Made by a program: the position numbers and the translations under genes. Below the pieces are notes generated by a model that did not search any database, was not told where the DNA came from, and worked only from the letters and a program-made list of their open reading frames with translations. DNA of 58,402 nucleotides from the IMG/VR virus record IMGVR_UViG_3300030118_002679, positions 1 through 58,402 of that record; one strand, given 5' to 3'. Source of the DNA: a virus (lineage: Duplodnaviria; Caudoviricetes). How positions within the stretch are numbered: the stretch's first letter is position 1; every line of letters starts with the position of its first letter. Positions 1-58,402 of this stretch are shown one piece after another.

Positions 1-133
1 GAGTGACGTTAGCACAGACACAATTACAGATTGCACAGTCAAATCCACAATTACACAACATTCGTGAAGCATATCGTAGAGTTTATGAAGCGTTAGGCAC
101 GAAACAAATAGATACATTGCTGAAACCAGAGAG
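1..133. repeat. Terminal direct repeat, left copy (assembly overlap of a circular or permuted genome)
   Basis: Matches 58270-58402 except C56 vs T58325 (CAC/CAT, both His). Confidence 0.97.
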
Positions 134-725
134 ACTACCCACGCCTCTCGACCCAGCAATAGAAAATGCAGAAGCTTTACGTATGGAAATACCAAAAGCA
201 TACCCAGAACAGAACCACGATGCACATATCATGGCACATAGTGCTTTTATTAAAAGTAGAATGGTACAAATTAATCCTATGGTGTATGCATTATTACAAG
301 CTCATATATCAGAGCACTTATCGTTTAAGGCAAGAGCTTTAATTTTGCAAGAGTTGATGGCTAATCCACAAACTTTAGAGTTACAAAAAACAAAACCACA
401 AGATTTTTTAACATTAACAGAATCTTTAGTAGCTGATAAGGTCGCACAACTCACGATGGAGTTACAATCTTTAGAAGGATCAGAACAAAAGAAAGATCCA
501 TTAGTAGAACTTAAACAACAAGAGATGGATTTACGAGCTTTAGATATGCAACGTAAAATTCAAGAACATATAGACAAAGAAGAAAGAGCTATGGGTGAGT
601 TTAATGAAAAGATGGATCTAGAAAGAATGAAACGAGAGGATGCAGAAGAGGCCTCTGAAGAGAGAATACGAATAGCAGAAGAAAAGATTAATGTAGCAAG
701 GGAAAAAACAAATGCCCAAAAGTAG
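3..725 (+). CDS. Portal protein, C-terminal part (continues from 56643 across the circular join)
   Basis: Position 3 corresponds to 58272, in frame with the ORF starting at 56643; coiled-coil Q/E-rich tail as in P22-like portals. Confidence 0.85.
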   Translation: MTLAQTQLQIAQSNPQLHNIREAYRRVYEALGTKQIDTLLKPERLPTPLDPAIENAEALRMEIPKAYPEQNHDAHIMAHSAFIKSRMVQINPMVYALLQAHISEHLSFKARALILQELMANPQTLELQKTKPQDFLTLTESLVADKVAQLTMELQSLEGSEQKKDPLVELKQQEMDLRALDMQRKIQEHIDKEERAMGEFNEKMDLERMKREDAEEASEERIRIAEEKINVAREKTNAQK

Positions 726-1344
726 AAAGCAACCCTCAATAGATGAGATCATTTATGGTAAAGGATATATTATTGAAGAGGGTTACAATCCTTTAAAAAA
801 GAAAAAAATTAAAATTTTTAGAACATCACCAGAGCAAAAAAAAGAATTTTTAATTAAACAAAAAAATATACAAAGAGCAAAGAAAGGTAAAAAAATAGAA
901 AAACCTTCAAACCCATCTGTAGCAAATAAAGTTGTAGATGAAATAGTAAAAAGCAAAAAATACTCTTATGTAAAAAGAGCTATGAATCCAAAATCTCCTA
1001 CTATTGATAATCAGACTATAAGAACAATGGGAGCTGATGGTAAATTATTTCCTACAATTAGAAGAGATAAAAGAGGAAGATTAAGAAAATACGATAGTAA
1101 AGTAGCAAGAAAAATGTCTGAAATGAGAGGAGATGCAATTCCAGTGACAGACATAGCTCCTACTTATGTAAGTACAAAAGATGTTTCTATGGCCTTATCT
1201 GATAGAGTAGCTAAGGCTAGAGGAATGAAAAAAGGATCATCAATAAATAGTGGTTGCCCTTATCGTGAAAACGGTGTAAAAAGTGATATTAAAGGAATTA
1301 GCGATATTCAAATTAAAGGCAAAAAATTTATTGGTGTTAAGTGA
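712..1344 (+). CDS. Basic, Lys-rich hypothetical protein (candidate internal virion protein)
   Basis: 210 aa ORF; C-terminus IQIKGKKFIGVK resembles that of 8886-9500. Confidence 0.7.
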   Translation: MPKSRKQPSIDEIIYGKGYIIEEGYNPLKKKKIKIFRTSPEQKKEFLIKQKNIQRAKKGKKIEKPSNPSVANKVVDEIVKSKKYSYVKRAMNPKSPTIDNQTIRTMGADGKLFPTIRRDKRGRLRKYDSKVARKMSEMRGDAIPVTDIAPTYVSTKDVSMALSDRVAKARGMKKGSSINSGCPYRENGVKSDIKGISDIQIKGKKFIGVK

Positions 1345-1946
1345 TAGCTGGTGATTCTACAGAATACGAATTTATCTCAGAAGAAATAGCAAAGTTGGAG
1401 TTACCTCCTGTGGTGTTAACCTGTGAGATTGGTTTACGCAGAGGTCTAGGATCTAAAACTATCATGGATGCAGTTATTGCAAAAGGCACAGAACACTATA
1501 GACATTTAGCTGTAGATCCATATGGTAATTTAAATTATCAGCATTATGATGATAAGCCTCCATACACAGCAGATTACACAGATAATATGAAAGTAGAAAC
1601 TTTATATGACTTAGTAAAATATAAAGAGTTTGCTTTCTTTGAGTTTCCTGACACATATTTTTTTGAAACAATGAAAAACGGATATCCCATAAGTATTGAT
1701 GGACAAATGTATATGAAAGATGCTTATACTGTGGTACACCTAGATGGGCCTCATACTACTAATGCAGTAAATCATGAAATTAATTTTTTTATGAGACAAA
1801 TGGAAGATGAAAGTTTAATTATATTAGATGATTATAAAACTTATAATACAAAGACAGTAGATTGGTCTTTAGAAAAGATAGGATTTAAAAGAGTAAAAGA
1901 AGGAGATAGAAAATTAATTTATAAAAGGAGTAAAGGATGGCATTAA
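1341..1946 (+). CDS. Class I SAM-dependent methyltransferase (Methyltransf_24-like)
   Basis: Motif I EIGLRRGLGS, AVDPY, VVHLDGPH, IILDD. Confidence 0.75.
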   Translation: MIAGDSTEYEFISEEIAKLELPPVVLTCEIGLRRGLGSKTIMDAVIAKGTEHYRHLAVDPYGNLNYQHYDDKPPYTADYTDNMKVETLYDLVKYKEFAFFEFPDTYFFETMKNGYPISIDGQMYMKDAYTVVHLDGPHTTNAVNHEINFFMRQMEDESLIILDDYKTYNTKTVDWSLEKIGFKRVKEGDRKLIYKRSKGWH

Positions 1947-2317
1947 CTGCATTAATAGGACCAGCGACCAAATTAATTGGTAAATTTGTTAAAGACAAAG
2001 ATTTACAACAGAAGTTAAGTCACGATATAGCCACTATGGCAGAAAAACATGCTCAGCAACTTGCCCTCCAACAAATAGAAGTAAACAAAGCAGAAGCTAA
2101 AGGCAACTGGTTTCAATCATCGTGGCGACCCCTAATTGGTTGGATTTGCGGACTATCGCTTGCTATTAACTATATGGTTTCACCGATTATGGCAGGCTTT
2201 GGAATAGACATACCACAAGCTGACATGACGGTCATGATGCCGCTTTTATTCGGCATGCTAGGAATTTCAGGATTGAGAAGTTTTGACAAGTACAAAAAAA
2301 CGGATACAAAAAAATGA
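1937..2317 (+). CDS. Holin of the 3-TM gene-transfer-agent type
   Basis: WRPLIGW motif, hydrophobic segments, GMLGISGLRSFDK end. Confidence 0.8.
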   Translation: MALTALIGPATKLIGKFVKDKDLQQKLSHDIATMAEKHAQQLALQQIEVNKAEAKGNWFQSSWRPLIGWICGLSLAINYMVSPIMAGFGIDIPQADMTVMMPLLFGMLGISGLRSFDKYKKTDTKK

Positions 2318-2559
2318 TAAAAAGAATACATATCAATCAACATAAAATTAGAAGTAACAAAAAAAATAATAAAGAAGAACAAGTAATAACTGTAAAAACT
2401 TCTAAGAACAATTATTATGCTGATGAAGTAGAAGTAAAAGGTTCTTGCAAAGTTATTTACAAACCTAACAAACCCTTATCTTGTGGTGCAAGAGTATGGA
2501 TTGAAACTTCAGATGAAGTAATAATGAAGGATCATGATTTGATTACTAAAATTTTGTAA
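2314..2559 (+). CDS. Conserved phage hypothetical protein
   Basis: IHINQHKIRSN...KPLSCGARVWIET; overlaps both neighbours. Confidence 0.7.
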   Translation: MIKRIHINQHKIRSNKKNNKEEQVITVKTSKNNYYADEVEVKGSCKVIYKPNKPLSCGARVWIETSDEVIMKDHDLITKIL

Positions 2560-2684
2560 TGCCTAAAAAAATAAAACATTTTGCAAAGATAGAAACCAAA
2601 AGAATTAGAAGAAGGTTTAAACCAAAAGCAATAAGACATAGAAAAAAATTAGGACCTAAAAGCCATTTACGTATTGCTAGCTAA
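2559..2684 (+). CDS. 41-aa Arg/Lys-rich peptide (not in ORF track)
   Basis: TAATG coupling with the upstream gene; MPKKIKHFAKIETKRIRRRFKPKAIRHRKKLGPKSHLRIAS fills the gap. Confidence 0.6.
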   Translation: MPKKIKHFAKIETKRIRRRFKPKAIRHRKKLGPKSHLRIAS

Positions 2685-2695
2685 GGATAAAAAAA

Positions 2696-2881
2696 ATGTA
2701 TGATATAGACACAATCAGTGCCATTAATGATCTAATAAAAAAAGAAATAGAAGTAGTAAAAGAAAATATCATATACAGTATAGACACACAAGAAGGTTTG
2801 CAATATGCTAGAGGTAAGATCAATGCGTTAGAAACATTGCTACAGGAATTAAAAAACCTGCGAAATAGAGAGGACTTATGA
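2696..2881 (+). CDS. Hypothetical protein
   Basis: AAGGAT RBS; YARGKINALE; coupled to groES. Confidence 0.7.
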   Translation: MYDIDTISAINDLIKKEIEVVKENIIYSIDTQEGLQYARGKINALETLLQELKNLRNREDL

Positions 2882-3297
2882 AACTTATCACGCCTAAAAA
2901 GTACAAAACATCTGAACAACAGATGCACGTTCCCAAAGGCAAGGAACAAACAGAAGAATATTTAGATTTAATACCCAACCCAGTAGGATACAGATTATTA
3001 GTAAGGCCTTGGTCAGGACAGAAAAAAACTGACGGAGGTATTATCTTATCTGATCAAACAAAAGAAACTATTGAGATGACGACTGTTGTAGGTTTAGTTA
3101 TCAAAATGGGAGACCTATGTTACAAAGACAAAGATAGATTTCCAAATGGACCTTGGTGTAAGGAAGGACAATTTGTAATATATGGTCGTTATTCAGGAGC
3201 ACGTTTTAAAACTAAATATGGCGAACATAGAATTTTAAACGATGATGAAATTATTGGAACAATTAAAAAACCAGAGGACATCCTCGCACTATTTTAA
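2878..3297 (+). CDS. groES: Co-chaperonin GroES (Cpn10)
   Basis: PVGYRLLVRP, KTDGGIIL mobile loop, GLVIKMG, RILNDDEIIG. Confidence 0.9.
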   Translation: MKLITPKKYKTSEQQMHVPKGKEQTEEYLDLIPNPVGYRLLVRPWSGQKKTDGGIILSDQTKETIEMTTVVGLVIKMGDLCYKDKDRFPNGPWCKEGQFVIYGRYSGARFKTKYGEHRILNDDEIIGTIKKPEDILALF

Positions 3298-3306
3298 GGA
3301 GATAGT

Positions 3307-4263
3307 ATGTCACAAGAACAATTAAAATTTAATAGAGAATCAGATCCTATATCAGTAGGAGAAGATGCACATGAAGAAAAAGAGTTAAATGTGGAACCAA
3401 AAAAAGAAGAAGAAAAGGTAGAACTGGAACAAGTAGATTTAGGGTATACAGATCCTAACAAAAAAGAAACAGAAGCTAAAGTAGTAGACGAAAAAAAAGC
3501 AGAAGATAAACCTGCAAATCTAAATGAGATATCTACTAGTGTACAAAGAAGAATAGACCAACTGACTAAAAGATACAGAGAAGCAGAGAGAAGAGAAAAA
3601 GCTGCTCTAGATTATGCGAGAGGTATACAAGATAAATACAAAAAAGCAGAAACTACTTTAAACACTGTAGATGATAATTATTTAAAAGAATTTGATGCAC
3701 GAGTAGATGCACAAAGAGAACAAGTTAAAAGTAATTTAAAAGCAGCTATTGAAAATAATGATGCTGATAAAATTACAGAGGCTAATGATTTATTAGCTAA
3801 GTTGTCTGTAGAAAAAGAAAAAGCTAGAATTTTACAAGACAACAAGAAAAAAGAAACTAGTGCAGAAACACAAACGCAAACACAGCCGCAGACAGCACAA
3901 GCAAATCAACCTCAGCAGACTACACCAAGAAAAGAGCCTTCTGAGAAAGCTGTAGGGTGGGCAGAAAAAAATGCTTGGTTTGGAAAAGATAAAGTGCTTA
4001 CAAATGCAGCTTATGGTATACATGAAGATTTAGTCGCACAAGGGTTTGACCCAGAGAGTGATGACTATTATAATGAAATAGATTTCAAGATGAGGGAATA
4101 TTTCCCTAGTAGATTTGAAAAAGAAAAACGACCCACACAAACGGTGGCTTCGGCTGGTAGAAAACAAGAGGGTCGCAGAACTGTGAAACTCACTCGATCA
4201 CAGGTAGCAATAGCTAAAAAGTTGGGAGTGCCTTTGGAAGAATATGCCAAATTTGTTAAATAG
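3307..4263 (+). CDS. Putative capsid scaffolding protein
   Basis: Acidic coiled coil; C-terminal VKLTRSQVAIAKKLGVPLEEYAK; located before the capsid genes. Confidence 0.65.
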   Translation: MSQEQLKFNRESDPISVGEDAHEEKELNVEPKKEEEKVELEQVDLGYTDPNKKETEAKVVDEKKAEDKPANLNEISTSVQRRIDQLTKRYREAERREKAALDYARGIQDKYKKAETTLNTVDDNYLKEFDARVDAQREQVKSNLKAAIENNDADKITEANDLLAKLSVEKEKARILQDNKKKETSAETQTQTQPQTAQANQPQQTTPRKEPSEKAVGWAEKNAWFGKDKVLTNAAYGIHEDLVAQGFDPESDDYYNEIDFKMREYFPSRFEKEKRPTQTVASAGRKQEGRRTVKLTRSQVAIAKKLGVPLEEYAKFVK

Positions 4264-4271
4264 GAGTCATT

Positions 4272-4736
4272 ATGGACAAACTTAATAGAAACTCACGAAC
4301 TTCCACAGTGAGAGAGACCAGAAAAAAACAGTGGATGCCACCATCAAGTCTGGATGCACCCCCTGCTCCAAAAGGGTTTAAACATCGTTGGATTAGAACC
4401 GAAACTATGGGTCAAGATGATACTGGAAATGTATCTAAGAAACTTAGAGAAGGTTGGGAATTTGTAAGAGCTGAAGAGATTAAAAGTCAAATTGGTGAAC
4501 ATGATTATCCAATAATTAGCGATGGAAAATATCAGGGGTTGATAGGAGTTGGTGGACTCGTGTTGGCGAGGATACCTGAAGAAATAATTGATCAACGCAG
4601 TAATTATTACAAAAATAAAACTAAAGGTCAGATTGAAGCAGTTGACAATGATGTTCTGAGGGAACAACGACCTGAGATGCCTATAAATATTGATAGACAA
4701 TCTCGTGTAACTTTTGGTGGTGGTCGTAAGTCCTAG
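4272..4736 (+). CDS. Conserved head-module protein
   Basis: WMPPSSLDAPPAPKGFKHRWIR...KLREGWEFV; AGGAG RBS. Confidence 0.7.
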   Translation: MDKLNRNSRTSTVRETRKKQWMPPSSLDAPPAPKGFKHRWIRTETMGQDDTGNVSKKLREGWEFVRAEEIKSQIGEHDYPIISDGKYQGLIGVGGLVLARIPEEIIDQRSNYYKNKTKGQIEAVDNDVLREQRPEMPINIDRQSRVTFGGGRKS

Positions 4737-4794
4737 ATTTAAGACAACTACCGTATTTGTTTAATAGCCTATTATTTTTACAAGGAGGTAAAAC

Positions 4795-5382
4795 ATGGCA
4801 AACGTAAGTGAAAAATTTGGTCTTAGACCTTATAAAACACTTGGGGGTCATTCATGGAACAACCAACAGAATAGGTACACTATATCAGCAAACTACGGTA
4901 CAGCTATTTTCCAAGGTGATTTAGTTATACCTGCAACTGATGGTGACATTGAAAGACACACAGCTGGAAACGCAACTCCAATTATTGGTGTTTTCAATGG
5001 ATGTTTCTATACTGATCCAACAACCAAGAAACCAACATTTAGCAATCATTATCCTGGTAGTATTAACGCTAGTGATATTGTAGCTAATGTTATAGACGAT
5101 CCACAAACTTTATTTTTAATTGATGCCGATGCAGCATTTACTAGAGCAGGTTTGTTTACAAATTATTCTGTGACAAACGTGACTGGTAATACTGACACTG
5201 GTATCTCTAAAGTACAGTTAGATGTATCCGAGGTGAGCACATCATTTAGCTTCGCATTACAAGCAGTAGATATTTGTCAAGATCCAAATAACGAAGATAC
5301 TGGTAATGCAAACGCTAATGTAATTGTTCGTATTAATAATCACTTCTTTCAGCGAAATAATGCCGCTGATACTGGCGTATAA
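4795..5382 (+). CDS. Putative capsid decoration/cement protein
   Basis: Strong AAGGAGGT RBS; beta-rich; immediately upstream of the MCP. Confidence 0.6.
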   Translation: MANVSEKFGLRPYKTLGGHSWNNQQNRYTISANYGTAIFQGDLVIPATDGDIERHTAGNATPIIGVFNGCFYTDPTTKKPTFSNHYPGSINASDIVANVIDDPQTLFLIDADAAFTRAGLFTNYSVTNVTGNTDTGISKVQLDVSEVSTSFSFALQAVDICQDPNNEDTGNANANVIVRINNHFFQRNNAADTGV

Positions 5383-5393
5383 GGGGGTAAATT

Positions 5394-6305
5394 ATGGCAA
5401 TATCTAGAAGTCAACTAGTCAAAGAATTAGAGCCAGGTTTAAATGCTCTCTTTGGTCTAGAATATAATAAGTATGAAAACGAACATGCAGAAATTTTCAC
5501 AAGTGAAGCATCAGACAGAGCTTTTGAAGAAGAAGTAATGTTATCAGGTTTCGGTTCTGCTCCAGTAAAACAAGAGGGTGCAAACGTCACATTTGACCAA
5601 GCAACTGAATCTTTTACTGCGAGGTATACACACGAAACTATCGCAATGGCATTTGCTATCACAGAAGAAGCTATTGAAGATAATCTGTATGATAGGTTAG
5701 CAGCAAGATACACAAGAGCATTAGCTAGAAGTATGGCTAATACTAAACAAGTAAAAGCAGCTAATATTTTAAACAACGCATTTGATCCAAACTTTACTGG
5801 TGGCGATGGTAAACCTCTATGTGATTTAGAGCACCCATTAGCTAATGGTGGAGTTCTCAAAAATGAGTTAACAACAGCAGCTGATTTAAGCGAAACATCA
5901 TTAGAGCAGTCTATGATTGACATAGCAGCTTTTATTGATGAGAGAGGTTTAAAGATTGCTCTACAAGGTGTGAAGTTGATAATTCCAAAAGAGTTACAAT
6001 TTACTGCTGAGAGAATTTTAAAGTCTCCACAAAGAGTCGGCACAGCAGATAATGATATAAACGCTATGGCTTCAATGGGCATGATACCACAAGGTTATAG
6101 AGTTAATCATTATTTAACTGATATTGATGCTTTCTTCATTATGACTGATGCTCCTAACGGATTAAAACAATTTGTTAGAAGTCCAATCAAGACAGCTATT
6201 GAAGGTGACTTTGATACTGGTAATGTAAGATTTAAAGCAAGAGAGAGATATTCATTTGGATTCTCCGATCCTAGAGGTATTTTTGGCTCACCTGGTGCAG
6301 CTTAA
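5394..6305 (+). CDS. Major capsid protein
   Basis: MAISRSQLVKELEPGLNALFG...KARERYSFGFSDPRGIFGSPGA, typical of abundant marine phage capsids; followed by a terminator. Confidence 0.9.
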   Translation: MAISRSQLVKELEPGLNALFGLEYNKYENEHAEIFTSEASDRAFEEEVMLSGFGSAPVKQEGANVTFDQATESFTARYTHETIAMAFAITEEAIEDNLYDRLAARYTRALARSMANTKQVKAANILNNAFDPNFTGGDGKPLCDLEHPLANGGVLKNELTTAADLSETSLEQSMIDIAAFIDERGLKIALQGVKLIIPKELQFTAERILKSPQRVGTADNDINAMASMGMIPQGYRVNHYLTDIDAFFIMTDAPNGLKQFVRSPIKTAIEGDFDTGNVRFKARERYSFGFSDPRGIFGSPGAA

Positions 6306-6328
6306 AAATCTTCTATAATAAACTAAAG

Positions 6329-6357
6329 AAAGGGGTCTTACATAGATCCCTTTTTTT
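6329..6357 (+). terminator. Rho-independent terminator after the MCP
   Basis: AAAGGGGTCT-TACAT-AGATCCCTTT followed by a T-run. Confidence 0.75.
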
Positions 6358-6369
6358 ATGTATACTGTA

Positions 6370-6446
6370 ATTACCAAGATTAATAATGGATATAGACTGG
6401 CTTGGCAGATACCCTAGAAAACTATATCTACAACTAGGAGAAAATT
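6370..6446 (+). promoter_or_regulatory. Structured 5' leader with two possible pseudoknot pairings, one covering the RBS
   Basis: Stem 6387-6395/6422-6430; CCAAG(6374)/CTTGG(6401); CCTAG(6413)/CTAGG(6434); TTACAT-17-TATACT promoter upstream. Confidence 0.45.
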
Positions 6447-7067
6447 ATGGGAACTACAACTTTTTCAGGTCCAGTCAGATCAGAGAATGGATTTCAAACT
6501 ATAACAAAAAACGCATCCACTGGTGCAATTACTGTTACAAGTGGAGATAAAATGGCAGTTGAGGCTACTGGAGGTGCTGGTATTGAAGGCACAGCATCAG
6601 TTTATGTCACTCAAGTAAATAGACTTAAAAGTGACGTAACTACCAATGTTAATATTGTTAAAACAACTATTATGATTGATTTAACTGGTCTTAAAGATGG
6701 TGGAACTGCTGGTGACATTATAGGTAAAGATGGAGCTGGTGTTGCTTTTATTGGTCAAGTAACAACTGCTAACCAAGGCACTGTTTTTGGCGTAACAATG
6801 ACATGTCTTGAAACACCTGCTGGTGGAAGTACAGATATTGATCTGTTTTCAGCAACTGAAGGCACTGGTGTTAATGACACTGCAATCGGTGATTTAACAG
6901 AAACTCAAATTATAAACGCTGGTGCAGCATCAGCTGGTACTGTGGTTGCTGGTGGGGATATTGCAGCAGATCAGTTTTTGTATTTAGTTAGTCAGGGCAC
7001 AGGTGATGCAACTTACACAGCTGGGCGTTTCTTAATTGAAATTACTGGTTTTGACGCAGCTAGTTAA
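6447..7067 (+). CDS. Virion structural protein
   Basis: MGTTTFSGPVRS start; G/T/A-rich beta protein after the MCP. Confidence 0.65.
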   Translation: MGTTTFSGPVRSENGFQTITKNASTGAITVTSGDKMAVEATGGAGIEGTASVYVTQVNRLKSDVTTNVNIVKTTIMIDLTGLKDGGTAGDIIGKDGAGVAFIGQVTTANQGTVFGVTMTCLETPAGGSTDIDLFSATEGTGVNDTAIGDLTETQIINAGAASAGTVVAGGDIAADQFLYLVSQGTGDATYTAGRFLIEITGFDAAS

Positions 7068-7079
7068 TAGGAGAATATT

Positions 7080-7388
7080 ATGAACTCAGATATAGGAGCA
7101 AAAACTTTAACTAGCACTGGAACTATTCAGTCTGGTCGTACAAGATTGCTATCTATTTATTATGTGGGTCATAGTTCGGCTGGAAGTTTAACTTTCAAAG
7201 ATGGTGGAGCAACTGGTACACAAAAACTTGTGATAGCAACTCCTGCTGGAAGTGCAGCTGATCAATATCAAGTGGATATGCCTTTAGATGGTATAGTTTT
7301 TAAAACTGATATGCACTTGACTATTAGCAATGTAACCTCTGTTACAGTTTTTGTAACACCGATTACTGCTGATACTGATAATGGATAG
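7080..7388 (+). CDS. Virion structural protein (small beta-sandwich)
   Basis: AGGAG RBS; composition and position. Confidence 0.6.
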   Translation: MNSDIGAKTLTSTGTIQSGRTRLLSIYYVGHSSAGSLTFKDGGATGTQKLVIATPAGSAADQYQVDMPLDGIVFKTDMHLTISNVTSVTVFVTPITADTDNG

Positions 7389-7689
7389 TTATACAGAAGA
7401 ATTACTTGGATTAAAGCGAGGTGGTATGCCGCCTCGTTCCAAGAAGTATTTTAGATCTACCAAATCTGGTGCAGGTATGACCAAAGCAGGTGTAGCTAGA
7501 TACAGAAGAGAAAACCCTGGATCAAAACTTAAAACAGCAGTAACAAAAAAAAAGAATTTAACAAAAAAAGAAAAAGCTAGAAGAAAATCATTTTGTGCAA
7601 GAAGTGCTGGACAAATGAAAAAATTTCCAAAAGCTGCTAAAGATCCTAATTCTAGATTAAGACAAGCTAGACGTAGATGGAGATGTTAA
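7381..7689 (+). CDS. Basic protein, DUF6321-like
   Basis: RRKSFCARSAG...KDPNSRLRQARRRWRC. Confidence 0.7.
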   Translation: MDSYTEELLGLKRGGMPPRSKKYFRSTKSGAGMTKAGVARYRRENPGSKLKTAVTKKKNLTKKEKARRKSFCARSAGQMKKFPKAAKDPNSRLRQARRRWRC

Positions 7690-8151
7690 ATGAAATTATC
7701 CGAAAATTTTAGTCTTCACGAGTTCACTAGATCTCAAATTGCAACTAGAAATAATATAGATAATACACCTAATGAAAAACAAATTTTTAATTTAAGAAAT
7801 TTATGTGTGCACATTTTACAACCTGTAAGAGATTATTTTATGAAACCTATGATTATTAGTTCTGGATTCAGGTGTGCAGAACTAAATCAAAAGCTGGGTT
7901 CAAGTATTAAGTCACAACATGTGCAAGGTCAAGCGGCAGATATCGAGGTATTAGAAGTTGGTAATTTAGAACTTAGTGATTGGATTCACGCTAATTTAAA
8001 ATACGATCAATTAATATTAGAGTTTCATAATCCAGAAAAAGATCCACATTCTGGTTGGGTACATGTATCTTACAGTACAGATGAAAATAGATATGAGTAT
8101 CTGGAGGCATACAAAAATGAAGAAGGTAAAACGAGGTATAAATTAAAGTAA
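7690..8151 (+). CDS. Peptidase M15A endolysin
   Basis: LSENFSLHEF, ISSGFRC, SQHVQGQAAD, WVHVS zinc ligands. Confidence 0.9.
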   Translation: MKLSENFSLHEFTRSQIATRNNIDNTPNEKQIFNLRNLCVHILQPVRDYFMKPMIISSGFRCAELNQKLGSSIKSQHVQGQAADIEVLEVGNLELSDWIHANLKYDQLILEFHNPEKDPHSGWVHVSYSTDENRYEYLEAYKNEEGKTRYKLK

Positions 8152-8286
8152 ATGGCAATAAGTAGATCACAGATGAGGCAACAAATATCTAAACCTCCAC
8201 AGAAAAAAAAATTCAACAAGAAGAAAAGAGTTAGGATAATTCAAGGCAACAAAGGAAAATCAAAGAGCAAGATATTTACACGTTAA
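8152..8286 (+). CDS. 44-aa basic peptide whose N-terminus matches the MCP (not in ORF track)
   Basis: MAISRSQMRQQISKPPQKKKFNKKKRVRIIQGNKGKSKSKIFTR; ATG directly follows the endolysin stop. Confidence 0.65.
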   Translation: MAISRSQMRQQISKPPQKKKFNKKKRVRIIQGNKGKSKSKIFTR

Positions 8287-8303
8287 TAAGAGTGCAGTAT
8301 AAT
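8275..8303 (+). promoter_or_regulatory. Sigma70-type promoter
   Basis: TTTACA-17-TATAAT upstream of an AAGGAG RBS. Confidence 0.6.
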
Positions 8304-8320
8304 AAAACAAGGAGATATAT

Positions 8321-8593
8321 ATGACAAAATTATGCCCAAGAGGAAAAGCAGCAGCTAAAAGAAAATTTAAAGTTTATCCAAGTGCCTATGCAAATGCCTA
8401 TGCTTCAAAAATATGTGCTGGTAAAATAAAAGACCCCAGTGGTGTAAAAAGAAAAGATTTTAAAGGACCAAAACCAGCATCAAAAGGTACTATGGTAGAT
8501 ACTTTTGAGGGTCATGAAGTACAAGGAGGTTCTATACAAGGCGATTATGGAACTAATAGTAGTATGCAAGGTTATTACAAAGACTTGTTATAA
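8321..8593 (+). CDS. Basic conserved phage protein
   Basis: KLCPRGKAAAKRKFKVYPSAYANAYASKIC. Confidence 0.75.
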   Translation: MTKLCPRGKAAAKRKFKVYPSAYANAYASKICAGKIKDPSGVKRKDFKGPKPASKGTMVDTFEGHEVQGGSIQGDYGTNSSMQGYYKDLL

Positions 8594-8595
8594 TT

Positions 8596-8886
8596 ATGTC
8601 CTCTGGTTTAAAAAAATGGTTTGCTCAAAAATGGGTGGATATAGGAAGTAAAGATAAAGATGGTAAGTTTAAACCTTGTGGAAGAAGTAAACAAAAAGCA
8701 GATGCAAAAAGAAAGTACCCTAAGTGTGTGCCTTTAGCTAAAGCTAGAAGAATGACAGAGGGTCAAAGAAAAAGTGCTGTAAAAAGAAAAAGAGCAAAAG
8801 CTCAAGGAGTGGGAGGTAAACCTACTAATGTTAAAACTTTTGCAGTCAAAGGTGGATTAGCAGATTATTATAAAGGAGTTATATAA
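8596..8886 (+). CDS. Basic protein, DUF5872-like
   Basis: GLKKWFAQKWVDI...CGRS...YPKCVP. Confidence 0.7.
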   Translation: MSSGLKKWFAQKWVDIGSKDKDGKFKPCGRSKQKADAKRKYPKCVPLAKARRMTEGQRKSAVKRKRAKAQGVGGKPTNVKTFAVKGGLADYYKGVI

Positions 8887-9500
8887 TGACAGAAAAAAAA
8901 AGATTAATACAAGATGTTTTAGGTGGTTTAAAAGTTCCTAAAAAACAAACTAGGCAACAAAAGAAAAGTATGAAAAGATCAGAAAAAAATATCAAAAAAA
9001 ACTTGTATGATGATGTTTTAAAACCTCTTAAAAATAGTGGTGGTGGTCTTACTGAAGGCATCAAATCAGTAAAAGCCAGTGAGAAACAAGCAGCTCCTTC
9101 CAAAAAAGCTAGTGAGATGCAAGCAGCTCCTTCTACAAAAGCAAGTAAAAAACAGTACAGAGGTGTTACTAAAAAACCTTTAGCTGATTTTAAAAGCAAG
9201 ATGAGTAAAAAATCTGTTACGAAAAAATTAACTGGTGGACAAGCAAAACTAGATAAAAATAAAAATGATAAAATAGATGCAGAAGATTTTAAATTACTTA
9301 GAGAAGGTATGGCATTAGGTGGCAGTATGACAAGACAAATGACACAAGATATGATTGCTAGAGCTTTTCCAAAAGTCAAAGGACAAAAACAAAAAGAACA
9401 AGAAATGTATTTGAGAGAAAAAGCTAAATACGATAAACCACAAAATATGAGAGGTGGTGGTATAGCTATCAAAGGAACTAAATTTAAGGGTGTATTTTAG
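8886..9500 (+). CDS. Lys-rich protein with one EF-hand-like loop
   Basis: LDKNKNDKIDAEDF; short repeat KASE(K/M)QAAPS; C-terminal MRGGGIAIKGTKFKGVF. Confidence 0.7.
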   Translation: MTEKKRLIQDVLGGLKVPKKQTRQQKKSMKRSEKNIKKNLYDDVLKPLKNSGGGLTEGIKSVKASEKQAAPSKKASEMQAAPSTKASKKQYRGVTKKPLADFKSKMSKKSVTKKLTGGQAKLDKNKNDKIDAEDFKLLREGMALGGSMTRQMTQDMIARAFPKVKGQKQKEQEMYLREKAKYDKPQNMRGGGIAIKGTKFKGVF

Positions 9501-9508
9501 GATAAATT

Positions 9509-10195
9509 ATGGCTACTTCTGGAACAACAGCATTTGATTTAGATATAGATGATATCATTGAAGAAGCTTATGAGAGATGTGGTGTTAGAACTAATTCTGG
9601 TAAAGATTTAAAATCTGCTAGAAGAAGTTTAAATATCATGCTATCGGAGTGGGGTAATAGAGGTGTGCATTTATGGAAAGTAGAATTAAAAGAACAATTA
9701 CTATCTGCTGGAACTCAAACTTATACAGCTCCTACAAACGCTAACGATGTTTTAGAGGCTTATATTAGTACAACAACTGGTACTACTTCATCAACTAATG
9801 ATGTGTCTTTAACAAAAATAAGTAGAAGTGAATATGCTGCTTTGCCTAATAAAGGTTCACAAGGACAACCTAGCCAGTATTATGTAGATAGACAAACTAT
9901 TCCTACTATAACTTTATATCAAACTCCAGATGCAACAACCTATACGTATTTAAAATACTATTATTTAAAAAGAATAGAAGATGCTGGAGCTTATACAAAT
10001 CAAGCAGATGTAGTTTTTAGATTTATACCATGTATGGTATCTGGTCTTGCTTACTATTTGAGTATGAAAAAAAATCCTCAACTGGTGCAACAAAATAAAT
10101 TATTGTACGAGGATGAATTACAGAGAGCTTTAACTGAGGATGGACAAAGAACTTCGGTGTATATAACACCACAAAGTTATTTTCCACAAGGATAG
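9509..10195 (+). CDS. Head-tail adaptor / tail tubular protein A-like
   Basis: IIEEAYERCG, SARRSLN, WGNRG; position in the structural module. Confidence 0.6.
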   Translation: MATSGTTAFDLDIDDIIEEAYERCGVRTNSGKDLKSARRSLNIMLSEWGNRGVHLWKVELKEQLLSAGTQTYTAPTNANDVLEAYISTTTGTTSSTNDVSLTKISRSEYAALPNKGSQGQPSQYYVDRQTIPTITLYQTPDATTYTYLKYYYLKRIEDAGAYTNQADVVFRFIPCMVSGLAYYLSMKKNPQLVQQNKLLYEDELQRALTEDGQRTSVYITPQSYFPQG

Positions 10196-10197
10196 AT

Positions 10198-10578
10198 ATG
10201 CCATACGCAAAAGGAAAAAAATCACAAGCAATATCTGATAGGTCTGGAATGGCTTTTCCTTACACTGAAATGGTTAAAGAGTGGAATGGATCTTTTGTGC
10301 ATCGTTCTGAGTTTGAAGCAAAACATCCACAAATAAAAAGAAAACATATTAAGGCAGATGCTATAGCATTAGCAAACGCAAGACCTAGACCAAAAGACGA
10401 CAACAAAGATTTTTTATTATATATTAGCAATGGTTTTTTTGCTAATCAGGGAGATAGTGGAATAACTGGAGGTGCAAGTATGAGAGTTACAGATAGTGAT
10501 AAAATTTTGGGTACGAAACTTACATCAGTGGAAGCAACTACATCTATAGGCACTAATTTTAGTGTGGTGATAACATGA
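10198..10578 (+). CDS. Conserved structural-module protein
   Basis: AISDRSG...KEWNG...EFEAKHPQ. Confidence 0.65.
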   Translation: MPYAKGKKSQAISDRSGMAFPYTEMVKEWNGSFVHRSEFEAKHPQIKRKHIKADAIALANARPRPKDDNKDFLLYISNGFFANQGDSGITGGASMRVTDSDKILGTKLTSVEATTSIGTNFSVVIT

Positions 10579-11222
10579 GTATTACACACGCAAATTTTTT
10601 AACTCAAGTAAGAAATTACACAGAAGTAGATTCTAATGTTCTAAGCGATACTTTATTAGATCAATTTGTTAGAAATACAGAATTAGATATTGCTAACAAA
10701 GTAGATTATGATGACATTAGAAAATACGTTACTGGTTCTACAGGTACACAAAAATATTTGAATGTTCCAGATGACTGTATCGTAGTTCGTTCTATACAAG
10801 TGATTAGTAGTAGTACAAGAGATTTTTTAGAAAAAAGAGATACCTCTTTTATAGCCGAGTTTAATCCTACAGATGCAACTGGTTTACCGAAATATTTTGC
10901 TAATTGGGATGATAAAAATATTTTGTTTGCACCTATACCAGATCAAAATTACGATGTTCAATTAAATTATATAAGAGATCCAGAACATTTTAATTCTACA
11001 ACGGATACTTTTTTATCTAAACATCAAGAATCTTTATTATTACATGGTGTATTAACTGAGTGTTTTAGTTATTTAAAAGGCCCAGTTGATATGTACAACT
11101 TATACAAAACCAAGTATAATGAAGAAATACAAGATTTTGCGTTGCAACAAATGGGTAGAAGAAGAAGAGGAGAGTATGATGATGGGGTACCAAGAATACA
11201 AGTCGCTTCTCCTTCACCATAA
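10575..11222 (+). CDS. Head-tail adaptor-like protein
   Basis: GLPKYFA, FAPIPDQNY, LLLHGVL motifs. Confidence 0.6.
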   Translation: MSITHANFLTQVRNYTEVDSNVLSDTLLDQFVRNTELDIANKVDYDDIRKYVTGSTGTQKYLNVPDDCIVVRSIQVISSSTRDFLEKRDTSFIAEFNPTDATGLPKYFANWDDKNILFAPIPDQNYDVQLNYIRDPEHFNSTTDTFLSKHQESLLLHGVLTECFSYLKGPVDMYNLYKTKYNEEIQDFALQQMGRRRRGEYDDGVPRIQVASPSP

Positions 11223-11242
11223 AATAAAAAAGGAGAAAAAAT

Positions 11243-11683
11243 ATGGCAATAACAACTAGCGTAGTGTGTAATGTGTTTAAAACAGACGTGTTAAAAGCAG
11301 TGCATAATTTTACTGCTGCACCAACTGGTAACACTTTTAAATTAAGTATGTACACATCAAGTGCAACTCTTGGTAAGTCAACAACATCTTACACATCTGA
11401 TAATGAAGTAAGTTCACCTTCTGGATATACAGCTACTGGTAAAAATTTAGTTTCCTCTACTCCAGTTTTAAGCACAGACACTGCTGTATGTGATTTTGCA
11501 GATTTATCTTTTATAGGTGTTACTCTTACAGCAAGAGGTGCTTTAATCTATAACGATTCAGCTTCTGGTGATCCAGCAGTTGCAGTTTTAGATTTTGGTG
11601 GAGATAAAACAGCTACTTCAGGCACATTTACAATACAGTTTCCTACTGCTAATGCTTCAGATGCTATTATAAGAATAGCTTAG
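11243..11683 (+). CDS. Virion structural protein
   Basis: FKLSMYTSSATLG...AVLDFGGDKTATSGTFTIQFP. Confidence 0.7.
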   Translation: MAITTSVVCNVFKTDVLKAVHNFTAAPTGNTFKLSMYTSSATLGKSTTSYTSDNEVSSPSGYTATGKNLVSSTPVLSTDTAVCDFADLSFIGVTLTARGALIYNDSASGDPAVAVLDFGGDKTATSGTFTIQFPTANASDAIIRIA

Positions 11684-11701
11684 TAATAGGAGATTTGTTC
11701 A

Positions 11702-13117
11702 GTGACTACTAGAACATTTACAGTTACAGTAGTAAATGTTAGTGGTAATAATAAGTATTTCATTGATGGAGTACAACAAGCTACTCTCAATCTAGCAGAG
11801 GCAGGTACTTATGTATTCAATTGGTCTGACAGCTCAGCAATAAATCATCCACTAAGGTTTTCTACAACTTCTGATGGCACACATGGTGGAGGATCAGAGT
11901 ACACTACAGGTGTCACTAAAAATGATGGTGCTTACACTACAACAATCACAGTAGCGATAGGTGCTCCAACTTTATACTATTATTGCCAATATCACCCAAA
12001 TATGGGTGGTCAAGCAAATACAGTATCTGCGACATCATGGGGTATGTTGTCTTGGAATACTGGTGCTTGGGGTAATCAAGCTGATTTAACATTCAGTGTA
12101 ACTGGTGTTAGTGCTACTACATCAATTGGTTCTGTTGTTGCTGATGGTGTTATAAATACTGGATGGGGTAGAGTAGCATGGGGTGAATTTGGTTGGGGTA
12201 TAGGAGGTCAGGTTGTTGCCTCTGGGGTAGCTACCACTTCAGCAGTTGGTAGCGTCTCACAAACTATTACAGCAGATTTAAATGTAACAGGAGTATCTTT
12301 AACAAGTTCAGTTGGCTCCGTATCTGTAGAAGTAGCACTAGATGTAACAGCACCAGATGTTAGTCTTACAAGTTCAGTTGGCTCTGTAGTAGTAACTCAC
12401 ACTGGTTTAGTCGCACCTACTGGTTTAGTAGCTACAACCAGTTTAGGAACTGCAAGTGTAGATGAAAGATTTTTAGTAGGCTCTGGTTGGGGTAGATTAA
12501 GTTGGGGTAACCAAGCATGGGGTGTGGTATATGGTGTAATACCTAGTGGATTAAGTATTAACTCTTCTGTTGGCACTTCTACAATAACAGGCGATTGTAA
12601 TATATCAGTTACTGGTGTATCAGTTACAAGCACAGTGGGAGCTGTAGCAGGCGTATCAACAGATATTTTAATTACACAAACTGGATTAGGATTAACCAGT
12701 TCAATAGGTACTTCTACTGTAGAAATAACTTTTGGTGCAGTAGTAACAGGTGTTTCTGCAACATCAGCAGTAGGTTCTGTAATAGTTGCACCTAAAATAG
12801 AAGTGCCAGTTACTAACTCTACCTTAACATCTTCTATTGGCACAGTTACTTTTACTATAACAGGTTCTACTTCAGTTACTGGAGTAGCTTCAACGTTCTC
12901 TGTAGGATCAATAGTTCCAGAGTCCATTTACTCTGTCACTGGTGTTGTGGCAACATCAGCTGCTGGTACTCCTACTGAAGTTACAGGTGAAGGAATTATA
13001 GATAATGTTACTGGGGTAGTGTTGACTGCTTCAACTTCTGCTTCTATAATAGTGGTGTGGTCAGAAATAGATACTGGCACACCAATAACTTGGACTGAGA
13101 TTACAACAGCAGCATAA
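11702..13117 (+). CDS. S/T/V/G-rich repetitive fibre with N-terminal cupredoxin-like domain
   Basis: HPLRFS...YYCQYHPNMG; repeats of VTGVSATxSVGxV and GWGRxxWG. Confidence 0.7.
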   Translation: MTTRTFTVTVVNVSGNNKYFIDGVQQATLNLAEAGTYVFNWSDSSAINHPLRFSTTSDGTHGGGSEYTTGVTKNDGAYTTTITVAIGAPTLYYYCQYHPNMGGQANTVSATSWGMLSWNTGAWGNQADLTFSVTGVSATTSIGSVVADGVINTGWGRVAWGEFGWGIGGQVVASGVATTSAVGSVSQTITADLNVTGVSLTSSVGSVSVEVALDVTAPDVSLTSSVGSVVVTHTGLVAPTGLVATTSLGTASVDERFLVGSGWGRLSWGNQAWGVVYGVIPSGLSINSSVGTSTITGDCNISVTGVSVTSTVGAVAGVSTDILITQTGLGLTSSIGTSTVEITFGAVVTGVSATSAVGSVIVAPKIEVPVTNSTLTSSIGTVTFTITGSTSVTGVASTFSVGSIVPESIYSVTGVVATSAAGTPTEVTGEGIIDNVTGVVLTASTSASIIVVWSEIDTGTPITWTEITTAA

Positions 13118-13129
13118 AGGAACAAAAAT

Positions 13130-14026
13130 ATGGCATCTTCATACTCATCAGATCTAAAACTAGAACTCATGGCAACTGGTGAAAACGCTGGTACATGGGG
13201 TGATAAAACAAATACAAATTTAAATTTAGTACAACAAGCAATAGGTGGTTTTGAACAAGTAACAGTTGGTGATGGAGCAACAGTGGCTCTAGCTATGTCA
13301 GACGGTGCAATCTCTAATGCTAGAAATATGGTTATAAAAATAGCTACAGTAACTTTATCTGGAGCAACTGTTTTAACAGTGCCAAATAGCATAGAAAAAA
13401 TGTATATATTTGACTGTACTGCTGTGACTAATCCTACAAACTTAACAATTAAAACAGCAAGTGGGTCTGGCTTCTCTCCAGATCAAGCAAAAATTTATTT
13501 TGCATACGCAGATGGAACAAACATAGTAGAGGTATCTTTAGATACTTTGGGTGGTGCGATTGGTTCTGATAGTTTACCAACTGTGCCTATAGCTAAAGGT
13601 GGTACAGGTGCAACAAGTTTAGCATCTGCAAACATAGCGGTATTAAATGCAACTAATAATTTTGCAGACAATATATTACAAAGAGCAAAACTTAAAGATA
13701 CAGCAGAAGTAGCAGTAGCTTTAGGTGATTTAGGTGGTGGAACAGATGATATAGATTTATCAACAGGTAATGTCTTTACTGCAACAGTATCAACAGGAAC
13801 ACAAACTTTCACTTTTTCAAACCCTAGTCCAAGTGGTAACGCTTGTACTTTTATGTTGATACTAACTAATGGTGGATCACAAACAGTAAACTTTCCAAGT
13901 TCTGTAGATTTTCCTGGTGGTTCTGCTCCAACTTTAACAGCAGCAGGAGTAGACATTTTGATGTTTACCACAGTAGATGCTGGTACAACATTTCATGGTA
14001 TTTTAGCAAGTTCGGATAGTAAGTAA
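13130..14026 (+). CDS. Tail fibre/spike-like protein
   Basis: ATGENAGTWGDKTNTNL start; PIAKGGTGATS; C-terminal APTLTAAGVDIL domain. Confidence 0.7.
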   Translation: MASSYSSDLKLELMATGENAGTWGDKTNTNLNLVQQAIGGFEQVTVGDGATVALAMSDGAISNARNMVIKIATVTLSGATVLTVPNSIEKMYIFDCTAVTNPTNLTIKTASGSGFSPDQAKIYFAYADGTNIVEVSLDTLGGAIGSDSLPTVPIAKGGTGATSLASANIAVLNATNNFADNILQRAKLKDTAEVAVALGDLGGGTDDIDLSTGNVFTATVSTGTQTFTFSNPSPSGNACTFMLILTNGGSQTVNFPSSVDFPGGSAPTLTAAGVDILMFTTVDAGTTFHGILASSDSK

Positions 14027-15279
14027 TGGGAACATCTATTGGATCAGGAAAGTTTGGTTTCAAGCAAGCAGGTGGTGGTAAAGTAGGAACTTATTTTGGA
14101 GATGGTTCAGATGGTGCTGTAACTTTTTCTGGTAGCACTACTGATGGTATATCTGCTGGAGCAAGTTCTTATGGACTATATTCTATAGATGGTGCTGCAC
14201 CAGCTGGTTATCCAGCACCTTTAGCAGGATCAAATGTATATGAATATACCGTACCAAATAAAGATGGCTCTTATGATGGAGATGCTGTAGTAAAACAATT
14301 TTCATCTTTAACTATAAATTCTGGATATGTATTAACTACTGATCAACCTTGTAGAGGTCTTTTTATAATGGTGCAAGGAGATTGTACTTTAAATGGTTCT
14401 ATATCTATGACAGCAAGAGGTGCTTTTGCAAATCCTGATACACATGGAGGTAACGCTGCTGGGATTAAAATTCCAGTTAATCAAATTAGTGGTGATGCTT
14501 TAGGTGAAGATTTGTCAGGTGGTGCGATTTTTGACGGAATGGGAACTGCTGCAACTAATTTAGAAACAAGTTTTAATGATGCAGTTAGTGGACCTGGTGC
14601 TTTTTTAACTGTACCAAAAGTGGGTATGCCTGCCGATGGCACAAGAACTATAGAGCCTGGTAGTGATCAAGATATGAAAGGTTCTTTTGGTTTATCTGGT
14701 GATAACTGGACAGTAGCAGGCTCTTGGGGAGCTAGACCAACTAATACAGGAAAAACTGGTGAGGGTGGTTCAGGTAGAAATAGAACAGGTGCAACACCTG
14801 GTATAGCAGGTTCAGTTTTTTCTGGAGGACCTGGTGGTGGTGGTTCTTATTTTGGATCAGGATTTGAAGGACAAGATTATGGTGGTGCCGGTGGTCCTAA
14901 TGCTGCTGGAGGAGATTGGGCAGCTTGTGGAGGAGCAGGTAATCCTGGTGGTGGAAATAGTTTTGGTTCTGGTAGAGGTGGAGATGGCACTGGAGGTTTA
15001 TTAATATTATTAGTAGGTGGTAATCTTACCATTGGTGCAAGTGGAGGTCTTTATGCTAAAGGAGTGGGCGGAGGCACTAGACTATCTTCAGGACAACAAG
15101 TTCCTGGGTCAGGTTCAGGTGGTGGAGCCATAATATGTGCATATGCTGGTACTTTAAGTAATAGTGGTACAATTAATGTAGATGGAGGTATAATATCTAC
15201 TGCTGATAATAGTGACAATACAAGTTATCCTTGCCCTCAAGGTGGTGCAGGTTCTTATCAATTAATTAATTTAGCGTAG
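14026..15279 (+). CDS. Glycine-rich tail/receptor-binding protein
   Basis: FGDGSDGA start; many GGxGG runs. Confidence 0.65.
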   Translation: MGTSIGSGKFGFKQAGGGKVGTYFGDGSDGAVTFSGSTTDGISAGASSYGLYSIDGAAPAGYPAPLAGSNVYEYTVPNKDGSYDGDAVVKQFSSLTINSGYVLTTDQPCRGLFIMVQGDCTLNGSISMTARGAFANPDTHGGNAAGIKIPVNQISGDALGEDLSGGAIFDGMGTAATNLETSFNDAVSGPGAFLTVPKVGMPADGTRTIEPGSDQDMKGSFGLSGDNWTVAGSWGARPTNTGKTGEGGSGRNRTGATPGIAGSVFSGGPGGGGSYFGSGFEGQDYGGAGGPNAAGGDWAACGGAGNPGGGNSFGSGRGGDGTGGLLILLVGGNLTIGASGGLYAKGVGGGTRLSSGQQVPGSGSGGGAIICAYAGTLSNSGTINVDGGIISTADNSDNTSYPCPQGGAGSYQLINLA

Positions 15280-15287
15280 GAGAAATT

Positions 15288-15731
15288 ATGAGATATGTAA
15301 AAGTAGAAGATGGTAAAGTTACAAAAACTATAGATAACCTAGGCAAAGAATATCCAACTACTTGTTTTCCGATAGGTGGACCTAATTCTGATTGGCTGTC
15401 AGGTGAAAAGTTAGTGGTTGTTACAGAAGTAAAGTTTAGTGACTCTAGAGATAAAGTTGAAAACGTAGATCCATTTTTAGAAGACGGTAAATGGTATACA
15501 CAAAAAGTAACACCTTATGTAGCACCAACTATTACTACAGACGAAAAATGGGAAATGATTAGAAACGATAGAAACGATAGGTTGCGTAGATGTGATTATA
15601 TTTTTGTTGATGACGCACCTAGCTCTGTTACATCTAAATTAGATGATTGGAAAACATACAGACAAGCACTGAGAGATATAACAACACAATCAGATCCAGA
15701 TAAAATTACCTGGCCTTCAGAACCAAGTTAA
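15288..15731 (+). CDS. Tail fibre assembly chaperone
   Basis: IRNDRNDRL...WKTYRQALRDITTQ..P..I.WP..P signature. Confidence 0.8.
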   Translation: MRYVKVEDGKVTKTIDNLGKEYPTTCFPIGGPNSDWLSGEKLVVVTEVKFSDSRDKVENVDPFLEDGKWYTQKVTPYVAPTITTDEKWEMIRNDRNDRLRRCDYIFVDDAPSSVTSKLDDWKTYRQALRDITTQSDPDKITWPSEPS

Positions 15732-15743
15732 TAGGAAATAAAC

Positions 15744-17918
15744 ATGCCACTTAGGGAAGTTCAAATAGCACCTGGCATAAACAAACAGGTCACACCGACA
15801 GGTGCTGAAGGTAAGTGGATAGATTGTGATAATGTTCGTTTTCGTTATGGTTATCCAGAAAAGATAGGTGGTTGGGAACAAGTTACCACTAAAACTTTAG
15901 TTGGTGTTACTAGAGCTATGCACATTTGGGCAGATAAATTAGGTCGTAGGTTTATAGCTTTGGGTACTAATAAAGCCTTATTTATTTACTATGATGGTGC
16001 TTATTATGATGTTACACCTCTAGACACAGCGATAACCTCTTGCACTTTTACCTCAGCTAATGGATCAGCCACTGTAACAGTTAATAAAGCAGGACATGGT
16101 TTAGTAGAGGGAGATTTATTTTTATTTAGTAGTGTGACACTACCAGGAGGAGGAGCCACTGGTTTTACCACCAGTGATTTTACAACAAATACTTTTCAAG
16201 TGGTTACTGCTGAATCAGATACTTTTACAGTAACTATGGCAAGTAATGAATCAGGAACAGGAATGACTGCTGCTGGTTCAGTTACTGTAACACCTTACTT
16301 TGACATAGGTGACGCATTACAAGTTGCTGGTTATGGTTGGGGTACAGGTAGATATGGTGGTGAGGCTTTCCCTTTATCGACTAGCACTTTGAACGGTGCC
16401 TTGTTAAATGACTCAAATGGAACTGGTGGATCAGGTACAACAATAGCTTTAGCTTCTACTGCTAACTTTGTAGCAACAGGTGGCACAATAAAAGTAGATA
16501 ACGAATTAATAACTTACACTGGTGTAAGTGGTAGTAATTTAACAGGAATATCAAGAGGAGCATCTGGCACCGCAACAGCTGCTCATAGTGATGCAACCAC
16601 TGTAGAAGAAGCTTCAGATTATTTTGGTTGGGGTGATGCAACTAATCAAGCTGTTACCGTTTTAGAGCCTGGCAATTGGTCATTAGATAATTTTGGCGAA
16701 GTGCTTATAGGAACTGTAAGAAATAACAAATCATTTCAATGGAGTCCAGGTACTGCATCTCCACTTACAACAAGAGCTACAGTTATATCTAATGCACCAG
16801 AAAAAAGTGTTATGACCTTAGTATCTGATAGAGATAGGCATTTAATTCATTTAGGAACAGAACCCACTATAGCAAGTGGCACACAAGATAAAATGTTTAT
16901 TCGTTTTTCTGATCAAGAAAGTTTAACAGATTATACACCAACTTCAACGAACACAGCAGGTACTTTTAGAATAGATAATGGCACCAAAATAGTAGGTGGA
17001 GTAAACGCTGGATCATATAATTTAATATTGACTGATACATCTGCTTACACTATGAGATTTATAGGCCCTCCTTTTACTTTTGGTATAGAACAAGCTGGAG
17101 CTAACTGTGGGTTAATATCACAACATGGTATAGTTGCTGTAAATGGTGTTGTGTATTGGATGGGTCAAGCAGGTGGTTTTTATTTATATGATGGTACAGT
17201 AAAAAAAATAGCTTGTTCAGTAGAGGATTTTGTTTTTACAACCACTGATACTGGAGATTTAGGATTAAACTTTGATTCTTCTGATGTAATATTTGCTGGT
17301 TATAACTCTTTATTTGGAGAGATAAATTGGTTTTATCCACAGGCAACTTCAAATCAAATAGACAGAGTGGTGACATATAATTACCTTGAAGGAGTTTGGA
17401 CTATTGGTTCATTAGCAAGAACGACATATTATGATAAAACAATATTTGACAATCCATATGCTACTTCATTTGAAAACACTACTGTGCCAAGTTTTCCAAC
17501 CATACAAGGTGTAACTAATGTAAATGGAGCTACTATTTTGTATGCACACGAAAAAGGTAATAATCAAGTAAACAACACTGCCACTACACCTATAATAGGC
17601 AGTATACAAAGTGGTGATTTTGAAGTAGATGATCCTAAGTTAGGAACAGGAGAGTTTTTTATTAAAGTAAGAAGATTCGTGCCAGACTTTAGAGCCTTAA
17701 ATGGTAATGCACAAGTAACCATAAATCTTAAAGATTTTCCTAGTGATACGGAAGTTAGTAGTAGTTTAGGACCTTTTACTGTGTCTCCCACTACTCAAAA
17801 AGTAGACACGAGAGCTAGAGGAAGAGCTGCTAATTTAAAAATAGAAAATACCTCTACAGATGAAACGTGGCGATATGGCACATTTAAAGCTGACACACAA
17901 ATAGATGGCAGGCGTTAA
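15744..17918 (+). CDS. Tail nozzle / DNA stabilisation protein (P22 gp10-like beta-propeller)
   Basis: 724 aa; WIDCDNVRFRYG.PEKIGGW, IRFSDQE, EINWFYP. Confidence 0.7.
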   Translation: MPLREVQIAPGINKQVTPTGAEGKWIDCDNVRFRYGYPEKIGGWEQVTTKTLVGVTRAMHIWADKLGRRFIALGTNKALFIYYDGAYYDVTPLDTAITSCTFTSANGSATVTVNKAGHGLVEGDLFLFSSVTLPGGGATGFTTSDFTTNTFQVVTAESDTFTVTMASNESGTGMTAAGSVTVTPYFDIGDALQVAGYGWGTGRYGGEAFPLSTSTLNGALLNDSNGTGGSGTTIALASTANFVATGGTIKVDNELITYTGVSGSNLTGISRGASGTATAAHSDATTVEEASDYFGWGDATNQAVTVLEPGNWSLDNFGEVLIGTVRNNKSFQWSPGTASPLTTRATVISNAPEKSVMTLVSDRDRHLIHLGTEPTIASGTQDKMFIRFSDQESLTDYTPTSTNTAGTFRIDNGTKIVGGVNAGSYNLILTDTSAYTMRFIGPPFTFGIEQAGANCGLISQHGIVAVNGVVYWMGQAGGFYLYDGTVKKIACSVEDFVFTTTDTGDLGLNFDSSDVIFAGYNSLFGEINWFYPQATSNQIDRVVTYNYLEGVWTIGSLARTTYYDKTIFDNPYATSFENTTVPSFPTIQGVTNVNGATILYAHEKGNNQVNNTATTPIIGSIQSGDFEVDDPKLGTGEFFIKVRRFVPDFRALNGNAQVTINLKDFPSDTEVSSSLGPFTVSPTTQKVDTRARGRAANLKIENTSTDETWRYGTFKADTQIDGRR

Positions 17919-17921
17919 TGA

Positions 17922-18245
17922 ATGGACATAAAAAATATTGTAAGTATAGATAATGAAAATATATGGAAAAGTGACCATACATCTAATCCTTATGCTATGG
18001 TATTAAATGCTAAAAAAATATGGAAATTTACCAAACATGAATGGCCTGAGCAGTATAAATTTTATTCTGAAATGATAAAGGAAAATGCTGTAGATTTTAA
18101 ATGGGGATTACATAAACAAAAATCATTTAAAATATTAAATATAAAAGAATACTGTTATTTTATGGCACCGCCTGATATAATATATAGAGCAGTGAGAAAA
18201 GAAGATGACAAAAAAAATAAAAGATCCAAAAAAAGGAACAGGTAA
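17922..18245 (+). CDS. Hypothetical protein
   Basis: 107 aa ORF in operon. Confidence 0.5.
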   Translation: MDIKNIVSIDNENIWKSDHTSNPYAMVLNAKKIWKFTKHEWPEQYKFYSEMIKENAVDFKWGLHKQKSFKILNIKEYCYFMAPPDIIYRAVRKEDDKKNKRSKKRNR

Positions 18246-18498
18246 AAAACCCAGAGGCACAGGTCGTAGATTATATACAGATGAGAATCCTAAAGATACT
18301 GTAAGAATTAAGTTTGCTACTCCTCAAGATGCTAGAGCTACTGTAGCTAAAGTAAAAAAAATTTCCAAACCTTACGCAAGAAAAATACAAATATTAACCG
18401 TTATGGAACAACGTGCAAAAGTTATGGGAAAAACACAAGTGGTGTCTATTGCAAAAAAAGGTAAAGAAGCTATTAAAAGACAATTTAAAAAAGTTTAA
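18205..18498 (+). CDS. Basic conserved phage protein
   Basis: KDPKKGTGKKP.GTGRRLYTDENPKDTVRIKFAT. Confidence 0.7.
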   Translation: MTKKIKDPKKGTGKKPRGTGRRLYTDENPKDTVRIKFATPQDARATVAKVKKISKPYARKIQILTVMEQRAKVMGKTQVVSIAKKGKEAIKRQFKKV

Positions 18499-18499
18499 C

Positions 18500-19291
18500 G
18501 TGCAGATTAAATTAGATAACAATAATTATGAAGACACATTACATTTACAAAGAAAATATCCTACTGTTGTAGTAGACGAGTTTTTTACAAAACCAGATGT
18601 AATTAGAGAATATGCTTTATCTTTACCATATAAAAAAGCAGAAGATGGAAGATGGCCTGGTAAAAGATCCCCAATGTTACATACGCTAAATGAAAAACTT
18701 GTTTACTCTATAGCAAAAAAAATACTTAGTGTTTATTATGATTTAAGCACTGAACTATATTGGCACAGTATACAAATGGCTTTTCAAAAAATAAAACCAT
18801 ATTCAAAATTTAAGAATAGCAATTTAAATAAGGGTTGGATTCATACTGATGGTGTAAGAACTTTAGCAGGAGTAGTTTACTTAACACCAAGAGTTGAAAT
18901 AGATACAGGTACTTCAATATTTAAAATTAAAAAAAAATATATTGATTACGATATAAAAAAAAAACAAAATGCAAAAGACAATTTATATAAACATGGCTCA
19001 TGTAATACAAAAGCATATGACGAAGAAATAAATAGTTTATACAGCAAATTTAATAAAGTTACTGAGGTGAAAAACCTTTACAATAGATGTATTCTTTATG
19101 ATGCCCACGAGTATCACACAGGCACTAATTATTTTACTAGTGATCATGAAAGATTATCATTAGTTTTTTTCTTTACTAATTTAACCTCAAGCATACCGCC
19201 AAAGGATAGAATTATGTACTTTGACAAAGAAATAGAGTTCGATATAATGAATTGTAAAAAATATGGCAAAGATAGTAACAAATATACCTGA
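18500..19291 (+). CDS. 2OG-Fe(II) oxygenase, DUF6445-like (GTG 18500 more likely than track start 18413)
   Basis: VVDEFF..PD.IR, WPGKRS, WIHTD, AGVVYL, YNRCILY...H, RLSLVFF. Confidence 0.75.
   Translation: MQIKLDNNNYEDTLHLQRKYPTVVVDEFFTKPDVIREYALSLPYKKAEDGRWPGKRSPMLHTLNEKLVYSIAKKILSVYYDLSTELYWHSIQMAFQKIKPYSKFKNSNLNKGWIHTDGVRTLAGVVYLTPRVEIDTGTSIFKIKKKYIDYDIKKKQNAKDNLYKHGSCNTKAYDEEINSLYSKFNKVTEVKNLYNRCILYDAHEYHTGTNYFTSDHERLSLVFFFTNLTSSIPPKDRIMYFDKEIEFDIMNCKKYGKDSNKYT
19221..19248 (+). promoter_or_regulatory. Consensus sigma70 promoter
   Basis: TTGACA-16-TATAAT. Confidence 0.7.
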
Positions 19292-19427
19292 TCCAAAAAC
19301 AGAGTACAGTGTTGAAAACCAAAGGTTGATTAATTTAGCATTAAATCAAATAATATCTAAATTAAATACTTCCTATCAAGAAGACTTAAAATCAGAACAA
19401 CAAGCATTTGAGTATTTTTTATCGTGA
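19263..19427 (+). CDS. 54-aa coiled-coil protein (not in ORF track)
   Basis: MAKIVTNIPDPKTEYSVENQRLINLALNQIISKLNTSYQEDLKSEQQAFEYFLS; GTGA overlap with the next gene. Confidence 0.7.
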   Translation: MAKIVTNIPDPKTEYSVENQRLINLALNQIISKLNTSYQEDLKSEQQAFEYFLS

Positions 19428-19774
19428 CTATAAGATATAAAAATCAGGGGTTTAAACAAACTGATACTAGCAAAACTACAGTATTTACTTGTCCTAGTGA
19501 TGCAACAGTTATAGTTAAAAGTGTTTATTGTGCAAACAATGATGCCTCATCAGCTATTTTAGTAAATATGAATTTTGTTGATTCATCTGATTCAAACACT
19601 GAATATGAATTTTTTAGAGATGATGTTGCAGCTAAATCGCAAGTAAATGCAACACCTCAAGGATTGAATTTAGAAGCAGGAGATGCTATAACTGTGCAAT
19701 CAGCAACAGGGAGTGGTAAGATACAAGGATTAATAAGTTATGCTCTTATAGATAGATTTTTGCAGAATGGCTAA
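19424..19774 (+). CDS. Virion structural protein (beta-sandwich)
   Basis: TVFTCPSDATVIVKS...LNLEAGDAITV. Confidence 0.6.
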   Translation: MTIRYKNQGFKQTDTSKTTVFTCPSDATVIVKSVYCANNDASSAILVNMNFVDSSDSNTEYEFFRDDVAAKSQVNATPQGLNLEAGDAITVQSATGSGKIQGLISYALIDRFLQNG

Positions 19775-20334
19775 TGCAAATCCATCAAGCTATTTATAAA
19801 GTAGAAAAAACTTTATCATTAAAATACTGTAAAGAATTAGTTGAATTTATAGACATCAAAGCTGTAACAAAAGCAAAAGTATTAATTGGTGGTAAAAATG
19901 TAGAGGACACTAAACAAAGAAATGTTTTTGATTATGGCTTGGATAAAGACAATAAAGAAGATGTAGAACATGGCAAAGTTTTAATGCAAAAAATGAAAGA
20001 AGCCTTAGATCAGTATGTGCAAACTTTTACTTATCTCAGAGAGGCTTCTCCACAAACAATAAACTTACTTAAATACACGAAAGGTAATTTTTACAGACCT
20101 CACATTGATGCGTTTCATACAGTAAATAGACAACTATCTTTTATTTTTTGTTTAAATGAAGACTACATTGGAGGTGAACTATATTTTTATCACCCTACTA
20201 CAAGAAAACCTTACTCACAAGCTAACTTAAAAACAGGTGATTTGATGATATTTCCAAGTAATTTTTTATATCCTCATCAGGTTACTCCAGTTACAAAGGG
20301 TGTCCGATATAGTGTCGTTGCTTGGTATAGTTAA
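19774..20334 (+). CDS. 2OG-Fe(II) oxygenase, prolyl-4-hydroxylase-like
   Basis: YRPHID, LNEDYIGGEL, IFPSNFLYPHQVTPVTKGVRYSVVAW. Confidence 0.88.
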   Translation: MQIHQAIYKVEKTLSLKYCKELVEFIDIKAVTKAKVLIGGKNVEDTKQRNVFDYGLDKDNKEDVEHGKVLMQKMKEALDQYVQTFTYLREASPQTINLLKYTKGNFYRPHIDAFHTVNRQLSFIFCLNEDYIGGELYFYHPTTRKPYSQANLKTGDLMIFPSNFLYPHQVTPVTKGVRYSVVAWYS

Positions 20335-20341
20335 TTATTAG

Positions 20342-20369
20342 TTGACATCACATCTAGATGTGCTAATAT
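20342..20369 (+). promoter_or_regulatory. Sigma70 promoter with palindromic operator in the spacer
   Basis: TTGACA-tCACATCTAGATGTGc-TAATAT. Confidence 0.75.
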
Positions 20370-20391
20370 TAAAATAACAAAGGAGAAAATA

Positions 20392-20724
20392 ATGAATAAA
20401 AAACAGTATTTAGAATCAAGAACTAGAAATGGCAGAGAAACATGGAATTTATCTGTAAAAGAAATCAAAAGCTATCTTGAGGAACATAATCCGAAAATTT
20501 TGATTAAATGTGGTGTATATGAATATACCTCTGATTTAGCTTCCTTAGTTTATCGCATAGGAAGTGCAAGACATATTAAAGAAGTTTTTAATGGGTACAT
20601 GAACACTTATGTAAATGATGTTTTTTGGACTAGAGAAGCTACTGGGTGGACTGATGGTCATGAAGTAGCAGATTATGATGATACAGAGTGTATTAAAATA
20701 GAACAATCTTACTGGTTACAATAA
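20392..20724 (+). CDS. Hypothetical protein in a self-contained (moron-like) cassette
   Basis: Own promoter, AACAAAGGAG leader, downstream terminator. Confidence 0.75.
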   Translation: MNKKQYLESRTRNGRETWNLSVKEIKSYLEEHNPKILIKCGVYEYTSDLASLVYRIGSARHIKEVFNGYMNTYVNDVFWTREATGWTDGHEVADYDDTECIKIEQSYWLQ

Positions 20725-20761
20725 CTATTGCTATATATGAGACAAGATGATATCATTTAGT

Positions 20762-20817
20762 TGTTTTTATTCAAAACTTCTCCAATTCAACCCTAACTAA
20801 TCAGTTAGGGTTTTTTT
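20762..20817 (+). ncRNA. Candidate small RNA 1 (anti-RBS)
   Basis: TTGCTA-17-TATCAT promoter at 20728-20756; contains TTTTTATTCA and TTCTCC; ends in a terminator. Confidence 0.4.
20789..20817 (+). terminator. Rho-independent terminator
   Basis: AACCCTAACT-AATC-AGTTAGGGTT followed by a T-run. Confidence 0.85.
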
Positions 20818-20854
20818 GTTGATCTATCATGTTTTTTATGCGATTATATGTGCT

Positions 20855-21049
20855 ATGAAAAAAATACAATGTGAAACTAGGGAAGTATACAGAAACAAAA
20901 AAAACAATATGGTTTATGCCTCTAAAGAAGACGCAGAGAAGGATATTAACAATCCAGACACAGATACAAAAAGAGAGGATGTTGTTAATGATGTTACAGT
21001 TATAGTGCCACCAGAGGCTTTGTCTTTAGTCTCAAATACACAAAAATGA
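20855..21049 (+). CDS. Hypothetical protein (ATG 20855 preferred)
   Basis: MKKIQCETREVYRNKK...; coupled to the SET gene. Confidence 0.6.
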   Translation: MKKIQCETREVYRNKKNNMVYASKEDAEKDINNPDTDTKREDVVNDVTVIVPPEALSLVSNTQK

Positions 21050-21363
21050 AAATAAATTATAATAAATTTTATTATAATCCTTTACCAGATAATCTATCTA
21101 TAAGAAAAAGTGATATACATGGACATGGAATATTTGCTAACAAAGAAATAAAAAAAGATTATGATCTAGGAAGCACTCATATTAAGGTGCCTATGATATT
21201 AGGTTTTATTAGAACACCTTTGGGTGGTTTTATTAATCATTCCAACAAACCAAATTGTGTTTTAGAAGTTACTAGAGATTGGGATGATTATATTATTTAT
21301 AATGTATTTACAACTAGACTTATTAAAAAAAATGAAGAGTTATTATTAGAGTATGGTGCTTAA
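21046..21363 (+). CDS. SET-domain protein (putative lysine methyltransferase)
   Basis: KSDIHGHGIFA, GFINHSNKPN, IKKNEELLLEY. Confidence 0.85.
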   Translation: MKINYNKFYYNPLPDNLSIRKSDIHGHGIFANKEIKKDYDLGSTHIKVPMILGFIRTPLGGFINHSNKPNCVLEVTRDWDDYIIYNVFTTRLIKKNEELLLEYGA

Positions 21364-22292
21364 TGTTACCTAGAGGTGGAACAGAAATACAACATCATTT
21401 TTTATCACATTACGTGGATGAAAAACTTTTATCTAATTTTCAAATTTGCACATCTATACCTAATAAAGTTCCGATATTAGAAGATAAAATAAATATACTA
21501 TGGCAAAAAAATAGTTATGATCAACCAAACATTTATCCTTGGTTTGAAGACAAAAATAATCACGATAAATTTGATTGGTATATTTTTAATTCTCATTGGA
21601 ACTATGAGAAATTTAGATACAAGTTTGATGTGCCTACTAATAAATGTCACGTAATAAAAAATGGAGTTACTAATTTTCCAGAAAGAGCTTTATATAAAAA
21701 AGGTGATATGGTGAGAATGTTATTTCATGTTACTCCTTGGAGAGGTTTAAATGTTTTGCTAGGAGCTATGCAACAGTTACAAGATTGTAATGTGCATTTA
21801 GATGTGTTTAGTAGTTGTAAAATTTACGGTGAGGAGTTTGAAAAAGCTAATGAACATATTTATGAGCCTTTATATGAACAAGCAAGAAAACTAGAAAATG
21901 TAAATTATATCGGATATAAAGAACATTCTTTTATACAAAAATTTATGTATAGATATCATATGTTTGCCTATCCTAGTATATGGGAAGAAACAAGTTGTAA
22001 TGCAGCTCTTGAGGCAATGGCTAGTGGGTTATATTGTATTGTTACTAACTTTGGTGCATTGTATGAGACTTGTTCTGAGTTTCCTGTGTATGTTACTTAT
22101 GATAAAAACTATCGTAACTTATCTACTGCTTTTGCACATGCAATAAGAAGTGCAGTAGAACATATGGATCAACCAGAGATACATGAACATTTATTAATGC
22201 AACAAAACTTTGTGAAAAAATTTTATAGTTGGGAGAAGAAAAAATTAGAGTGGACAAATTTTTTACAAGGAGCATTAAATGCAAAATCATGA
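21363..22292 (+). CDS. GT-B glycosyltransferase (GT4-like)
   Basis: GGTE start, PWRGLNVLL, FAYPSIWEETSCNAALEAMASG. Confidence 0.85.
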   Translation: MLPRGGTEIQHHFLSHYVDEKLLSNFQICTSIPNKVPILEDKINILWQKNSYDQPNIYPWFEDKNNHDKFDWYIFNSHWNYEKFRYKFDVPTNKCHVIKNGVTNFPERALYKKGDMVRMLFHVTPWRGLNVLLGAMQQLQDCNVHLDVFSSCKIYGEEFEKANEHIYEPLYEQARKLENVNYIGYKEHSFIQKFMYRYHMFAYPSIWEETSCNAALEAMASGLYCIVTNFGALYETCSEFPVYVTYDKNYRNLSTAFAHAIRSAVEHMDQPEIHEHLLMQQNFVKKFYSWEKKKLEWTNFLQGALNAKS

Positions 22293-23097
22293 GCCTATAT
22301 ATATAGATGATAATAAAATAAAATTATTTGTAGCGACACCAGTGCATAGTGAGGTATCTATACACTACATGCAATCTGTTTTTAAACTACAAGCTAAATG
22401 TCATGAAAAGAAAATACCAATTATGTTACAACTTATGAAATCTTCTTTAGTGACACAAGGTCGTAATTTATGTGTGTCAGAATTTTTAAACTCTGGTTAT
22501 ACTCATATGCTTTTTATTGATAGTGACATACTGTTTGATGCCGACTCTATTTTTAAAATGATAGAAAAAGATGAAGAGGTATTAAGCATACCTTATCCTA
22601 TGAAAGTCATACAATGGGATAAAGTGATGAACAAGTGGCGAGACATCCCTAGTATGAATAAAGATCAAGCTAGTACCTCTGGTAATATGTATCCAGTACG
22701 TATAAAAGACAAAGAGGATGATATAACCGTAACCAATGGCATGATAGAATTATCTCACTCCATGACTGGATGTTTACTAATTAAAAAAGAAGCTTTAGAA
22801 AAAATGAAAAAAGCCTATCCAGAGCTGACTATAAAACAAGAAACGATGATAGATGGTAAGAAACAATTACGTAAGAATTTTTATAACTTTTTTGATACTT
22901 ACTACGATACAGAAAATAAACTTTATCTAGGAGAAGACTTTGCTTTTTCACGTTTGTGGACAAAATTAGGTGGTAAATGTATGGCTTTAATTACAGAATA
23001 TATTACTCATGTAGGTGATTATCAGTTTTCTGGTCGTTTAATTGATGAAATGGTAGCTATTCCCACAGATAGTATTGATACTTCTGATAAGAAATAG
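22279..23097 (+). CDS. GT-A fold glycosyltransferase-like protein
   Basis: LFVATP, SLVTQGRN, HMLFIDSDI (DxD), YLGEDFAF, HVG. Confidence 0.8.
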   Translation: MQNHEPIYIDDNKIKLFVATPVHSEVSIHYMQSVFKLQAKCHEKKIPIMLQLMKSSLVTQGRNLCVSEFLNSGYTHMLFIDSDILFDADSIFKMIEKDEEVLSIPYPMKVIQWDKVMNKWRDIPSMNKDQASTSGNMYPVRIKDKEDDITVTNGMIELSHSMTGCLLIKKEALEKMKKAYPELTIKQETMIDGKKQLRKNFYNFFDTYYDTENKLYLGEDFAFSRLWTKLGGKCMALITEYITHVGDYQFSGRLIDEMVAIPTDSIDTSDKK

Positions 23098-23103
23098 TAG
23101 AAT
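23075..23103 (+). promoter_or_regulatory. Sigma70-type promoter for the ejection-protein operon
   Basis: TTGATA-17-TAGAAT. Confidence 0.55.
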
Positions 23104-23132
23104 ATCACTATATATTAAACTAAGGAGTTTTT

Positions 23133-23897
23133 ATGTCATTTATCGTACCTATCGCAGCTGGAGTTGGAAGTTTTCTCTTAGCTAAAGCAAGTGGTGCTAG
23201 TAATCGAGATGCATTAATTGCTGGTGGGATTGGTGCATTAGGTGGAGCAGCCGCTTTTAAATTTGGAACAGCAACAGGAGCTGGTTCATTAGCAACTGCA
23301 TTAGGTGGTACGACAACAAAAGCCGCTTTGACTGGTATTACTGCTGGTACTTTAGGATCAGCCGCTATGCAAGGACAACCAGGACAAGCTCAACCTTTAG
23401 AGCAAATGAACGTAGGTTTTCAAGGAGTTGACCCAGCACAATACGCACAAGCTAAAGAAAATTTACAAGGGATTACACAAAGAGCAAATTATGCTGATGC
23501 TCCACAAACAGATGTAGCACAACCTAGTGTGTACGATTTTACCAATCAGGCAATGTATACAGCTAAAGAAGGTGGATTAGCAGAGATAAAAAGATTTAGA
23601 GAAGGTGGTGTGAATTACTTACCAAGTAAAACGGATCACGATGAAAAAGATTATAACAATTATGTTAGAGCTGAGGGTTATGTAGAAGACGGTAGTGGTA
23701 ATGGGAATAAAGATGAAGACACTATGTTAGCACAATTAGCTGATGGAGAGTTTGTTAGTAGAGCTGATGCAATACTAGGAGCTGGCATCATGGAGGGAGC
23801 TAGTCCAGAAGATTTTAAAGAGATGAGAAGATTAGGAGCTAAGTTCTTTTACAAACAACAAGATCAGTTGAAGAGGATTTACGATATTACTTCATGA
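23133..23897 (+). CDS. Internal virion / DNA ejection protein
   Basis: Gly/Ala hydrophobic N-terminus; FREGG...GNGNKDEDTMLAQLADGEFV motif resembling tape-measure C-termini. Confidence 0.6.
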   Translation: MSFIVPIAAGVGSFLLAKASGASNRDALIAGGIGALGGAAAFKFGTATGAGSLATALGGTTTKAALTGITAGTLGSAAMQGQPGQAQPLEQMNVGFQGVDPAQYAQAKENLQGITQRANYADAPQTDVAQPSVYDFTNQAMYTAKEGGLAEIKRFREGGVNYLPSKTDHDEKDYNNYVRAEGYVEDGSGNGNKDEDTMLAQLADGEFVSRADAILGAGIMEGASPEDFKEMRRLGAKFFYKQQDQLKRIYDITS

Positions 23898-24307
23898 TAA
23901 ATATTGTGAAGGTAAATGTTGACGAACATTGGACACAAGCATCTAAATTATTAAAAGATGCTATTGAATTAAGTAACGGTAGGCATACTTTAGAAAGTAC
24001 CTACAATAATTTAGTCAAAGGAGTTATGAGATTGTACGCAGTTTATGTTAAAGATAAAATAAAAAGTTTTTTCGTAACTCAAATAGTTCTATACCCAGCT
24101 AAAACTATTTATGGAATTATATTCTGTGGTGGCACACATGTTATAAACAACATCAAAAAGATTGAAAGTTTTTTCAAAACAGAAGCTTTGACAAACGGTT
24201 GTAGGGGTGTAGAGATTATAGGTAGAAACGGTTGGTCAAAGATAATTAAGAATACTCCTAGTTTGGAGTTTGAACCTAAAGGTGTTTACTATGAAATGGA
24301 TACTTAA
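23894..24307 (+). CDS. GNAT-like virion-module protein
   Basis: GIIFCGG...NGCRGVEIIGRNGWSK; position like that of T7 gp13-type genes. Confidence 0.45.
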   Translation: MINIVKVNVDEHWTQASKLLKDAIELSNGRHTLESTYNNLVKGVMRLYAVYVKDKIKSFFVTQIVLYPAKTIYGIIFCGGTHVINNIKKIESFFKTEALTNGCRGVEIIGRNGWSKIIKNTPSLEFEPKGVYYEMDT

Positions 24308-25379
24308 ACTATTACCTAATAAATTTAAGGTATGGTTATACAAATGTTTATACAAAGAAGTAGCTAGTCAAGGAGAATACGAGGACACAGAACTAGCACA
24401 TGTAAATCCTTATGAAGTAAAACTATTAAAAGAGATTGGTGGATCTGGTAGGTTAAACAAAGCTACTGGACTGAAAGGGTACTTTGGTGGTGGTGGTGCT
24501 CCAGCTCCAGCTCCTAGTGGTGGATCTGGTAGACAAGAAACAATATCTAGAGAAGCTCCAGAAATAGAAGCAAGAAAATTAGCATTGTATGATCAAGCTA
24601 TTGAACTTGCTAGACAACCGATGGCTATACCAGAATATAAAGTAGCAGGCCCATCTCCATTAGAGTCACAAGCTTTTACGCAATCTGGTCAAACTGGTAT
24701 AGGAGCTGTACCAGTACAAGCTGGATTAGGTGCAACTATAGGAGCTGGTCAAACAGCTATGCAAGATATTACACAACAAGGAGGTTTGATTGATTCTTTC
24801 ATGAACCCTTATCAAAGATATGTTATTGATGAGATTAATAGACAAAGTCAAGTAAGACAAAATGAACAAGCAGCTCAAGCAATAGGAGCTGGAGCTTTTG
24901 GTGGTGGTAGAGAAGGTGTACAAAGAGCTGAAGAAGAAACTAGAAGATTAGGTTTAATAGGACAAGCTCAAGCAGAGGGTTTCCGTAGTGCATTAGGAGC
25001 AGCTGAAAGACAAAGACAATTTCAAACAGAAGCTCAACTTAATCAAGCTGCTTCCTTATCTAACTTAGGTCAAACACAACAATCTATGGCCCAACGTGAC
25101 ATACAACAACAACTACAAGCTGGTCAGTTACAAAGAGATATAGCACAAAAAGGTCTTGAAGCACAAAGGGCGACTGAAGTAGCAAGACAAGCTGAACCAT
25201 TTCAAAGAGTAGAATTTGCAAAAGGTATTATGACAGCATTACCAACTACTGCATCACAGATTACAGCAACGACTGGTCCTGGTGCTAATCCACTTGCACA
25301 AGCTGCTGGTGCTGGTATCGGAGCATACGCTGCTTATAACTTATTATCAAACCCAGCTGCACAAACAAAGGTACCTTAA
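24291..25379 (+). CDS. DNA ejection protein (ATG 24291 preferred)
   Basis: DTELAHVNP.E..LLKEIGGSGRLN.ATGL; FMNPYQ..VI; AGAFGGGR; Q/A/G-rich. Confidence 0.65.
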   Translation: MKWILKLLPNKFKVWLYKCLYKEVASQGEYEDTELAHVNPYEVKLLKEIGGSGRLNKATGLKGYFGGGGAPAPAPSGGSGRQETISREAPEIEARKLALYDQAIELARQPMAIPEYKVAGPSPLESQAFTQSGQTGIGAVPVQAGLGATIGAGQTAMQDITQQGGLIDSFMNPYQRYVIDEINRQSQVRQNEQAAQAIGAGAFGGGREGVQRAEEETRRLGLIGQAQAEGFRSALGAAERQRQFQTEAQLNQAASLSNLGQTQQSMAQRDIQQQLQAGQLQRDIAQKGLEAQRATEVARQAEPFQRVEFAKGIMTALPTTASQITATTGPGANPLAQAAGAGIGAYAAYNLLSNPAAQTKVP

Positions 25380-25380
25380 T

Positions 25381-27036
25381 ATGAACACAGAAGGTAATAT
25401 TTTTAAACAAAAGCCAAATGACAATCTTAGAGATAATATGAATGGTACGGAGGAAAACGCACAAACACAAGGTGCAGATAAAAAAACACCTCAAACTGTA
25501 AGAAAACCAAATGCAACTGCTACTGCACCACTATTCACGCAACAAGAAAGAATAGGTTACACTTTGATACCGTTGGCTAGTGCTTTATTACAAGGTAAGA
25601 GATCTGGTGGGGGATCGTTATTAAATGACACGTTAGGTAGTTTAGGGCAAGGTCTTATGGGTACAGCAGATATGGCTTTACGTATAAAACAACTAGAAGG
25701 CAAGAAAAGAGAAACTGGTACTGGAGTCAAAAATGTTAAATTACAACCTACTGCTGGACAAGTTGAAATACAAGGTCAAATATATACACCAGAAATGGGC
25801 AGAGAATTTACTTTAGATGAAGCAACTAGGTTGATGTATCCACCAGATACTTTTATGGAGGTGTCCTCTGATAAGAAAGGCACTATAAAAACTGAAACTT
25901 TTAGTCTTTTTTATGTTGGTACTAAAGATGAAGCTAAAAGACTATATCCTAATAACCCTACTATACAAGATCTAATAGTTGCTAAAGATGACAACCAAAT
26001 AGGTCAACCAGTTATACAAAATAATAAAAGATTAGCAGCTAATGTTATTTTCAAAGACGGTAATCAAATAGAAGAGAGATTAGATTTTGTTTCAAAACAG
26101 CCAGTTGGAACCACTACAGATTCATTAGGACAACCTATTTTTCAAAAAGACAGAGCAAGTGCTGTAGCGTATTTAAAAAGCTTAGGTATAAATGAAGATA
26201 TATCCGGATATGAAGCAGTTATTAACAAATTAATTAATCCTGCAAAAGCAGGAAAACCAGTTTTTGAGAGTGGAGTAGGGTTAGTAGTTTCTGCAAGAAG
26301 ACCAGATGTAGCTGGTTCAAATATAGAGTTTATATCTTTAGCACCAGAAAAAGATTTAAAAGATGCAAGATTTATAGCTAATCAAGATGCAGTTAAAAAA
26401 TTAAATAAAGTATCAACTGATTTATCTGCTCAAGTCTCACAAATGTCTGGTAGAGTAGAGCAAGTAATGAATCTTTTGTTAGGAGGAACTCCTACAGGAA
26501 GATTAGAAGAACTTTTATTACCTTTTAGATCTTTTTTAAGAGATGTTGTAGGAATGACTCAAGAAGAAAGAGAAAAATTAAGTGCACAACAAGCAATACA
26601 AAAGTCAGCATTTGCCTTAGCTCCTTTAATGAGACAAGCTGGTGCTGGATCTACATCAGATATGGAATTTAACGCTTATATGTCAGCTGCTGTAAGGTTG
26701 GGAGACACACCTAGAGCTAACTATATAAGTTTGTATATGTTGAACAATATTAAAAAAAACGCAGAAAGAGTTGCTGCATTAAGAACAGATTTATTAGTTG
26801 AAGGTAAAACTGCTCAAGAAATCAAAGAAGCAGTAGATGCTCAAGATCCAGGTTTATTTAAAACTTACAAAGGTGAAACAGATAGAGATGCTATAAGAGA
26901 GTGGAGCAAAACTTTAAAAAGAGGCGATGTTGTTTTTAACATGGATCGAGATGGTAATCCTATTTATACTGTAAATGGAGTATCTGCTGGATCTTATGTA
27001 GTGGTGGATGGTCAAGGAGGATTGTTTTTTCAATAG
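25381..27036 (+). CDS. Internal virion protein (ATG 25381 preferred)
   Basis: Long ORF in the ejection module; GAGSTSDMEF motif. Confidence 0.6.
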   Translation: MNTEGNIFKQKPNDNLRDNMNGTEENAQTQGADKKTPQTVRKPNATATAPLFTQQERIGYTLIPLASALLQGKRSGGGSLLNDTLGSLGQGLMGTADMALRIKQLEGKKRETGTGVKNVKLQPTAGQVEIQGQIYTPEMGREFTLDEATRLMYPPDTFMEVSSDKKGTIKTETFSLFYVGTKDEAKRLYPNNPTIQDLIVAKDDNQIGQPVIQNNKRLAANVIFKDGNQIEERLDFVSKQPVGTTTDSLGQPIFQKDRASAVAYLKSLGINEDISGYEAVINKLINPAKAGKPVFESGVGLVVSARRPDVAGSNIEFISLAPEKDLKDARFIANQDAVKKLNKVSTDLSAQVSQMSGRVEQVMNLLLGGTPTGRLEELLLPFRSFLRDVVGMTQEEREKLSAQQAIQKSAFALAPLMRQAGAGSTSDMEFNAYMSAAVRLGDTPRANYISLYMLNNIKKNAERVAALRTDLLVEGKTAQEIKEAVDAQDPGLFKTYKGETDRDAIREWSKTLKRGDVVFNMDRDGNPIYTVNGVSAGSYVVVDGQGGLFFQ

Positions 27037-27045
27037 GATATATTT

Positions 27046-29451
27046 ATGACAATAGAAGTTAAAGTATCAGAATCAGAAGTAAGAAATATAGATGATGGCA
27101 TAGAGTTTCCAGACATGCCTGAAATGGGTGAAGTAGAGGGTATGGGAATAGGTGATATTCCAGAACAGTTAAAAACTATGTTTACTAGAGGTGCTTTTGG
27201 AAAAGCTGAGGTTATAGAAAGAGATTATGGAGATGATGATAGATTTGGTGGCATTTTTGTAGATAAATTTAATAATCCAATAGTAGTTTTTAATCAAAAA
27301 CCTTATTACATCAACAAAAAAGGTTTATCCGTTACAGATTTTGCTGATTTTGTAGCAGAAATAGGTAAATTTATGGCTCCCACAAAAATAGTAAATAGAA
27401 TGAAAAAAGTGGGTAATAAAATTTTATTTGGCACACCTATATATGGAGCTTTTGAATTAGGTGCAGAAGGTTTAAATAAGTATTTTGCACCAGAAACAGC
27501 AGAAAGAAATGCTAAATCTTTAGGAGATTCTTTGAAAGATGCTGGTATAGTTGGAGGAATATCATCTGGTTTAGACGTTGCTTTACCACCTACTTTTTCT
27601 ATATTGGGCAAAGCTGTAAAAAGTGGTACAACTGCTGGTTTAAATGTAGCAAAAAATGTATTTCCTAGATACAAACCTGGCATAGAAAAAACACTAGGTG
27701 CTAATATTTTAAAAGAATCAGACATAGTGGGCAAAGAAGTAGCAAAAGAAGAGATACCTTTAACTATAGGTCAAAGACTAGCAAATAATATACAATTAGG
27801 CAGAGAAGAATTACTACGATACAGTAATGCAGCTGGAGCTAAGGCTAATGAAATTATCAAAGAGTTTGATGAAAAACAATTAAAAATAATAAGAAATATA
27901 GCTAATGGTTTAGCTGATAAATTTGGATCTGGCTCTGGCGTATTACAAAGCGAAACACCAATTCAAGATGTTTTTAAAGATATAACTGGTATAGCACAAA
28001 AGGGAGCAGATGATATTTATAAAAAGTCACAAGAGCTTTACACAAAAGTAAAAAATTCTGTGAATCCTGAAACTGGTGCACCTTCTGTAACAGTAGATAA
28101 AATGTCAGCTAGAGAATTAACAGACAAAATTGTCACAACAATTAATGACGAAGGACTAACACCTAACAATTTATCTGACATGACTAAATTAAGAAAAGCT
28201 AAAGAGGATGTAGAAGACTTATTACCAAAAGCAAAGACCTTAAATGATATTCATATGCTACAAAAAAGCGTAAATAATTTTTTTCTTGGTGCTGAAAAAA
28301 ACGAAAAAAGAATTATAGGTTTAATAAAGAGTCAATTGGATGATGCAGTTTTTAAAAATATAGACGATGGTCTTTTATTAGGAGATGAACAAGTAATAAA
28401 AGAATTGAGAGAAGCTACTGGATTATACAAAGATTATTTAGGATTGACTGGCAAAATTAAGTCTAAAAATTTAGCTAAAAGAAAAGTAAATGCTATTTTA
28501 GAAAAATTAACTACAGAAGGGTTATCTCCATTACAAGTAGCTAATAGTATGATTGGTCATTCAAAAATAACTAATCCTAGTGAAATAGTATCAGTAATTA
28601 ATGTGTTAGAAGATACATTACCAGCTAAAGCTAGAGATCAAATAATGAAAAAATTAAAAGATGCTATATTAGTTAAAGCTTTTACAGGTAGTGATCAAAT
28701 TAAAAATACTGTTGTTAATAGAACTGCAATAGTAAAAAACTACAAGAATATATTTACAGACAGTAAAGAATTAGTAGAAAGATTATTTACCAAAGATGAA
28801 CTAAATGCGATAGAGGTATTTAAAGATAAAGTTTTACCAACCATAGCTGCCGAAGAAAAAATTAATAAATCTGGCACTAGTTATTTAATGGCAACAATTA
28901 TCGCAGATATGACTGAAGGTGGTTTATTATTAAATTTGGCTAAACCAGTGAGTAGTGCAGTTGGAACTGTGGGTAGAATAACACCTCTTGTTAGTGAAGT
29001 TTTTAAAGAGGGTGCAGATGAACTATATAAAAAAGAAGCTAATGAAGCTGTAGGAAATTTTATATTGAACAATGAAGTAAATCCATGGATTAGCAACACT
29101 ACAGCAACCATAATAAGAGATAATTTAAGAAAAGAAAAAGTCGGAAGTGGAGACATTGAAGAACTACCAGCAGAATTTAGACCACAAAGTGAATTAGAGA
29201 CTGATAAAGATATATTAGTCGCAGATGCAGAAACACGAAGAGAAACTCCTCAACAACGAATTGGTGATGTAAATGTCACAAGTCCGAACATTAACATAAC
29301 ACCACCCTCGACTCAAGAACAACCAGTGCAAGCTGCTTCTCTACCTACCTCTCCTTCAGAAGGTATTACGTCTCTCAATAAAGGGGAGCAGTTTGAGGGT
29401 CTATTTCCCACTGATAATTTAGGTAGAATGATTGCCAATAGGAGATCATAA
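27046..29451 (+). CDS. Large helical internal virion / ejection protein
   Basis: 801 aa; IPLTIGQR motif; AGGA RBS. Confidence 0.6.
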   Translation: MTIEVKVSESEVRNIDDGIEFPDMPEMGEVEGMGIGDIPEQLKTMFTRGAFGKAEVIERDYGDDDRFGGIFVDKFNNPIVVFNQKPYYINKKGLSVTDFADFVAEIGKFMAPTKIVNRMKKVGNKILFGTPIYGAFELGAEGLNKYFAPETAERNAKSLGDSLKDAGIVGGISSGLDVALPPTFSILGKAVKSGTTAGLNVAKNVFPRYKPGIEKTLGANILKESDIVGKEVAKEEIPLTIGQRLANNIQLGREELLRYSNAAGAKANEIIKEFDEKQLKIIRNIANGLADKFGSGSGVLQSETPIQDVFKDITGIAQKGADDIYKKSQELYTKVKNSVNPETGAPSVTVDKMSARELTDKIVTTINDEGLTPNNLSDMTKLRKAKEDVEDLLPKAKTLNDIHMLQKSVNNFFLGAEKNEKRIIGLIKSQLDDAVFKNIDDGLLLGDEQVIKELREATGLYKDYLGLTGKIKSKNLAKRKVNAILEKLTTEGLSPLQVANSMIGHSKITNPSEIVSVINVLEDTLPAKARDQIMKKLKDAILVKAFTGSDQIKNTVVNRTAIVKNYKNIFTDSKELVERLFTKDELNAIEVFKDKVLPTIAAEEKINKSGTSYLMATIIADMTEGGLLLNLAKPVSSAVGTVGRITPLVSEVFKEGADELYKKEANEAVGNFILNNEVNPWISNTTATIIRDNLRKEKVGSGDIEELPAEFRPQSELETDKDILVADAETRRETPQQRIGDVNVTSPNINITPPSTQEQPVQAASLPTSPSEGITSLNKGEQFEGLFPTDNLGRMIANRRS

Positions 29452-29648
29452 TGGCTAATCTAAAAATACTTGCTCCTTACATTGTTATCATCGTTACTGG
29501 ATTAGTAACATGGGGTAGCTTTTCAGCACGATTAGATGAAGTAGAAAAGAAAGCAGATAACATAGCTCAAATACAACAAGACATAGCAGTGATTAAACAA
29601 GAGATAGTATGGATGAAAGCTTTCTTGGTAGAAAACATGGATAGATAG
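29451..29648 (+). CDS. Small membrane-anchored coiled-coil protein
   Basis: One TM segment followed by heptads. Confidence 0.6.
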   Translation: MANLKILAPYIVIIVTGLVTWGSFSARLDEVEKKADNIAQIQQDIAVIKQEIVWMKAFLVENMDR

Positions 29649-29662
29649 AAAGTGGTGATACC

Positions 29663-32600
29663 TTGCAAAATGAATTTGATAATAGTGGTATAAAAGGAAT
29701 AGAGGAACAAGATTTAGGTCAAGTAGAAGTTACACCCAATGAGCAAGAAACCAGTGCCTTTCCTCAATTTACTGATGCAGCAAAACAACAAAGAGGTATA
29801 GAAAATTTTAAATCTTTTAAAAAAGGTATAAAGAAAACTCTACCTTATATTCCTAACTTTGTACAAGAATTTGTTCCTGGTGCTGATTTAGCTAGACAGT
29901 TTGGTGTATTAGGTGATATTGGAGGAGAGCAAACATATCAACCTAGCACCGGAGAAAACATAGCTGGTGGTATAGAAAAAATAAGACAGGGAGATAGAGT
30001 TGGAGGCGGAGTAGATTTAGCTATAGGAGGTTTAGAAACTTTGGGAGCAACAGCAGACGCTGTTATGTTAGGAAGTGCATTTGCTGGACCTTTAGCACCA
30101 GCACTATTGGCAGCTGGTGTTGTATTAAAAGGTGTTACAAAAGGCGGCAAAGCAATCTTACAAAGTAAAAGCGGTAGAACATTTTTTGGTAAATTAAAAG
30201 AAGCAAGAGATGGAGTAGATGATGTAGCTTTTACAACTAAAAGAGAAGACGGAAAAGGTACAAAATTAGCCTTAAATATTGAAAGTATAGAAGCTCCACA
30301 AGGTGAGGATGTATCAGAGCTTATGGACCTTGTAGATGAGGATAAGAAAGATTTAATACAAATCACTAACACTAATTTGCAGCAAGATTTAGAAGCAGAT
30401 CCTAGAAAAAACTTTTATCGTTCTCGTCTATTAGACACTGTGGAAACTTTACAGAACAAAGCTACAGGAGAACAGTATTTAGGATCTTTACAAAACTTAG
30501 CTCAAAAAGGCAGGTTTTCTAAAGACGAATTAGAGCACTCTTTACTAGATGAGTATTTAAAAGATAACAGCACAAATAAACTTACTAAAGAAGATTTGTT
30601 AGATTATATGGAACAAAATACTCCAGACATCAAGGTAAATAGACTGGTTCACCCAGACAAGATAGAAGGACAAAATGAGGATATTAAGTTTTCACAAGAA
30701 GAGATGATAGATTTTGAAGATAGTGAATTTGGTATGAGTGAACGTTTTGATGATGAAATAATAGAAGAACGAGGTTACGCAGATAACAACAATTCTTCTT
30801 TTATTAATCAAGCATTAATGGATGCTATGTATAGAAAAGAATTTCCAGAAGAGTACGAAAGGTATTCATTGTTAAAAGCAAGTAAAGATAACCCAGAAAG
30901 TGCACTTAACATAGGAACTCTTGATGAAGAGAGTATAATAAAACTCGATAAAAAATTTGATGATATGGTCAAAAATGTACCTGATTATGAATTAGCAATA
31001 AAACAAGGTGATTTATTTGAACCTGAAAAAAAATATACTCAACAGCAGTATTTTGCAGATCAAGCAAAAGCTTTAAGAAATGTAAAAGGTGCGAAGGACT
31101 ATGACACTAATTATAAAGATATTGAACCTGAATTAATAGAAATAGCAAAAGCTGATGTTCGAAGAGAATATAATGAGTATCCTAATTATGTATCCAGAAA
31201 TCCTCTAGGTTATCAAATAGTATCAAATAATAATCTTGGAGGCTTTGAAGAGTTTTCAGTTATTGATCCTGATGATCAGTTTGTACAAGAGGCACCCACT
31301 TATAATGAGGCAGAGATTATAGCTAGGAGACATGCTGCTCAACAAGGATTTATAAATCAAGAAGAGGCCATATTTTCTCCGTATGTAACTGGTTTAGGTA
31401 ATCCTAACACTTATGAAGAAATACCTTTATCATTAGAAAGTCCTTTAGCTAAATCAGAAGGTGCTATAGTGCCCACAAACGCCCAAAGTGGTTCAGCATC
31501 AAATCATATGGGGGTTTTAAATAATATTGGTCACATTAGAGTTAATCAAATAGACCCTACCTCACAGCTTGCAAATGGCAGAAGAATTTATTTAGTTGAA
31601 GAATTTCAAAAAGACGGAGAAAACATAGTAAATAAAGCTGGTGGTTATGGTCCTAGCAAAAAAGATATGAGAAAATTAGATGAAATAGCAGGTATGGACA
31701 ATGAAGTAAAACGAGATTCTATGAATAACATAATAATTGATGATGTAGCTAATAATATAAAATATCGATATTATCCTAAAGGAGTATTTAGTGGCGAAAT
31801 TTTTGCATCCAAAGGATTAACAAAAGATTTTGAGGGTTTTGTAGATCCTGCCAATCAAAATGCTTCAGGTATACATCCAAAAAATCAAGAAATTGTAAAA
31901 TATTTAAAAGACAATAATTTAGAACCTAGAAGTCCAATAAGTAATGCATACCCTTTAAAAAAGAATGTTATGTTGAATTTTAGAACAGCCTTGAAAGATG
32001 CTATAGACAAAGGCAGCACACACTTTTATTATGTAGCAGGAGAGGTTCATGCTCTAAGATATGGAGAGGCTATACATTTACTTAGTGCAGATAGAGTACC
32101 AGATAGTTTATTTAAAGACAAAGTAGATGAATTTAATAAAATAGTAAAAGATGCCCCTGCAAAATTAAATAGGTATTATCTACCTCTTGAGACGAGAGCT
32201 AATAGGCCTTATGATTTAAAAGCACCTACTGAAAATACATATCAAGCTAGATTAAAACAAATCGATATATCTGATGAAAATTTTTTGAAGGCAGTTAAAG
32301 ATGAAGATGTTCAATTTTACCCAATTGGTGAAGATACAATCGTGGAAGGCACAACTGATGATTTAGATAAAATTTTAAAAAAAATCTATGGAACTGATAT
32401 TGAAACTAATATGAGAGAAGATTTTTTTAAAATAAAAAAAGTAATACCTACAGATCAAACTCCTGTAAATCTTAGAAAACCTGAGATGGAAAATCCTTTT
32501 AATACTACTGAAAAAATATACAGTTTAGTAGCTGGAAGAGATGGTCAAGAAATAGTTTTACCTTTTGACATTGAAATGATGCGAGAACAAAATCCAGAGA

Positions 32601-33442
32601 TGGCATCAAGACTAGAAGATTATGCATCGTCAAAAACACAAGATGACTTTTTTGATGATTTAATAATTGTAGATATAGCTCTTCCTGCCAGAAGTGATTA
32701 TGATGCTCCTGATACTAGTACGGAGAGTCTTCTTAGACATTTATTAGTAAATAAAGAAAACAATGATGTATTAGGTTCTTTTTATAATAATGATTTAAGT
32801 TCAGGTATGCGTACCGCACAGCAAGGCAATGAAGCTAAATTTCATAGAAGCAATGAAGAAACTTCCACTCGTACAGGAGACAAATTAAATTTACCTTACT
32901 ATTTTAAACAAATGAATGGAAACGTTAATTTTAATATAAGAGATCAAGGAAGAAATAGAGATCTCACTCCTAAAAATTTAAAAGACTTTCTAACTAAAGA
33001 ACAAATAGAAAAAATAAAAGGAGTAGAGGTAGGTAAAACACCAGAAGATGCTTATTTTGATCAATTTACTGATATAGACTTAGCAGGAAATGTTTTAGGA
33101 GGTGAGAGTAAAAAGAAACTATATAATGATATTATAAAAAAACAGGCTAATAAATACCTAAAAAGTTTAGATCCTGAAGCAAAATTATCTTTTGAAAAAT
33201 TTGATAGATCAGAAACCACACAAGATCTTGTGCCAGTTTATGGTGTAAAAATAACTAATAAAATGAGAGAAAAAATTTTAAGTGAGGGCGTAGATTCTTT
33301 TAGTCAAGGCGGCCTGGTAGTAGATGTAGTTGAAAAAACACCAACGAAAATAATTAAAAAATACAAACCTCATATACTTAAAAAAAATTACGGAGCTTTT
33401 GTAGATAATGACAATAACAAATGGGATTATATAGATGGTTGA
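29663..33442 (+). CDS. Large polyvalent-like injected protein A
   Basis: 1259 aa; N-terminal module paralogous to 33435; H...NNIGHIRV...LVEEFQKD block; FSQGGLV near the C-terminus. Confidence 0.65.
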   Translation: MQNEFDNSGIKGIEEQDLGQVEVTPNEQETSAFPQFTDAAKQQRGIENFKSFKKGIKKTLPYIPNFVQEFVPGADLARQFGVLGDIGGEQTYQPSTGENIAGGIEKIRQGDRVGGGVDLAIGGLETLGATADAVMLGSAFAGPLAPALLAAGVVLKGVTKGGKAILQSKSGRTFFGKLKEARDGVDDVAFTTKREDGKGTKLALNIESIEAPQGEDVSELMDLVDEDKKDLIQITNTNLQQDLEADPRKNFYRSRLLDTVETLQNKATGEQYLGSLQNLAQKGRFSKDELEHSLLDEYLKDNSTNKLTKEDLLDYMEQNTPDIKVNRLVHPDKIEGQNEDIKFSQEEMIDFEDSEFGMSERFDDEIIEERGYADNNNSSFINQALMDAMYRKEFPEEYERYSLLKASKDNPESALNIGTLDEESIIKLDKKFDDMVKNVPDYELAIKQGDLFEPEKKYTQQQYFADQAKALRNVKGAKDYDTNYKDIEPELIEIAKADVRREYNEYPNYVSRNPLGYQIVSNNNLGGFEEFSVIDPDDQFVQEAPTYNEAEIIARRHAAQQGFINQEEAIFSPYVTGLGNPNTYEEIPLSLESPLAKSEGAIVPTNAQSGSASNHMGVLNNIGHIRVNQIDPTSQLANGRRIYLVEEFQKDGENIVNKAGGYGPSKKDMRKLDEIAGMDNEVKRDSMNNIIIDDVANNIKYRYYPKGVFSGEIFASKGLTKDFEGFVDPANQNASGIHPKNQEIVKYLKDNNLEPRSPISNAYPLKKNVMLNFRTALKDAIDKGSTHFYYVAGEVHALRYGEAIHLLSADRVPDSLFKDKVDEFNKIVKDAPAKLNRYYLPLETRANRPYDLKAPTENTYQARLKQIDISDENFLKAVKDEDVQFYPIGEDTIVEGTTDDLDKILKKIYGTDIETNMREDFFKIKKVIPTDQTPVNLRKPEMENPFNTTEKIYSLVAGRDGQEIVLPFDIEMMREQNPEMASRLEDYASSKTQDDFFDDLIIVDIALPARSDYDAPDTSTESLLRHLLVNKENNDVLGSFYNNDLSSGMRTAQQGNEAKFHRSNEETSTRTGDKLNLPYYFKQMNGNVNFNIRDQGRNRDLTPKNLKDFLTKEQIEKIKGVEVGKTPEDAYFDQFTDIDLAGNVLGGESKKKLYNDIIKKQANKYLKSLDPEAKLSFEKFDRSETTQDLVPVYGVKITNKMREKILSEGVDSFSQGGLVVDVVEKTPTKIIKKYKPHILKKNYGAFVDNDNNKWDYIDG

Positions 33443-35954
33443 TAATTCTGGTATAAAAGGCATAGAGGAACAAGACCTTCCCTCTACAAGAAAAAGTAGA
33501 AGAGATGCTAGATCAATGATGTCTCCTCAAGAAAAAGAAATGCGTAGAACACAAACTGTTGATAAATTAAAAAAAGATTTTAAGCAAGTTCTACCTTATG
33601 TAGGACAAATAGGATTAGATTTTAAAATGGGATCAGGTATAGCTGAGTTTTTTGGTCAACAACCTGATATAATAGAAGGAGGAAAAAGACCCTCTTATTT
33701 TGAAGCAGCTCAACGCACATCAGATTTAATAAGTGAAGGTAAAGTCACTGATGCTATAGTCAGTGGAGTAGATCAAACACTAACTGCTGTTGGTGGTATT
33801 GGCGAAGGAGTTATGGCTGCTGGAGTTATGTTAGGACCTGCTGGTTTACCTTTGTTAGCAGGTGGTTGGGTAGCTAATCAAATATCAAAAAGAGGTAAAG
33901 CTATTCTTACAAACACTAAAACTGGTCAAAGAGTTTTAGCTAATTTTTCTGGTGATACAGAAAAAGGATTTAATATTGAAAGTATTGATGTACCAAAGGG
34001 TAGAGAAGAAAATCAAATTATAGATACTTTAGGAGAGGTAGTAGATAAGGATATTGTACCAGTAAACAAGGTAGATTTGACAGATGCTGATTTTGAATCA
34101 GTGCCTACACCAGAACAAAAGATAGGCCAAGGCACACTAAAAGAAGCAGGTTTTAATCCTTCTCAAGCAACAGCTTTTTGGGTTCAGTCTGGTTATAGTA
34201 AAGCCTTTCCAGATTTAACAAGAAATGAAGTAGCAAATGTATTACTAGATAATCCTGAAGTTATGAAACAGTCTCAAGATGCTATATCAAAAATGTATAC
34301 ACCCACGATCAAAGACGGAAAAGAATTTTTTAGTGTATTTAGAAGAGTGCCACTTAAAGGTAAAGAGGGTTTAGAAACTGATGAGGTAATTATATCTGGA
34401 ACATTAGATCCTAGAGTATTACCTAGATACTCTATGAGTTCTACTATGGATCAACCAGAAAGTATTATTCGAGATGATAAATCTTTAGGAACTAAACTCA
34501 GTGAAATGGGTATGCCTATGAGTATGAAAAAAGGCTATGATCCAGGCAAAGAAATCATCATCCGTTATGATGTACCTAAAGAAAAAATTATTGGATATGT
34601 TCCAGAATTAGTAAAAGCTAGTAATACTAGAGGTGCCAAAGCAAAGATAGAAAAAACATATGATGTTAAATTAGATACAGATAAAAATAAATTAGGGTTT
34701 TATAAATCTTTAGAAAAGAACGCTGCATCAGAACAAGAAGTGTTTGCTGATGTGCGAGGAATACAACCTACTATAATAAAAGATTATGAAGGTGGAATTG
34801 AAGCTATAAGAAATAACCAAGCAACAAATATTGTATTGAAAAGTGACAAAAAAACTGGTGCAGAAATATTAGAAGATGAAGGTGGTATTGGTAGATACAG
34901 TGTACTTGATGACAAGTTTATAAAAGGAGCACCAGATGATCCAAGAGCTATACTTAAAGGCTATAAAGCAGGGTCAAAAGGCGAAGAAAAGTACGGTTTA
35001 ATACCTAATCCCAAATATGGAAAAGGTGCTAAAGAAATAAATGAAAACTTTGAAAAGGCTAATATAGAAGAATTAGATAAAAGATTAGATTTTGTTAAAC
35101 AAGAATTTAATTTAAATCAATTAGAAAAACCAGATGAAGGTATCAAGGCTATAGAGCAAAAAGATTTGGATAGAAAAGCAAAAATTGAACAACGTAGAAA
35201 AGAAGCAAATATAGCTAGATTTGGTTATGATCCAAAAGATCCAAAAGATATCAAAAAAGAAGTAGAAAAAAAACCTAGAGATGAAAGCTCTGGTCATGCA
35301 GCTGATTATGTACCAGCTCAATACGGACCACCAGCTCACGACATGAATATGGTGATAAAAGAGGAATTTGCACCAGAGGGATATTCTACTATGTCCGCTG
35401 ATATAGGAGAAAATTATGAAAACTTAAAATATTTTATAACATCTCGTAGAGGCACTAAAGAATATGATGAGGAAGTTGCTTTTTTCAGAAAGCTTTTTGA
35501 AATAAAAGGTAATCCTGATGCTGAAGTAACTATTTATAGAGCTAGTCCTACTGATGATTTAAGAGCTGGTGATTTAGTTACACCAATTAAATCTGATGCA
35601 GAGGATTTGGTAGAGGAAAGTAAAATAACAAGAAAAGATATAAGAGATGCTGAAAGAAAAAGAAGAATGGAAGAAGGGCCTATAGACTTAGCTAAAGAAA
35701 AAACTTTTAAAAAGATGGATGCCATAATCGATATTTTTCCAGAGCCTAAAAAGACACCTTCTAAACTTTTTACTTATAAAGTAAAAGCAAAAGATCTTAG
35801 ATGGGATGGAAATAATGGTTTGGTAAGATGGGGTTATTTTCCAGAGGCTGATGTTGTACCATTAAAATCAGAAAAAGTAGATAAAGTAGATAAAAAAGCA
35901 CTTGGAGGACTAGTAGACCGTAACACCTATGACTGGGTGTATACAGATGGTTGA
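33435..35954 (+). CDS. Polyvalent-like injected protein B with ADP-ribosyltransferase-like domains
   Basis: VFRR...SGTLDP...SEQEV (R-S-ExE) and VTIYRA...GDLVT...KVKAKDL...WGY. Confidence 0.6.
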   Translation: MVDNSGIKGIEEQDLPSTRKSRRDARSMMSPQEKEMRRTQTVDKLKKDFKQVLPYVGQIGLDFKMGSGIAEFFGQQPDIIEGGKRPSYFEAAQRTSDLISEGKVTDAIVSGVDQTLTAVGGIGEGVMAAGVMLGPAGLPLLAGGWVANQISKRGKAILTNTKTGQRVLANFSGDTEKGFNIESIDVPKGREENQIIDTLGEVVDKDIVPVNKVDLTDADFESVPTPEQKIGQGTLKEAGFNPSQATAFWVQSGYSKAFPDLTRNEVANVLLDNPEVMKQSQDAISKMYTPTIKDGKEFFSVFRRVPLKGKEGLETDEVIISGTLDPRVLPRYSMSSTMDQPESIIRDDKSLGTKLSEMGMPMSMKKGYDPGKEIIIRYDVPKEKIIGYVPELVKASNTRGAKAKIEKTYDVKLDTDKNKLGFYKSLEKNAASEQEVFADVRGIQPTIIKDYEGGIEAIRNNQATNIVLKSDKKTGAEILEDEGGIGRYSVLDDKFIKGAPDDPRAILKGYKAGSKGEEKYGLIPNPKYGKGAKEINENFEKANIEELDKRLDFVKQEFNLNQLEKPDEGIKAIEQKDLDRKAKIEQRRKEANIARFGYDPKDPKDIKKEVEKKPRDESSGHAADYVPAQYGPPAHDMNMVIKEEFAPEGYSTMSADIGENYENLKYFITSRRGTKEYDEEVAFFRKLFEIKGNPDAEVTIYRASPTDDLRAGDLVTPIKSDAEDLVEESKITRKDIRDAERKRRMEEGPIDLAKEKTFKKMDAIIDIFPEPKKTPSKLFTYKVKAKDLRWDGNNGLVRWGYFPEADVVPLKSEKVDKVDKKALGGLVDRNTYDWVYTDG

Positions 35955-36591
35955 GCCAATATCCACTGCCCTCGCTGGATTATCTTTACTTAAAAAAAGT
36001 GTAGACTTCATAAAATCCAACATAAGTACAGCGAAAGACATTGGTGATATTATCAACCATGTTGATGCTGCTATGAACGCTGAACAACAAATAATTAAAG
36101 AGAGAGATAGAAAAGGAGATGACCCCTTTGCTGTAGAGAACGTGGCGAAAAGTGTCCTTGACGCTAGGATAGCCAGGGAAAATTTACAGGAGGTAAAATT
36201 GTTGATCGAGATGAGGTTCCCTGGTGCTTGGGGTCAAATACTAGCAGAAAGAAAAAGAAGAATAGAGGCAAAGAAACAAGCGATAAAAGAAGCTAAAGCA
36301 AAGAAGATAAAAAAAATGCAAGAGATAGAGGAGTATGTTAAGTATGGTTTTATAGCTCTTGCAACAGTTTTATTTATTGCAGTATCTATAGGTATTACTA
36401 TAAAGTTTTTTGTATCAGTAACTAATAAAGTATATGCACATAATATAGAGTATGATGATGGAAGTTGCCGACTATATGAACCTAAACTCTTTTTGATATG
36501 TATGCAAGAGGGTCGTGCTTATGCCGACACAGAGTTATATTTAGATTACAAAAAAAATCGTGGTAATTGGATTGTCGATGATGAAGAATAA
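35947..36591 (+). CDS. Membrane-anchored hypothetical protein (ATG 35947 preferred)
   Basis: MVEPISTALAG; coiled coil then a TM helix. Confidence 0.65.
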   Translation: MVEPISTALAGLSLLKKSVDFIKSNISTAKDIGDIINHVDAAMNAEQQIIKERDRKGDDPFAVENVAKSVLDARIARENLQEVKLLIEMRFPGAWGQILAERKRRIEAKKQAIKEAKAKKIKKMQEIEEYVKYGFIALATVLFIAVSIGITIKFFVSVTNKVYAHNIEYDDGSCRLYEPKLFLICMQEGRAYADTELYLDYKKNRGNWIVDDEE

Positions 36592-36600
36592 TAGTATAAT
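36572..36600 (+). promoter_or_regulatory. Sigma70-type promoter
   Basis: TTGTCG-17-TATAAT before an AAGGAG RBS. Confidence 0.55.
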
Positions 36601-36625
36601 ATAATTTTAATTTAAGGAGATACTT

Positions 36626-37015
36626 ATGAGAAAAAGTAAAGGCATGAGAAAAATGGCTAAAGGCGGAACAAAAATGATGAGAGCCAGAGGTGGTAAAATG
36701 GCTAAAGGTTACGCCAAAGGTGGATCTAAGATGATGAAAGCACAGATGGGTAATATGGTTACTAGACCTATGAACGCAGGAAGAATGGGTGCTGGCACTA
36801 GAGCAAGACCTATGGGAGCTATGAAAGGTAAGATGGCTAAAGGTTATGCAAAAGGTGGAGCTAAAATGATGAAGGCTCAAGCTGGTAAATTTTCTAAGAT
36901 TAAAGGTAGAACTCGAGGAAGTGGCACTGTTTCAGACAAAGAATTTAAAGCAATGTCAATGGCTGCTTTGAGAGTGCAAGCTAAGAAAAAAGGAATGAAA
37001 CTAGTCAAAGCATAA
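36626..37015 (+). CDS. K/M/G/A-rich low-complexity basic protein
   Basis: Repeats of MAKGG, YAKGG, KMMKAQ; strong RBS. Confidence 0.8.
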   Translation: MRKSKGMRKMAKGGTKMMRARGGKMAKGYAKGGSKMMKAQMGNMVTRPMNAGRMGAGTRARPMGAMKGKMAKGYAKGGAKMMKAQAGKFSKIKGRTRGSGTVSDKEFKAMSMAALRVQAKKKGMKLVKA

Positions 37016-37051
37016 AGCTTGACTTATGTGCTTTTTGCATTAAGATAAGTT

Positions 37052-37744
37052 ATGGCTTATCTGACTGCGAACATACCTTACTTTAAATGTTGGGTAAGAA
37101 AAGAATTTACACACAATCATTCTAAGTATCATGGAGAATATGTTCACGCATTAGCTATAGCAGTGACATGTATTCCAGATAAATCACTATCTTTTCAAGT
37201 GGTGTTTACAGGTTGTGAAGATGAAGATAATAGATTAGAAGGTCCTCATGGTGGTGCTATGTGGGCACGCATGCCAATTCAATCTTTAGTGGCTGATGAA
37301 ATACTAGAAGACTTTCCTCCTAGAGTGCCTAATCATTTCATTCAGCCTTGGGATTGTTCCTCTAGATACTTCTCAATAATACGATATGATCGTACAAGCA
37401 GCTCGCCTTGGATTACAAAAATAGATGGTAATTTTTACAATGCTAAATATTATTTTACTATTGATTACACAAATGGTGATGACATGAACGCATTAGGTGA
37501 TGATGTTGCACAACATAAACAGTCTCATATTCTTGCTATTACTAGTGGTGAGTTCGCAGGACAAATCGTAGCTCAACCTAATAATAGAGTTCGTGTCACC
37601 AATCCGGCTTTATGGGTAACTGGATCTGGTGCACCAGACTTTGTGCCTAGTCAATATGATTTTAGTGCGGAAGAAGATGAGTCCTATATGGACCCTAATT
37701 ATACCTTTGATAATTTATATGCAAAAAAAAAGGAGACTAAGTAG
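37052..37744 (+). CDS. Conserved marine phage protein
   Basis: MAYLTANIPY..., GGAMWARMPI, QPWDC, QHKQSH, PNNRVR; TTGACT-16-TAAGAT promoter immediately upstream. Confidence 0.75.
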   Translation: MAYLTANIPYFKCWVRKEFTHNHSKYHGEYVHALAIAVTCIPDKSLSFQVVFTGCEDEDNRLEGPHGGAMWARMPIQSLVADEILEDFPPRVPNHFIQPWDCSSRYFSIIRYDRTSSSPWITKIDGNFYNAKYYFTIDYTNGDDMNALGDDVAQHKQSHILAITSGEFAGQIVAQPNNRVRVTNPALWVTGSGAPDFVPSQYDFSAEEDESYMDPNYTFDNLYAKKKETK

Positions 37745-37754
37745 TCTCCCTTTT
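37723..37754. terminator. Bidirectional terminator between convergent operons
   Basis: A-run, GGAGACT-AAGT-AGTCTCC, then CTTTT. Confidence 0.75.
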
Positions 37755-37756
37755 AT

Positions 37757-37972
37757 TTATTTACTGTAGTATTCTTTTTTAGATGGTAGGTTGGCCATAT
37801 GATTTAGTGCCGACTTTTTATCACCAAACCATAACACACCACCGCCTGCTCTAAAAAATTGATTACGTTCCAGCGTAACTTTTTTTACTTCTTTTGCTCT
37901 TGCATCATAATCTGTAGATTCATCAGATTGTGCAAAGTCCTCTGGAACTTCATACAAAGTTACCTTACTCAT
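37757..37972 (-). CDS. Hypothetical early protein
   Basis: GGAGGT RBS; ATGA coupling. Confidence 0.7.
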   Translation of the reverse strand: MSKVTLYEVPEDFAQSDESTDYDARAKEVKKVTLERNQFFRAGGGVLWFGDKKSALNHMANLPSKKEYYSK

Positions 37973-38319
37973 TTTATCACCTCCTTAATTATAGCATCTG
38001 CTTTGTTAGCAATATTTTCCAACAAACTTGGTGAAGTATCTGGTTTACCATATTTGTCTGAAACTTTATTGCTCACTATTTCTTCACCATCTTTTATCGT
38101 CAACCAAACTTCATCATTGTGGTCAGGTGTAACCAACCAATCTATCACTTCTTCGTTGATTATTTTATCAGGTGCATGATTGTCTTGCATTTCACCCAAG
38201 AAATCAAAAAATTCATCATCTCCTAAACCGTCACCTAACTTGTCTATACCTTCTTTATTCTTGATAGGTTTAGTCAATATTTTTTTTAACCTATCTTTAT
38301 CTACGTGCCATGTTCCCAT
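37969..38319 (-). CDS. Hypothetical early protein (ATG 38319 preferred)
   Basis: AAGGAG RBS before MGTWHVDK. Confidence 0.7.
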   Translation of the reverse strand: MGTWHVDKDRLKKILTKPIKNKEGIDKLGDGLGDDEFFDFLGEMQDNHAPDKIINEEVIDWLVTPDHNDEVWLTIKDGEEIVSNKVSDKYGKPDTSPSLLENIANKADAIIKEVIK

Positions 38320-38356
38320 TATTTTTCTCCTTATTATTATTGATAGGAAAGTGCTG

Positions 38357-38605
38357 TTAAGCACTCTCCTTGTTGTTTTTATTTCTTTTTTTATTATGAC
38401 CAGTTTGTATTATTTTTGGTAAATTAGAATAAAATCTTTTTACATAATCAATCGCTTGATATTGGTACTTAAAAATAGAAATATTATCTTCTAATTCTGT
38501 TCTATTCTGATTATCTACCATTTCTAAAGTTACTATCCATGGGTGAGATATACCTAAAGCTTTGCTATCAGCGTGTTTCCATATTCTTATATTTTGTTTT
38601 GTCAT
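38357..38605 (-). CDS. Hypothetical early protein
   Basis: AACAAAGGAG leader behind an operator-bearing promoter. Confidence 0.7.
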   Translation of the reverse strand: MTKQNIRIWKHADSKALGISHPWIVTLEMVDNQNRTELEDNISIFKYQYQAIDYVKRFYSNLPKIIQTGHNKKRNKNNKESA

Positions 38606-38630
38606 TTTTTTCTCCTTTGTTTATATATTA

Positions 38631-38658
38631 AATATAGCACATCTAGATGTGCCGTCAA
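38631..38658 (-). promoter_or_regulatory. Sigma70 promoter with 16-bp perfect palindrome as spacer
   Basis: Minus strand reads TTGACG-GCACATCTAGATGTGC-TATATT. Confidence 0.75.
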
Positions 38659-38661
38659 ACA

Positions 38662-40065
38662 TTATTTTAAAAAATCTAAAACTTCTTCACCTAATGTTTT
38701 TGCCGATATAGTAATCTTTTCTTTCAAAGCTTTGATAATAAACTCATCTATTGTTTTAATAGCTACTAGATCTATGTATGTAACCTTATCTGCTTTTTGT
38801 CCACTCCTATGGTTACGAGCTTCTGCTTGTAGTCTCTCTTCTAAGTTGTAAGAGTTGTTAAAAAATATCTGATAACTAGATGCATTTAAAGTTAGTCCAT
38901 ATCCACCGACACTTGGATTACTAACCAGGAACCTCGACCCACGAGGATCATTAAAATTATCAACTACCTCAGATCTTTTTTTTGTATCTCCATATAAAGT
39001 AACTACACTTTTTTCTCCGTATTTTTTTTGTAGAGTCTCCGCAATCTTTTGTATGCTATGTCTAAAAGTCGCCCAGATAATAATTTTACCTTCTATCTCT
39101 TCAATAATATTTAGCAGCTCATCTAATTTAGCATTTGATAGTTCTACTAATTTACCATCATCACTATATAAAAAACCAGAACACACTTGCTGTAGTTTTG
39201 CGATCTCCGTTAATTTATTATGTATTGAGGATTGCTTATCTTGTATTACGACCCTAGCGTGCTCTTTTAATATTTCATAAGCATTACGTTGTTCATTGCT
39301 TAGAAAAATATTTCTTCGCTGCCATATTTGTGGTGGCAGATCTAAACAATCTTTTTTTAAAACTCTGTGTGTATAAGGTAATATCTTTTCTTCTAGTTGC
39401 TCTAAGTTAATATAATTAACTGGGAACTCTATCCTACGATTACCAGCTACAGGTCTACTTTCCATAATACAGTAATGAGCTCTAAAAGTGTAAAACGATT
39501 TGAATCCAAGTAGATCTTCATCTAAAAATGCAAACTGACTCCATAAATCTAATGGAGATTTTGTAACAGGTGTTCCTGTTAGTATTCTTCTGTATCGTAC
39601 ACCCTTACCTAACTTTAAAACATTTTTGGATCTCTTAGCAGTTCTGTTCTTTATTGTAGTGGACTCATCTATTACCATCATAGTAGTTAAACCTTTTCTT
39701 TCTACTAACTCTAATCCTTTATTGTATCCAGACTTATGACTAAAGGCCTCTATGTTCATTAGATACCAATTTAATTTGTCTTTCTTTGGGTAAAACTTTT
39801 TATCTATTTTATGTTGATAAATATAATTGTTTGCTGAGGAATGTATTTCTATTTCTTTTTTCCAATTTGTGTACACACTATTAGGAGCTATCACATACAC
39901 TGTATCAAGTAATTCCATATTGTATAAGTATACTGCATTGTCGATTGTAACTTTTGTTTTACCTGTTCCTTGTTCCATAAAAAAACCAAACACACTTTGA
40001 GTAGCACCTTTACGAAGTGCTACTCTTTGATGTTCATAGGGTTGAGTCTTATAATTATGCGACAT
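38662..40065 (-). CDS. SNF2-family (SF2) helicase
   Basis: MEQGTGKT, DEST, LTGTP, GYGLTL, QAEARNHRSGQ. Confidence 0.9.
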   Translation of the reverse strand: MSHNYKTQPYEHQRVALRKGATQSVFGFFMEQGTGKTKVTIDNAVYLYNMELLDTVYVIAPNSVYTNWKKEIEIHSSANNYIYQHKIDKKFYPKKDKLNWYLMNIEAFSHKSGYNKGLELVERKGLTTMMVIDESTTIKNRTAKRSKNVLKLGKGVRYRRILTGTPVTKSPLDLWSQFAFLDEDLLGFKSFYTFRAHYCIMESRPVAGNRRIEFPVNYINLEQLEEKILPYTHRVLKKDCLDLPPQIWQRRNIFLSNEQRNAYEILKEHARVVIQDKQSSIHNKLTEIAKLQQVCSGFLYSDDGKLVELSNAKLDELLNIIEEIEGKIIIWATFRHSIQKIAETLQKKYGEKSVVTLYGDTKKRSEVVDNFNDPRGSRFLVSNPSVGGYGLTLNASSYQIFFNNSYNLEERLQAEARNHRSGQKADKVTYIDLVAIKTIDEFIIKALKEKITISAKTLGEEVLDFLK

Positions 40066-41038
40066 AATCTTTTTCTATTACTCCTAATTCTTTCGTGCCT
40101 CTAGTGTGATTTTTAATCCATACTTTTTTACCAGACTTATAATGTCTATAAAAACCTCTAACATCGTGAAACCTATTTTTGTTAACACTTCTATTGTAAA
40201 TAAAATTATTGTGTTTACTAGATTTACTAATATCTAATATTTTGTATTGATAAGCAGTAGGTTTTTTATTTCGTAAGTCAGCTAATCTCTCCTCTGGTTC
40301 TACTTCAACACATTCTTGTCTATTAGTTAAATTATTTAAACTGTGTATAAAATATACTGTCTTTGCTGCACTCATTATTTCTTCTCTAAATTTAAAATCT
40401 ATTTCTTTTAATTGAGGATTATCAATAGGATTTTTCAATGACCAATGTAGAAATGGTTTTGTATAAGACAAGTAGAAATCAATCCAATCTTTATCTCCTT
40501 GAAACCATGAATGTAATAAATTAATATTATCTCCATGTGTTGAGCTATCATTTTCCCAATGGCTCCTCCATAGATTTTTTGTTTTAGATATACCCCAATC
40601 AGCAATATGATTTACTAATCCGTTACCTTCGATTATCGTGCCATTAGAATTAAATTTTTCACCATTTTTTAAATAATAAAATGACGATATAACATAGTGT
40701 GTTTTTTTATCTCTAATCCAAAACCCTGCATAATTAGTAGTTGTTTCTTCTGCATACTCTATTATAAGTATTTGATTATCATAGTAAGGCAAGAAATCTT
40801 CTAATAGTGTTTTTCTATCAACTTCTCCTTCCATAAATTTATCTGAAACATTCTTAGTTACAAAAATCTTTTTAGAATTAATAAAATCCATGTGTAGATC
40901 GTTGACTACTTGTTTGTAAGGATTTTTATTTTTATTTAAAAATGCCACCTTGCCAAACTGTCTATTCGTGAATTTTGCTTGTCTAGGATTACGGATAATA
41001 TATCCGTAATTTTTTATTATTGTTTCCATGTCTATCAT
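40055..41038 (-). CDS. Hypothetical protein with C-terminal HxVRGxxR...WI..H.RG motif
   Basis: FHDVRGFYRHYKSGKKVWIKNHTRG. Confidence 0.7.
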   Translation of the reverse strand: MIDMETIIKNYGYIIRNPRQAKFTNRQFGKVAFLNKNKNPYKQVVNDLHMDFINSKKIFVTKNVSDKFMEGEVDRKTLLEDFLPYYDNQILIIEYAEETTTNYAGFWIRDKKTHYVISSFYYLKNGEKFNSNGTIIEGNGLVNHIADWGISKTKNLWRSHWENDSSTHGDNINLLHSWFQGDKDWIDFYLSYTKPFLHWSLKNPIDNPQLKEIDFKFREEIMSAAKTVYFIHSLNNLTNRQECVEVEPEERLADLRNKKPTAYQYKILDISKSSKHNNFIYNRSVNKNRFHDVRGFYRHYKSGKKVWIKNHTRGTKELGVIEKDYVA

Positions 41039-41328
41039 ATCTTTATTACCTCATAAGTTTTTTTACTTTTAGGTTTAACAATTAAATAACTATTAATAAC
41101 TAATCTTGAGTTCATTCTTGTGCCTACAGATTTTGCAGACTGTATTGCATTAGTCTTTGCATACCGTAGTGCAGATTTAATTTCATTGTCTTCATACTGT
41201 GGTAATTTTTTTCTAAGTTTACCAAAAGTATTATGACCTTGTTCAATAAGCACTCGTATGTCACTGGCTATCTTTTCTTTGAACGCCATAGTCAATGCAA
41301 CTTTTTTTTGTACGCCATTTATTATCAT
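41035..41328 (-). CDS. Hypothetical, possibly winged-helix DNA-binding protein
   Basis: AACAAAGGAT leader; basic helical sequence. Confidence 0.6.
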   Translation of the reverse strand: MIINGVQKKVALTMAFKEKIASDIRVLIEQGHNTFGKLRKKLPQYEDNEIKSALRYAKTNAIQSAKSVGTRMNSRLVINSYLIVKPKSKKTYEVIKI

Positions 41329-41512
41329 TTTTTTATCCTTTGTTTATTGTAAGAAAAATGTCTTACATATAAATAATAAATTATTTTTAATTTTATGTCA
41401 AATCATATCTCATCTAGATAAGCCTTAGTTTATAAGGGTTCTTGAACAAATATTTTTTTTTGTTTGACTTGCTGCATTTTTTTTTATACAACTTATCCAG
41501 AAAGGAGGTCTG
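41329..41512. promoter_or_regulatory. Divergent promoter region (early block vs replication operon)
   Basis: Leftward TTGACA near 41397-41402; degenerate operator CTCATCTAGATAAG at 41409-41422; rightward TTGACT at 41464. Confidence 0.55.
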
Positions 41513-42064
41513 ATGGACTTACGAAAAGAAGCTGAAAAGCTAAAGACGGATTTGAGCTCCGATAGTTTAGCCGACATCACTTCTGAATGTAACAAGTTAA
41601 TGACACTTCAAGATGAAATAAAAAAGATGGAAGAAAGATTGAAAGAATTACAATCTCAAGAAAGAAATTTATCTCAAGAAGTGATTCCTAACTTATTACA
41701 TGAAGTTGGTGTTAGTGAAATAAAAACTATTGATGGTGCAACTGTCCAGGTGAAACCTTTTATCAAAGCATCCATTACAAAAGCAAATCAAGAAAAAGCT
41801 TTTGCATGGTTACGAGATAATGGGTTTGAAGACATCATAAAGAATCAATTAGCAATTAATTTTAAAAAGAGTGAAGACAATATGGCTTCAGATATTTTTG
41901 AAGATTTAAAGTCAAAAGGATTAAATGTTAATCGAGAAGAAAAAGTAAACACAAATACTTTAACTGCAACCTTTAGAGAATTAATTTTAGAAAAAGGTGA
42001 AGCAGTTCCTAGTGATGTGTTTTCTATTTATCAATCTAGCAAAACTAAAATAATAAGGAGTTAA
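41513..42064 (+). CDS. Replication-module coiled-coil protein
   Basis: AAGGAGG RBS; AFAWLRDNG..DIIKN motif common upstream of phage SSB genes. Confidence 0.7.
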   Translation: MDLRKEAEKLKTDLSSDSLADITSECNKLMTLQDEIKKMEERLKELQSQERNLSQEVIPNLLHEVGVSEIKTIDGATVQVKPFIKASITKANQEKAFAWLRDNGFEDIIKNQLAINFKKSEDNMASDIFEDLKSKGLNVNREEKVNTNTLTATFRELILEKGEAVPSDVFSIYQSSKTKIIRS

Positions 42065-42065
42065 C

Positions 42066-42908
42066 ATGAATACAGTTACAAAGAAAAAAGAAAATTTACC
42101 AACCACACCTAAAATAAGTTTGAGAGAACACGCTGGTGAAGGCACAGAAAATATTACTGCCAAAGATCAGAAGTTACCAATCTTAAAACTTTTACATTCT
42201 TCTAGTCCAGTATTAGAAGAGGGTAATCCTATGTTTAATGAAAAGGCAAGAGCTGGAGATATTTATAATGAAGTGTCACAAACACTTTATGGTAAAACTA
42301 TATTGGCAGTTCCTTGTCATTACATTAATACTTACAATGAATGGGCACCTAAAGGTCAAGGGGTAGGAAGACCTACTATCCATTTAAAAAAATCTATTAT
42401 GGATCAATGCCAGAGAAATGAACAAGATAAAAAAGATTATTTACCAAATGGTAATTATGTTGAAGACACTGGTAATCATTTTTGCTACATAGTAGATGAA
42501 AAAACTTATGAACCATTAGAATCAGTTTTGATTACTATGAAGATGTCACAGAAAAGTAAATCAAAAGGATGGAACTCTACCACTAAAACAAAATCAAGAT
42601 CGGATGATTTAGGAAGTTATGTTCCACCTACCTGGAGTTCAGTATATAGATTAACTTCTGTTAAAGAAGAAAATACTAAAGAAGGTTATAAGTGGCATGG
42701 GTGGTCAATCACTTTTGATAAGTGGTTAGACGAAAATAAAGATGCTCATATATTAGAAAAAACTAAAGCTTTTTATGAAACTGTAAAACAAAATGATGTT
42801 TTTGGAATAGTTGATTTTGAAGCTGAAGTTGAGGTGCAAAGTTCTGATGTTAGTAAACAAAAGAAACCAGCTCAAGTAACAGCGAACACTCAAGACGATC
42901 CTTTCTAA
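42066..42908 (+). CDS. Single-stranded DNA-binding protein
   Basis: Acidic-aromatic C-terminal tail DDPF; position in the replication module. Confidence 0.65.
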   Translation: MNTVTKKKENLPTTPKISLREHAGEGTENITAKDQKLPILKLLHSSSPVLEEGNPMFNEKARAGDIYNEVSQTLYGKTILAVPCHYINTYNEWAPKGQGVGRPTIHLKKSIMDQCQRNEQDKKDYLPNGNYVEDTGNHFCYIVDEKTYEPLESVLITMKMSQKSKSKGWNSTTKTKSRSDDLGSYVPPTWSSVYRLTSVKEENTKEGYKWHGWSITFDKWLDENKDAHILEKTKAFYETVKQNDVFGIVDFEAEVEVQSSDVSKQKKPAQVTANTQDDPF

Positions 42909-42913
42909 GTATT

Positions 42914-44473
42914 ATGAAAAAACTCTTTGAATTGTTCAAAGGGAACTCTGACTCTTACATCAAGTCCTCTGTAACCGGAGAGCTTGATGATAGGGGTAAG
43001 AGAATCACCTCTTATACCACTGTTCACGAACCAGTGACCACGACACAATGGCAAGAACATTTGAATGGCAAAATAAGAATAGGTTTTAAACCAGAAGAAG
43101 ATGGCAAGTGTATGTGGGGATGTATAGATGTAGATCCTAATAGTTACAAAAATTATTCACAAAAAAAATATGTTGATATAATTAAAAATTATAAGCTGCC
43201 ATTAGTTGCAGTAAAGTCAAAGTCTGGAGGCTTACACATATTTGTATTTTTTACTGAATGGGCAGATGTCGAAAAAGTTTCTGAAAAATTACAAAAAATA
43301 AATGATAAATATTTTTTGGCACAAGAAGTGTTTCCTTGTAATAAAGCTCTTAACATGCCTTATCAAAATATGAATAGTAGTATGGAATTTGCTTACGATG
43401 ATGACAACAATCCAGTTTTAATAAAAAGATTTATAGAGATAGCATTAGCAAAAAAAATTAAACCAGAAGATTTTTATAAATTAAGAATAAAAGATTATGA
43501 ACCAGAAAGTATGTGGAATACATATGCACCCTGTGTGCAAAAATTAATACAAGAAAAATGGGAAGGTAATAACAGAAATAATTATTTATTTAATGTGTTG
43601 GTATTAGAGATGAAAAAAAATAACGCTAACACCACAGCAGAATTAGAAGAGATAGCTCATAGTAGAAACAGTCAAATATTTCACAATCCATTACCACGAA
43701 ATGAAGTTACACAATTAGCTAAAAGTGTTCATAAAAGTAATTATGATTTTCAGTGTCCACCAAAACATCCAGAGTATGCACCAATATGTAATAAGGAATT
43801 ATGCAAACAAAGACGTTTAGGTATTGGTGAAGCCATACCAGAGATCATAGATAATTTTACGGACATTACATTTATAAGAGATACAAAAACTATTTGGTAT
43901 GAGTTCAATTATCAAGGCCAACGGATCACTGTACAACCAGAAGATATGAAGGATGAAAAAACATTTAGAACAAGATTATTACGATATAGAGTTTTCTGGA
44001 TGACGTTACCAAAGAGTAAAAAAGGACCATCACCATTTGAATTATTAATGAAAGGTATCGTTGAGAGATCTGTAGAGGATTCACAACACAAGTTTGAAGA
44101 TACCTTAGAAGAAGAAAAATATAATACATTAAAAAGATTTTTTGAAAGTCACATTGAACAAGATAATTATGACAAGCTAAAAGATGGCTATGTCGTTTTA
44201 GACACTAGGAGTAATATATGTTATTTTAAAAAGATTACGTTAGATAAGTTTATTAAAAAAAATGCTGCACGTATGTTTAACACAACTACAGATGCATTAC
44301 GTTTATTAGGATGTAGAAGAAAAGATTATCATGAAGGAGAAAAAAATATATGGCATGTAACATTACCAGAATTTATATCTCATGAAAGTATACAGCAGCA
44401 AGTCAAAGATAAAGTAACAGAATTGGATGAATCATATCATGACAAGTTTAGAGAAAGCAAAAAAGATATATAA
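42914..44473 (+). CDS. AEP-type primase with PriCT-like domain
   Basis: WQEHLNG, WGCIDVD, KSKSGGLH, EGNNRNNYLF. Confidence 0.8.
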   Translation: MKKLFELFKGNSDSYIKSSVTGELDDRGKRITSYTTVHEPVTTTQWQEHLNGKIRIGFKPEEDGKCMWGCIDVDPNSYKNYSQKKYVDIIKNYKLPLVAVKSKSGGLHIFVFFTEWADVEKVSEKLQKINDKYFLAQEVFPCNKALNMPYQNMNSSMEFAYDDDNNPVLIKRFIEIALAKKIKPEDFYKLRIKDYEPESMWNTYAPCVQKLIQEKWEGNNRNNYLFNVLVLEMKKNNANTTAELEEIAHSRNSQIFHNPLPRNEVTQLAKSVHKSNYDFQCPPKHPEYAPICNKELCKQRRLGIGEAIPEIIDNFTDITFIRDTKTIWYEFNYQGQRITVQPEDMKDEKTFRTRLLRYRVFWMTLPKSKKGPSPFELLMKGIVERSVEDSQHKFEDTLEEEKYNTLKRFFESHIEQDNYDKLKDGYVVLDTRSNICYFKKITLDKFIKKNAARMFNTTTDALRLLGCRRKDYHEGEKNIWHVTLPEFISHESIQQQVKDKVTELDESYHDKFRESKKDI

Positions 44474-46043
44474 TAAAACCATAAAGATTTATGGACCTCC
44501 TGGTACTGGCAAGACTTATACTTTAATAGAACGTATCTTAAAAAAATATTTAACCAAAGGAGTTTCTCCTAATGATATAGCGTACATTAGTTTTACGAAC
44601 AAAGCTGTAAATGAGGCCATCGAGAGAGTGATAAATACTTTTCCTAAATTTGATATTAAAGACTTTGAACGATTTAAAACATTACATAAATATTGTAGGA
44701 GATACTTTGAAGAGGAGGTGTTTGATCCTAAAAATTGTATGATTGACTTTGCACTACAAAATAAAATTATTAAAACTTCGGATAATCGTTTGGCTGATGA
44801 TGGCTTTATCTATAAGGATTGGTCATTAGGTATTTATGATAAAGCACGAAACACGATGCAAGATCCAGTGTTAACTTACAAAAAAGAAAGTTACAAAAAA
44901 GATTCATTAGATGTGTATCTTAGAAAGATCTCTACATATGAGCATTATAAAAAAGATAGCTTTATTGATTTTACAGATATGATATCCAGAGCTATTGATG
45001 AGGTAGACTTTCCTAATTTAAAATTATTAATTCTTGACGAAGCTCAAGACTTTACTCCACTACAGTGGTCATTGATATATAAGATGGCAGATAATGTAGA
45101 AAGAATATATTTAGCTGGTGATGATGATCAATCTATTTATTCTTGGAATGGAGCTGACAGTAGATACTTTACTCACTACTTTGGTGGCAGGAAAGTTATA
45201 TTAAGAAAAACAAAACGCTTTGGTCAAGCCATTTATGATTTTTCCCAAGTTATAAGAAAAGGTATTATTAATAGTTTAGAAAAAGAATACTATCCATCAG
45301 ACAAAGATAGTTATGTAAAACGCTATCTTAATTTTAGAGAGGTGCCATTAAATATAGATGGTAACTGGTACATATTAGGTAGAGTTAATTCTGTGGTAAA
45401 TGAATTACGTATGATGGCAAAAGATGCTGGTTTATATTTTTCTGATAATCGTGGTAATAAATCTTTTGACAAAAAACAATGGGAAGCAATCAAGAGCTGG
45501 ACTAAAATTACTAATGGTAAAAGTATCACGAAACACGAAGCAGAAACTATGATGAAATATATAAGGGAAGTAAAAGATAGTTCTTATCGTTCTGTAAAAT
45601 TTTGGATTAGTCTACCTGATACTCAAGAATATGATTTTGATGGATTAATAGACTGGTGTGGTTTAGATTTAAATGATGATGCTTATAACAAACCTTGGTA
45701 TGAAATATTGAAAAGAAATTTTCATACTCCACAAACAACGTATTTTGTTAGATTGTTACAAAGATACGGACAAAAAACATTGGATCAAGATCCACAAATA
45801 ATTATTGATACCATACACTCTTGCAAAGGCGGTGAAGCAGACAATGTTTTATTAGCATCTAAATGTAATTGGGTATCATCATTTCAAAGAAAAGATCAAC
45901 ACGAACAATCTGAGGAACGTAAAGTTTATTATGTCGGTGTAACGAGAGCTAAAAAAAGATTACATTTATTAGGTACAGATCACAGATATAATTATCCGAT
46001 TGGAGTAGATTATTTAAATTTTATAAAGGAGAAAAAAAAATGA
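44427..46043 (+). CDS. UvrD/Rep-family SF1 helicase
   Basis: GPPGTGKT, SFTNKA, DEAQD, GDDDQSIY, TIHSCKGGE, YVGVTRAK. Confidence 0.92.
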   Translation: MNHIMTSLEKAKKIYNKTIKIYGPPGTGKTYTLIERILKKYLTKGVSPNDIAYISFTNKAVNEAIERVINTFPKFDIKDFERFKTLHKYCRRYFEEEVFDPKNCMIDFALQNKIIKTSDNRLADDGFIYKDWSLGIYDKARNTMQDPVLTYKKESYKKDSLDVYLRKISTYEHYKKDSFIDFTDMISRAIDEVDFPNLKLLILDEAQDFTPLQWSLIYKMADNVERIYLAGDDDQSIYSWNGADSRYFTHYFGGRKVILRKTKRFGQAIYDFSQVIRKGIINSLEKEYYPSDKDSYVKRYLNFREVPLNIDGNWYILGRVNSVVNELRMMAKDAGLYFSDNRGNKSFDKKQWEAIKSWTKITNGKSITKHEAETMMKYIREVKDSSYRSVKFWISLPDTQEYDFDGLIDWCGLDLNDDAYNKPWYEILKRNFHTPQTTYFVRLLQRYGQKTLDQDPQIIIDTIHSCKGGEADNVLLASKCNWVSSFQRKDQHEQSEERKVYYVGVTRAKKRLHLLGTDHRYNYPIGVDYLNFIKEKKK

Positions 46044-46264
46044 ACTGTTGGCATTGTAATACAAAATTAATATGGGGTGGAGATCATGATGGCGATCAAT
46101 GCATGGAAGAAGATATAGATTTAGTAACCAATTTAAGCTGCCCTAACTGTGAAACCTTTGTATATGTATATCATAGATTTAAACCCATTGACGATAAATA
46201 TAAAAAAAAAACTCTAAATGAAGGAGACTTTTATGACGATTTTAATTATGTATACTATTGTTAG
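46040..46264 (+). CDS. Zn-ribbon protein
   Basis: CWHC...LIWGGDHD...CPNC. Confidence 0.7.
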   Translation: MNCWHCNTKLIWGGDHDGDQCMEEDIDLVTNLSCPNCETFVYVYHRFKPIDDKYKKKTLNEGDFYDDFNYVYYC

Positions 46265-46301
46265 TACGATTATAGGATTACAAAATGCAGGTATATTATG
46301 A
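46233..46301 (+). CDS. 22-aa hydrophobic peptide (not in ORF track)
   Basis: AAGGAG RBS; MTILIMYTIVSTIIGLQNAGIL; ATGA overlap with the next ORF. Confidence 0.45.
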   Translation: MTILIMYTIVSTIIGLQNAGIL

Positions 46302-46471
46302 GTTATAAAATAAATATATGTTTAGAATTTAGAACTAGACCAACTAAAGCTATGGTTGAAGACAAACTATTTAATTTAATTAGAGATGGCTTTGTATTAA
46401 AGACTAAGGAGGAACATGAAAGAGAAAAACAACTTGTGGAAAAAGGGCAGCAAGCATTACCACAATCTTGA
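46298..46471 (+). CDS. 57-aa hypothetical protein (not in ORF track)
   Basis: MSYKINICLEFRTRPTKAMVEDKLFNLIRDG...; fills the gap. Confidence 0.5.
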   Translation: MSYKINICLEFRTRPTKAMVEDKLFNLIRDGFVLKTKEEHEREKQLVEKGQQALPQS

Positions 46472-46628
46472 GATACAACCTTCACAATTTATTAATAAAA
46501 ATAAATTACAATTTGCTGAAGGAAATGTGATTAAGTATGTGTGTAGACATCCATATAAAGGGGGAGCTGAAGATATTAAGAAAGCAATACACTATTTAGA
46601 AATGATTTTAGAGAGAGATTATGAATAA
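46416..46628 (+). CDS. DUF3310 / T7 gp1.7-like nucleotide kinase domain protein
   Basis: GSKHY...IQP...EGNVIKYVCR...KGG.EDIKKAIHYLE. Confidence 0.8.
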   Translation: MKEKNNLWKKGSKHYHNLEIQPSQFINKNKLQFAEGNVIKYVCRHPYKGGAEDIKKAIHYLEMILERDYE

Positions 46629-46911
46629 AGATGATAATAAATTAGTTTATTTATTTAATAATAAAAAAAACGAAGAGAACAAAAAAGAATTAGATGAAAT
46701 GCTTATTGTTAGAAAAGCAATCATAAAAGCAATGAAGAACATAGAGTCTGAGGTATCCCCACATAACATAATAAAAGTTTTAGGGTTTTACTTATGTGAG
46801 ATAACTTTTAAGCATTGTCCAGACCCTTTTGTAGCTACTAATTTATTATTACAAATACTTGTAAACCAAACAGAAGCAGAGTCTTTGAAAATAATAAAGA
46901 GAGATATTTAA
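46621..46911 (+). CDS. Hypothetical protein
   Basis: ORF coupled to polA. Confidence 0.6.
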   Translation: MNKDDNKLVYLFNNKKNEENKKELDEMLIVRKAIIKAMKNIESEVSPHNIIKVLGFYLCEITFKHCPDPFVATNLLLQILVNQTEAESLKIIKRDI

Positions 46912-48770
46912 TGCAGTTAGTATTTCCATTACAAAAAAAAACTATGTGGTCTCCACCAATAGAATACAAAGATTTATCTAGTGCAACAGAAATAGCCATA
47001 GATTTAGAAACTAGAGATGATGGAATCAACAACGGTTTAGGAGCAGGCTGGGCATTTAATAAAGGTGAGATCATCGGTATGGCAGTTGCTACACAGGGGT
47101 TTAGTGCCTATTATCCTTTCGGACATTTAGGTGGTGGTAATTTGATTAAAGAGCAAGTCTTAAAATATATGCATGATATCTGTGCCTTGCCTTGTAGAAA
47201 AATATTTCATAATGCAGCTTATGATGTTGGGTGGTTACAGTCTTATGGTATTAGAGTAAATGGTGAGATTGTAGATACAATGATTGCTGGTGCCTTGTTA
47301 GATGAGAATAGATACTCGTATTCTCTTAATGCATTAGCAAAAGAATATTTAGGTGAGATGAAAGTAGAAAAAGATTTACGAGATACCGCTTTATTATATG
47401 GTGTAGATCCTAAGCAAGAGATGTGGAAACTACCTAGTGAAGCAGTTGGATTGTATGCTCAAGAAGATGCACGACTCACGTATGATTTATGGCAGCGAAT
47501 GAAACATGAATTAAACAAACAAAATTTATTAACCATATGGCAATTAGAAAGAGATCTTTTGCCGCACTTAATTGAAATGCGTAAAAGAGGTATTAGAGTA
47601 AACGAACCAGGTGCAGAAAAATTAAAAAAAGATTTTATTGCATCGGAAAAGAAAACGCTGCAAACGATTAAGAACGCTGTAGGTAAGGAAGTAGATATCT
47701 GGGCAGCCAGAAGCATAGCCACAGCTTACGATAAATTAGGCATTGAATATCCTAGAACAGGCAAGACGCAAGAACCAAGTTTCACGCAGCAATGGTTGAT
47801 GGAAGATAAAAACGATATATCAAAGTTGATTGTGCAAGCAAGAGAGATGAATAAGTTTCATAATACTTTTATCAATAGTATTTTAAAATACACACATAAT
47901 GGCAGAATACACGCTGAGATAAATCAGTTACGCAGTGATAATGGTGGAACCGTTAGTGGTAGATTATCTATGAACAATCCTAATTTGCAGCAACTACCTG
48001 CACGTAATAAAGAATTTGGTGGTTTGATACGAGGATTGTTTCTACCAGAAGAAGGTGAAAAGTTTACTGCACTTGATTATAGCCAGCAAGAACCTCGCCT
48101 CGCAGTGCATTATAGTTTGGCCTTAGAATATGAGGGAGCAAAAGAGATAGCTTTATCATATGAAAAAGGAGATGGAGACTTTCATCAATCGGTAGCAGAC
48201 TTATGTGGTATTGATAGGAAGAGTGCTAAAACGATTTCATTAGGCTTGATGTATGGTATGGGTAAAAATAAATTAGCCAACATGTTAGGATTAACTTTTG
48301 ATGAGGCTAGTTCTTTAATTGATAAGTATAATCGTAAAGCTCCGTTTTTAAAAATGCTATCAGACAAGTGTATGGACAAAGCACAGAACGAAGGGGTGAT
48401 ACGCACTAAGTTAGGAAGAAAATGTCGCTTTGATTTGTATGAGCCAAAAGACTGGGGTGTACATACTCCAGAGAGATATGACAATGCCTCAGCTAAATAT
48501 GGAGCAAAAAATATTAAAAGAGCCTACACATACAAAAGTCTTAACCGATTGATACAAGGCAGCTCCGCAGATCTGACAAAGAAAGCTATGCTAGAATGTG
48601 CGAAGATGGGTCATTTACCATTGCTCCAGATCCACGATGAATTATGTTTTAGTATCAAAGATCAAAAAGATATAGAACATATAAAAAGTAAAATGGAAAA
48701 TTGTGTAGAGTTCCTGGTGCCTATGAAAGTGGATGTAGCTATTGGTGAAAATTTTGGTGAAACTATCTAA
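46911..48770 (+). CDS. polA: Family A DNA polymerase with 3'-5' exonuclease
   Basis: IDLET, HNAAYD, YAQED, GRLS..NPNLQQ, DYSQQEPR, AKTISLGLMYG, QIHDEL. Confidence 0.95.
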   Translation: MQLVFPLQKKTMWSPPIEYKDLSSATEIAIDLETRDDGINNGLGAGWAFNKGEIIGMAVATQGFSAYYPFGHLGGGNLIKEQVLKYMHDICALPCRKIFHNAAYDVGWLQSYGIRVNGEIVDTMIAGALLDENRYSYSLNALAKEYLGEMKVEKDLRDTALLYGVDPKQEMWKLPSEAVGLYAQEDARLTYDLWQRMKHELNKQNLLTIWQLERDLLPHLIEMRKRGIRVNEPGAEKLKKDFIASEKKTLQTIKNAVGKEVDIWAARSIATAYDKLGIEYPRTGKTQEPSFTQQWLMEDKNDISKLIVQAREMNKFHNTFINSILKYTHNGRIHAEINQLRSDNGGTVSGRLSMNNPNLQQLPARNKEFGGLIRGLFLPEEGEKFTALDYSQQEPRLAVHYSLALEYEGAKEIALSYEKGDGDFHQSVADLCGIDRKSAKTISLGLMYGMGKNKLANMLGLTFDEASSLIDKYNRKAPFLKMLSDKCMDKAQNEGVIRTKLGRKCRFDLYEPKDWGVHTPERYDNASAKYGAKNIKRAYTYKSLNRLIQGSSADLTKKAMLECAKMGHLPLLQIHDELCFSIKDQKDIEHIKSKMENCVEFLVPMKVDVAIGENFGETI

Positions 48771-48773
48771 TTC

Positions 48774-48801
48774 TTGACATTTCACATCGTATCACTAAAA
48801 T
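48774..48801 (+). promoter_or_regulatory. Sigma70 promoter with operator half-site
   Basis: TTGACA-tttCACATCgtatcac-TAAAAT. Confidence 0.6.
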
Positions 48802-48807
48802 CATTAT

Positions 48808-48885
48808 ATGACTAAAACAATACTTACATTTATATTGTCTGTAAACGTAGTAGTTTGGGCATATATTTGGTTATTAACTTTATAG
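48808..48885 (+). CDS. 25-aa single-TM peptide, probably leaderless (not in ORF track)
   Basis: MTKTILTFILSVNVVVWAYIWLLTL; ATG 6 nt after the -10 box. Confidence 0.5.
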   Translation: MTKTILTFILSVNVVVWAYIWLLTL

Positions 48886-48893
48886 GAGACAAA

Positions 48894-49091
48894 ATGGATA
48901 CAACTAAGTGGAGAACCGTAGCTATTAGAATAGATAGTTACAAATTATTAAAAGGTATGTGTGAAAAAACTAATCGTAATCCCTCTAATATGATTAATGA
49001 ATTACTAGATTTGAGCCTTACACAGATGAGCAAAAAGGAACAAAGAAAAAAACAAGACATCATTAAAGATTTATTAAAAAGCCAGAACTAA
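48894..49091 (+). CDS. Ribbon-helix-helix-like DNA-binding protein (ATG 48894 preferred)
   Basis: WRTVAI strand followed by two helices; AGGAG RBS. Confidence 0.6.
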   Translation: MDTTKWRTVAIRIDSYKLLKGMCEKTNRNPSNMINELLDLSLTQMSKKEQRKKQDIIKDLLKSQN

Positions 49092-49133
49092 AAAAATTCT
49101 GGCATAAATCCTTATCATCGTGTAAAAGATAAA

Positions 49134-49358
49134 GTGACAAGGAGTAAAATCGAAATGTCATTTTATGATCTTATATGTGACTTGATGAAAGAAGCAATGA
49201 GCCAGGACATCGACCCACGACTCATGGATCCAGATGACAGACATTTATTTACTGATTTAGTTTACGCTGAATACCTTCTCAATAAAGACAAAGGAAATGC
49301 ATATAGTGTTAGATATAAAGAATTATTAATTCATCTTATCAAAACCTATGGGCACTAA
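49134..49358 (+). CDS. Hypothetical protein
   Basis: ORF; TAATG coupling. Confidence 0.6.
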   Translation: MTRSKIEMSFYDLICDLMKEAMSQDIDPRLMDPDDRHLFTDLVYAEYLLNKDKGNAYSVRYKELLIHLIKTYGH

Positions 49359-49822
49359 TGTATCTACCATCAACTGAAGTATTAAAAATATTAGGATACA
49401 ATTTATCAAAACAAATCGTTTTTACAGAACGCAGACCGGAGCAGCAACTTTACGTTTATGTGTTAGTCAATGCCATTGAAGATGTTATGATAAAACAATC
49501 TGATCGTAAATCTTCATTGATAAAATGTGAAGCTCATAATTGGTTTATTGGATTAAGCATAGATTTTCGCAGAGTATGTGAATGGGCCTTATTAGATCCA
49601 GAATGTGTACATCACAGCTATAAATTATCTATTGAACAACAAAGAGTAAAATTTACACATCGTCAAATATTATGGAAGCACTATCACAATACCTATCTTA
49701 AAATGAAAAAATTATCTGAAAAAGAAAAACGCAGACAGAAAGGCACATTAACAAATTTACGTTATCAAGTTTTAGAAAGTCCTACTAATTATATAAGCAC
49801 GTTGTGTTTATCCGTCATTTAA
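49358..49822 (+). CDS. Conserved phage hypothetical protein
   Basis: PEQQLY..VLVNAIED...AHNWF...DFRRVCEWALLDP. Confidence 0.65.
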   Translation: MYLPSTEVLKILGYNLSKQIVFTERRPEQQLYVYVLVNAIEDVMIKQSDRKSSLIKCEAHNWFIGLSIDFRRVCEWALLDPECVHHSYKLSIEQQRVKFTHRQILWKHYHNTYLKMKKLSEKEKRRQKGTLTNLRYQVLESPTNYISTLCLSVI

Positions 49823-50237
49823 AATACTCAAAATTATAACTGGTTTCATTATCTGCTAATAATTTAGCACCATTTCTTAGATGAAAGTTTTTAGCCATTT
49901 CAGTTTTTGGAGATAATGTCACATATCGTTTTGTTTGTAATAATTGTAATAATTCGTTAAGTATTAATCGACCATAACCTTTCTCATATGACCATACCGT
50001 ATAAAATATAGTAAACTCATCTGCTGCTGATAATGAATATATTTCCAACTGTTCCATATCAATAGGACATTTAAATGTATTAGCGATACATACTACTGCC
50101 TTACCTGGTATCGTATATATACATCTACCTTGTGATGTTCTAAAGGCATAACTTACATCACGTACTGGATCGTCTTTAATTTGTACTTGTGATTGATTAG
50201 TTACTTTTTTTAGTTTCGATTTTGTCTGGTGTGACAT
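49815..50237 (-). CDS. GNAT-fold protein with malonyl-CoA decarboxylase-like motifs
   Basis: IFYTVWS, GYGRLIL, VTLSP, NFHLRNGA. Confidence 0.6.
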   Translation of the reverse strand: MSHQTKSKLKKVTNQSQVQIKDDPVRDVSYAFRTSQGRCIYTIPGKAVVCIANTFKCPIDMEQLEIYSLSAADEFTIFYTVWSYEKGYGRLILNELLQLLQTKRYVTLSPKTEMAKNFHLRNGAKLLADNETSYNFEYFK

Positions 50238-50718
50238 CTATTATGTTTTTAGCCTCGCCTATTTTATGTTCAAGCTCCTCTAATCGTTTTTCTAATTGAT
50301 CTCTACTCATACCTTCTAATGTAGAGTGAGTTATTTGTTTATGATCTACGTATAGTCCAGCTAGTTGACCAGAACGATACTCAGCATTAATGGATGCATT
50401 AAACTGACCCTTGGCTGACGATTGATCTCTTAAATCATCTAATATCTTGTAGCGTCTTAATTTATCTTTCTCGTACTTTTCTTTTTCTTCACCTATTCTT
50501 TTTTCCATATAGCGGCAGATATGAGGATTGATATCTGGGTTCGTAAGCTTCGATGCAAGAACCATGGCACTCTCTCTTGTTTTCGTATTATAACCACTCT
50601 CGATTAACGCATCAGTCTTAGTTATCTTTCCCCAATTGTCTACTAATATATCTATAAACTTTTTTTGTTTATCAGTTAGGTCTTTTATAGATCTCAGTTC
50701 TCTTCTTTTTTGTGCCAT
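50197..50718 (-). CDS. terS: Terminase small subunit
   Basis: LTDKQKKF...ALIESGY...ASKL N-terminal HTH of the Terminase_2 type. Confidence 0.7.
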   Translation of the reverse strand: MAQKRRELRSIKDLTDKQKKFIDILVDNWGKITKTDALIESGYNTKTRESAMVLASKLTNPDINPHICRYMEKRIGEEKEKYEKDKLRRYKILDDLRDQSSAKGQFNASINAEYRSGQLAGLYVDHKQITHSTLEGMSRDQLEKRLEELEHKIGEAKNIIDVTPDKIETKKSN

Positions 50719-50747
50719 ATTGTTACCGTTTTTTTGTTAAATTTACC

Positions 50748-50962
50748 ATAAAGCACTTACTTAGAAAATAAAAAATAAAAAAAAATTGCAGCAAAAACAA
50801 TCCTCTGTAGCTATTTTTTCCCAAAATCTAGGAATTTTTCCCAAAGTTTTCCCAAAACTATTTCTCTGTAAGGGTATGTATTCTGGGATTTTTTCCATTT
50901 TCCCAAAATATTTGCTTATTCTACGCTATTAATATTTTTTTTTTTCTAAGCAGCTGCTTTAT
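50748..50962. repeat. Iteron array inside 30-bp inverted repeats (candidate origin or pac)
   Basis: IR 50748-50777/50933-50962 (26/30); TTTTCCCAAA at 50816, 50836, 50847, 50898. Confidence 0.7.
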
Positions 50963-50999
50963 AGAAAAATAAGAATTTAGGAAAAAATACATAAAACAC

Positions 51000-51030
51000 T
51001 TGCATCACTAATTCGATGTGCTATTATAAT
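51000..51030 (+). promoter_or_regulatory. Sigma70 promoter with degenerate operator
   Basis: TTGCAT-CACtaattcGATGTGC-TATTAT (TATAAT overlapping), then AACAAAGGAG. Confidence 0.65.
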
Positions 51031-51052
51031 AGTATAAACAAAGGAGAAATAA

Positions 51053-51403
51053 ATGAATAATAAACAATATAAATGGGAAAGCAGCAGTATGATGATAAAA
51101 TCTGTTACTGAAGAATTAGTAAAAAAATCAATTAAAGATGGTTGGGCAGTGAGTGTTTTTCTTGACAGTCACACTTGCATACTTAAAAACAGTAAATGTT
51201 TTGATCAAATTATGTGGAACTTACACCAAGGTTGTTTTGATGGTGAATCAGTACAAGTTTGTATTAGTAAAGGTAATAAAAAAGATTACTGTACTGTACT
51301 TTTAAATCAAGGTTCACCAGATCAAGAAATTTGTCATATTTATTATGATAATTATATTTCTGATTGGTGTTTTAAAACTAATAACGGACAAAAGGAGATA
51401 TAA
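51053..51403 (+). CDS. Hypothetical Cys-rich early protein
   Basis: Strong RBS; MNNKQY start like MNKKQY of 20392. Confidence 0.7.
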   Translation: MNNKQYKWESSSMMIKSVTEELVKKSIKDGWAVSVFLDSHTCILKNSKCFDQIMWNLHQGCFDGESVQVCISKGNKKDYCTVLLNQGSPDQEICHIYYDNYISDWCFKTNNGQKEI

Positions 51404-51531
51404 GCATTTATTGTAGCTCTCTTCGGAGAGTTACGACAAGTGTTTAACACTTGATAAGAGGACACGTTATGTAAACCCTGTCCGTATGTAGAGAGTTTTG
51501 GGATCTACCTGGTTGTAATGTGTCTTCTTAT
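51404..51531 (+). ncRNA. Structured intergenic RNA (two long G:U-containing stems)
   Basis: 18-bp stem with cUUCGg loop at 51404-51443; 18-bp stem 51454-51471/51514-51531. Confidence 0.5.
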
Positions 51532-51547
51532 GTAATAAAAGGATAAA

Positions 51548-52555
51548 ATGAGTAAATTTGTAAAATTAATACAAGTAGATGGTAAGTTGCCTAATTTAGC
51601 ATTGATGAAATTAAGTTCATATTATAAAGAAAATGGTTATCAAGTAGATTTTACCAGATCAGTTCATAAAGATTTGTTTGATAAGAACTATCACTTTGTT
51701 TTTGCGTCAAGCATTTTTAAATTTAGTAAAAACAGAATACAAAGACTTAAACAAAATTATCCTAAAGCAATAATAGGGGGAACTGGCACTGATGATTGGA
51801 AACTATCTATAGAAGACTATATTGGTGATTATGATAAATATGATTACACAATTTATCCAGAATATAATTTTAGTTTAGGCTTTACCCAAAGAGGGTGCAG
51901 ACTAAAATGTAAATTTTGTGTTGTACCTATTAAAGAGGGAAAAAACAGATCAGTAATTAATTCAGTGTATGATATTTGGAGGGGAGAAGGTTATCCAAAA
52001 AAGCTGCATCTTTTAGATAATGACTTCTTTGGACAACCAGAAGAGCAATGGAAATTAAGAGTAAAAGAAATACAAGAGGGCAAATTTCAAGTATGTTTTA
52101 ATCAAGGCATAAATATAAGATTGATAGACGAAACAGTAGCAGAAAACTTGGCTACTATAAATTTTAAAGATGATTCTTTTACAAGAAAAAGAATTTACAC
52201 AGCTTGGGATAATATCGGAGATGAAAAAAGATTTTTTAAGGGTGTTAACTTATTAGTAAAGTATGGAATAAAGCCAAATCAAATAATGGCATATATGTTA
52301 ATTGGTTATGATAAAAGAGAAACTTGGGATCGCATATGGTATAGATTTAATAAGATGGTAGATGTTGGTGTGTATCCTTATCCAATGGTATATGATCCTT
52401 TACAACAAAAAACAGAATTAAAACAATTCCAAAGGTATGCAGTACGTCAATATTATAGACACAAAACATGGAAAGAATATTTATACTGGTACAATAATAG
52501 AAGTATATCCAGTATGGATCAAAAGAAGCAAATAGATTTATATGAAAACAAATAA
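51548..52555 (+). CDS. Radical SAM enzyme
   Basis: TQRGCRLKCKFCVV (CxxxCxxC); PNLALMKLS N-domain; LLDNDF. Confidence 0.88.
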   Translation: MSKFVKLIQVDGKLPNLALMKLSSYYKENGYQVDFTRSVHKDLFDKNYHFVFASSIFKFSKNRIQRLKQNYPKAIIGGTGTDDWKLSIEDYIGDYDKYDYTIYPEYNFSLGFTQRGCRLKCKFCVVPIKEGKNRSVINSVYDIWRGEGYPKKLHLLDNDFFGQPEEQWKLRVKEIQEGKFQVCFNQGINIRLIDETVAENLATINFKDDSFTRKRIYTAWDNIGDEKRFFKGVNLLVKYGIKPNQIMAYMLIGYDKRETWDRIWYRFNKMVDVGVYPYPMVYDPLQQKTELKQFQRYAVRQYYRHKTWKEYLYWYNNRSISSMDQKKQIDLYENK

Positions 52556-52571
52556 AAAAAAGGAGAATAAA

Positions 52572-52778
52572 ATGAGTAAATTTAAAGATCACTTAATGCA
52601 AAAAGAACAACAGTTAGATGAACAAATTATTTTTATGAATAAGATGATTAACAATACACAATCTGTTATTGATAAATCTAATGATACTTGGATCATAAGA
52701 TATTGGACTAATGTTCGTAATACCCTACAAGAACAACAAAAAGATTTACAAAAACAAAAGACAGGAATTAGTTATTGA
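52572..52778 (+). CDS. Hypothetical coiled-coil protein (ATG 52572 preferred)
   Basis: AAGGAG RBS. Confidence 0.6.
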   Translation: MSKFKDHLMQKEQQLDEQIIFMNKMINNTQSVIDKSNDTWIIRYWTNVRNTLQEQQKDLQKQKTGISY

Positions 52779-52809
52779 TATTCCTTAAACAATCGTTTAA
52801 GGTTGTGTT

Positions 52810-52873
52810 GTCACCACTATGTGACTATCCTTTGTTGCACCTGGTAGCGTCATTTCTGCTGGGTGCTACTTTT
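52810..52873 (+). ncRNA. Candidate small RNA 2 (hairpin, anti-leader seed, terminator-like hairpin)
   Basis: TTGATA-17-TAAGGT promoter; GTCAC/GTGAC hairpin; single-stranded TATCCTTTGTT; 11-bp stem with 3 G:U pairs; TACTTTT. Confidence 0.45.
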
Positions 52874-52887
52874 GTAAAAAGGTCATC

Positions 52888-53298
52888 ATGGAAAAAAATT
52901 TGTGGTCTTCACTTAACCAAATACAAAAGACAGATCCAATGATGTTTTTAATGAGAGTAGAATCTAGTACAATCAACGGAATACCTGACGTTCACGCATG
53001 TCATAAAGGTCATTCTTTTTGGTTAGAGTTGAAATCAAATGATGATAAGAAATATGGCTTATCCAAATATCAAATTATCTGGCAGATAGATTATTTAAAT
53101 GTAGGAGGCAATGTATTCAACTTAGTTTTGGCCCCCTCGCAGAGGGCACTCAAACTTGTGAGATTGAATCCAGCTTTGTTCTCATTTTGTACTGGGTTTG
53201 TGCCGCATGAAAAAAGTTTCCAGGTGCTCGGATCTAAACCGTATAACAAAAAAAATTTACAATCTATAATTAAGTTGGCAAGTGATTCGTGTCGTTAG
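52888..53298 (+). CDS. PD-(D/E)xK nuclease, VRR-NUC / Holliday-junction resolvase-like
   Basis: RVES...GIPDV...FWLELK...LSKYQIIWQ. Confidence 0.85.
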   Translation: MEKNLWSSLNQIQKTDPMMFLMRVESSTINGIPDVHACHKGHSFWLELKSNDDKKYGLSKYQIIWQIDYLNVGGNVFNLVLAPSQRALKLVRLNPALFSFCTGFVPHEKSFQVLGSKPYNKKNLQSIIKLASDSCR

Positions 53299-53324
53299 TT
53301 CGCATAACTGTTATTATGTTAAAA
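53297..53324 (+). other. dif-like XerC/XerD recombination site
   Basis: AGTTCGCATAA-CTGTTA-TTATGTTAAAA vs E. coli GGTGCGCATAA-TGTATA-TTATGTTAAAT (arms 9/11 and 10/11). Confidence 0.8.
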
Positions 53325-53518
53325 AAAGGCGTTTGTTCTATCTTTGTTCCGCATGGGCCGTAAAAGAAGGCTCAAGATTTTTTGGCAATAGTCAAGTATT
53401 ATTTTATTTTTTTTTGGGGGTCGCAAAAATTTATGTTACTGTGCGTATAGCTATAGGTTGAGTTGAATACATACATATAGGGAGTAAACATATCGGTTGT
53501 TTTATGTTATAAAAAATT

Positions 53519-53836
53519 ATGGCAAAAAAATTACAAAAAAATTCTAACTATGCACAATACGATATAAATAATGATGGAACAGTATCTGATGAAGAACTGG
53601 AGCATATGAAAGAAATAAAAAGATTAGAAGGTGAATTAAGAAAGCATAGAGCACAAAGAAGAATGGCGACATTTACTTTAGTTGGTATGGGATTATTCAC
53701 TGCTATGATGTTTATGCCTTTTATGACTGTAGAAAAAATAGATGCTCTTAGTGACATTAGTAATTTGTTTTATATTTCTGGAGCAGGTATTGTTGGTGCA
53801 TATATGGGAGCAACAGCCTGGATGTCAAAAAAATAA
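53519..53836 (+). CDS. EF-hand-containing two-TM membrane protein
   Basis: YDINNDGTVSDEEL loop followed by two hydrophobic helices. Confidence 0.75.
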   Translation: MAKKLQKNSNYAQYDINNDGTVSDEELEHMKEIKRLEGELRKHRAQRRMATFTLVGMGLFTAMMFMPFMTVEKIDALSDISNLFYISGAGIVGAYMGATAWMSKK

Positions 53837-55308
53837 TGAGTGTTGATCATCTAACTACTGATAGATTAAGACTAAAAGTAGAAAAAGTTTTTATACAACA
53901 TATAAAACTTTGCCAAGATAATTTTTTATATTTTGTACAAGAGATGTGGCAAGATTTTATTTGCAGAAAAGAAAAAGATAAAAGTAAATGGGGTCATCAT
54001 CAAATTATTGCAAATGAGTTTTCTCAAATAGCTAATAAAAGAAAAGGAAGGCTCATAATTAACATGCCTCCAAGACATACTAAATCAGAATTTGCATCTG
54101 TATATTTTCCAGCTTGGATCATAGGGAAGTTTCCAAAATTAAAAATTATGCAAGTGTCACATAACACAGAACTAGCAGTTCGTTTTGGAAGTAAGGTTCG
54201 TAACATAATAGATTCTCAAGAGTACAAACAAATTTTTGGAGATGTAAAATTACGTGAAGACTCTAAAGCTAAAGGAAGATGGGAAACTAATCATGGTGGT
54301 GAATATTATGCAGCTGGTGTAGGGGCATCAATAACTGGTCGTGGTGCAGATTTATTAATCATTGATGATCCACATACGGAACAAGATTCAATGTCTGACT
54401 TAGCTATGGAACGAGCATATGATTGGTATACATCCGGACCCAGACAAAGATTACAACCTGGCGGATCTATTCTTTTGGTTATGACAAGATGGGCCGAAGA
54501 TGATTTGACTGGTAGATTATTGAAGGCTCAAAAAGAACCCAAAGCTGATACATGGAAAACAATATCTTTTCCTGCGATCTTACCAGATGGTAAACCAGTG
54601 TGGTCAGAATATTGGGAGAAAGAAGAATTAGAAAAGATCAAAGCTTCATTACCCATAAGAAATTGGTCAGCACAATATATGCAAGAGCCTACTTCCGAAG
54701 AAGGTGCGATTATCAAACGAGAATGGTGGCAACCTTGGAAAGAGGAATCCATGCCAAACTTAGTTCATGTCATACAAAGTTATGACACAGCGTTTAGTAA
54801 AAAAGAAACAGCAGACTATTCTGCTATTACTACTTGGGGTGTTTTTTATCCAGATGAAGTTACACCTAATATTATTTTGTTAGATGCTTTACGTGGTAAA
54901 TATGATTTTCCAGAATTGAAAGTAGTGGCAATGGATGCGTATAAATATTGGGAACCAGAAAGTGTAATCATAGAACAAAAAGCAAGTGGTGAACCTTTAA
55001 CTCAAGAATTTAGAAGAATGGGAATACCAGTGATACCATTTGTGCCAAGTAAAGGTAATGATAAATTTACCAGAGTAAATTCAGTAGCACCAATTTTTGA
55101 AAGCGGTGCAGTGTGGTTTCCTTACGGAGAAACTTTTTCAGATGAGGTAATAGAAGAGTGTGCAGCGTTCCCTCATGGTGCAAACGATGATTACGTTGAC
55201 AGTATGACCCAAGCACTGTTACGATATAGACAAGGTAACTTTGTTGAACTATACTCTGATTATGTGGACAATGAAGACTTACCACCAAAACAATATAATT
55301 ATTATTGA
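53836..55308 (+). CDS. terL: Terminase large subunit
   Basis: INMPPRHTKS, ITGRGADLLIIDDP, VMTRW, SYDTA, IEQKASG, DDYVDS. Confidence 0.95.
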   Translation: MSVDHLTTDRLRLKVEKVFIQHIKLCQDNFLYFVQEMWQDFICRKEKDKSKWGHHQIIANEFSQIANKRKGRLIINMPPRHTKSEFASVYFPAWIIGKFPKLKIMQVSHNTELAVRFGSKVRNIIDSQEYKQIFGDVKLREDSKAKGRWETNHGGEYYAAGVGASITGRGADLLIIDDPHTEQDSMSDLAMERAYDWYTSGPRQRLQPGGSILLVMTRWAEDDLTGRLLKAQKEPKADTWKTISFPAILPDGKPVWSEYWEKEELEKIKASLPIRNWSAQYMQEPTSEEGAIIKREWWQPWKEESMPNLVHVIQSYDTAFSKKETADYSAITTWGVFYPDEVTPNIILLDALRGKYDFPELKVVAMDAYKYWEPESVIIEQKASGEPLTQEFRRMGIPVIPFVPSKGNDKFTRVNSVAPIFESGAVWFPYGETFSDEVIEECAAFPHGANDDYVDSMTQALLRYRQGNFVELYSDYVDNEDLPPKQYNYY

Positions 55309-55316
55309 GGATAGCC

Positions 55317-56081
55317 ATGAGTAGTAGCAAAAACAAACCTAAACAACCAAAAATTAAATATGATTTTACAGAACAAATAAAACGTAATAATCCGTCATAT
55401 AAATATGATGTTAAATCTATTATCTTAAATACTATGGGTAAGAAAAAAATTAAGAAAAAAAGTGAGGGTGGTGATATTAAAGTAAAAAAAATAGATCCAT
55501 TAAGTGAAAGATTAGATAAAGCTGGAATCAGAGGAGGAGTTGGTAAAAGTTCTAGACCAACTTTAAATAAAAAAGATAAACAAGTGATAGATGCTTTTTA
55601 CAAAGGTAAAGAAGCAAGTAGTAACAAATTAACATCAGATGGTAAAACTTTAGAAATAATGGGTTTAGGAAGACAGAACATAGCGAAAAGAGATAAAGGA
55701 GAGTTTGGTGATTTTAATATTACAGCTAAACCAAGTGGTAGAACAACACAAAGCATATTAAGATATATTAAAAAAACTTTTCCAAAAGACAGAATAAAAA
55801 AAGACGCTACAAAAATGGTAAAGCAAGAAGACAGTTTTCTAACCAGATACTCTGGGAAAAAGTTAAGAGACACAGCAGCAAAGTTTTTAGATAGTAAGAA
55901 TATTAAATATGAAAAAACTGGTGGACCTAGTTCACTCAAAATTACAGGAGTTCCTAAAAGTCAAAGATTAAAACTTATGGATAAAATACAAGCTAATCAG
56001 GACAAAGCTGTTAAATTACCAAAGAAAAAAAATAAAGGTGGACTACTTGTTACACCTAAATTAGCGAAAAGAGGTTTTTAA
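55317..56081 (+). CDS. Lys-rich hypothetical protein (ATG 55317 preferred)
   Basis: GAGG RBS; KSEGGDI and KNKGGLL tags; ends PKLAKRGF. Confidence 0.65.
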   Translation: MSSSKNKPKQPKIKYDFTEQIKRNNPSYKYDVKSIILNTMGKKKIKKKSEGGDIKVKKIDPLSERLDKAGIRGGVGKSSRPTLNKKDKQVIDAFYKGKEASSNKLTSDGKTLEIMGLGRQNIAKRDKGEFGDFNITAKPSGRTTQSILRYIKKTFPKDRIKKDATKMVKQEDSFLTRYSGKKLRDTAAKFLDSKNIKYEKTGGPSSLKITGVPKSQRLKLMDKIQANQDKAVKLPKKKNKGGLLVTPKLAKRGF

Positions 56082-56194
56082 TGATAAAAAAAATCAAAGA
56101 AATTTTTAATAAAATAAAAAAAAGATTATTTGGTAAACTCTGTGAATGTATGCCTAAGAAAAAAAGTAAAAGAGGGAGACCTAAGAAAAAATGA
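56081..56194 (+). CDS. 37-aa basic peptide with AT-hook (not in ORF track)
   Basis: MIKKIKEIFNKIKKRLFGKLCECMPKKKSKRGRPKKK; TAATG and ATGA coupling. Confidence 0.65.
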   Translation: MIKKIKEIFNKIKKRLFGKLCECMPKKKSKRGRPKKK

Positions 56195-56646
56195 CAAATT
56201 ATCCTAAAGGCACTTTAGCAAGAAGATTATCAGAAGAAGATAATCCTACAGGTTATCCAAGAGGCTCTCAAGCAGATAAAATAGTAAGAGCTGAAAGAAG
56301 AGTAAAAAAACAAAGAAAAGAATCTGAGGATAGAAAAAAGAAAAAGAAAGTCACAAAACCAGATCCAGGGAAAGGCAGATCATTTAATCAAAAGCTATTA
56401 GCGTATGAAACCCTTACTGGAGAAAGTGCTTTACAACCTTTGCAAGATTTAATTAGAGGACCCTCGGCTCCAGATATAGCTGTACCAGATTTAGCATCAG
56501 AAGTACGTGAGGGAGTAGAAGCAAAGAAAGCGTTAATAAGAGCTACACCTAAAATGTATCCTATGTATTATGAGAGAGCTAAAAAAGGTAAATTTGTAAA
56601 AGTAAAAACTAAATTAGGCAGAACAAAAAAAACTAAGTTGTTATGA
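56191..56646 (+). CDS. Basic hypothetical protein
   Basis: Short repeat TNYPKGT/TGYPRGS; ends RAKKGKFVKVKTKLGRTKKTKLL. Confidence 0.65.
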   Translation: MTNYPKGTLARRLSEEDNPTGYPRGSQADKIVRAERRVKKQRKESEDRKKKKKVTKPDPGKGRSFNQKLLAYETLTGESALQPLQDLIRGPSAPDIAVPDLASEVREGVEAKKALIRATPKMYPMYYERAKKGKFVKVKTKLGRTKKTKLL

Positions 56647-58402
56647 TAGAAGAAGAAAACACAGAACAAGAAAACGAAGAGATCGTTGACGAAGTAGATA
56701 CACGAGCTGGTGAAGTAGATGTACAAATAACAGAACCTACTGAAGTAGAAGAGTTAGTAGAAGATATTATAGAAACACAAAAAGATTTTTTATCTAATCT
56801 GGCTGAAGATATGGATGAAAGAATTTTGTCTCGTATTAGTGGTGACTTACTAGAAGATTATAAAAGAGATAAAGAATCAAGAGGTGATTGGGAAAAGTCA
56901 TATACTTCTGGTTTAGATTTATTAGGTTTTAAATATGATAATGAAAGCAGACCTTTTCAAGGAGCAAGTTCTGTGACACATCCTTTACTAGCAGAATCTG
57001 TAACACAGTTTCAAGCTCAAGCTTATAAAGAATTATTACCTAGTGATGGACCAGTTCGTACTTTAGTTATTGGAGATGCGACTAGAGAAAAAGAAGAACA
57101 AGCACAAAGAGTAAAAGAGTTTATGAATTATATGTTGATGGAACAAATGGAAGAGTATACTCCAGAGTTTGATCAATTATTATTTTATTTACCATTAGCA
57201 GGATCTGCTTTTAAAAAAATATATTACGATGAAACTATGCAAAGAGCTATATCAAAGTTTGTTCCAGCAGAAGATTTAATCGTTCCTTATTATGCAACTG
57301 ATTTGAAAGATTGTGAACGTATCACGCATCTTGTTAAAATGAATGAAAACGACATTTTAAAAAAACAAAGAAGTGGTTTTTATAGAGATGTAGAAATCTT
57401 ACCTTCACGCACCGATGATGATGAAGTGCAAGACAAATATGATTCTATTGAAGGGGTAACTCCTTCTGGAGAAAAAGATTATCAGTTTAATGTTTTAGAA
57501 ATGCACGTAGATTTAGATCTTGAAGAGTATCAAATAGAAAATGCAGACAAAAATGTTAAAGTTCCTTACATCGTAACGATTGATGAAGGCTCACAAGAAG
57601 TGTTATCTATCTATCGTAACTATGATATGAACGATCCGTTGTTCCAAAGAAAAGAATATTTTGTACATTACAAATTTTTGCCAGGTTTGGGATTTTATGG
57701 GTTTGGATTGATACACATGATAGGTGGTTTATCTAAAACTGCTACTGCTGCACTAAGACAATTATTAGATGCTGGCACTTTATCAAACTTACCAGCTGGT
57801 TTTAAGTCACGAGGTATGCGAATTAGGGATGACGATCAGCCTTTTCAACCTGGCGAGTTTAGAGATGTAGATGCACCTGGCGGTAATATCAAGGATCAGT
57901 TTCAAATTTTACCATTTAAAGAGCCAAGTCAAACATTATTTTCACTTTTAGGCTTTGTTGTACAAGCTGGACAGAGATTTGCAGCCATAACAGACAACGC
58001 AATTGGCAATGATGCACAAAATAGAGCTGTTGGAACGACTATTGCACTCTTAGAACGAGGCTCACGAGTCATGTCAGCCATACATAAGCGTTGTTATTAT
58101 GCTATGAGGCAAGAATTTAGGTTATTATCGGATGTTTTTGGCACATATTTACCACCAATTTATCCTTATGCTGTGTATGGTGGTAATAGACTCATAAAAT
58201 TAGCAGATTTTTCACCAGAAGTAGATGTAATTCCTGTTGCAGACCCCAATATTTTCTCAATGGCACAAAGAGTGACGTTAGCACAGACACAATTACAGAT
58301 TGCACAGTCAAATCCACAATTACATAACATTCGTGAAGCATATCGTAGAGTTTATGAAGCGTTAGGCACGAAACAAATAGATACATTGCTGAAACCAGAG
58401 AG
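56643..58402 (+). CDS. Portal protein, N-terminal part (about 783 aa when joined to 134-725; missing from ORF track)
   Basis: Frame appears open from ATG 56643 to the window end: RPFQGASSVTHPLLAESVTQFQAQAYKELLP, LPLAGSAFKK, GFYGFGLIH, LRQLLDAGTLSNLP; follows terL. Confidence 0.9.
   Translation, partial: MIEEENTEQENEEIVDEVDTRAGEVDVQITEPTEVEELVEDIIETQKDFLSNLAEDMDERILSRISGDLLEDYKRDKESRGDWEKSYTSGLDLLGFKYDNESRPFQGASSVTHPLLAESVTQFQAQAYKELLPSDGPVRTLVIGDATREKEEQAQRVKEFMNYMLMEQMEEYTPEFDQLLFYLPLAGSAFKKIYYDETMQRAISKFVPAEDLIVPYYATDLKDCERITHLVKMNENDILKKQRSGFYRDVEILPSRTDDDEVQDKYDSIEGVTPSGEKDYQFNVLEMHVDLDLEEYQIENADKNVKVPYIVTIDEGSQEVLSIYRNYDMNDPLFQRKEYFVHYKFLPGLGFYGFGLIHMIGGLSKTATAALRQLLDAGTLSNLPAGFKSRGMRIRDDDQPFQPGEFRDVDAPGGNIKDQFQILPFKEPSQTLFSLLGFVVQAGQRFAAITDNAIGNDAQNRAVGTTIALLERGSRVMSAIHKRCYYAMRQEFRLLSDVFGTYLPPIYPYAVYGGNRLIKLADFSPEVDVIPVADPNIFSMAQRVTLAQTQLQIAQSNPQLHNIREAYRRVYEALGTKQIDTLLKPE
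58270..58402. repeat. Terminal direct repeat, right copy
   Basis: 132/133 identical to 1-133. Confidence 0.97.

Follow-up and report, generated by a model that had tools for sequence, protein, structure and literature searches.

The DNA analysed here, which we call the window, is a stretch of 58,402 nucleotides that makes up a whole IMG/VR virus entry (58,402 bp), rated 98% complete. It belongs to an uncultured HTVC023P-type Pelagibacter phage, an abundant ocean phage, and its TerL region shows 73% nucleotide identity to Pelagibacter phage HTVC023P and 69% to HTVC027P and phage 023Pt_psg01. The G+C content is about 31%, and the + strand carries almost all of the genes. The element described below occupies a spacer between a small open reading frame, p68, and a gene for a nuclease-like protein. 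The locus is organized as follows.

52572..52778, + strand: p68, an open reading frame of 68 aa, directly 5' of the element in every case
52775..52780, + strand: -35-like hexamer TTGATA, overlapping the TGA stop codon of p68
52779-52887, + strand: spacer of 109 nt with the element, from the p68 gene to the nuclease-like gene
52783..52802, + strand: hairpin H1, 8 bp with an AAUC loop, CCTTAAAC-aatc-GTTTAAGG, then UUGUGUUGU; terminator-like
52798..52803, + strand: -10-like hexamer TAAGGT, 17 nt after TTGATA; matches TATAAT at 3 of 6 positions
52810..52825, + strand: hairpin H2, 5 bp with a variable loop, GTCAC-cactat-GTGAC
52826..52836, + strand: unpaired "seed", TATCCTTTGTT / UAUCCUUUGUU
52828-52836, + strand: invariant seed core UCCUUUGUU, an unpaired 9-mer
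52837..52866, + strand: hairpin H3, 11 bp with an 8-nt loop (52837-52847 pairs with 52856-52866)
52867..52875, + strand: U-rich tail after H3, UACUUUUGU; tail read as TACTTTTGT
52878..52890, + strand: AAAGG Shine-Dalgarno site and ATG of the nuclease-like gene
52888..53298, + strand: nuclease-like gene, 136 aa, directly 3' of the element in every case

No Pfam or PHROG family was matched by p68. Its homologue in the complete genome G002 is 82% identical in amino acid sequence, and that of G001, also complete, is divergent, with an identical ISY-stop ending; the TGA stop codon (52776-52778) forms the first part of an invariant block, TGATATTCC. The 136-aa product of the downstream gene matches phrog_2165 (1.2e-11) and phrog_93, an endonuclease family (5.5e-4), and contains a PD...ELK motif, read by eye, as in a PD-(D/E)xK-like nuclease; a Pfam search gave no match. 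Further 5' of p68, in the same direction, lie a radical-SAM gene and gene 51053, the latter with a sigma70-like promoter in front and divergent from the small terminase subunit gene. The nuclease-like gene is followed by the genes for a small membrane protein and TerL, and the structural genes also lie downstream.

The small terminase subunit gene is separated from the divergent early promoter by a 330-nt spacer, in which four direct copies of TTTTCCCAAA(A/G)(T/C) are found at 50816-50909 and an inverted copy near 50972. These repeats recur in locus L045 (1170-1290), and similar GTTTTAGGAAA repeats are found 5' of the nuclease gene of the relative G003. Judging from their sequence, repeats of this type look like a pac site or origin iterons.

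Folding and transcription signals of the spacer

The sequence features underlying the original prediction, which interpreted this region as a trans-acting small RNA with its own promoter, are all found where they had been placed. A third hairpin, H1, had been missed, and it encloses the proposed -10 hexamer. The + strand of 52779-52887 folds at -33.0 kcal/mol (z = -4.43, with none of 200 shuffles as good) and the minus strand at -26.2 kcal/mol (z = -3.72). H3 (-16.7 kcal/mol) exceeds in stability every other terminator-like hairpin found on the + strand of the window, and three of its pairs are G:U (T42-G61, G43-T60 and T45-G58). The seed is unpaired in a 68-nt fold, and its probability of being unpaired is 0.49-0.98 in the long context of the window.

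ARAGORN detected no tRNA or tmRNA, and a tRNA, tmRNA or attP remnant was rejected on this ground. None of the Rfam 15 covariance models matched anywhere in the window at its gathering score; within 52700-52950, at E <= 10, the best match (E = 1.1) was far below gathering and none was meaningful. Elsewhere in the window, an intrinsic terminator of canonical form lies at 20788-20819, after gene 20392, with the hairpin AACCCTAACT-aatc-AGTTAGGGTT and seven T residues behind it; it gives a weak match (23 bits, E = 0.04) to the covariance model of the element.

The proposed promoter, TTGATA-17-TAAGGT, may be genuine, but the signs are mixed. In the 19 distinct variants of the element, which come from viral and metagenome contigs, TGATA is invariant, the preceding T was read in nine sequences, and the p68 stop codon, always TGA, supplies the G of TTG in the -35-like hexamer. 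The -10-like hexamer is TAAGGT in 12 of the 19 and TAGGGT in the other 7, with the T, A and final T kept in all; the 17-nt spacing is fixed in 19/19, and H2 always follows at a distance of 6-7 nt, the expected position of a transcript start. On the other side, the -10 matches at only half of its positions, the site falls below the scan threshold (9/12), and promoter-like sites in 50000-55000 are no commoner than in shuffled sequence (25 versus 26.9 ± 4.8). Furthermore, the -10 lies within the 3' arm of H1, a stem that covaries (CCUU/AAGG, CCCU/AGGG, CCUUACU/AGUAAGG). It follows that RNA from upstream covers the -10 and that at least some transcripts start upstream.

The signs of termination at H3 are likewise mixed. 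The 11-bp stem with its three G:U pairs is present, but the U tract behind it is interrupted and imperfect: of the 8 nt that follow the stem, 3-6 are U (5 or more in 14 of the 19 variants, 3-4 in the other 5). There are four terminator-like sites in 50000-55000, three of them being H1, H2 and H3. Across the variants, the nuclease ATG follows H3 at a distance of 9-23 nt, which leaves no room for another promoter, so that read-through is obligatory and H3 is probably not an efficient terminator. For the same reason, the element must at a minimum serve as 5' leader of the nuclease mRNA, and a short RNA, if there is one, would come from partial termination or processing. A pelagiphage transcriptome study used HTVC027P, a phage without the element (PMC12753301), and a full-text literature search found no paper on pelagiphage small RNAs.

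Distribution and covariation of the element

Searching viral contigs with the nuclease protein yielded four near relatives, in which the spacer is 94% identical and more conserved than the flanking coding sequence, and all differences within H1 and H3 keep pairing. A TerL search retrieved 80 loci. A covariance model based on 8 sequences recovered the element, at E < 1e-8, in 20 loci besides the window. It is present in every locus with a TerL identity of at least 91% and enough upstream sequence, and in no locus at 88% or below. A metagenome scan with the nuclease alignment gave a similarly sharp boundary: at an identity of at least 58%, the element was found upstream in 19 of 20 loci, the twentieth having no upstream DNA, and at 57% or below in 0 of 60 loci (E <= 1), the upstream regions of these more distant nuclease genes being unrelated. 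The cultured phages HTVC023P and HTVC027P and the complete relatives G003 and G004 lack the element at E <= 1; the sole trace in this set is one weak H1-like match in G003, where the hairpin stands before an operator-promoter. A 15-mer scan of viral contigs returned 116 stretches, with 13 real elements among the first 100, and a two-anchor pattern returned 48, of which 20 were new and a single one of these real, the others being unrelated sequence. Neither hunt turned up a variant with a changed seed.

The covariation is extensive. In an alignment of 14 rows fitted to the covariance model, 334 of 334 cells pair, including 100% of the H1 cells, and 14 of 24 pairs are changed on both sides (4 of 8 in H1, 3 of 5 in H2 and 7 of 11 in H3), so that all three stems have been rebuilt by compensatory changes. 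None of 500 shuffles matched any of the five covariation measures, and sliding the partners reduced pairing to 28-42%. An independent MAFFT alignment gave 96.8% pairing, with the misses stemming from one misaligned row. The alignment contains 38 G:U cells, which would be C:A on the other strand, and no non-standard or A:C cells on the + strand. This asymmetry points to an RNA of the + strand and led us to reject a minus-strand RNA as well as a DNA-level palindrome or cruciform.

The loops differ in both sequence and length, and the indels in the loops of H2 and H3 are not multiples of three, which excludes a coding reading, such as a read-through extension of p68. While loops and stems change, UCCUUUGUU is identical in 19 of 19 variants, and the unpaired block with this core is the only invariant single-stranded stretch; the other invariant parts are TGATATTCC, which joins the p68 stop codon to the start of H1, the GGT after H1, and the base of H3. 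The conservation expected of a seed is thus borne out for the 9-nt core, and the two additional bases of the originally proposed seed vary among relatives.

These comparisons support the existence of a real, conserved, structured RNA encoded on the + strand. The RNA is new and restricted to one clade, and its covariation is unusually clean.

Complementarity to the leaders of early operons

The core UCCUUUGUU is the exact complement of AACAAAGGA, and the invariant block is bounded at the same positions as the leader motif. The window contains six copies of AACAAAGGA, compared to 1.40 ± 1.21 in 100 shuffles, none of which reached six. Four of these sites are each located 7 nt 5' of an ATG and cover the Shine-Dalgarno site. 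The six copies are as follows.

20376..20384, + strand: AACAAAGGA in the leader of gene 20392, after TTGACA-operator-TAATAT
38613..38621, - strand: AACAAAGGA in the leader of gene 38605, after TTGACG-operator-TATATT
41334..41344, - strand: AACAAAGGATA in the leader of gene 41328, an 11/11 seed match, with AACAAAGGA at 41336
51037..51045, + strand: AACAAAGGA in the leader of gene 51053, the first gene of the element's operon
8248, + strand: AACAAAGGA, not adjoining a start codon
Minus strand of the seed itself: AACAAAGGA, the sixth copy

The 9/9 matches claimed for the leaders of 20392, 38605 and 51053 are therefore present, over the Shine-Dalgarno sites; the 11/11 match to the leader of 41328 is real but specific to the window. 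The promoters of the first three genes consist of a TTGAC(A/G) -35 hexamer, a CACATCTAGATGTG-type palindrome and a -10 hexamer, followed by AACAAAGGA, and in the leader of 41328, the promoter is followed by a leader hairpin and then by AACAAAGGATA.

Several further features of these leaders were observed. The CACATCTAGATGTG-type palindromes lie between -35 and -10 (within 20342-20391, 38606-38658 on the - strand, and 51000-51052), and equivalent promoters contain the repeat ATGTGATATGATTTGATAT in G001, G002, G005 and G007 and ATAAGATATATCTTAT in G003; the operators turn over between genomes and the leader AACAAAGGA stays. The leader hairpin of gene 41328, GUAAGACAUUUUUCUUAC (41345-41375, - strand), is conserved and stands directly 5' of AAUAAACAAAGGA. 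Its version in the relatives, GUGAGACAUUUUUCUCA (G001 35899, G002 14979, G005 33498, G007 15473), precedes the gene for a 310-aa protein with a HELVHW motif that, judged by eye, looks ArdC-like. No homologue of this 310-aa target gene was found in the element-lacking genomes. At 8246-8256, GCAACAAAGGA is complementary over 11 nt to the seed together with the first base of H3. This match lies in a spacer, with the ATG of gene 8321 65 nt further on and the promoter-like site of that gene in between, and it is not associated with a ribosome site.

The numbers of AACAAAGGA copies at the Shine-Dalgarno position, by genome, are as follows.

Window, element present: 4
G001 (complete), element present: 6
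G002 (complete), element present: 5
G005 (complete), element present: 6
G006 (partial), element present: 2
G007 (partial), element present: 6
G003, element absent: 1
G004, element absent: 1
HTVC023P, element absent: 3

In the window and the related genomes, AACAAAGGA precedes the ATG or other start codon by 6-11 nt. Most of the sites in element-bearing genomes are directly 3' of TTGAC-N17-TATAAT-like promoters, with operators that differ between genomes. The genes behind these leaders are mostly unrelated (30 genes in 22 clusters), which implies that AACAAAGGA travels with a promoter-leader cassette, not with a particular gene. All six element-bearing genomes have at least one target leader upstream in the element's own operon, in the same direction. 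The counts of 4, 6, 5 and 6 with the element against 1, 1 and 3 without it follow the phylogeny exactly and are, for that reason, weak evidence. A dependence of the leader motif on the RNA is made less likely by HTVC023P, which lacks the element and yet has three AACAAAGGA ribosome sites. Such sites in relatives without the element indicate that the motif is the older of the two; if the element targets AACAAAGGA, it would have adopted an older flavour of ribosome site. HTVC023P, a phage without the element, has a related leader motif, (A)ACUAACAAAG(G/C)GAG, in several leaders of the region from the small to the large terminase subunit gene (L252 13040-16620).

The energetics of pairing can be compared with those of the ribosome itself. 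The 3' end of SAR11 16S rRNA is GGAUUACCUCCUUUCU: 120 loci yielded 104 3' ends, and 101 of these have this sequence. In the leader, AAAGGAG is the Shine-Dalgarno site proper, and a conserved AAC lies 5' of it that is not accounted for by rRNA pairing and is matched by the GUU of the seed. The predicted duplex energies are -11.6 to -14.2 kcal/mol for the leaders with the seed and -5.9 to -9.2 kcal/mol for the same leaders with the host 16S tail, the seed-leader duplex being the more stable by 2.4-8.3 kcal/mol.

Specificity for the proposed regulon is less clear. When the seed is ranked against the start regions of the window, the four leaders come out at places 2, 3, 6 and 7 of 85, and other starts score as well as they do. 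Genomes without the element give similar best duplex energies (-12.3 to -12.6), and 5% of shuffled 9-mer cores have as many strong partners, a modest result. The seed is an anti-Shine-Dalgarno sequence and hence pairs with many starts. Matches in the flanks were found (UAU with GGAUA in the window, UUUU with GGAAAA in G002); a lineage-specific extension of the duplex was nevertheless rejected, since the seed flanks confer no consistent advantage on own over swapped leaders, the A-rich spacers being generic.

Candidate roles of the element

The structure of the element, its strand, the invariance of the core and its complementarity to the leaders are observed, and structure, invariant seed and complementarity all favor the trans-acting RNA originally proposed; the promoter, efficient termination and target specificity are its weak points. 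The best single reading, which we adopt only tentatively, is an Hfq-independent anti-leader RNA that is the nuclease leader itself or a fragment of it. Under this reading, the spacer would be transcribed from the + strand into a structured regulatory RNA in which two or three scaffold hairpins present UCCUUUGUU as a single-stranded 9-mer. Two origins are conceivable: the RNA may form the 5' part of the nuclease/late transcript as its leader, or it may be a short species with its 3' end at H3 and its 5' end near H2 or at a processing site between H1 and H2. Through the 9-mer, it would pair with AACAAAGGA, which spans the 5' end and the Shine-Dalgarno site of short leaders behind sigma70-type early promoters, and would thereby block ribosome binding. 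With a leader of its own operon among the targets, the outcome would be negative feedback or early shut-off. The ends of the transcript, its pairing in the cell and any influence on translation are inferences. Hfq (PF17209) was found in neither of two Pelagibacter genomes (G008 and G009, about 1.4 Mb each); 5 of 14 control genomes were positive. Any pairing would accordingly be Hfq-independent in such hosts. A broader proposal is that all sigma70-driven early operons are silenced at once via their shared 5'-terminal AACAAAGGA, either by the leader of the nuclease/packaging mRNA or by a short RNA released from it by cleavage or termination; this is possible, but less probable still.

Somewhat less probable again is a role in cis, in which the anti-Shine-Dalgarno block would pair with the Shine-Dalgarno site of the nuclease gene across H3 and keep the nuclease silent on read-through early transcripts until opened by temperature, a protein or upstream ribosomes. 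This would fit the position of the element, which always adjoins the nuclease start, 9-23 nt after H3, and, among the 20 nuclease homologues with at least 58% identity, precedes all but the one that has no upstream sequence. Against it, no such leader precedes the homologues at 57% identity or less (0/60 loci, E <= 1). Folding is equivocal. In 6 of 14 folded variants, UCCU pairs with a downstream AGGA at P > 0.8, and in the window and locus L001 at P of about 0.27-0.31, the centroid fold of the window having CCUU:AAGG; in 8 of the 14, the predicted pairing is weak or absent. The seed is still invariant in L024-type variants, which have no Shine-Dalgarno site, and in L021, which has only a poor GAGA. 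In most variants, only 3-5 nt can pair, which leaves the invariance of 9 nt unaccounted for, and the Shine-Dalgarno side varies without a response on the anti-Shine-Dalgarno side. Sequestration in cis may operate in some lineages, but it does not account for the invariance of the seed.

We regard as unlikely that the element serves only to terminate or insulate transcription and to stabilize RNA where the early operon meets the packaging and late genes. H1 and H3 would then attenuate read-through and protect RNA ends, and the match between seed and leaders would be incidental. In favor of this role, all but one of the four terminator-like sites in 50000-55000 belong to the element, no such hairpin on the + strand is more stable than H3, most variants have U-rich tails behind H1 and H3, and the genes for the large terminase subunit and structural proteins lie downstream; the H1-like hairpin of G003, too, stands before an operator-promoter. 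However, neither an invariant single-stranded stretch of 9 nt nor an invariant TGATATTCC is needed for such a function, the canonical terminators of this phage have uninterrupted U runs (for example at 20788-20819), which H3 lacks, and the downstream gene requires read-through.

Less probable by a clear step is an RNA operator, in which the invariant strand would bind an RNA-binding protein of phage or host, such as a translational repressor or p68. An unpaired invariant sequence between covarying stems resembles a protein site, and p68 always adjoins the element, but searches of p68 and its neighbours for families revealed no domain for RNA binding, and under this reading one would expect a copy of a site shared with the leaders, whereas the sequence exactly complements them. 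A boxA/nut mimic was rejected, the block resembling nothing conserved in SAR11 rrn leaders: TCCTTTG and CCTTTGTT occur in none of 83 SAR11 16S upstream regions (400 nt).

An anti-leader RNA would have several parallels among known systems. The c4 antisense RNA of phages P1 and P7 and the related CI RNA of P4 and CB RNA of N15 are small structured phage RNAs that lie in the transcription unit of their targets, and their unpaired stretches pair with short sites in leaders and cover the ribosome-binding site. By analogy, c4 RNA would be the closest in working, and the element, too, would give RNA-level control layered on protein repressors. The differences are that c4 RNA uses two loop sites, as opposed to a single 9-nt seed here, that it belongs to an immunity system of temperate phages, whereas the present phage is apparently lytic, and that c4-type RNAs are processed, whereas processing of this element is putative. 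Rfam presumably contains a c4 model; no Rfam 15 family matches, and the element is filed under none.

In architecture, the element resembles CpxQ, DapZ and SreA, enterobacterial small RNAs that derive from 3' UTRs or leaders and have the seed just 5' of the terminator hairpin. Like these, it has one hairpin on the 5' side and a GC-rich one on the 3' side, the latter followed by a U-rich tail, with a conserved single-stranded seed between them, and it is embedded in an mRNA rather than being a free-standing gene; in contrast to them, it has an imperfect U-tract and a coding gene that starts 9-23 nt after the hairpin, and two SAR11 genomes show no Hfq. RNAIII and the Rsa RNAs of S. aureus have UCCC motifs, pyrimidine-rich anti-Shine-Dalgarno seeds that act independently of Hfq. 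The seed of the element is likewise complementary to Shine-Dalgarno sequences, as a predicted competitor of the 16S tail, but the staphylococcal motifs sit in C-rich hairpin loops and the element has one linker seed, any specificity of which would come from the 3-nt extension (GUU:AAC) beyond the Shine-Dalgarno core. With intrinsic terminators and RNA thermometers, finally, the element shares GC-rich hairpins, U-rich tails and an anti-Shine-Dalgarno block near a Shine-Dalgarno site; it differs from both in its invariant single-stranded 9 nt and obligatory read-through, and from thermometers in that some lineages have no Shine-Dalgarno partner.

The element is a new structured RNA motif even if the trans-acting reading fails, and the covariance model in hand allows it to be annotated in marine viromes. 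If the broader anti-leader reading is true, a lytic SAR11 phage would time its own programme with RNA, in a host that is minimally regulated and has no detectable Hfq. A conserved, covarying RNA with a plausible regulon-wide target provides a testable handle on post-transcriptional control in a phage-host pair in which protein regulators and Hfq are scarce.

What the first reader, a model, noticed from the sequence alone, without database searches (positions are those of the whole stretch)
53297..53324. dif-like XerCD site in an integrase-less tailed phage
Seen: AGTTCGCATAA-CTGTTA-TTATGTTAAAA has the 11-6-11 layout of dif. It matches E. coli dif at 9/11 (XerC arm) and 10/11 (XerD arm) and starts a non-coding gap between the resolvase and the packaging operon. 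I recognised no tyrosine or serine recombinase in the genome. Established: IMEX elements (CTXphi, TLC, GGI) integrate at dif using host XerCD, and plasmids use such sites to resolve dimers. Inference: this podovirus either integrates at the host dif or persists/replicates as a circle resolved by host Xer. The spacer differs from TGTATA, which favours self-dimer resolution unless the host dif has this spacer.
Basis: partly seen in the sequence, partly recalled or inferred. Interest (0 to 1): 0.85.

Follow-up and report, generated by a model that had tools for sequence, protein, structure and literature searches.

The report
Bacterial dif site kept by marine phages
A clade of abundant, apparently strictly lytic marine phages with no recombinase of their own carries a strongly conserved copy of the bacterial XerC/XerD chromosome-resolution site (dif), so they probably use the host's recombinases on their own DNA.

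Summary
The 28-mer at 53297-53324 is real and is not a chance match. It differs from E. coli dif at 3 of 22 arm positions, is the only such hit in the window, and appeared in 0 of 100 shuffles.

The window is a 98%-complete relative of Pelagibacter phage HTVC023P. Six-frame searches found no tyrosine or serine recombinase, XafT, ParA/B or Cro/CI-type domain.

The site defines one TerL clade. All 33 members with enough upstream sequence have it, one copy per genome, always between an Hjc/RecU-like nuclease gene and the packaging operon. Relatives outside the clade lack it, including HTVC023P and HTVC027P.

The arms are almost invariant and the spacer varies as freely as the flanks. One subclade carries the site inverted, with different XerC-arm outer bases. 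Both arm versions match single-copy chromosomal sites in bacteria 22 of 22, but with other spacers.

I found no prophage and no phage-host junction.

Best reading: a captured dif core that recruits host XerC/XerD for phage-with-phage recombination, not integration. Binding, recombination and host identity are all untested. This is a new variant of Xer exploitation, in a lytic-type tailed phage.

The parts
53297..53324 (+). dif-type 28-bp core site: XerC-type arm 53297-53307 (AGTTCGCATAA), spacer 53308-53313 (CTGTTA), XerD-type arm 53314-53324 (TTATGTTAAAA)
   Evidence: 1 hit, 0/100 shuffles. Conserved in 21 group-1 loci and, inverted, in 11 group-2 loci of the 80 examined. Mean entropy: arms 0.067 bits, spacer 0.750, flanks 0.834 over 19 unique contexts.
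52888..53298 (+). 136-aa PD-(D/E)XK nuclease, Hjc/RecU-like (probable Holliday-junction resolvase); its stop codon overlaps the site
   Evidence: Invariant E25, P33-D34 and E47-L48-K49 in 9 homologues. Pfam Hjc E 0.047, below cut-off. AF2 model pLDDT 83.1. Foldseek top hits Hjc, RecU/PrfA and VRR-NUC, prob 0.98-0.99, all E>0.001. The same gene lies directly upstream of the site in group 2 at 47% identity.
53299..53518 (+). Conserved non-coding region between the replication and packaging modules. It holds two TTTGTTC repeats 11 bp apart (53332-53338, 53343-53349), AGAAGGCTCA (53365-53374), a T-run and further conserved blocks.
   Evidence: Alignments A1 (12 group-1 sequences, mean column identity 81%) and A2 (groups 1 and 2). 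Function not tested. Sigma-70-like sites are no more frequent than in shuffles (6 against 4.5 +/- 2.1).
53519..53836 (+). 105-aa ORF of unknown function. It is a variable cargo gene: absent in relatives where the site lies 223-232 nt from TerL.
   Evidence: PHROG 27150, E 1.2e-7, unknown function. Site-to-TerL distances of -223 to -232, -539/-540 and -1198.
53836..55308 (+). Large terminase subunit, first recognisable gene of the packaging and structural operon
   Evidence: PHROG 38 E 2.6e-119; Pfam Terminase_6N and Terminase_6C.

Best explanation
The 28-mer is a genuine XerC/XerD-type (dif-type) core site. It was captured from a bacterial chromosome and has been kept under strong purifying selection in one clade of HTVC023P-type podophages. 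These phages have their own replication genes but no recombinase, partition or repressor genes.

Inferred mechanism: in the infected cell, host XerC and XerD bind the two arms. They then recombine two copies of the phage site with each other. That could be sister copies in a multimer, copies on two co-replicating genomes, or the two ends of a terminally redundant molecule. The result would be circularisation, or interconversion of monomers and multimers, just ahead of the packaging operon. This would work like P1 Cre/loxP, with the enzyme supplied by the host. Because only identical phage copies need to pair, the spacer is free to drift. A non-host spacer also limits crossing-over with the host dif.

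Shown here: the site, its conservation pattern, its exact arm matches to bacterial sites, and the absence of phage recombinases. Inferred: XerC/XerD binding, catalysis, the partner site and the benefit to the phage.
For: 1) Not chance: 1 hit, 0/100 shuffles, 1.1e-3 expected.

2) Clade-wide retention. In a quick TerL tree of 82 rows, the site-bearing loci form one clade of 38 rows (SH-aLRT 92). Of these, 33 have enough upstream sequence and all 33 carry the site. The 43 IMG/VR loci outside the clade show none in the sequence held, up to 4 kb upstream but under 750 nt for six of them. HTVC023P and HTVC027P, scanned whole, have none. Complete site-less relatives G328, G329 and G330 have none anywhere, and site-bearing records have exactly one perfect copy.

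3) Protein-site signature. Arms have 0.067 bits entropy, against 0.750 for the spacer and 0.834 for the flanks (19 unique contexts). Spacer positions 1 and 6 are fixed and positions 2-5 are free.

4) The outer, non-palindromic arm bases are conserved too. The RNA hairpin is no more stable than shuffles (z 0.0 and -0.48).

5) Arms equal real bacterial sites 22/22. Group-1 arms (the variant ending in T) match 116 non-phage metagenome contigs. Group-2 arms match single-copy sites in genomes G152 and G115, drawn from the class of a MAG titled Maricaulis.

6) The sister subclade has the site inverted at the same spot, with different outer bases on the XerC-type arm. A recombination or binding site tolerates this.

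7) No PF00589, PF00239 or DUF3653 in the window. No PF00589 in 0 of 19 viral records, 10 of them site-bearing relatives.

8) The window shares its four-substitution spacer CTGTTA with L003 and L361, whose flanks are only 66-75% and 71% identical to it. Its nearest flanks, L006 and L351 at 82-88%, carry CGTACA. This hints at exchange confined to the core.
Against: Nothing here shows XerC/XerD binding or strand exchange.

The host is unknown. Cultured relatives infect Pelagibacter, and Carnoy & Roten 2009 state that P. ubique has no dif/Xer system (passage seen). A 2026 preprint says SAR11 genomes do carry XerC and XerD (passages seen). My attempts to settle this failed.

A phage that packages from concatemers has no obvious need for dimer resolution. 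Chromosomal dif recombination normally needs FtsK at the septum (stated in the PMC9226527 abstract), and no XafT-like activator was found.

The physical genome ends are unknown, so the circularisation variant is untested. Contig ends do not cluster near the site (values, inspected by eye).

The tree is the quick version; the careful search did not finish.
Confidence: 0.45

Rival explanations
1. IMEX-type lysogeny: the phage genome integrates at the host chromosome's dif through host XerC/XerD, as CTXphi, VGJphi and TLCphi do.
For: The phage has no integrase yet carries a full dif-type site. The arms are identical to chromosomal sites. Group-2 spacers (TATACA, TATGCA) share the XerC-side TAT with the TATATA found in three of the 20 fetched class-sample genome sites and in the low-GC marine contigs. 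From recall, VGJphi-type sites show that kind of one-sided homology. TATACA spacers do occur in some chromosomes of the class sample, for example G012 and G049.
Against: - The TerL search of one genome per 185,579 species returned only a 7.5-kb MAG contig (74% identity) and a 29%-identical prophage-like hit. Neither is an integrated relative.
- 30 of 30 and 14 of 14 phage-related viral contigs have phage sequence on both sides of the site.
- None of 116 metagenome contigs with group-1 arms and a non-C first spacer base shows any similarity to the phage.
- No HTH_3 repressor domain was found.
- Six spacers occur among TerL sequences at least 91% identical, whereas 11 of 13 low-GC chromosomal contigs share one spacer.
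- The group is described as lytic, with no integrase in related environmental sequences (bioRxiv 10.1101/2019.12.14.876532, passages seen).
Confidence: 0.12
2. Binding only: the site docks host XerC/XerD, or one of them, without recombination. It could act as an architectural or roadblock element at the boundary between the replication and late operons, or it could titrate Xer proteins.
For: The site sits at the 5' edge of a highly conserved 220-nt regulatory region between two gene modules. Invariant arms with a free spacer fit pure binding equally well. An earlier unchecked note of this scan proposed the same for another marine phage (e1-5914001).
Against: Spacer length is fixed at 6 and spacer positions 1 and 6 are invariant, which suggests that catalytic geometry matters. 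The site works in either orientation relative to the downstream region. The further TTATGTTA motifs in the gap are not kept as TTAT in group 2. No regulatory role for XerCD at a dif site is known to me (recall).
Confidence: 0.2
3. The 28-mer is the target of some other protein, such as a phage DNA-binding protein, the terminase (as a pac signal) or another host recombinase. Its likeness to dif is then convergence.
For: It lies next to the packaging genes, where pac sites often lie (recall). The host may lack Xer, going by Carnoy & Roten on P. ubique.
Against: A 22/22 arm identity to bacterial chromosomal sites in two different arm versions is hard to get by convergence. Site-less relatives with about 84-88% identical terminases have nothing similar. 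Unrelated phage lineages with different terminase contexts carry the same arms.
Confidence: 0.08
4. A functionless relic of a past recombination with a host chromosome, or a chance match.
For: Only one copy per genome. No activity has been shown.
Against: 0/100 shuffles. The arms are about 12 times less variable than the flanking sequence across 19 unique contexts. The site is retained in 33 of 33 testable clade members.
Confidence: 0.02

Closest known systems
Chromosomal dif with XerC/XerD (and FtsK) of Proteobacteria
   Same: 11-6-11 layout and an inner CATAA/TTATG palindrome. The XerD arm TTATGTTAAAT is identical in most relatives. Arms match marine chromosomal sites 22/22. Single copy per replicon.
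   Different: It sits on a 58-kb phage genome at a module boundary, not at a replication terminus. The spacers are not the TGTATA or TATATA that dominate chromosomal sites: 72 of 116 metagenome sites carry one of those, against 0 of 31 unique phage-clade contexts.
IMEXs: CTXphi, VGJphi, TLCphi, gonococcal island, Xanthomonas filamentous phages
   Same: A mobile element without an integrase that carries a dif-like site and depends on host Xer (abstracts and passages of PMC6744903, PMC4246890 and PMC9226527).
   Different: Those are small ssDNA or satellite elements found integrated at dif, and some carry the activator XafT. Here we have a tailed dsDNA phage with its own DNA polymerase, no XafT and no integrated copies found.
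Plasmid multimer-resolution sites (cer, psi) and pdif modules of Acinetobacter plasmids
   Same: Host Xer acts on an extrachromosomal replicon's own site. The spacer differs from the chromosomal one (recall).
   Different: cer and psi need about 180 bp of accessory sequence and accessory proteins on the XerC side (recall). Here the XerC side is the end of a coding gene in group 1 and the site is flipped in group 2. There is no array of sites bounding cassettes, just one site per genome.
Phage P1 Cre/loxP (recalled, not retrieved here)
   Same: A site-specific crossover site in a tailed phage, used on the phage's own DNA for cyclisation of terminally redundant molecules and for dimer resolution.
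   Different: P1 encodes its own recombinase and lives as a plasmid prophage. This phage has no recombinase and no partition genes.
Temperate Microviridae (gokushoviruses) and double-jelly-roll or PM2-like prophages with dif-like attachment sites
   Same: Phages without an integrase that use dif-like sites (titles and abstracts of PMC7062461, PMC3091885, PMC12715192 and PMC9966536, seen in the listings).
   Different: Those are non-tailed and are known as prophages next to dif. This one is a lytic-type tailed phage with no prophage form found.

Membership tests
dif-type XerC/XerD core site | Two 11-bp arms around a 6-bp spacer, with the inner arms an inverted repeat | tested here: met
   Spacer length is 6 in all 31 unique contexts.
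dif-type XerC/XerD core site | Arms match the proteobacterial consensus, with the XerD arm better conserved than the XerC arm | tested here: met
   9/11 and 10/11 to E. coli dif. 22/22 to bacterial sites. The XerD arm is identical between groups 1 and 2, while the XerC arm differs at its outer 3 bases.
dif-type XerC/XerD core site | Bound and recombined by XerC and XerD | not testable with these tools
   Needs EMSA and recombination assays. The host and its Xer proteins are unidentified.
dif-type XerC/XerD core site | Lies at the replication terminus of a circular replicon, with FtsK-orienting polar sequences converging on it | not tested
   The phage origin and terminus are unknown. Cumulative GC skew rises through the site without a turn. 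No KOPS analysis was done.
IMEX (integrative mobile element exploiting Xer) | No integrase of its own, and a dif-like attachment site | tested here: met
IMEX (integrative mobile element exploiting Xer) | Found integrated at a host dif, flanked by dif and dif-like sites | tested here: not met
   No integrated relative in genome contigs. 44 of 44 phage-related contigs have phage sequence on both sides. Limits: the TerL search finds close relatives only, and read-level junctions could not be examined.
IMEX (integrative mobile element exploiting Xer) | Spacer homology with the host dif on at least the side of first strand exchange | tested here: inconclusive
   The host is unknown. Against the TATATA of low-GC marine chromosomes with the same arms, group-1 spacers differ at position 1 and usually position 5. 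Group-2 spacers share positions 1-3.
Plasmid resolution site (cer/psi type) | About 180 bp of accessory sequence beside the XerC arm that binds accessory proteins (recalled definition) | tested here: inconclusive
   The XerC side is coding sequence in group 1. The site is inverted in group 2 while the conserved non-coding block stays on the same side. No accessory-protein sites were tested.
Plasmid prophage (P1/N15-like) | Partition genes and/or its own Xer/Cre-like recombinase | tested here: not met
   No PF13614, PF02195 or PF00589 in six frames.

The most novel reading that the evidence does not exclude
A virulent tailed phage of the most abundant known marine phage group uses the host's XerC/XerD as a borrowed Cre/lox system. 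The dif copy is an active crossover point that circularises or multimerises phage genomes ahead of packaging. Its spacer is kept different from the host's so that the phage recombines with itself and not with the chromosome. The site has been captured or replaced at least twice at the same spot, given the two arm versions and two orientations. The same trick appears in several unrelated recombinase-less phage lineages.
Probability: 0.3. Interest if true: 0.8.

Novelty: new variant of a known kind. Interest (0 to 1): 0.66.

Why it matters
In the papers my searches returned, Xer exploitation is described for plasmids, filamentous phages, microviruses, PM2-like phages and genomic islands. It always serves dimer resolution of a resident replicon or integration. 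Two full-text searches (listings and some passages read) returned no report of a host-type dif site in a lytic-type tailed phage.

This site is conserved in a subclade of the HTVC023P-type group, described as the most abundant known marine viral group (bioRxiv 10.1101/2019.12.14.876532). If host Xer does act on these genomes, three things follow:
- A host function joins the replication and packaging cycle of virulent phages.
- The arms offer a sequence-based clue to hosts of uncultured phages, since they copy bacterial dif.
- The frequent dif-like sites with odd spacers on viral contigs get an explanation.

Tried and rejected
**Read-level evidence.** One search listed 20 runs that hold part of the stretch, all kept as contigs. 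None was laid, so I draw nothing from them.

**Finding SAR11 genomes to read their dif and Xer genes.** All of these failed:
- Genomes reached through a MAG locus carry no taxon labels.
- The SAM-V riboswitch family gave only 2 sub-threshold hits in 47 small genomes.
- The family of one of those genomes (25 genomes) showed dif-pattern hits at or below control level.
- The family and order of G107 returned one genome each.
- The SAR11-441R probe, taken from PMC5604061, hit 0 of 79 small genomes.
- The protein atlas gave phylum-level taxa only.
- A phylum sample of 401 genomes held nothing closer than about 70% nucleotide identity, over its longest matches, to the low-GC contig L263.

So whether Pelagibacter has dif/Xer, and which bacterium hosts this phage, stay open. 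I call the low-GC contigs gammaproteobacterial only because their gene order (clpA-clpS-icd, mnmA-purB-aceA) matches Pseudomonas as I recall it.

**Readings rejected.**
- Lone XerD half-sites in the gap. TTTATGTTA occurs twice there, out of 3 in the whole window, but group 2 has AAAATGTTAC at that place.
- Hairpin or terminator.
- Second sites. The 2-mismatch hits in G325, G327 and G333 lie in coding sequence.

**Other.** A 3000-replicate Markov simulation timed out and was replaced by an analytic estimate. Supplementary tables of Carnoy & Roten and of the pelagiphage papers, which I could not see, may list dif sites or clade membership relevant here.

Full report
**What the window is**

The window is a whole IMG/VR virus record: 58,402 bp, linear, 98% complete. 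Its nearest cultured relative is Pelagibacter phage HTVC023P, at 73% nucleotide identity over the terminase and portal region.

The gene map is as follows:
- Structural genes, + strand, about 1-37.7 kb.
- A minus-strand cluster at 38-41 kb that includes an SNF2-type helicase.
- A replication module at 41.5-53.3 kb: primase, helicase, family-A DNA polymerase at 46911-48770, a radical-SAM protein, and a 136-aa nuclease at 52888-53298.
- A 220-nt gap, a 105-aa ORF, the large terminase at 53836-55308, and a portal gene cut by the contig end.

No tRNA genes were found.

**The observation**

AGTTCGCATAA-CTGTTA-TTATGTTAAAA lies at 53297-53324. Against the E. coli K12 dif printed in Carnoy & Roten 2009, the arms match 9/11 and 10/11. 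It is the only hit in the window at up to 3 mismatches, and none of 100 shuffles gave a hit. A composition model expects 1.1e-3 hits.

**No recombinase or lysogeny genes**

Six-frame family searches of the window found none of the following: tyrosine recombinase (PF00589), serine recombinase (PF00239), XafT-type DUF3653, ParA (PF13614), ParB (PF02195) or Cro/CI HTH_3. The control genomes gave hits for each family.

PF00589 was also absent from 19 of 19 viral records searched whole. These were 10 site-bearing relatives, 3 site-less relatives and 6 unrelated site-bearing records.

The authors who described the group report no integrase in the isolates or in related environmental sequences. They suggest a strictly lytic life and note that group members may infect different taxa (bioRxiv 10.1101/2019.12.14.876532, passages seen).

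**Conservation in relatives**

A TerL search of IMG/VR found 366 relatives, of which the best 80 were fetched. Among those 80 loci:
- 21 carry the same arms on the + strand (0-2 mismatches), 223-1198 nt upstream of TerL.
- 11 carry a dif-type site on the opposite strand at -181 to -770. It reads TTGTCG[C/T]ATAA, TAGTCGCATAA or A[AG][GA]TCGGATAA, then TA[TC][AG]CA, then TTATGTTAAAT.
- 48 have nothing better than 6 mismatches.

In a quick TerL tree (82 rows; the careful search did not finish), all site-bearing loci form one clade of 38 rows (SH-aLRT 92). It splits into group 1 (24 rows, support 99) and group 2 (14 rows, support 99). The five clade members without a site have only 6-315 nt of upstream sequence and cannot be judged.

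Outside the clade, no locus shows the site in the sequence held (up to 4 kb upstream, under 750 nt for six loci). HTVC023P and HTVC027P, scanned whole, have none. Three 95-100% complete relatives also have none anywhere. Site-bearing records have exactly one perfect copy. Their few 2-mismatch extras lie in coding sequence.

**Pattern of variation**

Over 19 unique group-1 contexts, mean column entropy is 0.067 bits in the arms, 0.750 in the spacer and 0.834 in the flanks. Spacer positions 1 (C) and 6 (A) never change. Positions 2-5 give CATACA, CACACA, CTGTTA, CCTACA, CTTGTA and CGTACA.

Group 2 (12 contexts) is less diverged overall but shows the same order: 0.116, 0.232 and 0.270. Its spacers are TATACA, TATGCA and TACACA.

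The outer arm bases are not self-complementary yet are conserved too. The RNA hairpin is no better than shuffles. This is the pattern expected of a site whose two arms are each read by a protein while the middle is not read.

The rest of the 220-nt gap is also well conserved. It is shared between groups 1 and 2, and the 28-mer is flipped relative to it.

The nuclease gene directly upstream is the same in both groups, at 47% identity. It has an E...PD...ELK motif. Its best fold matches are Holliday-junction resolvases (Hjc, RecU), with weak E-values of 5e-3 and above.

**Comparison with bacterial sites**

None is similar to the phage, and GC ranges from 0.28 to 0.66.

Thirteen contigs have GC of 0.33 or less, several with Tara-type accession prefixes. 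Eleven of these share the spacer TATATA. They are related to one another (67-92% identity in the flanks) and carry housekeeping genes: clpA, icd, mnmA, purB and isocitrate lyase. So low-GC marine bacteria have a chromosomal site with exactly the phage's arms but another spacer.

Group-2 arms equal, 22/22, single-copy sites in genomes G152 and G115. These come from a 301-genome sample of the class of a MAG titled Maricaulis, that is Alphaproteobacteria.

The two phage subclades therefore carry two natural dif versions in two orientations at one locus. That suggests capture or replacement more than once (inference).

**Tests of integration**

- The TerL search of one genome per 185,579 species found no integrated relative.
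- Viral contigs carrying the group-1 or group-2 28-mers number 42 and 23. Of those related to the window, 30 of 30 and 14 of 14 have phage-like sequence on both sides of the site.
- Read-level junctions could not be examined.

**Wider picture**

Of those same contigs, 12 of the 42 and 9 of the 23 belong to unrelated viral lineages. Two are complete 37-39 kb records with terminal repeats, and one of those (L345) carries a ParA-like gene. Neither has a tyrosine recombinase.

On 116 other viral contigs with a dif-like core, only 26 have the spacers TGTATA or TATATA, against 72 of the 116 metagenome contigs. The two scans used different patterns, so this comparison is descriptive only.

Earlier unchecked notes of this scan describe dif copies in other recombinase-less phages.

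**Interpretation**

That the 28-mer is a selected, protein-read, dif-derived site seems secure (about 0.85). What it does is inferred. I favour Xer-mediated recombination between phage copies because:
- the spacer is free but its length and end positions are fixed;
- the spacers avoid the chromosomal ones;
- no integrated form appears;
- the window shares a four-substitution spacer with L003 and L361, whose flanks are only 66-75% identical, while its nearest flanks carry another spacer.

A binding-only role and IMEX-type integration remain possible.

The main weakness is the host. Cultured relatives infect Pelagibacter. Carnoy & Roten say it lacks dif/Xer, while a 2026 preprint says SAR11 genomes carry XerC and XerD. 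I could not resolve this.

**Novelty**

Two full-text searches returned Xer-exploiting filamentous, microvirus and PM2-like phages, and plasmid prophages with their own Xer-like recombinases (PMC8026635, passages seen). They returned no lytic-type tailed phage with a host dif site. I rate this a new variant of a known kind.

Noticed in passing
L345 (site 13087-13112, - strand) and L352 (site 7454-7479, + strand): An unrelated low-GC (0.32-0.33) phage lineage. Both are complete 37-39 kb records with terminal repeats, the same arms, and spacers CGTGCA and CGCACA. L345 carries a ParA-like gene, and a PHROG-37247 gene sits beside the site in both. Neither has a tyrosine recombinase. They may be phage-plasmids relying on host Xer.
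   Followed up: partly
L382-L385, L388, L389, L394: A GC ~0.49 viral lineage, unrelated to the window, carrying AAGTCGCATAA-TACACA-TTATGTTAAAT. L354 and L370 (83-88 kb records) carry AGTTCGCATAA-CACCCA-TTATGTTAAAT.
   Followed up: no
L082-L199 compared with L229-L344: dif-like cores on viral contigs have far more varied spacers than those on metagenome contigs: 26/116 against 72/116 are TGTATA or TATATA, and C at spacer position 5 occurs in 32 against 4. The two scans used different patterns, so this is descriptive only.
   Followed up: partly
L234, L249, L254, L261, L263, L267, L278, L299, L306, L318, L331: Low-GC (0.28-0.33) marine chromosomal contigs share AGTTCGCATAA-TATATA-TTATGTTAAAT. 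The genes beside the site differ between contigs, which suggests a variable region at their dif.
   Followed up: partly
window 53332-53349 and 53365-53374: Two TTTGTTC repeats 11 bp apart are conserved in group 1, and group 2 lacks the first. The motif AGAAGGCTCA followed by a T-run is conserved in both groups. Function unknown.
   Followed up: partly
window 56643-58400 and 3-725: The portal ORF runs off the 3' end of the contig and an ORF opens at base 3. The record is therefore probably a broken circular or permuted assembly, not a molecule with true ends.
   Followed up: no
window 50197-50718 (- strand): A 173-aa ORF with weak similarity to small terminase subunits (PHROG 51, E 2.4e-7, N-terminal part only). 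It lies on the opposite strand, 3 kb from the large terminase.
   Followed up: no
window 19774-20334, 21363-22292, 37052-37744, 51548-52555: Auxiliary-type genes: 2OG-Fe(II) oxygenase, glycosyltransferase, a ferredoxin-annotated family and a radical-SAM protein.
   Followed up: no
L397 (G333:C1:14387-14414): A second, weaker dif-like 28-mer (AAGCTGGATAA-TCTACA-TTATGCTAAAG) lies inverted 6.6 kb from the main site in one group-2 record. It is inside an open reading frame homologous to window 2.7-2.9 kb, so it is probably chance.
   Followed up: partly
literature: Carnoy & Roten 2009 state that Pelagibacter ubique has no dif/Xer system. A 2026 bioRxiv preprint (10.64898/2026.10.07.757358) states that XerC and XerD are the only site-specific recombinases common in Arctic SAR11 genomes. 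The two statements conflict, and the SAR11 dif appears undescribed.
   Followed up: partly
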